Part shown: positions 1-64,000 of the stretch, one piece after another | Layout: each line of letters opens with the position of its first letter | How positions within the stretch are numbered: position 1 is the first letter of the stretch | NCBI GenBank assembly: GCA_965637545.1 | Contig: OZ281497.1 | Coordinates: 19,778,001 to 19,842,000, forward strand | Length of the DNA: 64,000 nt | Direction: 5' to 3' | DNA from: Phallusia mammillata | Lineage: Eukaryota | Position numbers and translations under genes: made by a program | The notes under the pieces: generated by a model | The model's input: the letters and a program-made list of their open reading frames with translations, nothing else | Database searches by the model: none | Told to the model about the DNA's origin: nothing

Positions 1-83
1 ACTTGAATATAGAGAATAAGACCGTTGGTATAAACAGTTTTGGAAGCACGACTTCAGCACTGATAAAATAGCCCATGTCTTAC

Positions 84-3000
84 CGTTTCACGCAAGCCTC
101 GTATGCAATCGTCGCTGGCGTTTTCCAGGTAAAACTTTTTGTTAAGCATCAAACACTCGGCTCCGTTGCTTACGAGGGAGAGTCGCGGTTGGTCGTTGTA
201 CAAATTCGACCCAACTCCGAACACTTCACCTTTGGTGAGCTTCCGAACATTGATGTGAGTTGGGTGAAGTTGGTCCATTTTCGTGGCGGTCTTGGTGGTC
301 ACTGCTGGACTCTTTGAAACAATACGTACATAAAAGATGGAAAACTACAGATTTCCACATACGTTGATGCTATAGTCAAAATAAAGAACCGTGTGACTTT
401 GCATCCAAACACCCTTAGCTGAAAAACAAACATGAAGGTTTAAAAGAACAACTTCGAACGTACGTTGGAGTATTCATCAGAAGTACATATGAACAAAAAC
501 GATTTTCAACGATAGTTTATCTCAATTCATACCGTAGTGCTTAATAAGAAGTTGTTGAGGTCAATCTGTTTTTGTGCTTCTTCAACATTTCCATCAATCA
601 CGACAGTTTCAATATCGCCTTGGTAACCTACTCCGGTAACTGCTGCGGATGGTTGTCTTTCGGTTTCCGATCCAACTGACATTCGACTAGCTACAGGAGT
701 CGGTCCAGTTCGAAGATAAGCCGCCTTCATAGGGCTCGGGGTGCGAGGCGGGTGCCGGTCAGAGTGTCGGCTCAATCTGAAACCGTTAGCGGAGTTCTCC
801 TGCACGTATTTTGATAGTTCGGGGTTCTGGTGAAAGTCGGTGGACGGAGAGCTCGGTTTGTGTTTTATTTCACTTCGGGACGTCGACAGTGGAAGCTCGG
901 TTCTGTGATCGTACTCGTCCATGTTGGCTTGCGGTGACGTTGATAATCCAATCACGTCGGGATTTAGCTCTTTTAGGATTGTGCCTGAAAACACATGGCA
1001 GCTTACATATGTAAATTCGGCATCGCTGTATGACTTCATTTGCCCAGTTGTATGTTTTTCGCAGTAGCGAATAACAATCCCATCGACACAAAGAAAATGA
1101 CAATTCGGGGGGGAATGCAGCGGAAAAGTGTTACTGTTGCCTGTATTGTGTATACGCAAGTAAACTCAGGATATCACTTGCCTGTAGCTGCAGCAGAACG
1201 AGAGAAATGGCACTAAATACGTCTAGGCAGTTATCCCATTAGTTTCTTGGTGCAATCTATGACCGAAAACCTGTCACGCTTTCGTATATACTTACTCATT
1301 TCAAGTTGGTGGTATACACTTGCTTCGTGTGCCTTGTTCTTTTGCTCTTCCTCCTTTTCTTGCAAAGCTTGCATATGATCTACGCATTGAGATAAAAGTA
1401 TTGTGTCATATCTTATAAATATTAATTCTATAGACCACACCCACCTTCTTCAGTAACTGCATCGGATTTATCCACAAGCCGCGGAGTAAGATTGGGATCG
1501 GGCTTAAATTTTTGCTCCTCTTTTGTCCTTCTTAACACTTGCTCTTTACTCAGGTTTTCGACCATCAGCATTTTCATAACAGAGCAACTTCCCTTTGACA
1601 AAAATAGCAGCCAATATGAACAAATTTTCTGATTTTGTTGGTTGTGGCATGCCTTACCGATTTTACAACGTAAATCCACTCAGTGTTGAAATCGTCTTTG
1701 ACTAGTAGAGCTCCTCGTTTGAAATAACGGAACAAACAGCGGTTTGGGTTTTCGTTCAGCAGTTCGGTCGGCCATTGATTTAGCAGCGACACAGACCTGG
1801 CAACATTTTTAAATACAACCTTGATTACTTCTAAACATGGTTTCATAAGTCGTTGAGACAATAAAATAAATGTTTTTGGGTAAACATAATATGTTAGACT
1901 ATTTTTTGCGTCACGAATAATTTGAAACTAAATTTATAAGATGTTCAACGGGAATAATTTCTGATTTTTCTTGCACATTTTCAAAAAATCTGAAAGGAGT
2001 TTAATGACGATTTCGTGAACTTTCTGCCTAATTGAGTTTACCGTAAAAACTTTCCCCGGTCCGGATCAGTAAACAGCCCTCCACCGCCTCCAGTGATAAA
2101 AATTTCCTGATACTTTTCCCGATCCAGTACCAGAAATTCACAGTAACCACTTGTCGCAACAGTCCACTCCCAGTTAATGTCCTCTAAAATCTCGTGCTCC
2201 TAAGATTTGAGCACAACAGCACAAAAGATAAAATCATGTAGGTCAGAATATGAATCCAATTTATAAAGTGGTAGCTTGAACATTTTGCGCCGTTGTTTAG
2301 AACGATTTCTGCCCGAACGTACATTGAACTTTCTTTGTTAATACTTAAACATAACCTTTGGTCGTGTTTACAAGAGCAGATTTAAACACACAATAATAGT
2401 TTAAGAACTTTTGATACAAGTTCGTAAAGGGAAAAGTAACTTTGAAGTCGCATTGAGCATTTGTTTGAAAAGAGTTGTTTACATTTTCAAGGTAAATGCG
2501 ACATTGTAGGCATACGACACACGACATTGCAATAATCCTAATATTACTACTTTACTGAAGCTTTTAGGGCTGTTTTGGATTCCGGAAAGTTATCAAAAAG
2601 TAAAAGACCTTCAGCCGGGTAGATAATACAAGAATTCTTACACCAAACACGTCCCCCCTTTTAAGAAACTGCACAGGATTCGTGTTTCCCGACTCATCCT
2701 CTTTCATAACGACCGCAGATCCAGCCAACAGGATGTAGTAGTTCAAAGGGCGCCTTCCCTCCCGGACTACAATGCGCTTGCCTTCGAAACTGCGTGGAAA
2801 AGTAAATTTGAACTCTGTCACAAGCAATATACAAACAGGTTTTATAGAACCAATATGTGCAGTTGCGTCACTAAGTTAAGGTGTGGTTTGATTTCTTGGC
2901 CACAGGAACCACATTGAAGGATATTTACAGTCCGTCAAACTGATTGATGGTGCAATTCGACTTTTCATATGCAGCTGCGTGTCGTTTATTTAACTGCATG

Positions 3001-5606
3001 AATCATCATCCTATTGAGGCAATGGCTTTGTTCCTTATCAAGGTTTTTACAGAAGGTACATTACTTAAGTTCGCGGCCGTCTGACGGTAAAGGGAATAGT
3101 CGAAACATTGTGTCTGTACAAACAGAAATTGTCTCGTACCCGACGAAATATCCGTGGCGCCCTATCTGCTTTTGTACCGACGTCGAGTAATCCGATACTG
3201 CTTTGATGTTGCGGAGAGCGGCTTGAACCTGCAGAACAAAATCCAACATCACGCACCTGAAGACTCTTGGTTTGAAACTTCCAGCTCAGCTAAGTGGCTC
3301 TGGCAATTATTATTTACACAGTCGCGTGTTGCGTGCTCCTGGTTTTGTTTTCCTTGTTTATAACAAACGTAAAGTTTACTTTGTGGCGATTTGAAGTGCG
3401 AGCCCTTGACAAGATTTGCTATGCCACATTGTGTTGCATGGTCCTTACCCAAGCGTGATTGAGTTCGAGTCAATAATTTGTCAACACGAGTAGCCCCCGC
3501 GTGGCATGTGAAGTGTTCTACAATGGACTATGCGCCGGAATACAAAGTTTACACCAGAAGAATGCCCTCAACCCACCAGGTTTATCTCCTTATCTGTCCG
3601 TTTGCGCGAAGCGAGCGTCAATATGCGTCTTGTGGTATCAGAAAGCCGGAGCTATAAAACACAAAACTTGGGTCCATTATTAGGGCACTTTTTTGTCATT
3701 CGGCAACACGAACCTGGTTCTTCATTTTATAGTCGGTGACGTCGAACAGAACCTCGCGCTTGGCCTCACCGGCAGTGACGCCACTAAAGTCGTCAGATCC
3801 GCTACTGATGTTGTAACTGTCGTCCACAATCATTCTGTGTGATTTGCAGAGGCGTGTGAACCAAATCGACGTTTTTACTGCCACGTACCACTTCATCATC
3901 AACGCATCCTGAAACCACGAAAACATGTATCAACATTTGTATTTCTTTTTAAATGTAAACAAGAAACGATTTACCATTCGAGATGCCTTTACATGGCGAA
4001 AAGGCTGTGGGCTTCCTCTGCCATCCGTTTTTGTCATCAAGGTTCGGGATGTTCTCATTCTTCGCAGTCTGCGCTGTTTTAGAGCACCTTCACAAACGAG
4101 ATCGCGATTATTTTTCTTGTTTCTATAAATTTAAATGTTTAACTTCGTACCACTTCCTTCGGAGTCGGGAGTATCTCCGTCCTTACTCACTGTGCGAACT
4201 GTGACAGTCGAGTTAACAGTCATCGATGAGGAAGTTTTCTTATGACTGGGGGAGTGACCAAGAGCGTTAGTCGGTGACTGAGTTACTTTCGAGATTCCTG
4301 CATGTGAGGTTTGTTCGTTAAAGTATTTTTTTATTTTTTTCGAATTTTTACTGTCGTTTTTTACTATTTTGGAAACTTTCATTTGAAGCTGCCTTAGGTT
4401 TAAAAGGTTTCGATAATACAAAAAAACTAACGCCGTCTTGAGCTATAATTCGACTTTTAATGACACACCTTGCGATTCTCTTACTCCAGAATCAAAAACG
4501 TCCGCATCGGAAGAGATTCTGCGCTTTGTGATCTCCTTTATATTGTCGTTTGTATTTTCTCTATCTGCTCCAAGTTTGATAATATTTTCTCTATCTGAAC
4601 TTCTAGTTTCGATAAACTGTTCTGGCTTCGTTTGATCCTGGAAGCTCGCCTTCTTTGACATCCTCCGAGCAATGGGCGGAAGCTGGATGCGGTTTCTTCC
4701 TCCTTCTCTCTTCCACTTTGTGATTCTCCTCTCCCTCTTTACAAACTCCCTGTGTCCTTCACCGTATTTAATCTCAGGCGAGGAGAATTCAGAAACATGA
4801 AAATGTTCTTCCACCTCCATATGTTGGCGAAAATCGTTTTGAGCCATATACTGCATACTGTGCCGCAATCTCTTTAGCATACCACCGTCCATTTTGTTCC
4901 GCTTTTTAAGCGTTGGGCGATTTGGAAAGCAGAATAAACCTTCTTTGTCCTCCTGTACCGTAGGTAGGGACCGCTTGCTGTAGTTTACCTTTTCATAGTT
5001 CTTAGCTTTTGCATCAGTAACTGGTGGCAACTTTTGGCGTCCATGTGTTCTAAACTCATCTGAGGTTTGTTGTTTCACATCTGGTAAATCCCTGTGTAAT
5101 TTCGGCACTCTTGTGTGCTGCGAACTTTCATGTTGTAAACTGAGGGACCTTCCGCTTTTCAATCTCCACTTGTGAACGCGATATGGGTCCTTTCTTGCAT
5201 CGTGAACATGACCGCTGTATTGGTGAGTAGCAGGAAGAGAACGACTTCGGCTATTTCTCCCAGAAACTCCTCCCATAGCCTGTAAAGTCCTCAGCATGTT
5301 GTGCCGTCGATCAGCACCCAAGTCCTTTGTAAAGCGAAGCGGGGATCGATCTGAACTAACCAAGGTTGGCAAACTTTTTAATTTACCATCTTGTTTAGTT
5401 CGGTCGCTTTGCTGTTTCTCAATTTCTGCTTCTTTGTTGTTTTGGCTGTTAATTTCGTGGTCTAAAGTATCATGACTTCGTGCGTTATAGCTTCTGGCGT
5501 CTTGGCGTACCTTGTTTGCGGCAACAAGCTTCTTTTGAGTTTCGGGCATTGAACCCTTGTTCGCGACGCCATTTAATCGTGGATTAGTGAGACAAAGAGA
5601 AACCAT
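84..5606 (-). CDS. Cyclic nucleotide-binding domain protein (CNBD1/CNBD2-like), multi-exon, 3' end beyond the left edge
   Basis: Spliced exons encode two cNMP-binding folds: LRLSDTTRRILT..RTDKEINL / VQAALRNIKAVSDYSTSVQKQIGRHGY / SFEGKRIVVREGRRPLNYYILLAGSAVV..LKRGDVFG / EHEILEDINWEWTVATSGYCEFLVLDRE (exons ~3660-2040), then RCLFRYFKRGALLVKDDFNTEWIYVVKS/GSC (~1860-1430) and HINVRKLTKGEVFG..SLVSNGAECLMLNKKFY (311-84). Large basic low-complexity first coding exon ~5606-4485; the ATG at 5606 is inferred. Confidence 0.8.
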
Positions 5607-6459
5607 TCCTTTGCCGAAAGTTTTCACAACAAACTAAAAAACCTTTCAATAAAATTGAGACAGTGTTATAGGTTAGCTGTGACAATTACCAACACAGCTA
5701 CTGTAAACATAAAGTAAGCTTATGCTCTCAGTCCCACCAGACTATCTAATTTCTCCAACGCTAGTTTAACATTGCCTCCTGCCTGTAGAGCATTTTATTT
5801 CTCATCTGCCTGACATCTGCTTTGTGTCATTCCCTGGCAGCAAATAGGGCAACAGCCGAACGGCTTACAATGCACATTTCTCTTGTCTGTGTGGAATTCC
5901 AATAGTGTTTTTGAATCGCGTGAGCTGGTGACATTACATGACCAGCACAAACAGCTAGGACATAAATTTCGCTCCGCTCGTGTGACTTTCTATGCCACCA
6001 GCCACCTCGATCTGTATTGTTTTGTCAGCGTCCGGTTACAGAACGAAGGCTACTTAAGGGGTGTAATCACGGGGTAGTAACTTAAACCAGTCAGAACTCG
6101 TTTAAAGCAAGCGAATTACCTCCTTTGTTCAAATCAGAATGTGATCTGACAGACTGTAGTTCTCGCTAAATCCCATTCCGAACTGCCAGTCACAGCTCGG
6201 CACGTACTATCACGTGATGTCTATCATCTCCCGCGCAGCTGTTTACAAAAGTTTAATAAAGAGCGCATTACCTCATTTGCTTTGTCTAAATTTCGTCTCG
6301 TGTATTGTTGCGTGGGAGGCGCGCCCTTGAAAAATAAATCTCACTGCCCTTTAAACGTGCAATCTGTCTAAAATCCAAGAAAACGAGGACTACGTTATTG
6401 TAACCGCTTGCTCTTGAGTCGAAATTTGTTGTGTAATAAGTGTCGGATTTGCTGTGAAG

Positions 6460-6613
6460 AGACGTAGTCGAGCACCTACTCCAGTCTTTCGCCAAGAGCG
6501 CGAAATGCACTTGGATACTTTAATTTTTTTCTTTTCCCACTCCTTGTCTACTTCCATGTGTTCAACCCAACACAAAGACTTGGCGTTTTATGCCTGTAGA
6601 CAGACTATTATAG
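6460..6613 (+). pseudogene. Remnant of the orphan-gene/Fringe duplication junction (unit 0)
   Basis: gccaagagcgcgaaatgcacttggatact..acccaacacaaagacttggcgttttatg..gtagacagactattatag matches 7830-7955 and 15315-15432, which partly derive from orphan-gene sequence ~22085-22145. Confidence 0.75.
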
Positions 6614-6754
6614 TGAGGCGACGCACCATTTATTTGTACAAGTCAATCGAATGACGCAAAGCCACAACACGGCACATAAAAAGGCAACACAAGACATGCA
6701 AGAAAAAGGATCGCTTTGCGTCCTATGCATGTGGGGAAATACAGGGTCGCTACA
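6614..6754. mobile_element. Solo LTR-like insertion (141 bp, TG...CA, 4-bp TSD)
   Basis: Begins TGAGGCGAC and ends GTCGCTACA (imperfect inverted ends), flanked by ATAG at 6610-6613 and 6755-6758. The paralogous empty site gtattATAGcttg is present at ~7948-7960 and ~15425-15437. Confidence 0.75.
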
Positions 6755-6802
6755 ATAGCTTGTATTTTACTTGGATTCGCATGAAATGTAATATACAAAA
6801 AA

Positions 6803-6868
6803 TCAGAGACACAGTTTGTCTTTGGGGTAAATGAGACAGTGGAAAGAAAGAAACCTGGGTCTTGCTTT
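6803..6868 (-). pseudogene. Fringe last-exon remnant
   Basis: Encodes KQDP..(4-bp deletion)..FLSFHCLIYPKDKLCL*, homologous to the terminal exon at 8141-8007; the rest of the gene is absent. Confidence 0.8.
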
Positions 6869-7027
6869 TGTAATTTGTAATTTTTGTAATTTTATGTCCC
6901 GCGTTAAAATCGTATTATAGCATTTTTCGTGTGGAAATTATGTACCAGGAGTTTTGTGTTATACGAGACTTTGTTTTCGTCTATTATTCACACTGGACTC
7001 ACTCTACAATCTCTACTGTACTCTCCA

Positions 7028-7935
7028 GGTAACGTGTTCTTACGACATGCATCTACCTGGTTGGACGACACTGGTATGGTGATGGAAGTCCCCGCGCTAA
7101 CCAATAGACAGAAACACATTGGAGCCAATTCTAGAAGTATGTTTGTTTTCCAAAAAAATATTCTGTGCATTTGTCGTTCTTTTTGATATTTTATCTTAAG
7201 CGCCAAGTTATTTATTTAATGAAGTCAATTAACCACTATTTCCCGCAACATAATTTTCTTTCAGAAACTACGGAGGGACGATTACCGATGGACTATATAC
7301 TCTTATCCGGAAATGGTGTCACTCAAGCTTGACAATATGTGAATACACGTAATACAAACTAGTCACTTTACAAAACAATGAACCATAAGATAAAAGAAAC
7401 CTGTGTAGTTTTTGCAGTATGGATCGCCTAAGCCACGACGGAAACCTGCTATTGCAATAGCCATGGTCCCAGTGTCAGCGGAAAGTCACCACAACCTACC
7501 GACTCGGGATCAAAAACAGTTAAACCAGCTCTGTGCATCGCTGCAGCCTCCAGGGAAGACGAGCAACACAAGCTCCAAATCAAGCTTCGCAAGTCATTCA
7601 ATTGGTCGGTGACTCGGAGATTTGGGACGCAGGTGACATGAACAACAGCCAAACATCAGTCGCTTTGTCGGCCGATGAACCCCGTGCGCGCAAACTTACC
7701 GCCTTCGCCAACATATCCATGGGTTCCTCAAGCGATAAACACCAGTCGCCTCTTCCGCAGGAACCAAACAACAACGAGAACGAGCCAACGGGAAGAAGCA
7801 AGGAGTTTTGATGGGACAGGAGCACCAACATTGGCAAGAGCGCGAAATGCAGTTGGATACAAGTTTTTTTTCCCCACGCCCTTTGTCTGTCTACTTCTGT
7901 GGGTGCTACCCAACACAAAGATTTGGCGTTTTATG
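7028..7935 (+). pseudogene. Degraded copy of three exons of the orphan gene
   Basis: ASTWLDDTGMVMEVPALTNRQKHIG (source 21032-21177); aaactacggagggacgattaccgatgg with an internal deletion (source 21308-21423); QAPNQASQVIQLVGDSEIWDAGDM (source 21487-22140) with frameshifts and a stop (ttttga at 7806-7811). Confidence 0.85.
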
Positions 7936-8006
7936 ACCGTAGACAGAGTATTATAGCTTGTATTTTATTTGGATTCGCATGAAATATAATATACTTGAGA
8001 AAAAAA

Positions 8007-9891
8007 TTAGAGACACAGTTTGTCTTTGGGGTAAATGAGACAGTGGAAAGATAGAAGCCTCGTTGGGTCTTGCTTTTCGTCAAACTTTGCTTTGTCTTTG
8101 CTCAGACTAATTCGATTGTGGTTCTTGTAGCTGAGCGAAATCTACAGCAAAATTACACAACAGTTTAACACAACTATTTAAAATTGTGTTAATTCTTTCC
8201 AAAATAAGGCTAATTGTGCCACATTTCCTGAGTAAATGCAACATTGGTTGAATTTTTATTTTCTGATTGGAAACATGCTTATTTTTTGGCACTGTTTATT
8301 ATTGGACGTTTTGTCCGAAGCCTAACCACAACATGTGTCATCACAGCAAACAACATTTACCTACAAATAGAGAGGTAAATAACCATGGCAATCATACAAA
8401 AACACAACAATCGTTTTTTAAAAAAATATTCACACCTGTTCGTGTAAGGTCTCCTCTGTCAAATTTTTTAATCTTTCCAAATGCGAGTGAAATAAAACTG
8501 ATTCTGTCAAGCTGACGTTGAGAAGATGAGTGACGATGAAACCTACTGCGCAGTCGTCATTCATGTGAAAATCTTTGCAAGTTTGCATAAATTTCCCTTC
8601 CCTGTAAATGCAACTTCTTTAAAGCTAATGAAAGCATGCTTAACTCCAATCAAGTGAAGTTGAATAACCAACAAAGTTAACCTACCCAATCCACGGTGTC
8701 ATCTGTTTGGCCAACACAGTAGTCATACAGAATCCACTTCCACCATGGGCATATTGATATGGATATTCTGTGCCATTTATTCTTGCCTACAAAAGAGCGA
8801 GAATTGAAATTCTTATGCATCTGAGCAAACTGTTTCAAAGTCCAAAAACTAAGCTTCTCATTGACAAATATAATTTTTTTGTTGCTTTTATACCCGTAAT
8901 GCTTTAGTATTTGAATCGCGATCTTTTAATTATTTCCGTAAAGGAATTTTAGAACGATTCAATTTTTGTATTTTTTTTTTCATACAAAGACTAAACACAA
9001 ATACTTGTGTTAGCCTCTCTGGTCCAAAGACTTGAAATCCCAACAATACCTTGCGGGAATCGACAGTCCTTCTTCCTATGTACCAAGGTTTTCTCCAGTC
9101 GTATTTTCGTAGCAGCTTCTCAAGGTTTCTGACGTTGACGTAATCGTCGTCATCGAAATGGCACCACCACCTTCGTAAGCATGCAAAGTTATGATCCAAT
9201 TTTATTTTCATCAGAAGTTTGAAGGCTAAGTTATACCTTGAAGCTTGTTGTGTTGCCAAAAGGGAGAATTCGTAATCGAGTTTGCAGCAAAGACCAGCCC
9301 TGCATTGCGTGAAATTCGTTTAAAACATATGTATAGATTCCGTCGTTACCTGATTCTTGATTCAATGATCATTTTCAACTTACTTAGTGTGGGTCGTAGG
9401 GCAATTTGTAGTAACCAGGCGATGACCTTAAAAATTACAAACTTACTTCTTAGCTGCTACATAATATTACCTGATAAATTACATTTAATACAGCTGGTTA
9501 AGAAAAGACATAAAATGATTACCATAGGCTTTCAAAACGTACCTGTTCTTTTATCATATTTCTTGTCTCCTTCATCGCTGATAAAGAACACCTTCACAGT
9601 TATGTTTGAATTTAGTATAAAACTGCATCTCGGTTTTTATGATGTTGTACTCACGTTGTTCTCGACCTTTTGGAACCACGTCTTTAACACTGCGTCAAGT
9701 CGACTATCGAAAAACTTCTTGCTCGTTTTTACGGTGTACAAGATCATGTTTGCGTCAGACGTCTTAGGAGGCCATTTCAGGACATGCTGGTTTTGCTCGA
9801 AATATCGCCCAGTGCCGAACAGCAAAAGGACAATGACGATTGCCATAAACAACAAAATCGTTTTACGTTTTACGGGCCGACAGATCTTCAT
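8007..9891 (-). CDS. fng: Fringe-family beta-1,3-N-acetylglucosaminyltransferase, copy 1
   Basis: Eight exons: 9891-9655 (TM + LYTVKTSKKFFDSRLDAVLKTWF), 9591-9543 (VFFISDEGD), ~9428-9386 (HRLVTTNCPTTHT), ~9300-9237 (AGLCCKLDYEF), ~9175-9050 (WWCHFDDDDYVN), ~8785-8687 (YAHGGSGFC), ~8601-8436 (MNDDCAVGFIV..LFHSHLE), 8141-8007 (ISLSY..DPTRLLSFHCLIYPKDKLCL*). Splice phases are consistent and no lesion was seen. Confidence 0.92.
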
Positions 9892-10325
9892 CTTGCCTGA
9901 GGTTTTATCGAGGTAAACAATCAAGTGAGTGTTATTTGTGGCTATTAGGCCGACAGTTATGGGAAAATGCCTTTGCTGTGGTAAAATCATACTTTGTATA
10001 AATGGCTATTGAAATAAACAAAAACTGACGATATTTGCTAAAAGATTTTTTTTGCACAGCAGTAAAGGTTATTTGCAATCCAACCTATCATACAAGAAGT
10101 TAAGATCGTGCTGGTTTGACTTTTACAATACAGTTTGGTATTTCTACATTAATAATACTAAATCGGCATTAGCAGCATTTAAATTGCGCAAATATATTTA
10201 AAATACCTAAAGCATAAACGTTTATCCCGAATTGAACTCGCTTATCGATATTATTAGTTAATAATATCGTCCCTTATTGCAAAGTTGGGCATGTTGTCCA
10301 AATTTGTAAGAAACGGCGTGTCTAA

Positions 10326-10592
10326 GCTGCAGATGTACTGTTTCGGCCTATAAAGTCTCATCAGTGCAGCTGGTGACGAGAGATCGGCCGCATTGGCTAG
10401 TGTAGCCATCAAACGGCACAATTTGTTGTCCAGTTGTGACATCGCACAGACTAGTTGAGGCGTGGGTTTGTACCCTGTTGCTCCCAACAAACCGGAGTGC
10501 CGTTGTATGGCTACACTAGCTTATAGGTCGAAACAGTGTGCACTATGCCTGCAGATTAATTCTCATTTATTGGCTTTATGCTTTTACAATGA
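10326..10592. mobile_element. Foldback/MITE-like insertion with ATGGCTACACTA core
   Basis: Inverted repeats tagtgtagccatcaaacggcac (~10398-10419) / gtgccgttgtatggctacacta (~10496-10517) and ctgcag..actgttttcggcctataa / ttataggtcgaaacagt..ctgcag. 9-bp direct repeat cgtgtctaa at 10317-10325 and 10593-10601; the paralogous flank near 17860 has a single cgtgtctag. Confidence 0.55.
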
Positions 10593-11059
10593 CGTGTCTA
10601 AATGTTTTATTTGCACTTTTTACTAATTTGCAAGTTCTAATGCTCAAAGATGACTCGATAAAATGCCATAGTGATGAAAACTTCTCTCGTTCCACCCACT
10701 TGCCCCTTCCCACGTCCATGCGTGAAATTCCTCAAAAGCTTTCTGTTCAAGAAACTGCAGTTATGTGTTCAACGATGCACAAATAGCTCAAAAATCAGCT
10801 TAGTCATTTCGAGAGGGTTGGCTACCTGCGAAATGTTCTTCACATTTGTAACCCCTAATGGCTTTTCACATTTGTACCCCTTTTTACATTTGTAACCCCC
10901 AATGGCTTACCAGAAGTGCTTAATTTATGTTTGCATTAGCTCCCATACAAAAAGAATGTAAAATAATTAATTGCGGTTTACTGTGTGTTTGCAAATGTAA
11001 TTTTGTGTCCCGCGTTAAAATCGTATCATAGCATTTTCTGGACACACTCTACAATCTCT

Positions 11060-11335
11060 ACTGTACTTTCCGGGTTACGTGTTCTTACGACATGCATCTA
11101 CCTGGTTGGACGACACTCGTATGGTGATGGAAGTCCCCGTGCTAACCAATAGACAGAAACACATTGGAGCCCATTCTAAAAGTATGTTTTTTCCCAAAAA
11201 TATATTCTGTGCATTTGTCGTTCTTTAATATTTTTTTGATATTTTTATTTATCTAATGAAGTCGATTAACGAATTTTTCCCTCGACATAATTTTCTTTCA
11301 GAAACTACGGAGGGGCGTTTACCGATGAACTACAC
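11060..11335 (+). pseudogene. Second degraded copy of orphan-gene exons (5' part), interrupted by a hAT insertion
   Basis: HASTWLDDTRMVMEVPVLTNRQKHIG exon and the start of the next exon (aaactacggaggggcgtttaccgatgaactacac), cut at 11335 by CAGGGGTGGCCAACC. Confidence 0.8.
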
Positions 11336-11606
11336 CAGGGGTGGCCAACCGGCCAAAGCCTAAGAGCCACATTTGTTACTGTGTTACATCAAAGAGCCAC
11401 ATTACACACGGGCACACATGTTCATTGCCTTGTCCCTTTCTCACACAGAGAGACCTGTGCTTAACTAGATATATTCTAAATGTCGCACACAAACATAATA
11501 ACGACACAATTTGACTTCTATATAGACCACGACACAATTTGACTTGTAAATGTATATGTATAGACCAGTGGTTCTTAACCTTTTTATAACGGCCGAACCC
11601 CTACGA

Positions 11607-12572
11607 CAGGGGTGGCCAACCGGTCGAAGCCTAAGAGCCATATTTTTTGTTGCGTTAACACAAAGAGCCACATTATACACATAAGCAGATATGTTCAATG
11701 GCTTGTCCCTTCCTCACACACAGAGACCTGTGTTTAGCCAGATTTATTCCAAATGTCGCACACCAACATAATAATGAGACAATTGGACTTGTACAGACCA
11801 CGGCCAGTCATTTTCAACACTGTCTCTCACACAAAACCTTCATTTCAACGAATCTCACAAACAAAATCAAATAAATTAAAATATCCTTTTTGTCTCATTC
11901 TATCAATAACGTGCGGTGAGATTCATGTCTGGTGAATTGCTAAAATCTTTTTTTTTTGCCAGTTTGAAGGCTAACTTGACAAAAATTGTTTACTCAAAAG
12001 ATTTTCCCTGGTGAAAAACTTTGCGGTATTTTCATCTAATGCGCATGCGCCCCAAACGTACGCGCCGAGTAAAAATGCAAAGTGGCGAAACTAAATTCAT
12101 TGCGACGTCACTAATGCATTTACCACCAACAGTTGCTCAAATCAAACCCAATACAAACTTCCCATAAAATACAACGTTCGTCGTAACCCGAAAACCAACG
12201 GATTGAATCACTATTATTTTACTTGGAACACTTTGTTGTAAATATCGCTGTTGCTTTGTGTCTCATTCACATTGTACGCAACAATAAGCAACCATTCATT
12301 GTTCAACAAATGAATATATGAGATCATAATCAAGATATTTGCCACAAAAGGTTGCAGTTTTAAGGCAAGGTTTGTGGCCATACCGATAGTAAGTTCGTTT
12401 AAAAGCAAAATTGTTGAAGCTTTACTTTAAATTCAACGATTTTTGTACCAGATCGCCACATACTAACCAAAATATACACAGTAGGCCCCAAACTTCGACA
12501 ACGACGTAAGAGCCGCATATAACTAGGCGAAGAGCCGCATGCGGCTCGCGAGCCGCGGGTTGGCCACCCCTG
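11607..12572. mobile_element. hAT non-autonomous element (innermost large copy)
   Basis: TIR CAGGGGTGGCCAACC / GGTTGGCCACCCCTG; perfect 8-bp TSD CCCTACGA (11599-11606, 12573-12580); gagccac/gagccgc subterminal repeats. Confidence 0.93.
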
Positions 12573-12924
12573 CCCTACGATATTCTTCAGCCTTTGGTCG
12601 AACCCCAAAGTTACATCCTAGCTTTTTAACCCATTTTGTTTGGTAGGTCATAATTAGTTTTTGTTTAAACGTAGTGGCAACAGTTACTGTTTGTCATTTT
12701 GTTAAATTCTGACATCATAATACAAGCAACTTGTTTCATGATTGCTTTAATTCCGGCAATTTTTAGTTTTTACCGAAATGAAGTATTGTATTTTTAGCAC
12801 CTGTACACAAACAGGAAAAAGATGAAGTAATAAGTTTTTGCTGTCAACAAAATTTCGTTGTTTTTCTGCTTACGAACAACGCCAACAATGCTCTTTGTTA
12901 CGTCAAAAAAATAAAACCTTAGTG

Positions 12925-12981
12925 CAGGGGTGCACAACCATTTTGCAAGGAAACTGTTTAGAGCAGTTTAAAACACCCCTG
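12925..12981. mobile_element. 57-bp hAT micro-element
   Basis: CAGGGGTG...CACCCCTG ends; flanks ccttagtg / cctaagtt (6/8 match). Confidence 0.5.
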
Positions 12982-14146
12982 CCTAAGTTAACCTTCTAGT
13001 GTTTTGATATTGAGCAAATACAAATTGCCGTTTTTAGCGACTATAGACCCTAAAGTTTGACAAATACGAGTATTTGTATTGTACTTCAAAAGGACCTTCG
13101 TTGAACCCCTGATTCGGCGTTGCCGAACCCCTGGGGTTCGATCGAACCCCGGTTAAGAACCACTGGTATAGACCAAGGGCCAGTCATTTTTAACAATGGA
13201 CGGCTTGCACTGTGTAACACACACAAACTCTCATTTTAACGAAACCCACAAACGAAAACATATAAATGAAAATATCCTTTGTTTATCTTTCTATCAGTAA
13301 CGTGCAGTGAGATTGGTGAGGTACTGAAATCATTTTTTCTCTGCCATTTTGAAGGCTAACTTGACAAAAATTGTTTATTTAAAATATCCACCCCGTTGAG
13401 AAACCGAAACTAAATTCATTGCGACGTCACTAATGCATTCAACGCCAACAATCGCTCAATTCAAACCCAAGACCAAAAGACAAACTGCCCATAAAATATA
13501 ACGTTCGTCATAACACCCGAAACACTGCATCGAAACATTATTCATTTTGTAACAGGTTTTGTAGATATTGTTGCTTTGCCTGGTGTCTCATTGACATTTC
13601 ACGGAACAATGAGTAATCATTCATTGTTCAACAATTGAATATTTGCAACCATAATATTTATTTGTCACGTTAGGTGGCAGCATGGTATACTCACATGATA
13701 GTCCAGCTCCTCTTTTCCTCTCATTTCTTTTTTTATCATGCGCATTTCGGTTACGCATGACTAACACTGCACGTCGCTTGAAGTTTTGTACAAGGTAGGC
13801 TACGTGGTAAACAGCTACTTTTTAAAAGGCGCTGGCGACAAATCCGTGTCTGTTTCAAAGTTTTTTAGATATTGGGTTTATTGTTTAATGTATGTAGAGT
13901 CATTAAAACGTTTTTAGCTTTCAATTGTATGAGCTCTTTGAAGTGTATTTTTGAAAACTTATAGACAGGCATCTTTTTTGTAGGAATTGCTTTAAAATTG
14001 CGGCAATGAACCGAATTGGCGAGGCAAGGTTTTTCAGCTTGTTACTACACTAGCCAACATGGCCTATGTCGTGTCATCAGGTGCAATGATGAGAGCTTAC
14101 AGGTCAAAACAGTGAGCAGTATTTGCAGCTTACTTATCATCTATCT

Positions 14147-14453
14147 CAGTGGTTCCCTACCTTTTTGACCTTGCGGCACCCTATCAAAGAGATAAATAGT
14201 TTGCGGCACCCTGGCAAAACTGGATAAATCTTTTGAGGTTTCTGTATTTCAAATAACTGTATGAAATAAGGAGCCGGGAATAACTGCGAGACGCGAAACT
14301 TGATACGCACTGAAACTCGGTTAGAAATAAATAAATTCCGCACTTAACGGGTTAAAAATAAATAATGGACTGCAATATTGCAATATATCGCGGCACCCTT
14401 GACCACTTCAATTGGCACCCAGGGTGCCGCGGCACCCCGGTTGGGAACCACTG
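14147..14453. mobile_element. hAT MITE with ggcaccc subterminal repeats
   Basis: TIR CAGTGGTTCCC(T/A)ACC; perfect 8-bp TSD ATCTATCT (14139-14146, 14454-14461). Confidence 0.92.
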
Positions 14454-14608
14454 ATCTATCTATTGGCTTATTAATCATATTGCCATCACTTTAGTTCCCC
14501 AGCAGTTGCTTGGACATTTCAAAAAATCAGTTTTTTCTGTGGTTTATACCCATTTGTGGTGTTGAACACAATTGGTGAGGCATTAATGTTCTGCCTGTTA
14601 CTCCCAAC

Positions 14609-14838
14609 AAACTGGAGGGCCTTTAGATGGCTACACAAACCAATTTGACATATGAATAAACTGTTGCTGCCAGGCATAATGTATCAACAATTTTTTTGCT
14701 CTGCCAACAGTCTTTGTTATAATATGCCCACCTTTCGATGCCCCATGCTGGAAGAGCTAAAAATTTTGTTTATACATTATGCATGGCAGCAACAGTTTAT
14801 TCACATGTCATATTGGTTAGTGTAGCCATCTAATGGCC
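14609..14838. mobile_element. Long-inverted-repeat (foldback) element, ATGGCTACAC family
   Basis: ~85-90-bp imperfect arms (ggcctttagatggctacacaaaccaatttgacatatgaataaactgttgctgcca.. vs ..tggcagcaacagtttattcacatgtcatattggttagtgtagccatctaatggcc) around a ~60-bp spacer; related pieces at 10326-10592 and ~14040-14135. Confidence 0.7.
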
Positions 14839-15415
14839 TTGCAGTATGGCTCGCCTAAGCCACGACGGAAACCTGCTATTGGTCCCAGTGTCAGCAGTAA
14901 GTCACCACAACCTGCCGACTCACAAACAATTAAACCAGCTCTGTAAATAGCTGCAGCCTCCGGTGAAGACATGACGGGAACCTGCGAAATGTCCATCAGG
15001 CATTTGACCAACGATGAAGTTTATTATGTCGTACGATGCCTGTTGATAGAGGGGCAACACAAGCTCCAAATCAAGCTTCGCACGTCATTCAAATGTTTGG
15101 CGACTCGGAGATTTGGGACGCAGGTGACATGAACAGCAACCAATCATGTGTCGCTTTGTCGGCCGATGGACCCCGCAAACTTTCGGCCTTCGCCAACATA
15201 TCCGGTGGTTCGTCAAGTGATAAACACCAGTCGCCTCTTTCGCAGGAACCAAACAACTACGAGAACGAGCCAACGGGAAGAAGCAAGGAGTTTTGCTGGG
15301 ACAGGAGCAGCAACATTGGCAAGAGCGCGAAATGCAGTTGGATACTTTCTTTCCCCACGCCCTTTGTCTACTTCTATGGGTGCTACCCAACACAATGATT
15401 TGGCGTATTATGACT
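14839..15415 (+). pseudogene. Second degraded copy of the start of the orphan gene's giant exon
   Basis: EDMTGTCEMSIRHLTNDEVYYVVR and QAPNQASHVIQMFGDSEIWDAGDM..EPTGRSKEFCWDRS match 21487-22140, with a large internal deletion and divergence after ~22140. Confidence 0.85.
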
Positions 15416-15483
15416 GTAGACAGAGTATTATAGCTTGTATTTTATTTGGATTCGCATGAAATATAATATACTTGAGAAAAAAA

Positions 15484-17401
15484 TTAGAGACACAGTTTGT
15501 CTTTGGGGTAAATGAGACAGTGGAAAGATAGAAGCCTCGTTGGGTCTTGCTTTTCGTCAAACTTTGCTTTGTCTTTGCTCAGACTAATTCGATTGTGGTT
15601 CTTGTAGCTGAGCGAAATCTACAGCAAAATTACACGACAGTTTAACACAACTATTTAAAATTATGTTAATTTATTCAAAAATAAGACAAATTGTGCCACA
15701 TTTCCTGAGTAAATGCAACATTGCTTGAATCTTTATTTTCCGATTACAAACATGCTTATGTTTTGCCACTGTTTATTATTGGACGTTTTGTCCGAAGCCT
15801 AACCACAACATGTGTCATCACAGCAAACAACCCGTAACTACAAATAAAGAGGTAAATAACCATGGAAAACATACAAAAACACAACAATCGTTTTTTTGAA
15901 AAATATTCACACCTGTTCGTGTAACGTCTCCTCTGTCAAATTTTTTAATCTTTCCCAATGCGAGTGAAATAAAACTGATTCTGTCAAGCTGACGTTGAGA
16001 AGATGAGTGACGATGAAACCTACTGCGCAGTCGTCGGTCAGGTGAAAATCTTCGCAAGTTTGCATAAATTTTCCTTCCCTGTAAATGCAACTTCTTTAAA
16101 GCAATTGAAAGCATACTTAACTCCAATCAAGTGAAGTTGAATAACCAACAAAGTTAACCTACCCAATCCACGGTGTCATCTGTTTGGCCAACACAGTAGT
16201 CATACAGAATCCACTTCCACCATGGGCAAATTGATACGGATATTTTGTGCCATTTATTCTTGCCTACAGAAGAGCGAGAATTGAAATTCTTATGCATCTG
16301 AGCAAACTGTTTCAAAATCCAAAAACTAAGCTTCTCATACACAAATATAATATTTTTGTTGCTTTTAAACCCGTAACAGTTTAGCATTTGAATCGCGATC
16401 TTTTAATTATTTCCGTAAAGGAATTCCAGAACGATTCAATTTTTGTTTTTAATTTTTTTTTGCAAAGACTAAACACAAAAACTTGTGTTAGCCTCTCTGG
16501 TCCAGGGATTTGATTCAAATCCCAACAATACCTTGTAGGAATCGACAGTCCTTCTTCCTATGTACCAAGGTTTTCTCCAGTCGTATTTTCGTAGCAGCTT
16601 TTCAAGGTTTCTGACGTTGACGTAATCGTCGTCATCGAAATGGCACCACCACCTTCGTAAGCATGCAAAGTTATGATCCAATTTTATTTTCATCAGAAGT
16701 TTGAAGGCTAAGTTATACCTTGAGGCTTGTTGTGTTGCCAAAAGGGAGAATTCGTAATCGAGTTTGCAGCAAAGATCAGCCCTGCATTGCGTGAAATTCG
16801 TTTAAAACATATGTATAGATTCCGTCGTTACCTGATTCTTGATTCAACGATCATTTTCAACTTACCTAGCGTGGGTCGTAGGGCAATTTGTGGAAACCAG
16901 GCGATGACCTTAAGAATTACAAACACAACTTAGCTGCTACAGAATATCAAGTGATGCATTACATTTAATACAGCTGGTTAATGGAGGACATAAAACTATT
17001 ACCGTAGGCTTTCAAGACGCACCTGTTCTTTTATCATATTCTTTGTCTCCTTCATCGCTGATAAAGAATACCTTCACAATTATGATCGAAGTTAGCATAA
17101 TAGTACAGGACGTTTTTTGTGGTTGAGTTGTACTCACGTTGTTCTTGACCTTTTGAAACCACGTCTTTAACACTACGTCAAGTCGACTATCGTAAAACTT
17201 CTTGCTTGTTTTTACGGTGTAGAAAATGAAGTTTATGTTGGGTGTCTTCGGGTGCCCTTTGAAGATCACATGCTGGTAACGATCTTTCTGCTCATAATAT
17301 CGCCCAGTGCCCAACAGACAAAGGACTGTGGCAATTACCATAAACAACAAGATGGCTTGACGTTTTAAGGGCTGACAGATCTCCATCTTGCCTGGGGTCA
17401 T
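15484..17401 (-). CDS. fng: Fringe-family beta-1,3-N-acetylglucosaminyltransferase, copy 2
   Basis: Same eight-exon structure as copy 1: 17401(or 17386)-17138, 17071-17023, GHRLVSTNCPTTHAR, ADLCCKLDYEF, WWCHFDDDDYVN, FAHGGSGFC, LTDDCAVG..HSHWE, and 15618-15484 terminal exon. Frame intact. Confidence 0.92.
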
Positions 17402-19428
17402 ATCGTTGTAAGCAATCCACGGACTGTTATTTGTGGCTATTAGGCCGGTACATTTTAAGAAAGTACTCAAAGACCTTTGCTGTGGTGAAAACTTACATTG
17501 TTAGAATGCCTGTTGAAACAAACAAAAACCGAAAACGTTTTCTAAATAAATTTTCTGACTGTACAATAAAGCGTGTTTGCAATCCAAACTGTCAAACAAG
17601 GTAAGATGTAACTTACGTGCTGGTTTTACTTTTAGTGTACAATTTATTACCTCCACGTTACTAATGCTAAACCAGCATTATTATGGTAAGTAGCATTTAA
17701 AAGACATGTAACACATTTGAAATACTTACAAAAAAGGTTTACATTGAATTAAGTAGAAATCGCTTCGATATTACTACTTCATAACGTAGTCGGCTATTGC
17801 ACAGTCAAGCATTTTGTTCAAATTTGTGAATATATCCGAGGTGTCACATCCATATGCCGTGTCTAGCTGTCTTGTTTTATATCTGACACACTATTCTTAT
17901 TCAGTATCGTACAGACTCATATCTCCCCAACTAAAAACTTTTTAGGTTGGTTGTACTTTTTCCTCATTTTCAAGATCTGATGCTCCAAGATGACTCGATA
18001 AACTGCCATAGTGGTCTTTTGTTTACTTGTCCAATCACACGTCCAAGTTGCGTGAAAGTCAAACGACTCTTTGAAACCTTTCTGTTCAAGAAATTGGAGA
18101 TCTGTGTTCAACGTTGCACATATACCGCGACACATTGCCTCAGGGCTTGCTAGGAGGTTCTTCACCTGTGAAATGCACATTTGTAACCCGTAATGGCTTA
18201 CTGCAAGAAGGTTTATGTTTACATTAGTTCCATACAAATTCCTGCGAAACAATTAGTTGCGGTTTATTGTACACCGGCACCCCATGTTCACTTGACCTTG
18301 GCATAAGATTTGTTTCCAAGCGCGTGTCTGCCAATGTAATTAAGTGTCCCGCGTTGAAATCGTATTATTGCAGTTTTTCGTGTGATGAATATGTTTCACC
18401 CGTTCTGTGTTATAGAAGGTTTTGCGTTTTCAGGTATTATCCACACTGGACACACGCTACAGTTTCTGCTGTTCTATCCGGGTTACGATTTCGGACGACA
18501 TTTTCGCTACTTTACAACAGATTTTCACATTTTTGGTCCAAGTTCAAGTACGACTTTAATGCTGAAATCCAAGTTCGCTGAATGTTTTCTACACTTTTAG
18601 AACACAAATCAGAATTCGACCACTTTTTATCGGTTAACCCAGAATCCACCATATGGTAAAGTAGCAATATTTAATTTTAAAACTTTCGTATTTTACGAAA
18701 TTAAAACATTAGCAACAGATTTGTCAAACAAAAAATAAATTAAACTTAAATCAGTCCTGTTTTGTGAAAACAAGTCCAAGTCCAATGTTATGGGTAAAAA
18801 AAAATCAAGTTAAAAAAATCAGTATTTGGGATACGCTTGATTAAACAGGCTTTAAATCAAACTGAATTCGAACGCAACCTGATCACTAACAAGTTTTTCC
18901 AGGGGCTGTAGGCAGCTTTATTTCTCCAAGTCCGTGCACGCATACAGTACATTTAGTATCCTTGTTTTGTTATTTGAGTTATTCACGTTTTCTTCACTTT
19001 TTGTTTACGGGAAGCAGGTGAGTTGATCAGATTTTGTTTTTCAGCCTAATTATTTTAGAATTAAGTTTGTTTTTTATTGGATTGTTTTGGTGCAGACAGT
19101 TTCATAAAGCATAAAGAAAGAAAATTTGGTAAAGTGTTTTTGATAAGAGAGGTTAAAACTATAAAATATCTATATAATTTGTATATAACTGTGTATTGAA
19201 ATCATAGTAACTCATAATTAAAATAATACATACAATAATTCGTTTAATAATCATAAATATTGCTAACTTGCAGAAGTGGCAGTTTATGTTGAAACAATGA
19301 AACACTTATTCTCACTTATTATCAACAATAATTATGCATTAGCAAAAAAAGTTTTATACAAGGGTCAAATCCAAATCTGAAACGAGCAGAAGTTTATTTG
19401 TGTCATGTTATATATTGTACTAGTGCAA

Positions 19429-22400
19429 ATGAATCGAAGGCAATTCTATCCACCAAGAAATACGTTTCCCGGGTTGCTACCCCCCTCCTATTTGTCTACA
19501 CCCCCACTTTCATTTTACCCCCAGCAGTATCCAGTTGCCCCGATGAGCACCGCCCCCATGATTGCACAACACGGTAAATGCAATTAAACTCATCAAAATT
19601 TGTTTCTGAGCTATTTTTTGTTGTCACGCACTAGATCTAACATTTATGTTCTAAAACCTTTGGTCTATGTAATTCGCCTAATTTTGTCTGGTTACAAATT
19701 CAACAAACACTTTCTTTATTAAATTATAAACATAAATGCCAGAGAACTTTCAAGCTCAGTTGACAACCTGCACTCATGATGACAAAATCGATTGTCTTAA
19801 CGTCTGCAAGATATATTCTATATACACAAGTTTTCTGGCAGTTATGTTTTTAACCAAATTACTTTTTAAGTCCGTGTATGGAGTTCCTAATTAAACGTAA
19901 GAAATATTTCTGATTTAATGTGTATTATAACACAAGGGCGTTGACAATTATAGATTTCTGTCCAATGTGCGTGAGAATGCCGGTTATGTCACCATACCAG
20001 CAATGTCCGCAGTATATGTACTACTCCGGTATGCCAATGGCTGGACCGGATCTCTGCAGAATTTTGCCTGGTGCCAGTTACGTGCCAGCAGCACCCAGTG
20101 CGATGCCTTACCCTCCCAATATGCAGGTTCCATTAGGTAAGTGATTTACACGTCTTCCAACTACTCAATCAATTAACAAGACTTAAAACGTCAGCAGGTA
20201 TGTCTCTGTTGAGACAAACTGGTGGATTGCCGCCTGATCCCGGCCCTCAAGCCTTTGGTGCGTCGCGTTCAAATGGAAATCGGTTCCCAAACACTAACTT
20301 GGATACAGGAGCTAACGAATGCACGCAAGGTATAGTGTTGATTGGTTTTGACCTAATGTAATCAACTTGCGTTTAAAGATTTTTTTAGATATAAAACATT
20401 TGCCTCGCACGTAAACATGTGAAAAGAGATCTCACAACTTCCTGTAGCCTAAACCACAGCGCGAGTTAAAAAAAAGCGTTTCCACCCCTACAGTATTAAA
20501 TGTCAAACTCATTTCGACTCTTAGCGGGCCTATGTTGTGGCAAATTAAAGTTTTGGTTTGAATGTATGACATGACAGCGTCAAGTTAACGGTATCGCCGA
20601 CAAGGGTTACAAACATATTGCATACAGATGGGCGCCAAACGACAAGAAGCAGAAGCAACTTGCGAGGAAGAGGCAGCAGAACTCAGAATCGAACAAGGAA
20701 TTCTAATTTCAGCCAAAGTCGAAATACTTCAATTGCAGCATCAAAAATTAAGCAGCGGTATTCTATATATCGCAAGCAAACAAACAGCAGAAGCAAATCT
20801 AAAGAAGTAAATTAACAAATGTGAAACTCTTGCATGTTTGAGTAGAATTGTCTAAATTTTATTCCTGTTAGAAAGACCACACTCGATCAGGAGATCAGGC
20901 GATGCCATCTGTTGAACCGGTGGAATTAAGCAGCATTGCGTGCATTGAAGAAGGTCGAGGTAAACAAAGCAAAGCAATATTAGTATGTTGCCATCTAAAA
21001 CATATAGCTAAATTGTTAGCAATTACAACCAGATACTGACTACGATAGCTGGGAAGAGGTTGAAAACGAAGACGTCCCTGTCACAAATGCTTCCACTTGG
21101 TTGGACGACACCCGTATGGTGATGGAAGCACCTGCATTAACCAACAGACACAAGCATATTGGAGCTCATTCCAAACGTATGTTTTTCCCAAATATAAATT
21201 CTGTACAATGTACATCTATATTTTTGTATTTGATCTCACTTTCTAAGTTGTTTTATATCTAATGAAGTAATTTAACGATGTTTTTTCCCAACATGATTTA
21301 TATTCAGAAACTACGAAGGGGCGACTACCGATGGACTACACCCTGATCAATGATAAGACATTTTCCTACGTCAACTACAATCCGGAAATGGTGCCACTCA
21401 AGCTTGACAAGATGTGGATACACGTAATAGCACTTACTTACCAAAACAACGAACCAACGTAAATCAAAACTGTTTATATTTTGCAGAGTGGCTCGCCTAA
21501 GCCACAAAGAAAATCCGCTGTTGGTCCTACTGTCAGCGGTACGTCACCACAGCGAGCAGACTCGGCGTTAAAAACAATCAAACCAGCTCTGTGCATCGCT
21601 GCAGCCTCCGGTGAAGACACGACGGGAACCTGCGAAATGTCCATTAGGCATTTGACCAACGATGAAGTTTATTATGTCGTACGACCTAAAGCCAAACCCT
21701 GCAATGAAAACAACAAAACAGACGCTGCATCAAAAAGCTGCCAAGGCTGCAACCACGTTCCGAAATGTGCCACTTGTTGCTGTACAGTTAGTAGGTCGCT
21801 TGTTGATAGAGGAGTAATGCAAGCTCCAAATCAAGCTTCGCAAGTCATTCAAATGTTTGGCGACTCGGAGATTTGGGACGCAGGTGACATGAACAACAAG
21901 CAAACACCTGTTGCTTTGCCAGGGGCTGAACCCCGTGCGCGAAGACTTTCGGCCTTCGCCAACATATCCGGTGGTTCGTCAAGCGATAAACACCAGTCGC
22001 CTCTTCCACTGGATCCAAACAACAACAACAACAACGAGAACGAACCGACGGAAAGAAGCAAGGAGTTCTGGTGGGACAGGAGCACTGACATCGGTTACCG
22101 CGAAAGAGGGAGAAATGTTGAACACTTTATTCATCCCACAACTTTAGGCGAGGATGAGCTTGATGACACCAGAATATCTGGGGCTTTTATTCAGGAGGTT
22201 GATGATTTTGTCGTGGTAGACACTGCTCCTAAAGCCTCCACTACACAGGCAATTGATGTCAATAACAACGAATCTGATAATAAAAACCAACAAGATTCTT
22301 TGATGATTGAAGAAGGGAATGCTTCCCAGGACAGACGGAAACTGGACGTTGACTGGAATTCAATACGTTCCGTTGTACCAAAAGAATATGCAACAAGGTC

Positions 22401-25400
22401 GTACACACAAGAAGGTACGGCAGAGGTGTACGACTTTGACAGTACTCTGGGATTAGTATCATGCCCTGGAGATGAATCAGTCAGACTTGCAACATCAAAA
22501 CACTCAGCAACATCGTCCAATGGGCATAGACCGATATCTGAACAGGACAACGCCATTGTCGCATTTGTGGAACGCCCTGGTGGTCCAGACGGGCGCTGTG
22601 AAAATGAATCATCAACATCCAGCCTTACAATCAGCTTGTCGCCTTCGGAAGAAATTCCACAGGTCGTTAACACATCTACAAGGCACGTCGAAGCTAGGAG
22701 AGTGACTACGCCGAGTTCTAAGGTACGTCCAGTTAAGAACTGGGGAAAACACGACGTGCGTTTGCTCTTGATCGCCACAACGGGATCAAGTTCTCCTTCA
22801 TCGACCACCACTTGGTGTCCTCCGTCAGCAAGCACGCCGTCCTTTTCAACCACAACCTCAGTCCATCCACACCTCGTCACTGGAAGAACTGTGAAGAGCA
22901 CAGCAAACGAAAAACTGCAATCGATTCAGTCGCAAAAACAGGCAAGGTCTTTGCCCTCCAGTCCAAAGGGGCGGTTGTTTCATCTAAGTGCAAACAAACA
23001 CAGAAGCATGGCAGCTAGTGCTGAGTGTATACCGGCGGTGTTGCAGCAAAATCAACAGTGGAACACCATCACAGAAACTCCAGATCGCGAGTTACAGATT
23101 GATTGCCAAGATTTTAATAAACCTTCAGCGGCAGATAGATACGATCGGCGTCGTACTGATTCGCCAGATTTTTGGAGAAAGCCTTCCGAAAACCGTCACA
23201 AAACTTATCTTCTAACTCCCGCATCTTCAGAGCTGCTGGCTCAATCACCAACAAAGGACACCCAAGCAGACCAAAATGTGGAAGCTGTAGCGGCTATATC
23301 TAAGTACGGTAACGATGCTACAGCAACTTTGACAATTAAACCTATTCATCAATCCCGAGCTTCGGGTATTCCGCGCCCAAAGAAGAGCAAAGCGCCTCAA
23401 CACGTTCATCATTCAGACCAACATGAACGTATTACAGCAAAGCCAATCACAGATACAGACAGACCTGCTGTCATTGCGCAAGAAACAACACAGCAGGGTA
23501 AAAGCCTTTTGTCAGGTACTGCTTCAACCTCGCCAACCAGCTCTCACACCGTCACCCCGGCAACCACACCAGAATTTGGTCGTTTGGGACCAACAGGTTC
23601 AAAAACTGTGGTGAAGACTAAACGGCGAAGCAGTGCTTCATCACGCAACAAGCGCGGGGCAAGAAAAACTATTATAACATCGGTTAACGCTTCCGAAAAA
23701 ACATCAAAGAAGACCGACAAGGTTAAGCGCGCGCCAACGCCTGCAGAAAGAAACAAAACCAAGGAAAAGTTTTTCGTTCCTGCTAAACCAACAACTGGAA
23801 GCTACAGAGAACCTGCAAGTCGGCATCAAAAATTGTCACTTTCAAATCGAGTTGTAAGTGGCCGAGCTCCTACTCGTCGTTCGCCGCGGACAGCGCGGTC
23901 AACTTTGTCCACAAAACACATTTCCACAGAGAAGGCGTCTAAAGAACCACCAACCAAGCCCGAGAAATCAGCCGCATCACAAAGAGCCATGCTGCGTTCC
24001 GAGTTAGCTCGAGTGTTTGCTGCACACGAACATGCCCAGCCACCAGCGGTCAAACATACCACCGGTTCTCATTTGCCCGATAAAAGCAACAAAACCAAGA
24101 GACCTAAAAATACAGTGTCTACTCAACAAACTTCTGTTGAAAACCAACCTGATGTCGCGTTACCAACTTCCACTTCTACTGTCACGTGCGTTCTGGACAC
24201 AAGCGACGTTGAAGACGTCACTCACGGTCACGTGCATTCGTCCATACAGACAATCGTTCACAAGTTGGTGAAACAAACCACTTCACATCACGACAAACCT
24301 GTCTGCTCGCCATCGTTGGCGGCGCTACGTGAAAAGGGTTTGTACCGATTCCAGGCAGAAATCTACCAAACAGTCGTGGACACGTCTTCTGCAAGGGTCA
24401 CCACGGTTCAAAAACGCGCAAGCACCGCCCCCAATTCGCCAATACATAACTCGACTCTTGCAAGTAGCAAAAGAAGCGTTAGTCTGTCTGATGTATTTTA
24501 CGACTCCACTGTTGATCCTTCTCTCTCCGTTTGGCATACCAAGTTACAAGAAGATCAGGACATCTCAAGTAGTTTTATAGGTCTTCTTTCTCATCAGGAT
24601 CATGAAGTTGATTCCAGTGTAAATCAATCCGCGTCGGCTGAACACCCAGATGAGCCTCAGTCAATAGTGCAACGGTTTCGGGACATTCATGGCAAAGGAT
24701 CTACTTACGTTGGCTTCAGCCCTCCTACAATGACGCCACCCGAAAAGTTTTTGTCACCCCAGAAGCGTGTAAATGAAGACTCACTGATATATCAAGCCAA
24801 TAATGATAGGCCTTCCCTTCCGGAAGAACCCTTGGTTGATGAGAATCTGAAGTCAATGGATGATACCCGGTCTTCTCGTGTTTTGAGCGAGGATCTTGAA
24901 AACGAAATTCGCAAGAAGGTTGAAATACTTCTGCACTCGGTCAAAGAAGATTCGTTACAGAGTAATCGCGGATGCTCAAGTTTTACGGCTAATTCGGAGA
25001 AAAAGGCCAGTGTTGGATCTGCGCGAGGACGAAAGAAATCTTTAGATCAATCGACACAAACCAGCGACCTTAAAGATCAAGGCAGCCCCAATACGGCCCA
25101 ACAGTCAAGCTTAAAGTTAAGCGTCCCTCCAAAGAAACCTCCTAGGAGCAACAGTCCAAGCAATCTGAGCAACCGAATAGCTAGTCAAGAATTGCAACAA
25201 ACAAAAACGGTTGTAACAACAACTGCAACTAGTACCGTTAACGGTTCACCGATCGTTCCATACTATCCGCTTTTGACCAGTTTCTCCCGCTTTTCCCCGC
25301 ACAGACATCCGCATTTTCTGTCTCCGACGTTTATTCCGGTCAACATAAGTCAGCAGTTTTACCGTGCACCGGGTGTAGCGTGGCCCAACGTGTCCACTCA

Positions 25401-27958
25401 TTCGCAATCTTCAGACAACAGCATCGATCTGTCCGCCGAATCTCAATTCAAAACTTCTCACACCGACCAGTCACAGCGACGGGCTTCAGATAGCGGGAAC
25501 GTGCAGGATATGGCTCCAAGCGTTGTGATGTTACCGGCAACCGGCATGCTCCCTTCTTATTACATTCCCCCAGTTTATCCGGACGCTCCCCGTCCCAAGG
25601 CTCCAGCAGGTAGAAAATCTAAACCTGTCCTGCGTCGTAGGCGTTCCTTTCCAGGCCCGATTAGTTCATCATCCGTGGCTAAAGCGAGGTTGAATCGTCG
25701 ATACGGTTTGGCGAGAAACTACGCCGCTGTTAAGTTTGCTAAACCTACACCTCTTGCTCTTAACCAGTCGCACCCGGTAACCCGTCCACAGGTCGTACGA
25801 CGACCCCGCTTCGCCCGAAGCAGCTTGTCCGATGACGTAGTGTTTCAAAGCATTGAACAACGGTCAGGGGCTCCAGTGTTCGTAACGAAACCAAAGGTAC
25901 AGCTTTAAAGATAAGTATACGTTAAACTTATTTACGTAAGCGTATAACGACGCCTGTTGCACATTGCAGACCCCTTTACCTAAAGCAGCTGATAAAGAAG
26001 CAGCGGAGAAGCCCACTAAGAATGAAACAAATGATGCTGAAGGTAGAACAAATGATGTTTTCTTGTTTGGGTATACTTGTTAAATTTGTGGTGATTAGAA
26101 AAAAAGGCTGCTGAAGTGTGGCTTTCCTCGGGAGGTGATACTGGCTATACATCGGGTGCAACATCTTCTGGAAGAACAACTCCAGAAGCAGTAGATTCTC
26201 ATCCTGAACGACCCACTCAGAGATTGGATGCGATACCAGAAGACAGCAAGCAACAGGTACAAATTTGAATGAAAATATTTAGCGTAGACAAACCGTTTAA
26301 AGGATGAGAGTTTTGCAGGTAGATACAAGTGTACAAGATACTAGTGTACAAGATACAACTAAGGACGTGTCTGAAGATCATCAGGATGTTGTTGAAGACA
26401 AACATAGCAAAAGTAAGATAGTTTAGTAAAAAATGAGCCAAGTTTTACACGTATTTACACGGTAACTCTACAACACCGTGCTGCTCGTAGACCAGCTTGT
26501 TTTGGTGGAATACCTCTTTTGTGCCATGCCTACTTCTGTTTGTATATGAGTGTATTATGGTTGGTATGCATGGACACTCATAAGGCTAAAGTATACAACA
26601 TCTTCTTATTTCAGGCAAAAAGGTGACACACTTTCAAACGATTAAGCGAATCAAACGGTTTATGTCGACGAAAAAAGTTGGCAAACACGATCACACAGTC
26701 GCTAATCCGGAGCAGATTCGGACGCAGCAAGATGCCAGTGAAGTAGAAGACTCCCGGATGTTCCTCAGAAAAAGCAAAACTGACACCAAGTTACCTAAGA
26801 CATCCGACACCACAGTTACACATGTTGGCAAAGGTATGTTGCTGAAAATAAAACCGAAATAACAGTTACACTACTTTGTTATAATTTCAGGAGCAGCGGT
26901 CAGAGAGATTTTCAAGAAGTCTAAAAAGTCCTCAATAGATAAAGGAAGCAACAGTACATTAAAGGGTACAGAGGAATTTAAAAACGTCTCTGCTAAAATT
27001 GCTAGTCGTCCAGGGGCGGAAACTAATCGACCCCCAGGGCCACGAGAAAACTATGACATGAAACTAGCTCTTCTTAAACCAAGTTTCGTGGCTGTAGCTC
27101 CTTCTGAAATAAGGCCGGTCGAGGACCAACAGAAAAACGTGACACACATAGCTGGTGAGTAAAGTTTACTTTTAAGTTTTACTAGATACCATAGTATAGA
27201 ACCGAATACCTTTTGCAAGCTTTGAAATTTAGCCTACAAATTAGTAACTTTAGTAACAAATTAGTAATTGAGAAAATTCAATATGGGTTTAGGGTGAACG
27301 CGCTCTATAAAGCAACGGGCTCGCTGTGTTTTTATTTGGCAACAACACAAGCTCAAAACTAGATGGTAAAGAGTTGTTTAAATATTTAGACAAACCAGCA
27401 CCAAATCCCGGAAGTGCTTTGGACACAAGTATCCAACGAACAAACACTCGACGGTCCGTGTCAACCCCAGGAATACGCATCAACTCTGAGACGGGTGACG
27501 TCATCGATGAGGAAAAATCGGCGCATACTACTTCTATGGCGCAACATCAACCTATGCACAAGATTCTGTCGAGCACGGCGATTGATGATGACAGTTTGGA
27601 AGATGGTGCATCACAATCAAGGACTCTCCAAAATTATGGGGTTAACAGTGAATTGCAGGTTACTGACGAACAGTTAAATCTCATGGGGAAAAGCAGGGAA
27701 TCCACAGTTATATAATTTTTTTGACTTGTAGAAGAGTGTTTATTTTTTCACTTTGTTTGCAATACAGATTTTGGCATTAAGTTACGACGCTTATTTGAAA
27801 GCTAAGTCTTCTCTACGGCATACTTTAGATCATAGTGCAAGGGTCCCCTTGAACTGTCGGATAACCATCAATACCCGTTGCTCCCTACTCACCAACAAAA
27901 GAAAAACTTAGATATGTCGAATTCTGAATATAAAAGGAAGGAGTTGTTCTCACAATAA
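19429..27958 (+). CDS. Uncharacterised ~2200-aa Ser/Thr/Pro-rich, largely low-complexity protein (about 15 coding exons)
   Basis: Phase-compatible exon chain: 19429-19573, 19954-20137, ~20198-20330, 20628-20806, ~20871-20959, ~21032-21177, 21308-21423, 21487-25896 (the 1475-aa ORF), 25970-26042, ~26099-26257, ~26319-26412, ~26615-26834, 26891-27154, 27363-~27659, 27768-27958. No globular domain recognised. Confidence 0.75.
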
Positions 27959-28992
27959 GCACTAAATTACTTCACATTATAAAAACGCCTAAGGTAGCTT
28001 TTATCACTACATAAAGTGTACCAAAGTCCCCAGTGTATTTTGATGAGTTTTCTGCAACATATGCTCCCATAGAAAGCGAACAGGTGCTTATGATTGGATT
28101 GTGTGTATATATAGGGTAAAGGTTCTAAATTGTACGGACAATCCAAAGCAGTGGAGAAATTTTGATGAGAAAGCTGAAAATGTTAAGTAATTCCCAAATT
28201 GGAAGTGTCTCGTTAAACAAGACCGTGCCTTGATCGTACAGACTAGCAACACAAACCCATGGTTGAATGGTGTAACTACAGCCAGGTCTTCCAATATAGC
28301 CTACAACTTAGTTTTGTGATGGCGAGTTAAGGTAAATTATTCTACTCCGACAATAGCAAAATACAACGTCTCTCAACGACCCTTTATTCATCAACCGTCG
28401 CGCATTTCACTTCATATACAAGCTCTGTCGCCTTTTGCGGGCGAAACAAAATTTACATGTGGGGCCGAGTTAGGGCCTGTCATAACAAAACAACCCACCA
28501 AAAACCAACAAGACCCAAGGCATAAATTATCTTTAAGACTAAAACAAGTGGTTTGCTGAAGAAAAAACACCAAAGGCTGAACAACCAACCAACTCAGCAA
28601 ACGATAAAGGTAATTCCAAAACCTTTTTCCGATTTGTGGTCCATTGGCGGTTATCGAGGGGTTTCGAAGTTAAAAGCACCAGCTGGGACATATCTATAGG
28701 ATGCAGAAAAAACTAGGGACGGCGAAAATCGTATGCTGCAAATAAAACGGTGGCCGGCTCCATGGTCTCGTGTTTTTACTGTGGCAACGTACGTGAATTA
28801 TATTTCATAGGCGGGAACAAAGTCATCAAAAAACAAACATTTTAATCACAGGTGACTATAAAAACGCGCACCCGTCCACAATGGCCGCCGCATCAGCTAA
28901 ACAATTACCCAAGCACATAAGAATCAGTCCACCGCAAATGTCGGCCCCGGCAGCCGCGAAATGAACGTTTGGTGGCGCCAGAGAGAAAGAGT

Positions 28993-31900
28993 TCACTCGG
29001 CGACGGCGTCGTCATCACTGTCGTCGACCGCAAGTAAAGCAAACTTGCTGTGCGTCACAAAGTTCACCGGTTGTTCGTTCGCCACTGGAGGCGCTGCGGG
29101 ACGTAATCTTTGTTGCTTTCCTGGTTTCCTAGTGGGCTGCTCCTGTCCAGCTGTGACATACGTGGGGACAGGTTTAGTTTTGTGAAATTACTTACTTTCG
29201 TATACTTACGTCTTGATTATTAAATACAATATCAGCAAAAAATTAGGCTTAGATGTAGTTTCCCTTCTCACGATCGGAAACCAGTTTGGCACAAACCAAC
29301 AACATATTGGACGTTTCAAGTAGCTTTTCCGGGTCGCTCTTGGTTTAACAGCGCTTGCCCGGGAACAATATATCCTCATGTACACAACTTACGTGCATCA
29401 GGTCTGTCGCATTCTGGCCTAGAATCCCCACTCGAATCTCTTTTTCTCTCCGATGCATCACTTCTGTTATAAGCACCACAGATAAAAAGTTAATAAAACA
29501 TATCGGCAATATGTGTTCCATAAAAATATGGCCAGACCTAGTGTTACAATATAAGTGTTTGTTGCATTTTTAAAATTTTTTTTAAACGACCAACACAAAA
29601 ATTTACCTTGATCCGCGGTTTTCCCGTCGATTCCTGTTCGATGTTTGATGGCGATCACCTCTGTAACTTTCACTATCGCCGTCACCACGACGACGGTTGG
29701 CATGGAAATCCTGGTCACGGTTTGATGCTTGTCCACGTCCACCACCTTGGTACGGTCTGCGTCCCTGCTGTGGAAAACGATAACTTTAACTTTTCGCAGC
29801 AAACTTTAGAAATAAGAACAATACACATTATAAGTTTTTGAACTCTCCGTAAGTTCAAAGCGTTTTTTGGGAAAAAAAATTAAAGCGTACATTTTGTTTT
29901 GTTTGAAGTAAAAGATTTTGTTAAAGTTCTGTGATCCTACCATCAAAAAATCTAAATCTAATTAAAAAAGTATTGGCCTTTGGAACACTATACACGGATC
30001 TGTCTATGGGAAAATAACAGTCAAAAGCGCGACATGCTTTGTTATTCCAACGTTTCGGGCAAGTGATCATGCCCAGTGTTTTGGGGGATTTCTCCAGCGG
30101 TTTCCCAAAATTTGGACTTGCAACTACAACTACAGTTTTTGGTATTTAAATGAAACACTTGCGGTCTCTTAAAACTACTTAGCGGTCACCCAAACCAAAC
30201 CTTAAAAAAACCTGATCATGCCATCATCAGTGATATAAGGTTACATCAGTTACACCCGTTTATAAACATTTGAGTCGCATAAAAGATTGGCTTTTATTCG
30301 AGAATTCAGGAACAAAGGCCACGGAAAGACAACATGGCTTGGCAAGGAAATTATATTTCGGTATATTCAATTCAACATCGATGTCCCAGTGGACTTACCA
30401 TTCCGCCACCGCGGTCAGAATATTTTCTTTCGTTGCTTCTGCGATCATGCTGTGTTGGCGGTTGACGATTCGCCGCGTAATGAGTTCTCGGCTGTTGTTG
30501 CGCGGATTCAATCGATTCTCTTCCATCACCTGGTTCATTGCGTGCCTGAAGAGAACTCTCCTCGACAGCGGCACCTTCTGGCCGTCTGTTGAAGTCGTAC
30601 AAATGCTCAATACAGGTTTTACGCCGTAATGTCATGTTGTTTACAGAAGGGAATATTATTTACAGAAGGGAATATCAAAATTTCTGATTCCATGGAATTA
30701 CATTGAATTTATATGCTTATTATTGGTTTTAGCGTTATGGCTGGGAAATTAAAAAGTGCTGAAATACAGAAAACAATTTGGATCCTCATAGAAAAAAGTA
30801 CCACTGCTTTCAAATTTTGAACGTCGTTACCAGTACGTTTTTGTATCGTTCTCTGTGCATGTCGCTCAATTCAGTGTCGAAAATCGATTACCAGAGTATT
30901 AAAACAAGATTTTCACCTATGATGACTTTAAATGACAATCTCGAAAGAATTTGACAAACTTAAGTTCAAAGTTAGTAGTTCTAAGATTTCCGCCTTTTGA
31001 GTCGAGCCAATACCCGAGTTCAAATCAGGTTTCGATAATCGCATGAAACTTCTAAAAACTAAGAGGTGCTTTACAATTTTCACGATTAGCCCAGTCGCAT
31101 TGCGCCCTGGTAAATTTATTGGCGAAAAACAGCGATTGTTCGTGGTCTTTGTCCGACAGAAGACCTCCATGGCAATGTACTCGGGTACTGGCTCGGTTTA
31201 TCCCTTCCCCAACAGCAGTTCAATACAGTTCAAATACGAAAAAGGCGAACATCAAAAAATATCTCAAACACCAACAGGGCCGCATCAAATGTACAAATAA
31301 ATTTTTGGGGCAACTTTCCCAACCCCCAGCGTGCATGACGTCAGACTACCTGTCCTCCTCCTCCTCCTGACAATTTCCCTCCGCCTCCTCTCGCTCCCCG
31401 CGATGCTCAGTCATGTTTTTCGGCTCATCTCTCTTCCATGCGTTAGGTGGCGACCCACCTAGCAACAACACAAGTATAGTTTGTAAGCATATGCAAGGCC
31501 GTACTATTTTTCGTTCTCAAACGTTTGACGAAATAAAAGATACCATCGTTATGACCAGAATCCGGCTGTGGTTGACGCTAAAATCATTTGTGTGGGTATG
31601 AGTATTTCCTCACGCAGTTCAGACGTAAGATATAGTGCCTCATATTAAAAAAAGAAATTTTTTTCCGGCCAGTATTGCACGTTCTAGAAACACATACACA
31701 TCATACACTGTATGATAGGGTTATATGTCTTGAAGCTTAAACAATATCTTTCGTAACCACATATCTATGAGACTGAATCCATAAACTAGATTGCGTTATT
31801 GTGAATATAGAACTACAAACATGGACAACAAATTGCCACACACCCGAAGGAGCCTGATCTGAGGTGAATTTCTTCTTTCCCCAGGGACTTTCCTTGGGTA

Positions 31901-34900
31901 CCGGGGCGGGTTTGTATTCAGCTTTGCGTTGTTCGGAACCAGACGGTTTTCGGCTTCCGTGACCTTGCGGTGAAACGACTGAAATGAGACAAGATTTATG
32001 AAAAACCGTTCTTGTTTAACAATCTGTAACAACTGTTAAGCTGGTAAAAGAATATTTCAGTCAAATAAAACAACATTTTTGAAGAGACATTCGTTACTGT
32101 TGACGTTGTTCAGCGCATCTACATTTTTTTTAAAGAGCAAAATAATTGGTACCCTTGGTTTCGTTTGTGTTTTCTTGTTTTCTGCGGCACAAACAAAATT
32201 TCCTTTGGCAAACCAAGTTACAACAACAAAAAACAGACAAGCCATACGATATTCAAAACATGCTAATTTGAAACAAGGCGAGCGGTATCCTATAGGACGT
32301 CGCTAGAACTGCATTACCAAAAGGAAAAACCAGTGCAGCAAATTGGTATAGCCTCCTGTTATTAATTGATTCGCTTTTTTTTTTGAAAGCAGTCTGGCAT
32401 CTCAAACAATGCAAAGTCCTCTTACCATCCTGATCCTCACTTGACCTCGTCGATGACGTCCTTGACCTTCTAGGGGATTTCACCTGGTAATCGTCACTTC
32501 TCTCGCTCGTTCGGCGACCACGATTTCTCTGTGGTTCGCCTCTACAGAACACATGGAAAAAAATTTGAATTAATAAATTTTTACATCTGTAGTAAAGACT
32601 AAACAACAGTTTATCATAAATTAAATTGCTACTTCCGTGTGTGTAATACATATGCTTAGAAAAGACGATATATGGGTATTTAAATAATATTTCTAATTCC
32701 ATATGTGAAATACATGTTCTTCTTGAAAAAAGACGAAAATTTTAAAGTTAGTTTAAATTATATTTCTAATTCTGGATGTGTAATAAGTATGCTGAAAAAG
32801 AAAAACGACAAGTTCTTCTAAAACATATACATTTCTAATGCAACACTTAACAACATGTACATATCTAAAACAGAAACACATTCTTTTACAAAAGTTCACT
32901 TTCCAAATATGCCACAGCAAGTATCCCCCAAAAAACTTATTTTATATTTTATCCATCTTTTTTACACTAATTACATCAATATATAGGTTGCATTGCATTT
33001 GTAATTGGTAAAGCAAGTTTTTTGAACAAGCTTCACAACTTGCCTATCATCACCGAACTCTTGCAGGTACTGTTGTTCCTGTCTTCTCAATTTCTCTTCG
33101 ATTGCACGCTCTCGAGCAGCAGTGTCCACTGGTTTTGCATCTCCAAACACAGACACTGATTTTGGCTGTGTGGGTGACTTCTGCTTTGCCCTGCAATATG
33201 GTGGGTTAATAAATAAACTTTTGCTGTCGGGAATAATGTATTAACAAATTTGTAGCCCTTTCAGAAGTTTTTATTACAATATGCCACCTTTTCGATGTCC
33301 TGTACGAGACCTTCTTTAGGGTAATGACATAAATTAAATTGAAACAAGTTGTTATAAAGCAACAAGGGCGATGAAACACATAGGAAAATAACGAAAATAG
33401 TGGCTAACTATGTATTTTTAATGTGTTGGTATTTACAGTTCTAGTATTTCCCTTTCTTGCGCAGCAATTTTTTCTTCCATTTCTCGTTCTCTTGCTGCAG
33501 TGTCAACTGGCTTTGCACTTCCAAATATGTTGGTTGATCTACAAAATAACATGTTTAATATCCACTTTTAACCACAATTTATACTCAATTCAATTAATAT
33601 TACTGTATACTTACTTTTTTTCAGCAACAGGTTCTTTTACATTTCTGAAAAAAATGTGAATATAAAATAGTTAGCATTTTGCCCAACTTTATTACCCATG
33701 CCCTATCTAAAATGCACCAATGTCCTTAAGTGGTAATATGCATTCCATACTACATTTTTACTAGACTTTAGCTGAAGAAACTTAAAACTCCAACATCATG
33801 GTTAAATGTATGACAGAAAAACGAATTGAAAAAAAAAAACAGGTGAAGTTTTGTGCATGATCTCACAGGCCACACTGTGGTGAAACACTGCTAAGGCACT
33901 TGGTCAAATTTATTAAAACAATGACAACAAAAATTTACGTTTCCTTCTTGCCAATTTTTTCCTCAATTTCCCTCTCTTTGGCAGTTGTGTCTACAGGTTT
34001 TGCACTTCCAAATATGGAAGATGACCTAGCAATACACCAAGAACGTATTTGTTCACTTGAAATATATGTTCAGTAAACATTTTGAGTCCAAATGTTAAGT
34101 ACATTCTATCCAGATCATGTGGTGCATAAACAGAATCGAGCTAATATTTTAAAAAATGTACACTTCTCTTTGCGTTTTGAAAATAATATACTTATGACCC
34201 TATTTCTGTTCTAGGGTGACAATTTCTTTTTGCCAGTTACACATGCACTATGGCTTATTTAAATAATGTATCCACTACAATATTTTACACTTGGGTTAAA
34301 AAACAGCAAAATTGTGCAAGGCCAACAAAAAGCTTTGTTTTGGATTGCAATCTCAAAAATTGGGTGGTTTTGGAGACTCTCCAACCCTTATTTCACATAC
34401 GATTCAAAATGCATAAACCACACATAATTATAAAGTTGTTAGTTATAACCATATTCAACTATCGGGGACTATAGGATAAATTAACAACCTGGTAGATGCA
34501 TTTTCATCAGCAACGGGTTTCTGTCTTGGTTGCAGTTTAAGCTGTGGTCTTTCCCGTGAAGGTTCTTGTGGCTGATTATAATCACCACTTCTTTGTCTGT
34601 TGTAACCCCTGTCACGGCTATATCCAGAGTTGTATCTATCATCGCTTGGTCTTCTTTGGTACTGAATGTGAAAACAAACATAATTTGGCTTTTTAGTTGT
34701 CTGACATCTAGACTAACATGTGATTGTACATACAATACAGTCGCAAATTTTATAGGTGAAACTTAACAGAAATTAATTCGCAAAAATATTATGACTGGTA
34801 AGACTGCTTTTGGCAATCAAGGTCAAGAGGTTTTTATTGTCAAACACACATACAGTCATATTTGTCTTCAAATTTTTAAACACAAGATGACTGTTGCACA

Positions 34901-37900
34901 ATGCACACCATAAAAAATTCTACTTATTTGTCCCTTGCAACACAATACACAAAATCCCTTGTAACACAATAGTGTTAAAAAATCACTGGTCTACACCAGG
35001 GGTCCCCAAACTACGGCCCGCGGGCCAGATCCGGAAGTCATTTCATCCGGCCCGACCAAATTTTTTGGTTTGCCAAGTCGTATTGATAACTATGTGACAT
35101 TCAAAAATTAATCTACTCCTTACGAAAGGTTTCTTTCTGCGATATGTAGAATTAATATTAGGCTACAACGCCCAGGATTGATTCAAAGCCGGTTTGTTAC
35201 GTCACAAACAACACTACGAGTGTTAATTGTGCTCAAACAATTGCCTTCTTTTGTTACTTGCGACATAATAAACAAACATTGCTCGTAAGATGAGACTAAC
35301 TATTCAGTTTGACAGTCGCATTAGCAGATTTTAAATGGGATTGTAAAAAGACCATATCTTGGCGCTAGCATAAGAATCACCTCGCGATCTAAGTTTGGAA
35401 ACATGGCGCTGTAAACTATGCTGCCCGCACAAATCATTATTACACTTATCCGGCCAGCAGTGGAAAAAGTTTGGTGACCCCTGGTCTACACCATGGATGC
35501 GCAACCTTTTTGCCATTTAGCTGCATTAGATGTCCTTATTTCACCAACAGCCGCCAAGTGTCTATTTTTGGTCATAAGTATAAGATAAAGAAAATGACAT
35601 TTTATCGACTTGCACCAAAAATTCAAATTGATTTCTAACTGTATCTAAAGATTGAACTCAACGAGTCCTAAATGTTTATCATGTCACCATACATATTTGT
35701 GACTGTGAGGGGTTCCATTTGTTTACCCACTCACAGATTGTGCACCCCTGATGTAAACTATGTCTTAGCCATGCCTTGTCTTACAAACCTGATCACTTGA
35801 AAAACCAGATCTCCAAGATCCACTTTCTGAACCATAATCACGGGATGATCCTACAATAAAAACATATGGTTAGAAGTCTGCATACAGATACAATGCTTTT
35901 CCCTAAATTTCTATACATGTTCATTTTCATTTGAACAAGCTACAGAAAATGCATGCAGCTATATCCCTACACGACACCTCGACTGTTAGAAGGTCGTTGA
36001 CCCCTATCATAATGTCCATCGTATCTTTGACGACGTTGGTCTCCATAACGGTCTCCGTGCCCGTAATCACCATAACTATCACCACGATGCCTGTCCATGC
36101 CACGATAGTCATTGTCTTTGTAACAAACAGAAAATTAACTAAAAAGTCTTTAAAAAAAGATAAAATGATATATATACTATGTCTGCATGATTTGATTTGA
36201 GGTGACACAGTGCAAAAATAATGCCAGAACAAAGATTGTGTCTATCCTTGTTGTTTTAAGCATCAAAACAAATTCTACAATTTTCAAATGGCACATCAGG
36301 CCTTTATGTATTTGTGTATTTATAATTTGTTTTTACAGCAACCAATAGTAAAAACAGGACCAAAAACACGTTTTAATATTTTGTGTATAAATCAGTCATT
36401 AAAACTAGGATTCAACACATAATTAGTTTCTACTAAACATCTGGGGGAGCAAAAGTTTAAACTTTGACATAAGGATCAGAAATCTAAATTGCTTAAAACA
36501 AGATGTCATTAAGTTTAGTATGACTAATGTGTGATGTCACAATACCCTGACCAGGCTGAGCCACCAACACACACAACAATAGAAGTTATGAGCCCTGTAA
36601 AAACGCCAGTCAAAGATTTAAGGCTTGTTAACACAGTTACTATTTTGCGTCATATTATACAAATATAAAGTTTACCTCTTCTATCAAAACTTGATTGAGT
36701 TGTTTCTTGTGATGACCGCCTCCAGTTGCCAGCGGTCGGGTCTGGTCCACTGCTGTTGCTTCCATACCTGTCCCGGCCCCATGGACCACTGTCAGCTGCA
36801 AACAAAATTTGAAATTAAAATTGGGAAATATATCTCCCTTTACCTAGTGGTAGGACGATACCAGGTTTTGAAGCGAGTACCGATACCGAGTACCACATGT
36901 ATATACCTTCGAAACCGAGTACTTAAGTGTAGTATTGTAGTTGGTTGTATATCACTGGCTAATTTATCAGCCATGGTCGGGGTACAGGCGTGCACACACA
37001 CATGCCGAAAAATGAAATCTCCACGTGATAGCGAAAAAGATATACATAACGTGGCGGAACTTTTTTCCAATTTTTTTTTCCAATAATTTTAAAAGTCTGA
37101 AGCAAATTTTGGCATAAAGTTGCCTGTATTCTTATGGTGTAAATCGGCCTTCATTACTCGCATCTTGATATCGAAAACTGAGACAAAATATTTCGATACC
37201 GAGTACGAGTGTATCGATACCACTCTAATCGTTTGATGCTGAGTACCCACCGAGTACCGGGTAGTCGTCCCATCACTACCTTTAACTAATACAGGTATTT
37301 TTAGCAATGCTTAATTTTTGTATTTGGACGATGTTTATTTAAAAAATTGTTTATAAATGACATGCTTTAGTAAATGTATATATATGAGTAAACAATACAA
37401 CCAGTAATTATTATTTTATAACAAGGAATTTCACTAAACCGACAGGCCAGCATCCTGTCTGTTTGCAGTCTGTCAGTTTAATGTTTACAGGAAACATATG
37501 TGAATTCATCACTGAGTCGGCACCAATCTCTCAAAAATAATCTTGTAAAAAAGACCTTATTTATGTATGCTATACGGTTTTTTTTCCAAAATATTATCTG
37601 CTGCGTCTTATAATATTATTTCCTTTTTATGTACAAATTTTACCATTGGCGTATTTTCAACCGCGAGGTTTTTGCAGCCGTTTCCCGATTCTGTGGCACT
37701 AGTGTAATGTTTCTGTACTTCTATATACCATTTTCAGTCTCAAATTAATACAATACAAAAAAATAAAAATACATATGTTAAGTGGATTGATTTAGGCAGT
37801 GATTCATAGTGGAATGGAACGAAACCAAATAACGTTATTCATTCTGAGCAAATTATTTATTTCGTTATTTCGTTCTGGACCGATATTTTCATTTCGTTCC

Positions 37901-39669
37901 GGTCTGACCGAAATAAATTTATAACGGTATTTTTCGTTATTTCGGTCTTAACAAACGAACATTTCTTTTGTGGTCTTTGCAATTATTAAGCCAAAAAGGA
38001 TGAAAGTTGCAACACACAAGAATTAGTGTCGGTAGTTGTTACGTCACATAACATTTGTCAATGATGGTCGAACGGATGTAAATTGTAGGAGCTTCAATTT
38101 TTATTATAGCCTAACAGCGCGAAATTTTCAGCAATTGTATCATGTCAAATGTCCAGAACGAAATACCGGAATAAAAAATAACGGTATTTTGAATATTTTT
38201 TATTTCGGTATTTCGTTCTGGTATTTGAGCCAAAAATTATTTATTTCGTTCCGGTATGAAACACTGGATTTAGGTCTAGTTGTTACCTTTGTTTTGGTTA
38301 TCAGCTATGTCAATCCTTATCGTTCTTCGTTGAAATGTTTCCTCATTCATTTCCAAAGCTTTGATGAGGTTAGCTTTGTCAGCAAATTCAACATAACCAA
38401 AACCTTTAAACCTTCCATTCTCTTCAGGCAATCGGACATTCAAAATCTGCAAATACATATATATAACAGTTGAAATGGTTAAAAAAATCAAAAAATCTCA
38501 GGTAGTATTGACAAAAGAACCATAAAAATCGACATCTAAATAGTGAGTATGAATACCTAAAAGTTAATTCAAGCATTGAGTGTCCCCTAACAATTATATT
38601 TGCAATTGTTTAAGGCACCAAGACTTTTTCAGATTTAATAGAATGTTTATGTGAGTGGTGACACACATACAAAGCGTTACCAAAGGTTTAGTGACAACTC
38701 AATGAGTCATTTGAAGTGTTTAACATGGTTTTGCTGTGTGGCTGCAAAACAATGGTATTGCTATTAACTATATATGCAACCTACATCCAGTCCTTTGAAA
38801 AATTCATGCAGCATGTCATCATTTGCCTCGTATGGCAAATTCCCCACAAAAGCTTTGTAGGGTCCATTCTCAGGAATTCTACTTGCATCAACTGACACAG
38901 ATCTTGCAGCTCTTGGCGCAGTAGGCAAAGTTATTTGACGAGGGTTGGATGTGCTCTGATATGTCAAAGCTGAAACACACCAATAATTTTTGGAAATAAA
39001 TAGAGGGTAAATAATATTAATTTAAATTCTGATGCAATAATTGGCCAAAGGTGCAATTTTATTGTTTATTGTTTGTACATTATAAATAGTAAATACACAT
39101 AAGTAATTACTTGATTGTAAGCCACTTTTAATTATAAGTCGCACTTGACTGAAAGCAACATGTTGAGATGTTAATGAAATAATGCAAACTGCCCTTGATT
39201 GTTATCACCATGTTATGATATTAAGAAATTAATGTAAAATATGTACACATGCAAACAAATTGAACTCAATTAGTGTGGAATTGCAGATTGGTGACAGTGT
39301 TAAAAATATTGGCACAGCAATAAGAACCTGCATAATTGGTAGGGTAAAATATTTGACAAGATGTGGCTTGCAATCAAACAATTATGGTAGGTAAAAATAT
39401 ATTACTACAAATTATTGGAACTTACAGCTGTTTACTGATTGGCCTTCTTCTTCTGTTTCATCAGCCCAGTTTATCACGCCAGGGGATGAAATATCCCCCA
39501 AGAAGTCATTCAGTGATAAAGTTTTGGTATTTTTTGACTTCTTCTTTCCTTTCTTGCCTTCACAGAGAAAACAAGAACAACAACTGTTAAATCTTAAACA
39601 AGGCTTCAAAAAACATTTTTTAAAGGGAGTATGTCTAATACCTGTGGGTGGAGTACCAGTTGCTGCCAT
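28993..39669 (-). CDS. EIF4B: Eukaryotic translation initiation factor 4B
   Basis: MAATGKKGKKK..TLSLNDFL, NWADETE, LPTAPRAAR, RRM (YKAFVGNLPYE..RFKGFGYVEF..IRIDIAD), DRYG-like region, RPQLKLQPR, IFGSAKPVDTAARERE, PAPVPKESPW, and C-terminal SKFALLAVDDSDDD..*. About 17 exons with consistent phases. Confidence 0.95.
34997..35483. mobile_element. hAT MITE in an eIF4B intron
   Basis: TIR CAGGGGTCCCCAAACT / AGTTTGGTGACCCCTG; perfect 8-bp TSD GTCTACAC (34989-34996, 35484-35491); cggccc subterminal motifs. Confidence 0.9.
35492..35750. mobile_element. Older hAT MITE abutting the previous element
   Basis: Ends catggatgcgcaacc / gattgtgcacccctg (11/15 inverted match); flanks gtctacac / atgtaaac (5/8). 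Confidence 0.5.
36845..37278. mobile_element. TAG-ended 8-bp-TSD MITE with cgatacc/gagtac internal repeats
   Basis: Ends TAGTGGTAGGACGATAC / GTAGTCGTCCCATCACTA; flanks cctttacc / cctttaac (7/8). Confidence 0.75.
37797..38266. mobile_element. hAT MITE with ggtattt/tttcgtt internal repeats
   Basis: Ends CAGTGATTCATA / TATGAAACACTG; perfect 8-bp TSD GATTTAGG (37789-37796, 38267-38274). Confidence 0.88.
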
Positions 39670-41566
39670 TTTGGGGCTATTTGGTCTTTTATAATCTCAT
39701 ACAATAATCAGGTTGGTTAAGGAGCAACAATTTAGCTGTTTCCCTATTAACAATCATCTGTTGGATGATATACACTAGAAACAACAACAATTTAGATTAA
39801 TAACACACAGGATAATTTGTCTGTGTGTATTAAGTCCTGGGTTTGGGTTTTAATTTTCTAAAAGCAGACAGATAAAGGTGTCAAACATACACCAAAAGTT
39901 CTGCACCAATTTACCGCAAGTATTGTGTAACAATAGGCCAATTCACACGTTTTTAGTAAGAAGCTCGTTTTTTGGACAATAAGAAGGAAGAAACACTCAA
40001 CACACAATACTAGAGGCTTAAAAACTAAGGTTGATTTATTGAAAAGAAATACAATTAACAGTAGCTACGATTATTTATAATTGCTTCGAAATTAAAAATA
40101 GAATCATTCTTTACACACATATAATTGAAATTGAATCATAACAGTTAACATTGAGTAACGGATCACAAATGAAACTGCATCATAACCATCATTATTAAAA
40201 TAGAATTAAACTTGCTAATTACAAACCAAACAAATTTACAGAACAACGTGTGATAATCTCCTCCCGCTCGCGACATCCAGCGCATGCAACATTTTACTTA
40301 CTTCACATGAGCGAGCGTGCAGTCGTACGTCTCAATCAAACATTATTTTGTAAGTGCGAAACATACTTCTTGCTTGAATTTAATCACAATTTGTTGACTG
40401 TTTATCACAAAATAAATATAAATATGATTTCTTTTCAATAAGTGTCAATCAGAAAAACTTGGACAGAAAACAAGCTCGGTTAAGCCGCGGGACATTTGTT
40501 TTATGCTAACCGCTTGCAAAGGTTATTTTGTTATTTAATGTGTAGGCTGCATCACCAAAATAAATCCGCTTTTTAGGTCAAGTAAGCGTAGGCAATAAAC
40601 AAATCGGGCATGTTTATGAACACTAATTGACAACCGATGTTTTAAACCGACTAGTTGGCAAAATTCTGACAAACATGTGGCTATACAGGTGCACAACAAA
40701 AACAGTCAAAATTCAGGTCAACAGCGCATCGACGGTTATGTCACAGCGCAAAAAACGACCCAGGGGATTGGTTTCTAAATTCAAATGAAAATTTAATGCA
40801 TGTCATGTTTTTGCATTATGAGTTGTAGGATTTACAGCACATGTTGACACAGAAACCTGACAGTTTCATTATCGACTTAAATGCAGTTTTTTATAGTATC
40901 CAAATAGAAAACGTAGTTTGGCATTGGAGGAAACTTTGTTTATGGTAAATCTTTAGAGGAAAGGTTAACAAACAGAAATGTCTTACAAAAAAGATGTAAA
41001 AATGACAAGCGCCAAGATATATCATGAAAGGCAACGAGTCAAAGGAATCGTGGCAATGGTAGCCAACCCGACATACAGTAAAACATTTGTTTCTGTGTCA
41101 TCTTATGGTCCAATAAAGCAATCAATGAAACATGACATCGGAAATGAAACTAAAGGCAATCCGACTGGTTTTGCCCGTCGGAATTCTCAAGAGAAGGTCA
41201 ACAATTTCCAATGCTTGGAAGCAAGGCTACTGCAGCAGGTATTACCGATATTGATTTGTGCAGCAAGCGCGTTCTCTTTCGTACGACAGCGGGGCTTTTG
41301 CATTATTTATCTGCCAGCAGTACTAGTACCGCACGCAGAAGCTTCAGTTAATATACCTCTTTTCCTGCTATTGTGTACTGGTTGGTTGCGAGGAGGGACA
41401 AGGATACTAATGCAATAAAGAAGCTTTTCATTTATAGCAGAGAAAAGGATTTGAAATCGAAAGTTTCTACAACGTTGTGTAGAATGCAAAGGCATTGCTA
41501 ATTTATTAAAAAGCAGGCGTTCTCTGTTCCTGCAAATTTAAGAATTGCGGTTTACAGGGGAGAAAT
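39670..41566. promoter_or_regulatory. Divergent (head-to-head) promoter region of eIF4B and the Piccolo-like gene; probable non-coding eIF4B exon near 40300-40340
   Basis: The two genes diverge from this interval; minus-strand gaa|gtaagt donor at ~40300 lies in a local CpG-richer patch. No TSS can be determined. Confidence 0.45.
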
Positions 41567-44500
41567 ATGCCACATAACAGGCAGGAGAAATTTCCGGCAC
41601 CACCAGCGTTCGAGGAACTATCGGGTTTGGATTTAAGTCACCTGAGCTCGGAAGAAAGGGCGGCGATTCTGGAAGTGGCGGCACGAGCAAAGCAGATAGA
41701 GCAAGTGGAAACACGCCGTGTAAAGTAAGTGATCTGAATTATTTGTTTTTTCTTTGAGATTATAAAAAGGCAGTGGTTCGAATTTTTTCAACTTTTTTTA
41801 TGTATGTATTATAAGTTGCTGCTTGTACACGCTTTATTGTTAGTAAAAGGTGCTAAAAAGAGGTAAGTAATCATGCGGCATTTTCAGCTTTAAGTATAGT
41901 ATCGCTATAGTGGCTGGTTTTGGTTTGTTCTATGCTCAATAACGTTAGTTCCCCAATACATTAAAAAATGCTCTTAGCAAGCGGTTATCATGATGGTATG
42001 TGTTTTTCGTGAATCGTGTTAGGTGTGACTAATTAAACCTACTACAGATTTGCATCGTAGCAAGTCCACTTGTATCCCTTGTACTACAATTAAAATTTAA
42101 TCCTTTTCCTTAGGTTTAACATTCCTAATCTTTTATAGGACAATAGAAAAACAGGTTGAAGATTTTTCCCGTTCCAAGCAACCGGCGTCACCACAACGTA
42201 CGGCATCTGGTAGTGTCACTAGCAAAACGCAGCAAATTGGCCAAACACAACACCACCGTGGTAAAGCAGACTTCTCACAAACAAACCCTCTTCAAAACAA
42301 ACATCAAACGCAATTTGGTAAGCAGCAGTTCCGTAAAAATGTGCTTATTTCTTGATTTTCGAATAGTGAAGCATTACATTTTTTGGCAGCCACATCTGCA
42401 TTTAAAGATGCATCAAGTAAAGCTATTCCGCTCAGCGCCAAACAGCAAGTCGGAAATGTCAAAATCAAACAAACCACCGATGTGGAGCATAAATGTTCGT
42501 TTTGCAACGTCCCGTTGACAAGCAACTTGAATTCTAAAGGACAAACGTTCTCAAATGCGAGCTTACAAGAACTGAAAAAATGTACATCTTGTGGACGTCA
42601 TGTATGCAAATCGTGCATCGTCCTATCGAAGGTTTTGGCAAAGGTAAAAGACAAGAAATAGTCCTTTATTTTTTTACAAGTAACAAAAATAAGGCAGTTG
42701 GTTGTGCAATATTTTGTTTTTAACTTGTTTGTGACGAAATAAACGACCCTAGGGCCGTTCAAGCTTTAACCATTACTATACGCCGGGTGATTATCCAAAA
42801 CTAGATAAAATTTATCCTACATGCCGTTATGGAAATACTTTCGCAACGAGTAAACTAACTTTTTGTTGTTAACTAAAGCTTTTGTTACGCTGGGGATGAT
42901 ATTTAACATATTCATGGGCTTAGACCGGTAGCACTTAAAAAAATTGCAAGGGGAGCGTTACGACAAAAATAAAAACTTTATGAACCGCTGTCCTATACGC
43001 TAACAAAAAATTGCATTGTTCCAGAAAGGTGAAGTCTTATGCAAGCTGTGTAACAAGCAGCGTGAGCTTGCAGCGAAAAGCAACGTTTGGTTGCAAAAAC
43101 GGCCTGCATCTCAACTACTTAGAAGTGCAAGTGTCGATACATCTAAGGTAAGCAGTTTTATAAAGTGGTACATTGGCAATTCTCACAATAAGATCTGATG
43201 TTAGCTAACACAACAATCTTGCACAGAATGAAGGTACAGAGAAGAGTGCCAAGTTTTCCGAACAGGCATTAAGAAGAAGATCTTATTCTGCAGATAATTC
43301 GCATGCAGTGAAAGATTGCCGGAAAAGTAGGCTAGATCGATTTAAAGTATACAAGTAAAAAATATTTGTTCAAAAACTTATTTTTGTAGGAACTCCGATG
43401 AGTCTTCCTGAAGCATTGATGCGCCAATTGTCAGAAGATAAAGAGATTTCGAAGTCTAAGCATCACAAACAAAAACAAAAAGCAGATCCGCAATCAAAAA
43501 AGTCGATGAAGACCGAAAGTGGAAGTGCAAAAAATACAATAATTGAACACCGTCCTCCAAATGGACTTCCCTCAGCTGGCCAAGACCCGTTGTCCAAAAG
43601 CAACACAACCAAAATATCGCCGAATGCTAATATATCGCGAATGCCGAAACACAAAGCACCGACTGAACACACTGTGTCCAAATCAACAATTAAGGAACCT
43701 GTACAAGACGTAGAAAACCCCACATTATCATCCACCGCTGTGGCGGAGATTAGGAAACCGAACGTAAATATAACACAAAGTCATCGGTCCACACCTAATT
43801 CATCACCATTATCGTTCACCAAAGATCATCAATCTGCGCTGCCCAATTCAGTACAAAAGCCTAAAGATGAAGCAAGCAGTGTGCTGGAAAAGTTAAAGAG
43901 GCAATTTCCTTTGCAAGCAACAAAACCTGATACTGTAAGAAAGGAAGATCAACCTTCTGGTATTGTGACTACGGTACAAGAGAAGTCACAATTAAATAGT
44001 ACCGGCATCAACCCAGTTAAGGAGGAAATACAAGTTGACCAAAAGTCGACGAAACATTCGGCGGCACCAAATTCATCCAAACCAATTGTTAAACCATCGG
44101 AGTCCATCACAAAGCCATTAGAGTCCACAAATAAGCCAATGGCGTCTGTAAATCAACCATTGGAGTCAGCACATGGACAATTAAGCCATGTCACTAAATC
44201 TCTTAGATCATCAGAACCAGTAACAACCATTTCTAACGAAGTTTCACAAACCCCACTAAATAAAGGAAGAAAAAGCTCGCTGGATAAACAAGCTATCGAT
44301 GATACTCGATTAGCAAAGTCAAACGAGCAAGCAAGGGAAAATAAAAAGACCGGGAATTCCCAACAGATTTCGGAAACTACACACACGGATATGGAATCAA
44401 ATAAGGAAAGAAAGGACGGCGTTAATAGACATGGCAGTTATGTCGCTAAATTCTATGAACGAGGCCCATCAAAAGAGGAAGTCCATGATTTTACTGACAA

Positions 44501-47500
44501 GTTTAAAACCAATGTGGAGGTATTTGATAAAAATATATTATCAACAGCAAACTATTCAAGTGATTACAAACTAGGAATCACTTGAATACTGCATTTAAGG
44601 TTATGGTCTGTCTACTCTAAAATAACACTCCTGCAGGGAATAGTTTTTATGACTACACAGCAAAAATATTTTCAGAAAGAGAAATAAGTTATCAATTCTA
44701 AAATAACATGTTGTTTTCAGGGACGCGCCGATGCCCACGAGAGCTTTGAACCTTTACCTGATTACCCCACCGGCAGTGAACATCCATTAGCAAAACAAAA
44801 CGGTAGGTGCCTCAATTCGATAATGAATCACTGTCGCGTGGTTTTCTAGTGTGACGGAACATCTGTGTTGAGACCTTACTTGTTTATGGGCCATTAGACC
44901 GAAGACAATCACTGACAGAACGGTGAAGGGGACTCCGATAGTCTTGAGCGAGATCGATAAACCTTAAAGGCCCTATTGATCTAATGCATTTTTGTTCGCG
45001 CAGTGCCGTCAGCTTACGTGGCCAGACGGTCATCGATCGAAGAGGCGGGGCGTTCAATGCCCAACGCAACGTCTATATGCAGCAGTCTGGCCGAGAGTGA
45101 GGGACCGGCTGAATGGAGTGTGGACGAGCTAGACGACAACGACACTTTCTTCCTGGTTACGTCATCCGGCAGCGATAAGACCAACCTTCCTTCGGGTTAA
45201 GAGTTTTTTTTATTGATTTTTGTACTGGTTTAGTACTGGTATGTTGATACTGGGACAGAACGATTTACCAACATTTTTCCACAAAGAATATAATAACCAA
45301 CCTGGCCTCTTTGAAAAAATATTATTGTTGTTTGATTAATTTTTCCTTAAAAGTAACTTGTGGTAAACAAAGCTACCAAGAAACTTTACTAAAATGTCCA
45401 ATGAAATTAACCACACTTTTGTGTAAGTGTATGTCAATCTATTTCTAAATGTATCAATAGAGGAAAAACGGGACATAAAAAAGTGTAATAATCTTTTAAA
45501 GTTGCAGAAAATCAAATGGTGAAAGATCTATTTGTTTACTTTTTATTCCATTTTTAACCGTAAAAAACAAGCGCCTATTTAAGACTTTTTTTACTTTTTT
45601 TACGTTACATACACAGCAGTTGAAGGTTTTATTTTGCAACAACTAAAGAAGGGAAATGCTAAGTAGAGTCTCTTTTTAAATGTTGCCTCGTCAATCCTAT
45701 TAGGCAACGATTTTTTTCCCAACCGCCGTTTCAACTGTTAAATAATGCAAAGCTGCTAGAACTCCGATTGCCAGCTTCCAGTAATAATACATGAGACAAG
45801 GAGCTTAGGAACGCTATCGGGACCCCTAGATACCTGTACTTGGTGTTACATTATGCAAACTATAAGCCCGTGCTTGAGTGTCAATTAACCAATGCAGGTA
45901 TCACAAAACCCAGTGACCTTCGTTCGGCCGTGGAGGAAAACGATCAAAGACTGAAGGAGGCTGAAGTTGAAGGTCTCTGTGATGAACGTAATTACGATTA
46001 CATCGGCTATGAAGACGACACGGAAGGAGATTTTGATCAGTTCTTGCAGGATGAGCAAGACGCTCTGATGGAATACACAGGAAGTATGTGAATCTTTTGC
46101 TAATGCATGCACCGGACAACCCACCCCTTTTATATGTACTCACTCATTCTGAATATGCGTCAGTTAATAAAACAAAAAAACATTGACAATGCGGTGCACA
46201 CATCGGTTTTATGATTGCGTTTTAATTCGTTTTTGGTTGTTTCATGTGGTACTTTGTTTGATGATTGGCAGTGATAAAATTAACTTGAACTAAGCTGAAA
46301 AGTTGTCACAATTCTTACAGGCCTGAAAAGGGTTTCACTTTTTCACGATCTCTCGTCTATGGCTTCAAACAATGTGGATAAGCAACCTGAAAATGTAAGC
46401 CAGTCTGATTTCGACAGCACCAACGAAAAACCACCAGCACATCCAAAACCACCAAGCAAAGTTCAACCAAGTAAAATCGGTACTTACCATATTCCACGTT
46501 ATTTGCGTTGATTTATTCAGTAGTTATGAAACACTTTTGCTTCAGATTTAGCTGAGGAGAAGCCTAAGACCAGTGAGAACCACAAAAAGCTGAAGCGCAC
46601 CGATTCGATCACAAATCAAGTTAAAAGTACAATATCTAGGTTTGAAAATCAGGCTGCTCCAGCCCAACCAACCGAACGAACCAAACCTTCTAAATTTCTA
46701 CCCGAACAATCCGCTGTTAGTGTCCAGCAACAAGTCACCGCGGAAGATAGATTCGCTATGACAACTCCCATAGAAAAGCCTGCAGTGTTTTCTATGGTTA
46801 AGAGTCGGGCGGTTTCGAACTTTTACCCCAACGATAGCACACAAACGCAAAACAAACTCAAGGACGAAATTACTGTCTTGAAAAATACTCCAACTCATCA
46901 ATACAAAAACCATACCAGCAACACTACTGCGGAAATTGACACCAGCACAGCAAAACGTACAGAAGAACTGCAGAAAAATACTAGGAATAATACCGAAACA
47001 ACTGTTACTAAACCTATTCCAGCGAAACGAAAAACCAGCACCATTCCAGCAATTACAATTACGAACGAAGCGGACACGAAAAGCACAGGGAAGGTTCCAG
47101 CCAATCAAAAAGAAACCAAACAAGGTAAAACATCGGAAATACCCGTTTCTAAACAAAGCGAATTCGAGCCAGTTTCCGGCGACAAGAAAACATCAACTTC
47201 GGTGGATTCTACTCGCAACCGTCTTAATCGATCCCCTTTGCCTGCATCATCTTCAGTGTATGTAAACAAGTTTGGTTCGAAGGTGCTGCAGCCAGCAAAC
47301 ACGTCCAAGCTACCAATATCACCACTAGTCACGTCAAGCAACTCGATAAACGAGTTGCCGTCTCAGGAAGGCAAAACTCAGCAGCAACAGCAACCTTCCT
47401 CAAAGAAAGTGTGGGCTGTGCACAAAGCTGGGTACTTTGACAGCGACAGTGAAAGTGGAGGAGATGATGATGATGAGGACGAGAAAGAGTTGTTGAAGTT

Positions 47501-50500
47501 TACAAGCTCTGTTCCCATCCATCCTGAGGAAATGGAAGAGTACGATTCAGCCAAAACTGTTCCCAGCGCCTCTCCTTCTTCTAAAATGTTTTTTCGACGA
47601 ACCACGTCCACCGACAACTTCGAAGACTTGCTGAAACGCGCCACTGACACACCACGCCCGCGGAAGTCTGGCGCCACCGCGCGGATAGATAAAATAGCCT
47701 CGCGCTTTGCAAAGAAGTCGGACGAAGACAATTCGTCCATGGCACGCTCAGTGTCTCTGTCGCCACCAAACGGCGGAAGCAATAAAACAGAAACCAGCGA
47801 TGATTTATCCCACCACGGTCGGCGTATGTCAGAACCCCTGATCTGTCAAACAGATAATGTTTTGAAACCGGAACCATCAAACATGTCTCTGTCCCCAAGC
47901 CGCGGTTCCTTTTCCTCTTTGCCATCACCTAACTCTTTAGCGTCCAGTAGTGGAAAGAAGGATTTGGTTGTTAACTTGAACTCAGCAAAAGAATTCGGAG
48001 TGAGCACGCATACACAAAGTAACATTTTCTGCGACAGTGGCCAATATAGCAGCATGGTTCGTTGTGTTTCGTGTGGTGTGCTGGCCGATTCGTCGACACC
48101 AGAACAGACTACCCACGTTGTTAAACACAATGACGAGGTAAAGATAGAGCCGCCTAGGTCACTGGAAATGAGCCAAACTCGAACCAAAAAATGTCAATCT
48201 GTAAGCTCTTCAACCCAAGTAACCCCAGACCAACCACAAAGTGGATTTTCATTTCTTCCTTCTGTGGATTTGTGCCAGCTTACTGCCCTTATCGAAGCTC
48301 TCAAGAACGTACAGGGAATTAGCACTTCTACAGGATCGTTAACCAGCGGACTTGACAAGCACAACCCAACTTCAACTTCTATAACATATGAGCCCAGGTC
48401 GGTGCTATATAAGGATGCCTCTACTGAGACCTCACTCACGGGCGAACCAGTCATCCTCGCTAATGATCGGGTATTGTCATGTGGAAGGTACCGAGAGGTG
48501 GATGGCAGCTGCCTGTCTCCAAGACGCAGACCAAACACTGCACATGCTTGTATCGGAACACAGGAGAATATAACTGTAAAGCGAGACAGTCACGGTGTTC
48601 ATGCTGATGTGCCTAAGCGACGCGAACTAAGCAAATATGATTTACCACCATCAGACGAATACTCTTGGAGATATGATTACCATGAAGGTCACGTCCCGTC
48701 TTCATATCTCGAACACGAAGGAGATTCTTACCTTAGAAACCCGCGCTACCCAGCGCACGATATCTATGAAAGGGCTTACCCCACTACTCGCCCACGACCT
48801 CGCTACTCGCGTGAGACCTATGCAGGATACTCGCGTTACGCTGAACAAGATCGCTACCTTCCCCAACACTACTCGAGTTTTCCGTTCGATCAGAATAGCG
48901 AGTATGACCGCACTCCGCGCAGTCAGTATCAACGACAAAGAACTGTTCCAAAGTATAGAGGGGAGGTTAGTCAAGCAATGGGAAATTCTCGGAAACAGTT
49001 ATTGCCCAGAGACCCATACTACAATGACGCTTACCAACAGGAGTATCTGAATGAAATGATTTTACCGGAGAACTTGGAGCTGGAGGTTCAACCACCACGT
49101 TTAAACGCCGGAAGACAAGAAAATGATGGCTACGACCACAGTAAGTTTATGTCTCCGTACATTTACCATTAATGTTCAAGTTTTAAGAAGAAAGTCAAGT
49201 TTTAGTTAATTACTGATGGCTTAATGTTTGTAATTTTAAATTAAAATATATTAATAGGGAAAATTCTATACTTTTAAGCACAAGATACTATTACCTTTGC
49301 AGAAGGTTACTAATATAGTTACTTCTTATTCACGGGATTCAAACCTGTATTTGGTCAGGCGCGCTGTACCATTCGGCTAAGTTCCTGCCACACTAATAGT
49401 TATTTTGCATTTTTCAGTGGAAGGAAATTTAACTACTCTACCTAACGACGACTTCAGTCTCAAGCGGTCTGCATCGGTTCCAGCGGTTGCACGTCAAGAT
49501 GTCGATGTCTTGTCCCAAGCTCATATTGCACAACCGATACATGCAAACGCAGGAACTGATATGAGATCCTGTGAGGTGAGTGCTTATAGGAACTTGCATC
49601 ACGATCAGCCTTCAGCAGCACAGTACAACCGTCCACCGCAGACCAACCAGCCAGTTTCTCAGCCGATTGTTCCTTCTTCACAATATAATGAAAACCAAGA
49701 CTTTTACGGAAGATCCGCCAGTCAAGGTATTTTATGGTATACTCTCATTAACTGGAAATCTATTTGATTTTGTCTTGTGTTTTAACTGGAATTCAATAAT
49801 ATTGCGAAGTGTCTGTATTTTTCACTTGTCTTATTTACTGGGTTACAGGCAGCTCTTACACGTTGGCATCTTTGGATAGTACTGCTCCACCGGACTTTAG
49901 TAACGACGAAATTGATGAAACGCACCGATCTCCGTCAAAACGAACTCTTCCCCAACCTCCGGAAGATGACGAGTTTCGTTGGCGTTACAACAACAACAAA
50001 CGTTTCAATACGTTAACATCCGGACGAAGCCGCAATAATTATAAGAGAGGTATACGCAAATAGGAGTTAACCGTTTTTTTTAATCTTGGTGAGTATACAA
50101 AGTATTTGATTTATAACAGATTACAATACGGAGCCAACAGCAAGGGGATCAACAAGACTGCGTCAAACCATGGAGGATTTGGATCAGGAAGAAAAAGAGC
50201 TAGACCTTAGACTCAGAGTAAAACCGTAGACTCCGAGTATGCGTGTTTGTTTTTTTACTAATTCTGCCTTATTTCGTTTCCAGTATCTGGAACTTGGAAG
50301 ACAAACTCGTTCCACTTCTCAGTCGTCCCTGAGCTCTCACTTGTATCCAGCGAATACGTCTTCCACTCCATTACGATCAGACTATGACCAGTAAGCAATT
50401 TGTTTTTTTGTCTTTTAGCTGTGAATAAGAGGAGCATGAAAACGTTTATGGGTCACCCACTAGATTATAACACAATTTGTTGAAAAAAGAGTCTGGTAGA

Positions 50501-51819
50501 TCAGGTTAGATTCGTATAATACATGTGACAATTTTTATGATTGCAAATAGGGTTTGCTATACTCACTTAAGCACTGTCATGTGAGAAAAAAGGTTTTAGT
50601 TTTTCTAACAACATTTTGACAGAGTCGCATCGCGTTCAATTAACGACGACTCGACACCGCTTACTCCGTCATCACGTCAAGCGAGTATCCTCAACATCAG
50701 TGAAGCGAGTCAATCCAAGCCTCAAAACGCGCAACGAAACTACGTCATTGTCGATGACGTCACGCAAATTGTCACATCAGGTCCGCAGCCAACGAATGAA
50801 AATCGAACCCAAAAGCGGAACCCACAAGGCAATTCTCGTGCTGATGGTCACCAACCCCAGCCACAGAACGAAGTGACGAACCGATACCGCGGCGACAATA
50901 ACAGAGTTTACTCCGGCACATCTCAAGGTGACTACTCGTCTAGCCACAGAATTCCCCGCACCAACCAGCGCCACTCAACAAACCAGCAGCTACCCCCGAG
51001 CAGGAGAACAATGGGAAATGGAACCTTCCACGCTCGTTACGCTTTACAAGATAGCGAGGAGTTGGAACGAGCTTTTGCGCTTAGTCAAAACAATTACGTT
51101 CCAAGTAAGATTATTTCAGACAAGGACAAGGGTCACTATAAAGAGAACAAACAAACCGCGCGCACGAAACTATATGACGAGGTGGATTACAGGACTATCG
51201 GGGATGATTATCATTATATGAGCCCCACGAAACAAAATGAGAAGGGTATTATAAATATTTCAAACATTTTTTACATATAATAAATGTGTTTTTGTATTGG
51301 ACGCAGGTCAAAGTAAACAAGAATATATCACGCCACAGCCACGATACACAGAAAACGTGGGACGACAAAACTTGGAACGTCAAACCCACGAGGTGGCAAT
51401 AGAGAGTCAAATTGATCAGCCACGTGAGGAGGATATGCGCACTGTCGTTTCGGATACGGAAGGTATTATAATACCTAGTATTTGGCGTCGCTGAATGGTC
51501 TCCTAATCCACATGTAGACATAAAATGGTTTCGTACACTCTTGGTACACTGGACCCCGTAAACCAATTTTTAACATTACACTGAATTGTATTCCATAAAC
51601 TCAGAGTTTTTCGATGTAAACCGGTTCGGCGTGATTTTAAGAGTATTAGGAAGCCATTACATTTGCTTGGATTCGATACTGTTTTGTTTTCCAGCCTACC
51701 ACCTTCGCCATGAACTTAACGACTGGTTTGACAAACCACGTGATTCCAATAGCCGTGGTGGCCGCGGAAGTGACGCGATGTATGCAGAGTTTTCCAATGA
51801 TCAAATGCTCGATAACTAA
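41567..51819 (+). CDS. PCLO: Piccolo/Bassoon-family presynaptic scaffold homologue (~2250 aa)
   Basis: N-terminal DLSHLSSEERAAILEVAARAKQIE; one RIM/Piccolo-type Zn finger (CSFC..CTSCGRHVCKSC..LCKLCNKQRELAAKSNVW); then SKRTLPQPP, TRLRQTMEDLDQEEKELDLRLRYLELG, RNYVIVDDVTQI and VSDTEAYHLRHELNDWFDKPRDS, matching recalled vertebrate Piccolo/Bassoon homology motifs in the same order. About 18 phase-compatible exons including a 2.6-kb exon (46547-49140). Confidence 0.85.
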
Positions 51820-52784
51820 ATGTTGTCCTTTTTCCGCGCGTTGAAACACACGTCGGGTTTATTATCGTTCCATATAATTTCCTATTTGACAATGTACGTG
51901 CGTTTCGATGTGTATTTATTGCTCGGTTTCATGTATAATAGTTTTTGAATGGGCCATGTTCACGGTATGTGTACCTTACGTGTGATTTAAACAGATGAGA
52001 AGTGTTTGTTTTCTGGGTGGGTGCGCTTTGTATTCACGATCAACGGTACATCTCATCGTTTGGTACAAGTTTGGTTCAGAAATAAAAAAGGACATACAAC
52101 ACAAAGCAATCCACAATTGCACATTCATATTTACACAACACATAAAGTAGGGATAACAAACTCAAAAAATAGAGTTGCATTGAAAGACATGAAACTGTTG
52201 GTCGTTATTGATCCGTAGAAATGAAAAAGACAGCTGTGATATTCACACAGGATGCATGTTACAGTATCGAATCCCCCCCTAAAAAAGGTTAAACATGCAA
52301 AAAAAGAAATGAACTTGCCTGGAATATTAAAACTATACGTTTCTCACTAATACAGGTAAACAATCGAATCGTTAAGGTTGGCAAGAGAAAAAAGTTTAAA
52401 CAAAAAACGTCTTTACGATGCAAGAAAAGGTTTGGAAAACCGTTACGTCACTAAAACGTTGACGGTAAAATGGGGAATGCTGCGTCGTATAACGTTATAA
52501 CTTGGGCATGCGTTTGTGGCAGTCGGCGGCCGTCAATCAAACGGCAATAAACTCAGTGTGAGACCGTGACAGTGGAATGTCAACCACGCGCGATATTTCG
52601 CTTATCGCCAGTTGTTACCAAACGCAAGTTGTGTTTTACTTCATGTCGGATCACAAGCCGAGCGGGCAAATTCGCACCGAAGCGACGAAGCCAAATTGGG
52701 CATCGTTAACATAGTTTAGTCCCCTTGTACAACAGCAGCGGAGGTCGTGCCTTGTATATGTACGTGAAAGTGTTGAATTGGACC

Positions 52785-55700
52785 TTAACGCCGGAGCTCT
52801 ATCTTGTTGTTGAGCTGATCACATTTTCGGAAAAGGCGCTTGACATTGCGAAGCATATGCTTGCCGCTTGTGTACCACTCCTTCACAACGCTTTCCACGT
52901 TAACCATGAGTCTTCCGGTCATTGGGTCTTCATGTCCAATCACCAGGTATTCGTTGTCTGCATAACAGAGGCAATTTTTACACCAAGCTGTCTCACAACT
53001 TTGGAAATTACACTGATAAATGCTTTAAACTGGACTTAAAAGAAGCGTGCTAAAAGTGATCAAAGTTTGCTTTTTTAATCGTGTTCCAAAAACGTTGGAC
53101 ATCGACAAGTTAAAGAAGCAAAAACTAATCTAAAATTTTAATTGTAACCCGTAAAAATCTGACAATCCAAGCAATTATAGTTTGACATCACTTGCGACTG
53201 GGCAAACAATATTGTTATTGACCAGAAGAATTCAAAGGCCGACGTAGAATTTCCCGGTGACAAATGTCTCGTATTGACATAACCCCACTTAAAATCATCG
53301 GAATTTTCAACGCATGAAAGATGAGTAGACATGTTGACGGCGTTGTTTTCTGGATGAGCGACAGATCTATTTGTCGCATGAGCGAACGCTCAAAGAGTAA
53401 TTGCCCGTTTTGAAATCAAAACAAGTTACCTCATATTGATCACGAGAAAGGCATATGACAGCTGTGCCTCGGTGAATAACATGTTTACCCACAAAAATAT
53501 CAGGAGATTGGTTAATGGTCTTTGACACCATGAGTTATTTTTAAAGTAATTGGTTTGAAAGACTTCTTCCAAAATGGCAGAGATTTGTGACTGAACAATC
53601 GATTAAAGTTCGCTGGCCTGGGTCGTTTTGCGTACTTCCTCTTTATGGGTTATATTTGCAGGCAAATCTTGTTTTTAATGGCGGGGTTTTACTTGAAATT
53701 ACGCATTACCAACCGAAACCAAACTAAAAACAATTGACCGTGTTGGATACAGAAACTTTTTGAACTTACTGGGTTTAAGAACTGGACAAGTGCAACCCAT
53801 GATGGTCCACGACTCCGGATACAAGGTAGCTTTTCCCCGTCGAATTTCGACGCTGTTCCGCTTGATCACTCTTCGCACAGCCACGGAAAGGAAAGTATAC
53901 GTCATCATGTCATGTGCCCCCTTGATGCGAACCCTTACGGCTGAACAAGAAAAGGTGTTGGAATAAGAACCGACATTTTGTTTTTTCTAGGGTCGAAGTT
54001 TGTTCTTCTTTTACGATAGCAAACTCCTGAATTTTATCATGGAATCACAGATATAAATCCTGGCAAATTGGTTCTGGGAATCGTTCCCTGTTCTATCGTC
54101 ATTATTGCATCGAATTCCACCCTTCATTATAATTATCACAAGTTTGGGAAATGTTTATTTCCAGGTTAAAATCAGTTGACAATGTTAAAAAGAACAAATT
54201 AATCTCGCTAAAAAGCATCTTCAGTGTCTTATTCAAATAGAATCTGGGAATCACAGATAGCACAGAATTTTTAAACTTTGGTTAGTCTGAAAAATACACT
54301 ATTATGGCTACAATACTTTTATCCAACTTTTTTTTGAAATGGTAAAGTTTTGTACAACAAAGCTATTTCCTCTCTATCCACATGACCTGGCGTGGTCTGA
54401 GAGCATAATATTTGCCTTCGCTAGTCGACAAACTATTAGAAATTCCCCGAACCGAGGGTGATGTTTACAGACCCAGCGTACGTTAGCCGCTGTGACGTAG
54501 GCGCTTGTCAAAATCCGCAGTAATCCCGTTTTCGAAAACGAAATGAAGCAAACCTAAAAGACGCGCAGATTGACCGTCAGGCTTTTGCTGCCTTACAAGT
54601 GCTGAAGACAGATCAACGCTAAAACCCTTAACCCGTCGCGCGACCATGAAATCACAGTGTTCGGGGCCGCAAATTACGGCTCGGCTTACCGTAATCGTAT
54701 TTTCGCCTGCAAAAGCTTGCGGTGTCGTCGATTTCTCGCTGCTTGCAATCGCACGCATCTGCAAAGTAAAGGTTGGTGTTGGGTTCACATTGAAAACTGT
54801 TATCTCCTTGTGGTAAACGTGTTTGTGGTTCTTGCAGCACGACTTATCAACCACAAAAATCTTGATAAATAGCTTATGATCAGAATAGAAGGCCTTAGTG
54901 TTCAACCTCATGTTTTCTGTACAGCAGAGATCACAAAACATGGTGATGAACAGATTGGTGGTTGAGCATAAAGGATTTTTTTCACACTTGCCAAACCTTT
55001 TACATCTCGATTTTAATGAAACATAACATGCATATCACCCAGCGATATACGTATCGTTTCACACCCAGCGACGCAGTTTGTGTTCGACGCAAAGCTATGT
55101 TGTCAAAGCGAAGCAAATTCGCTCCATATCAGGCCAAATTAAATTTTTCATTCGTCACGTGATACATCCTTAAGTCACAAATCGCTTCGTCAAAGCCAAC
55201 GTCTTACTCACTGCTGCTGATGACACACAAGTTCTTTATAGCGGCAGCCAAGCGGCCACGATCCAATATTTGTAAATCTATCAGCACTATCCACAAACGA
55301 GCTTCAGCGGTTGGCGTAAACCCACACGTATAAGTCCACCGGATTACGTCATTTTGTGTGGGCGAACTGCTTGGTTTTGTTACATGTTGTGGGGAGATTT
55401 ATGGAAGAGTGCCATTTCGCACCCGTGACTTGCAGTTGTGTGGTTAGTGGTTACGACCGAAACTTTCCGCTGTGAGCAAGTGTCGCCCAGAGAAACAAAG
55501 TATGTACATATTAAGCCTGTATCGATATGTATGCAGTCGTATCGACGTGAGAATATCGTTTTCATGTATAAATCTCGTACCCAATGGACAATTCCTCCAA
55601 AACATTATGCTTCATCACAAAAAACTGGTTACAATAGCCTTTATAAGGACATGTGTAGCAAATTAGATGGCATATAATTTATTCTAAGAATCGTTGGAAC

Positions 55701-58700
55701 TTATTTAAATGTACTTTGTCAAATTGGAATCGCTTTCTTTGGAAATTGTTTTAGTCGTGCAAAAAGCAATATCCGTGCTTATTACTTAAAAAAAACACTT
55801 CTGTCTTACTTGGATTTTTCCAGTTGTAGGCCGACGAGTGAGCACGCGCCTCATTTTCGTCCTCGTATCGCCGCACCACCACGCTGTCCCGATAACTCGA
55901 AGCCATCCTGTCTTCGTCAGGGTAATTTGGCTTCACACTCCATTCCCTGAACGATCATCATCCATAATAACATGAATTCGAGGTAATGCATTGAAATGAA
56001 ACTAAGTCGAGAAAAGTACCTGTCTTGTTCGTCCAAGTAAGGATAATTGTAAATCGGATATATGATTTCGTCTGTTACAAACGTAAGTTCGCAAGCTCCA
56101 GATATCTGTACAGTAAATAAATACAACGCCTGATGTGAAGTAGTAGAATAACGTTAATAGCTCTACGTATGTCACATGATAATTTAGAGATGACAGACAC
56201 GGTCACGCCAGTGAAAGTCTTGTAAAGAAATCACAACACAGGGCAGGTTGGGCGAAAACCTTAATCCGAACCGGCACAGTTAGCCGTGGGAGTGTCGGGT
56301 CATACACGATTTAACCACAATGACAGCAAATATACGTCATATCTATGGAACGAGGAATACAAATCTCTGTATATACGTACAGAGTCGCAGTGTTCACACA
56401 GACACTCCGTGCACCCGGAAGAGCTGAATCCCCAGTGACCAGCGAGACAACTTCCACATCTCCTGCCTCCAACACCGGGCTTGCACTGACACTTGCCAGT
56501 GTAGTAGTCGCACGGCAGGCGACCCGTGACACTGTCAGCTTCGCCTTGGGTGCCAACAGGATCGCACAAACATTCTGAATAATTGAAACGGGAGTCAAGT
56601 TTACTCCTGCATATTTCATGGTGATTTTATGGACCTAACGCGTATTGTGTTCGACACTATACACATAGCTTGTGGATAATTCAATTAGGTGGTTTTTCAA
56701 CATTCTTTGGGACCACTGACAAATGACAAACTATTTTGTGTTTAGGAAGTTTAAAGGGTGAGATTGTTTTTGGAAACAAATAAGTTCAAAATAAGGATAT
56801 AACATGAGACGAGATTTTTACTCGGCAAAAACAATTGATTTGCGACTCTTTTAACAGTCTCTCACGGTGGCTTACAATATGTAAGAAATCAAAGTTATGC
56901 ATAATTGTGCGCAGTTCGCAGTGATTTAAAGTGGAGAAAATACGATGTCCATCCAATATAATAAATGCATCTGGTAATTACCAACCCTGACAAACGTCTT
57001 GATCCGAGAGGACCGAGTCCATTCTGCGGAAAAATCCAGCTTTGCATCCGTCGCAGTTTCTTCCCTCCGTGTTGTGCTGACATCCTTGGCAAACTCCTCC
57101 ACTCACGTTCCCGCTCGCCGACCACAACTCGTGATCAAATGTGCAATTGTTGGCATGACCATGGCAACTGCATCCTGCAGTGGGAACGAATTTTATAAAT
57201 CTTTTTTTTTTCGTTTTTTTTTCTAAAGTGAATAATGGTCAGTCATTAAGGCTATGTAGAAGATTAGGAAAGTGTGTAAAGAAGCAAATACTTAGTGCTC
57301 AGGGTGCGAGAAAGCGATGTAGAGTTGGAGAACCTACTTTTGCATGGGTTTGCAGCACCCGTGTCTCCATTTCCAGGTCTCCACGGAGCGTCGTTGTAAA
57401 GCGGTAGGCACTCGTCACAATGATCTCCCGCAGTGTTGTGCTCACAAATGCACTTTCCATGCACCTGTAGTCACACACGCGTTTAGATAGAGACCACAAG
57501 CGGTAATCACTGTCATTATAATCATACAACGTAAAATATGTTGCATTTGTGGTCGATACCAGATGGTGTTTCTGCTTTAGGGCAAGCCCGTACTTTGTTT
57601 TTGAGTGAAGCTGGATAACAGTAAAGGCCATTAGGCAAGTGTTACGCGGTATTAGCGGTTTAGAATGAGACAAGGATCATCTGTGCCTGTATGCATTCTT
57701 ATGACGCTCTACCTTTATGTTTTTTTGACTTGCGCGAGCTCATATTACCAGGTGTCAATCAACCGAAACCTGAAACAGTGTAATCCCCGATTAGGCGCGG
57801 AAACCAATTGCACCAAACCAGTTTGGGCTTCACTTTAAAGTTCGCTTGCGACAAAACACCCTTACTACTATTGTACTGAAAGTGTTTGAACTTAACAGTA
57901 TTGGACCCTCCAACAGGCAGCATGGCCATCGACGAACAATGATTGGAAAATTTTTCCAGTAACGAAATCAGTCGACAAATATCGTGGAATATATATTCCA
58001 CCTAATGGCTTTTTTAGTTCCTTATTCAAATAGAATCGTATTGAAATGACTTGCCCTAATCCAAGATTTGGGACCTTTGTCAGCACAGAATCCCGCCCAC
58101 GAACTATTATCCATCCGTAAGTGTCGGTACTTGATGAAATTTCCCGTCATTTGTGCACCCGTGTGTCGTGTCATCGACATTGAAATAAAATCGTCGCTTG
58201 GCTTAGCACAAATCCCATTGAGTCGCGCGAACAAATAAACAATTGACATTGGCGCATGCGCACTTGCCGTCAGTCAAACAACGGACATTGACAGATTTCC
58301 AAATATAATAATGACGTCATATGAAGAATGACGTTTGGCGACTGCATCAATAGATTATCGCACATCTCTGTCGATTGGGAGATATGGATAAAAGCGTTAA
58401 TGGACTTTTCAACACAAAATGACTTCCATTGTATTACGAAGCGACAAATAACGGCTATGGTTTAGGCGGGCGTCAAGGAAGATTTCACTATAATTTCTTG
58501 AAAGTTTTCAAAACATAACACGAACATAATTAAAGGGGAATATTAATAAACAGCACGACCTATCGACGGGTCTATATTGCGATAAAGATAGAAATCCATT
58601 ACGTAAGTGATACGATATTTGATGGCTTTATCTATATTTATGCCTCAGCCATCTCTGAGTTTAATTTCGCGTTTCGAAAAGTAGATACTGGCAACAATAC

Positions 58701-61700
58701 ACGATGCAGTTTGTTTTATTTATGAGTTAAAATATCCGTTTGCCGAAATTCTACGTTTTTATGAAGGTTTACATTTCTTTAATCACACATTTTATTATCT
58801 GACTTTTTTTTTTATCAAGGTTACCATCAGGCTATGTTCGTTACAAAGCCAACTGAGTGTTAAACGGAATACTTTGTGTTATGTATAATTTAGGCTTGGC
58901 GAGTAAAATCGTTTCTACCTTTGTTTCTAAATTAGGTTAAACTGCAAGCAACAGTTTATCTTTTCAGCGAAAAGGGCATAGTTTAAATGGAAACCCTGTA
59001 AATTAACACAGGTGGGTCTTTGTGTGTTTAAACATGAATATATATGTTTCCATAATTGAATCTTACCACATCTTGTTCGTTATCGACGGGATCGCTTCCA
59101 TCGTCGTGCAAAGGCACACACGTGTCGGCGTGTCCATTGCAAAAACAAGTCCCTCGTACGATCAGGTCGTAGATTGCGAAGGGTGCCAAATTCTTAGGAG
59201 TTATATCCAGGTCCACTTGGTCCCTCCTTGACGAATACTCGGTCGTGCGACTGGCGTTCACACAATGTGGGCATGTTTGCGGTAACCACATCCTGATCCG
59301 CAGGTTGGTGATTTTTAGAAGATGCCGCGCCTCTGCACTGTAGGGGTCGTCGATGGGGGATAGAGGATTAAGGACGCGATAGGTGACCTGGGCAAAAGAA
59401 ATGAAGTTTTCAGAGGCCCATTCGATGATCGATGTCTGACAGATTTGCAAAATTGCCAAACGGCCAGTGCCCAGATAACATCGCAAAGGGACAAAGATCC
59501 TACAGCGATCCCGTTAAAGTGTTGTGGGCTAACGCTGCTGATGTAGAAGATGCGAGAAAGATTAGAATGTTGTTGTTTTTGATGCGGATGTCAACGAGTG
59601 TTGACGATGTTTTGCCCTTGAAGCAAGCAAGTATGGGCCAATATGTGGCTCGATGTTGCGATTTGCCCTTTTTTGGTGTATTGGATTTATTAAGCCAAAC
59701 CAGCGATTCCCGATTTTTTTAATCTTTTTCACAACGGTTCCCACATATTTTTGCATTTTTGCAATTTGAACTATGAATTTTCTATCGCCCTAGTAGAAAG
59801 TTCCACGCTTTTAAGTAACGTCTTAACTCGAATTGTAGCATTAATAGATTAGGAAAAAGGCTTTTCGGTGCCCCCTGAAAACCAGGACTGCTTCAACGAA
59901 AACTTGGACCCAATGGACTGCAGAACTTGGACCCAATGGACCACGTGAAGTATGTACTGATATAAACCCAAATATTTTAGCAGCCAATTTGGTGAATAGT
60001 AACTGTCATTGTGGTTTCCAGAGACATTGTGTTTGTTAGATCATTTCGCATAGTTTCGTTTACATATACACCGCAGCTTACACTAGAAACGACATGCTAA
60101 AACAATTGAGATCCCTGTTATATCCAATCTTCCCGGATTAATTCCACACACAGCAGTCACGATCTCCATTTGATACAACGTATAGTATACTCCCCTAAAC
60201 AATTACGTAATGCAGCGCAACACAACATGTGTAGTTCGCTGTTCCAGGATCGTGCGAAATCGTCCGATTTATTCGGCACTCCTTCACCAAGCAATGTAAC
60301 AGCGACCGGCTGAGGTTCGTAATGCTAAATGACGCCAAGCGCAAGGGAGAGTCGGCAGCCATTACATTACAACGGGGTCGATTCGGGCGACGGAAAAATG
60401 ACATTCGCTTTCGGGACAAAGAGGACCTTTGTGTCGGATCGACTGCGGGCGGACAAGCCGCCCCGAAATGCCGCGATTTTGGGTGAAAACAATGCCAAAG
60501 ATGGAAGTTTAAGCACGCGTCGATCGCCAATTGGAATGTGAGAGCGGGTAATGTTGGTTCAAGCTGTGACGCGCAAGTTTTGATGCGATTGTTTTCTTAC
60601 CGCAGCTATTTCGCAAACCGAGTTTGTAGCAACAAATTGCAAAACCGTGCTGTTCCGTTATGGGGAATTGGGGATGAATACAATTTAACGACGGATGTTT
60701 TGCCGCATCCTAACCACATGAACTTAAAAAAACTAGACAAAGACCCAAACCGAATGCCCGCTCTTGAAAACTCCTGCAGAGTGTAGGCTACATTAGCAGT
60801 GAGAGTTGATGTACGCACACAGATTACGCAGCAATTACAATACACTATAGCGTATCTATAGATAAAAAAATGTCAGAAGGTTAAATTAATTTTACAAAGT
60901 ACACCATGCTTATTTTAAAGCCACGAAGCATATTTGTAATATCATTTGGGTTTTGTATTAATTAAAACTTTCCAAGGTGTGTTGCTACATTGCTATGGTC
61001 GTACAATACGTTCAAACAATAAAAAATACAGGTAAAAAAGCACTTTATCGTCAAATAGGAGATCAAGCGTTGTGTTTTGAAAATGAACGTTTTGGTGTAA
61101 TTGTGTGTGTATATCAGTCAAGGTGTTGACGGTTCACGTGTAGCGGTATTTGCGTTAATCTGCTGTCTCAACTACGCAACGCTCGATAAGGTGATAAGGT
61201 GTTTTCACAACCACGGCTTAGCGCTTAAGTGCTGATCATGTAAACATTGCCGAATTTGGTTAGCAACAAATCCAAGCTCCTGAGAAAAACGTTTGCAGTT
61301 TTGTTAGTAACTGGTTACTTCGTTTCAAAATTAATTATTTAAAACATTTTTATGAATCTATATTTTTCTAATTTACTTATTGACGAATGGAAATATCAGC
61401 GACCTGAGGTGCTAGAAAAACGCATTTATAGCCCGTCTTGCTGGCCTAACCGTATAGGCAGAAATAAAAAAGTTTATTTTCTATTGATTTTTAGGACATT
61501 CGCCCTGGTAGGCCGCACAAAGTTCAACCAGCTACTTCGTTCGAATGCCAAAAGTGACAACCTATTGTTTGTTTATTGCGGCAATGAGGCACTCGACATT
61601 CCGCGAAAGAAACTGGCGCGCTCCACCTACCTCGCCCTTCGTGCAGGGCAATGGATCGGAATAACGGGACGTGCACAAAGCTTCGTCCACATCCACATCG

Positions 61701-62324
61701 TCCAACATGCCGAACACTTCCAAACAGTTTTGTGCATACCGTTGATAAACCTGAATAAAACAGAAAATGTTTTGGGCCATTTGAGTGGTTTTGCTTGCAA
61801 GTAAAACCAATTACAAAATTTGAAAAGCTGCGTTTAATGCACTATTTGTTTATCTTATAGGACAAACGTTGATACTTGCAGAGCAACCAGCATCCTTCAG
61901 TCAAAACTTTTTACCTTCCATGTTCGTCCAAAGTCGCTGGATTTTTCAAGCGTCATGGCCCCAGGTCGGGGACTCCGGAATTGCATGATTAAGTGGGTGA
62001 AGTAAAATGTCGTCTCCAGGTTAAACTGAAGTGTAACTTCCTGCTCGTTATTTGCAGCTTGCCACCATGTGTGTGAATGCAAGTACGTGGAATCTGTCAT
62101 GAACGAGCTCGGGTGCTCGTGACCTCGTTTGCCGGCCTTGCAGCGTCGGCAGACCGGCGGCGAACAATCCTGAGGGCCGGCTTCACAAAATTCCTCGCCG
62201 GCGTTTTGACCACATGTGCTGGACGCCAATATGCGGCGACCCGCGGCCAAGTTGCCCACGTCTCCATGGCAACTGTATCGTCCGCATTGTTGCGCGGCAA
62301 CGAGTGTCGTCACCGTGAAGCCTG
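52785..62324 (-). CDS. NTN4: Netrin-4 (laminin-beta-type LN domain + 3 LE repeats + NTR/C345C domain); start codon exon unresolved upstream of 62324
   Basis: Exons 62324-61915 ([55 protein letters not shown]), ~61750-61630, ~59391-59070, LE exons ~57465-56390, linker ~56107-55810, 54758-54690 ([21 protein letters not shown]), 53940-53770 ([24 protein letters not shown]), 52957-52785 ([27 protein letters not shown]). The [13 protein letters not shown] motif is characteristic of netrin-4. Confidence 0.93.
54228..54243 (-). other. Exact copy of the Ciona-type spliced-leader 16-mer ATTCTATTTGAATAAG (not followed by GT)
   Basis: Plus strand reads cttattcaaatagaat at 54228-54243; lies in the NTN4 intron 54689-53941, sense to NTN4. 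Confidence 0.9.
58021..58036 (-). other. Second exact copy of the spliced-leader 16-mer (followed by GA, not GT)
   Basis: Plus strand reads cttattcaaatagaat at 58021-58036; lies in the NTN4 intron between the LN/LE1 exon and the next LE exon. Confidence 0.9.
58248..58319. promoter_or_regulatory. Promoter-like motif cluster inside an NTN4 intron
   Basis: CCAAT on the minus strand (58248-58252), NRF1-type palindrome GCGCATGCGC (58252-58261) and CRE TGACGTCA (58312-58319), 215-285 bp upstream of the SL copy on the minus strand. Confidence 0.35.
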
Positions 62325-64000
62325 TGGAAAATCAATCATCCTGATTAGATGACAATAACGATTAAAGGAAAGTGCAAGTAGCCTTTGCTTACGTCACTTG
62401 CCTGAAACTGTACTTGTTTACGACCTTCTAGGTGCGCATTAACCCCAAAAGATTTGCTAAACCTCGTTGCCGACCTTTAGCCAACGTCAAACCCGATCTA
62501 CGTTACGTAATAATACACTGGTATTGGGTTCGGAAGCACCTTTTCCAAACAATGCAGCCATTGTCTATCGATTCTACGTGTTTACAAAGCAATGTTTGCC
62601 TGGAAACCCAGCGCTGACCCTGAGAATGGGGTCGTTTTGGGGGTTACGCTAGCTCACCCAACACCACGTAGGTGGAGTTGTGGCCTATCCGCCGATGGTA
62701 GAGGAAAGGGTAATTGGTTGGCTGCAGGCGGCAGGTGCGAGAAATTTAATGAGCTCCTGTTTACTGCGTAAGGCAGTCAGGCGCGTGGCACTCACGTTTG
62801 ACTTTTATGCGTCGTGATTGCGGGATCAACATAGAGTCATAGGTTCAAGCCGCCCTCACAGCAGGATTATGGTTTTGCTCGAAACACTTACACATTCAAC
62901 CGCCACAATCTACCGTTAAGTTAACTTAACATGCAGTATATACCTTATTTTTAAATATGACAGGACATACCAGAAAACAAATGGTGGCATACAAAGCACA
63001 AAAGCAAATCTTTAAAAGACATTAGGGTGTTGCTTACCAAAAATCCACAACAAGATTCTTGAGTATAAAGGCATCGGTTTTCCTGTCATATCATAAGAAG
63101 TGAAATTCGCGGCTAAAACCTTGCGACGTCGGTAGCATTAGGCTTACCTATACTAAACCCAAACTCGAAAGCCAAAAACCTGTTAATTTCTCTAAAACAT
63201 AACATTGCATTACTAAACTGCCAATAAAAAATCCTTTCACGCATGTTGTTTTCCTATTTGCGACTCACAAACAAACAAAACGCCAACTGAAATTTCATGT
63301 GGGCTATATGTTATATTCGTTTGCTATTTATGCTTTCGTAGGTATTTCCCAGCAAGACAAACTCATAACTACCTTTGACATTTTGCGGCAACAGCGCATA
63401 CATATCGTTGCTTACAAGTGCACGCAGCTCTAGCAAATATGTTCGTTCAAATTTCTGTGCATCTGTTTTTCGTCCAATACAAGTGTAGCAATCGCAAGCA
63501 AAATTGACTCTCTAGCACCCAATACTATTTAGCGGTACTATTTTGCGTCATTAAATTGTAATAAATAATTAGAAATTTATAGTATGTACGCATTTGGTTG
63601 ACAATATTGCACTACTTTAACAAATCAGATTTAGTGCTTGCATGTAGTACAAAAATTTTGCACAAGTTTGACGACAATTGGCAAAGACTTCGTGACGGAT
63701 TATTATTATTGATTTGAACAGACATCAGAAAACGTGTCGTCTTTATGTGTTAATAATCATTAATGTGTTAATATTCGGTTGCAATAACCGGAATATAGCG
63801 CGGGTTTGCAGTTTCGTATTAATAACTGCTGCCTATTTATACTTTTTGCCGCCGCGTTTATATCTACGTACGCTGTACCGGGTTAGTTGACTTCCGACTT
63901 ATGATTGTGAGGCCTATTGCTGTCAACAGGTTTGTTTTTGTAGTTTTTGTCACGTTTTCATTTGTCAAAACTTACCAAGTCGCTGTTTTTAAAGTAGGTG

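What the first reader, a model, noticed from the sequence alone, without database searches (positions are those of the whole stretch)
54136..58092. Two perfect spliced-leader 16-mers embedded in a diverged repeat within Netrin-4 introns
Seen: ATTCTATTTGAATAAG occurs exactly twice (54243-54228 and 58036-58021), both sense to NTN4. The flanks are homologous but clearly diverged: downstream TTGTC(A/G)ACTGATTT..CTGGAAA..TTT(C/T)CCAA, upstream ATTCTGTGCT..TCCCA. The 16-mer has no mismatch. Established: this is the Ciona trans-spliced leader; genuine SL RNA genes follow it with a GT donor and an Sm site and are tandemly arrayed. Here it is followed by AC and GA, so neither copy is a canonical donor. 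A rough estimate at ~31% A and T gives about 2e-4 expected hits per window, so two is not chance. Inference: a dispersed SL-bearing element family. It could be SL-RNA gene relics, a mobile element whose RNA is trans-spliced and re-inserted, or an intronic SL mimic/decoy under selection. I know of no description of this arrangement.
Basis: partly seen in the sequence, partly recalled or inferred. Interest (0 to 1): 0.82.

Follow-up and report, generated by a model that had tools for sequence, protein, structure and literature searches.

The report
Spliced-leader-tagged retroelement copies in netrin introns
The two leader sequences are the front ends of two decayed DNA copies of a jumping-gene RNA that the sea squirt's own trans-splicing machinery had tagged with its spliced leader; they are not leader genes or decoys, and the scan has already met the same kind elsewhere in this genome.

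Summary
ATTCTATTTGAATAAG occurs exactly twice (54228-54243 and 58021-58036, minus strand). Each copy is preceded by G, and each lies sense in an intron of a netrin-4-like gene.

About 90 nt downstream of each leader is homologous at 62% identity. The upstream similarity is chance.

Contigs from two independent DNA runs show that both copies belong to dispersed repeats. Copy 1's family has summed depth roughly 100-fold over single copy; copy 2's has about 10-fold.

Many other members of copy 1's family lack the leader. At that exact point they carry a conserved pyrimidine tract ending in TAG, which is a 3' splice acceptor. Other members start with G plus the leader next to unrelated AT-rich flanks.

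Three nt after the leader, copy 1 has a minimal type-I hammerhead-like core with one core substitution. Copy 2 has a more decayed homologue. Rfam calls neither.

The best reading is retrocopies of hammerhead-bearing Penelope-like (or retrozyme-like) tail RNA that received the leader by trans-splicing.

The leader is intact because it was added fresh to each RNA, not because it is under selection.

The scan found this kind before on other DNA of this genome (s1-375378, s1-351708, s1-408599). I found no published description for tunicates.

The parts
54228..54243 (-). Copy 1: exact 16-nt spliced-leader sequence at the 5' end of the retrocopy
   Evidence: Exact match. Identical to the Ciona SL (PMC1488885, Table 1).
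54244..54244 (-). Extra G directly 5' of the leader, also present at 58037
   Evidence: Read from the sequence. 11 other contigs in run X2 match through 54244 and only then diverge. It could come from reverse transcription of the cap, or be part of this species' leader. Not resolved.
54197..54224 (-). Hammerhead-like core of copy 1: CTGAAGA-T-GCT[TTTT]AGC-GAgA-[TTAA]-T-T. It starts 3 nt after the leader. One core substitution (A14 to G) is at 54204.
   Evidence: It is the only hit of my descriptor on both strands of the window at up to 1 core mismatch; shuffles give 0.1. At 54204, 99% of the depth of other copies restores GAAA. Helix II is supported by RNAalifold with one compensatory pair. 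Rfam gives no call.
54136..54227 (-). High-copy body of copy 1, including a conserved hairpin GGAAAT/ATTTCC at 54147-54162
   Evidence: Summed contig depth is 63039 against about 330 in X1, and 3515 against 34 in X2. Loose ends lie at 54136/54144/54147 on the 3' side and at 54229/54244 on the 5' side.
54054..54135 (-). Low-copy 3' extension of copy 1, reaching the candidate target-site duplication
   Evidence: Only 1-7 contigs per run share this stretch. 176-nt contigs cover 54058-54199.
54247..54259 (-). Candidate target-site duplication TATCTGTGATTCC, upstream copy. The downstream copy is at 54041-54053.
   Evidence: Exact 13-mer on both sides of a 193-nt insert. About 1e-3 expected by chance.
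58021..58037 (-). Copy 2: G plus the exact 16-nt spliced leader
57988..58017 (-). Decayed hammerhead-like core of copy 2: CTaAAaA-A-GCC[ATTA]GGt-GgAA-T[ATAT]A-T-T
   Evidence: It aligns with the copy 1 core. The majority letters of its family at 58000 and 57998 restore GGC-GAAA. Rfam gives no call.
57936..58020 (-). Body of copy 2 that is homologous to copy 1 (62% identity), with hairpin GGAAAA/TTTTCC at 57945-57957. The repeat probably runs on to about 57870.
   Evidence: Depth is about 9-30 times single copy in bins 57756-58143, rising towards the 3' side.
53770..57465 (-). Host netrin-4-like gene. Exons: 53770-53940, 54690-54758, 55810-55945, 56019-56105, 56381-56574, 56986-57173 and 57337-57465. 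The next exon upstream begins at 59068 and the next exon downstream ends at 52957.
   Evidence: mRNA contigs of runs X8 and X10 with GT..AG joints. Loose ends located. Pfam and PDB matches.

Best explanation
Each 16-mer is the 5' end of a short, non-coding retrocopy inserted into a netrin-4-like intron. Copy 1 is about 105 nt of high-copy core, or about 190 nt to its candidate target-site duplication.

Proposed mechanism:
1. The source is the hammerhead-bearing tail (pseudo-LTR region) of a Penelope-like element or a retrozyme-like derivative of one. This RNA carries a 3' splice acceptor (pyrimidine tract plus TAG) 3 nt upstream of the ribozyme's CUGANGA box.
2. The host spliceosome trans-spliced the 16-nt leader onto that acceptor. 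This produced a capped RNA made of the leader plus the tail.
3. A retroelement reverse transcriptase copied that RNA to its 5' end, probably giving the extra G, and inserted it.
4. The two copies come from two already diverged subfamilies. Each received a fresh leader, so the leader is perfect while the bodies are 62% identical.
5. Both ribozyme cores are now mutated, and the copies are decaying passengers.

Shown here: the repeat nature of both copies, the acceptor in leaderless relatives of copy 1, other leader-headed copies, and the intron location.

Inferred: the trans-splicing event itself, the identity of the reverse transcriptase, the cap origin of the G, and the Penelope affiliation.
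For: -, repeat nature: both sites sit in repeats in two independent DNA runs.
-, acceptor: 27 contigs in X1 and 23 in X2 leave copy 1 at 54229 with a conserved continuation (agreement 0.8). Read on the minus strand this is ...CCCTTTTATTGCTCTTTAT-AG|ACACTG.
- that tract has 16 of 19 pyrimidines, P about 0.003, richer than any of the eight host acceptors (10-15).
-, other leader-headed copies: 11 X2 contigs match through the leader and the G, then run into unrelated AT-rich flanks.
-, Penelope-type arrangements: 5'-truncated copies, one head-to-tail joint (58037-ACAAG-54144) and three opposite-strand joints. PMC8557442 and PMC6765202 describe the same arrangements for Penelope-like elements.
- hammerhead-like core with a palindromic stem-III loop, as reported for Penelope hammerheads (PMC6765202), with covariation in helix II.
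- 13-nt candidate target-site duplication around copy 1.
- no GT donor and no tandem array.
- at 62% body identity, 17 of 17 matching positions has P about 3e-4. That fits a freshly added leader.
Against: - Rfam finds no hammerhead in either copy, even when only about 150 nt is searched.
- My descriptor was written after I had seen the sequence, and it allows an extra base between A9 and G10.1.
- Helix I is weak in both the leader form and the parent form.
- No reverse transcriptase or GIY-YIG gene was linked to the family.
- No target-site duplication was found for copy 2.
- The acceptor-bearing relatives are known only as a 30-nt loose-end consensus of contigs. They were shown only for copy 1's family.
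- I did not test that this species uses this leader. That rests on the Ciona literature and on earlier scan notes.
- Summed contig depth is not a copy number.
Confidence: 0.7

Rival explanations
1. The leader was captured once and then inherited. On this view an ancestral leader-headed copy became a master element. Its descendants, including both subfamilies, carry the leader as an ordinary part of the element, kept intact by constraint in the master copies.
For: Both subfamilies share G plus the leader and the same architecture. Earlier notes describe LINE families that keep the leader as their 5' head (s1-375379, untested here). One search lists no common variant from 54205 to 54243, so the whole 5' part is conserved and not just the leader.
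Against: Leaderless members with an intact acceptor at the junction outnumber leader-headed ones about two to one in copy 1's own family. At 62% body identity, an inherited and unconstrained 17-mer would be intact with P about 3e-4.
Confidence: 0.15
2. These are relics or pseudogenes of SL RNA genes, dispersed at the DNA level.
For: They contain the exact leader exon.
Against: The leader is followed by AC and GA, not GT. No Sm-type site was seen and there is no tandem array. The body is shared with leaderless repeats that have an acceptor at the junction. Upstream flanks are unrelated.
Confidence: 0.03
3. These are intronic leader mimics or decoys kept by selection in the netrin gene, for example to bind trans-splicing factors or to regulate the host transcript.
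For: Two perfect 16-mers, both sense, in one gene.
Against: The same leader-headed unit occurs at many other loci with unrelated flanks. Copy 1 differs from its family majority at only 4 or more of about 86 sites, so an intact 17-mer is expected about 40% of the time without selection. With thousands of windows scanned, two copies 3.8 kb apart is not surprising. Same orientation for both has P = 0.25.
Confidence: 0.03
4. A reverse transcriptase switched template from the element RNA onto SL RNA, giving a chimeric retrocopy of the kind seen in U6-L1 chimeras. No trans-splicing would be involved.
For: Chimeric retrocopies with small nuclear RNAs at the 5' end are established knowledge for L1.
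Against: Only the 16-nt exon is present. It ends exactly at its splice donor and is joined exactly at an AG acceptor of the parent. A template switch would be expected to carry the intron part of the SL RNA and to join at variable points.
Confidence: 0.04

Closest known systems
Leader-tagged Penelope hammerhead retrocopies noted earlier in this scan (s1-375378, s1-351708, s1-408599, s1-405488; same genome, other DNA)
   Same: The leader sits 3 nt before the hammerhead box. The acceptor lies in the 5' strand of stem I. The unit is about 105 nt. The family has a high copy number.
   Different: Both copies here have mutated cores and escape Rfam. Two diverged subfamilies lie 3.8 kb apart in one gene. 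I could not compare sequences with those notes.
DinoSL relics at the 5' end of dinoflagellate retrogenes (PMC5585692, PMC6050394)
   Same: A trans-spliced leader is fixed in DNA, and it marks retroposition of a processed RNA.
   Different: Those cases are host mRNAs in protists. Here the RNA is a non-coding tail of a transposon in a chordate, amplified into a repeat family.
Hammerhead ribozymes of Penelope-like elements and non-LTR retrozymes (PMC6765202; PMC8557442; bioRxiv 10.64898/2026.07.22.740005)
   Same: Type-I layout, very short stem III with a palindromic loop, 5' truncation, tandem and inverted arrangements, and non-coding derivatives.
   Different: None of those papers mentions a spliced leader or trans-splicing. 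There is an extra base between A9 and G10.1. The cores here are inactive as they stand.
Spliced leader found inside transposable-element gene models in Schistosoma mansoni (PMC5832876)
   Same: The authors suggest trans-spliced elements that were reverse-transcribed back into DNA.
   Different: That was a passing remark with assembly error offered as an alternative. No acceptor-bearing parent and no family structure were shown.

Membership tests
Retrocopy of an SL trans-spliced RNA | Exact leader exon at the 5' end of the unit | tested here: met
   The homology between the two copies starts exactly at G plus the leader.
Retrocopy of an SL trans-spliced RNA | The leader is joined where the parent sequence has a 3' splice acceptor | tested here: met
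   Copy 1 only: 23-27 contigs per run carry ...CCCTTTTATTGCTCTTTATAG at the junction. Not testable for copy 2.
Retrocopy of an SL trans-spliced RNA | Dispersed copies with unrelated flanks, and a target-site duplication | tested here: inconclusive
   Unrelated flanks were seen. Copy 1 has a 13-nt candidate duplication and copy 2 has none.
Retrocopy of an SL trans-spliced RNA | The species really uses this leader | not tested
This is the Ciona SL (PMC1488885). No reads call was left to check this.
Type-I hammerhead ribozyme, Penelope type | CUGANGA and GAAA core boxes | tested here: inconclusive
   Copy 1 has CTGAAGA intact and GAGA in place of GAAA. Copy 2 has three core changes. The majority letters of both families restore GAAA.
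Type-I hammerhead ribozyme, Penelope type | Helix II closed by G10.1-C11.1, and a very short helix III with a palindromic loop followed by U and H17 | tested here: met
   Copy 1: GCT[TTTT]AGC and [TTAA]. Copy 2: GCC[ATTA]GGt and T[ATAT]A. There is one extra base after A9.
Type-I hammerhead ribozyme, Penelope type | Score of the Rfam covariance model | tested here: not met
   No hammerhead family at E up to 10.
Type-I hammerhead ribozyme, Penelope type | Stable helix I and self-cleavage | tested here: inconclusive
   Duplex energies are only -3.1 and -3.7 kcal/mol. Cleavage cannot be tested with these tools.
Penelope-like element | Reverse transcriptase plus GIY-YIG endonuclease gene with a matching tail | not testable with these tools
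   No such ORF is in the window. The rest of the genome could not be reached.
Penelope-like element | 5' truncation, with partial tandem and inverted arrangements | tested here: met
   Loose ends at 54183 and 54191, one head-to-tail joint and three opposite-strand joints. These match the descriptions in PMC8557442.
SL RNA gene or pseudogene | GT donor directly after the leader, and a tandem gene array | tested here: not met
   AC and GA follow the leader. There is no tandem repeat.

The most novel reading that the evidence does not exclude
Leader-headed copies may not be dead ends. The DNA copy of the leader ends in AG and has a pyrimidine-rich interior (TTCTATTT). A copy lying sense in an expressed intron, as both do here, could therefore be trans-spliced again at that same AG. 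This would regenerate an identical capped leader-plus-tail RNA without any promoter of its own. The host's trans-splicing machinery would then act as the start signal of a self-renewing family of non-autonomous Penelope-type retroposons.
Probability: 0.1. Interest if true: 0.75.

Novelty: new variant of a known kind. Interest (0 to 1): 0.5.

Why it matters
The leader is added only to RNA. Finding it in DNA therefore proves that these copies went through RNA, and it marks exactly which processed RNA was copied. For Penelope-like elements and retrozymes, whose copying template and mechanism are poorly understood, a natural 5' tag placed 3 nt before the ribozyme gives a direct read-out of the template's 5' end. 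It also shows host trans-splicing shaping a transposon family in a chordate. For annotation, leader 16-mers in ascidian introns should be read as retroelement heads, not as leader genes.

Tried and rejected
- Default BLAST between the two regions found only the 17-mer. Permissive scoring was needed to see the homology.
- Rfam at three scales gave no hammerhead or any other credible family.
- There is no tRNA and no tandem repeat.
- The short ORFs across the elements have no credible Pfam match and no relatives in the word search.
- Attempts to fetch more copies all failed: two metagenome scans and one viral scan found nothing, the findings search by sequence was blank, and the window holds no acceptor-type member.
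- My idea that the leader gives the ribozyme a better helix I than the parent sequence was rejected. With the correct consensus the two duplexes are equally weak.
- The 8-mer candidate target-site duplication for copy 2 is at chance level.
- Whole-unit folding is no better than shuffles.
Full report
**Observation.** The 16-mer ATTCTATTTGAATAAG occurs exactly twice, at 54228-54243 and 58021-58036, both on the minus strand. A two-mismatch site lies at 40191-40206. Shuffles give 0.09 matches at up to 2 mismatches. The 16-mer equals the Ciona spliced leader (PMC1488885, Table 1). Earlier scan notes name the genome as Phallusia mammillata and report use of this leader there; I did not test that. 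The leaders are followed by AC and GA, and both are preceded by G.

**Host gene.** RNA contigs of two runs join seven exons between 53770 and 57465 with GT..AG introns on the minus strand. Their loose ends map to 59068 and 52957. Copy 1 therefore lies in intron 53941-54689 and copy 2 in intron 57466-59067, both sense. The ORF pieces carry Laminin_N, EGF_laminin and NTR domains. The best solved relative is netrin-4, at E = 3e-34 against 1e-16 for netrin-1.

**Flanks.** Default BLAST finds only a shared 17-mer. With permissive scoring the two units align over 110 columns at 66% identity, E = 6e-5, and the alignment starts exactly at G plus the leader. The downstream motif sits at offsets +45 and +42 and scores 29 against 19.4 ± 2.4 for shuffles. 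The body alone is 58/93 identical. The upstream similarity is at chance level.

**Repeat nature.** I laid contigs of two DNA runs from different studies on the stretch at 80% likeness.
- The bin holding copy 1 has summed depth 63039 against about 330 in X1, and 3515 against 34 in X2. The bins holding copy 2 are about 9-fold up, rising to about 30-fold near 57910. These are not copy numbers, but both sites are clearly dispersed repeats.
- The loose ends carry the key evidence. 27 contigs in X1 and 23 in X2 leave copy 1 after 54229 with a conserved continuation (agreement 0.8). On the minus strand this reads CTAATTTTAATCCCTTTTATTGCTCTTTAT followed by AG|ACACTG.
- That tract has 16 of 19 pyrimidines before TAG, P about 0.003, richer than any of the eight host acceptors. 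Leaderless relatives therefore carry a 3' splice acceptor exactly where the leader is joined here.
- Another 11 X2 contigs match through the leader and the G, then diverge into AT-rich, non-conserved flanks. These are other leader-headed copies.
- There are also 5'-truncated copies, one head-to-tail joint (58037-ACAAG-54144) and three opposite-strand joints.

**What the element is.**
- Copy 1 reads CTGAAGA-T-GCT[TTTT]AGC-GAgA-[TTAA]-T-T at 54224-54197. This has the CUGANGA box, a 3-bp helix II closed by G-C, GAAA with one substitution, and a one-pair stem III with a palindromic loop.
- At the substituted site (54204), 99% of the depth of other copies has the consensus A.
- A descriptor scan finds this as the only hit in both strands of the window at up to one core mismatch. 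Twenty shuffles give 0.1 hits on average, and none with a palindromic loop. The descriptor was written after I had seen the sequence.
- Copy 2 aligns to the same layout with three core changes. Its family's majority letters at 58000 and 57998 restore GGC-GAAA. RNAalifold keeps helix II with a compensatory pair.
- Against this reading: Rfam calls no hammerhead at any scale, and helix I is weak.
- Reviews state that Penelope hammerheads are type I with a very short stem III and a palindromic loop. They also state that these elements show 5' truncation and tandem and inverted insertions, and that their terminal repeats can hold introns (PMC6765202; PMC8557442). That matches what one search shows.
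- No reverse transcriptase gene could be linked to the family.

**Mechanism.** The simplest account is as follows. An element tail RNA with an acceptor just before its ribozyme received the leader by trans-splicing. The capped RNA was then reverse-transcribed and inserted.
- Copy 1 has a 13-nt candidate target-site duplication, TATCTGTGATTCC, around a 193-nt insert. Copy 2 has none.
- The perfect leader on 62%-identical bodies (P about 3e-4 if it had been inherited without constraint) fits separate tagging of two diverged subfamilies.
- Copy 1 differs from its family majority at 4 or more of about 86 sites, so an intact 17-mer needs no selection.
- One search lists no common variant from 54205 to 54243, so the leader is not conserved more than the adjoining ribozyme core.

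**Rivals.**
- SL gene relics fail: there is no GT donor and no tandem array.
- A template switch onto SL RNA would not give an exon-exact, acceptor-exact joint.
- A selected decoy is unnecessary.
- A single capture followed by inheritance remains possible.

**Novelty.** Leader relics in retrogenes are known in dinoflagellates (PMC5585692, PMC6050394). A passing hint exists for Schistosoma transposons (PMC5832876). The Penelope and retrozyme papers I read do not mention trans-splicing, and my searches found nothing for tunicates. The scan has already reported this kind on other DNA of this genome. This window adds two decayed members and the acceptor evidence.

**Limits.** I could not fetch other copies, so family-wide statements rest on contig summaries.

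Noticed in passing
window 40172-40206 (minus): A leader-like 16-mer with two mismatches (ATTCTATTTTAATAAT), not preceded by G. TGTTAACTG follows at about +41, close to the offset of the family motif. It may be an older, decayed third copy. The alignment is not significant (E = 0.48).
   Followed up: partly
window 57984-58001: Copy 2 holds a perfect 18-nt palindrome, GTGGAATATATATTCCAC. The two sites where copy 2 differs from its family majority (58000, 57998) both complete this hairpin, and both destroy the GAAA box.
   Followed up: partly
window 54147-54162 and 57945-57957 (minus): A small hairpin near the 3' end of the shared unit is kept through a two-sided change: GGAAAT/ATTTCC in copy 1 against GGAAAA/TTTTCC in copy 2. 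It could be a recognition signal for the reverse transcriptase.
   Followed up: no
window 54317 and 57201: Run X2 carries a 25-nt insertion (behind 54317) and a 15-nt insertion (behind 57201) relative to the window. These are intron length polymorphisms between individuals.
   Followed up: no
elsewhere in the genome (contig joint 58037-ACAAG-54144): A single-copy contig in both DNA runs has the 3' end of a copy-1-type unit directly followed by a G-plus-leader copy-2-type unit. Flanks of other copies are rich in TA repeats on both sides, which suggests insertion next to earlier copies or into (TA)n tracts.
   Followed up: no
window 21481-25908 (+): A 1475-aa open reading frame with no Pfam match at E up to 0.01.
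   Followed up: no
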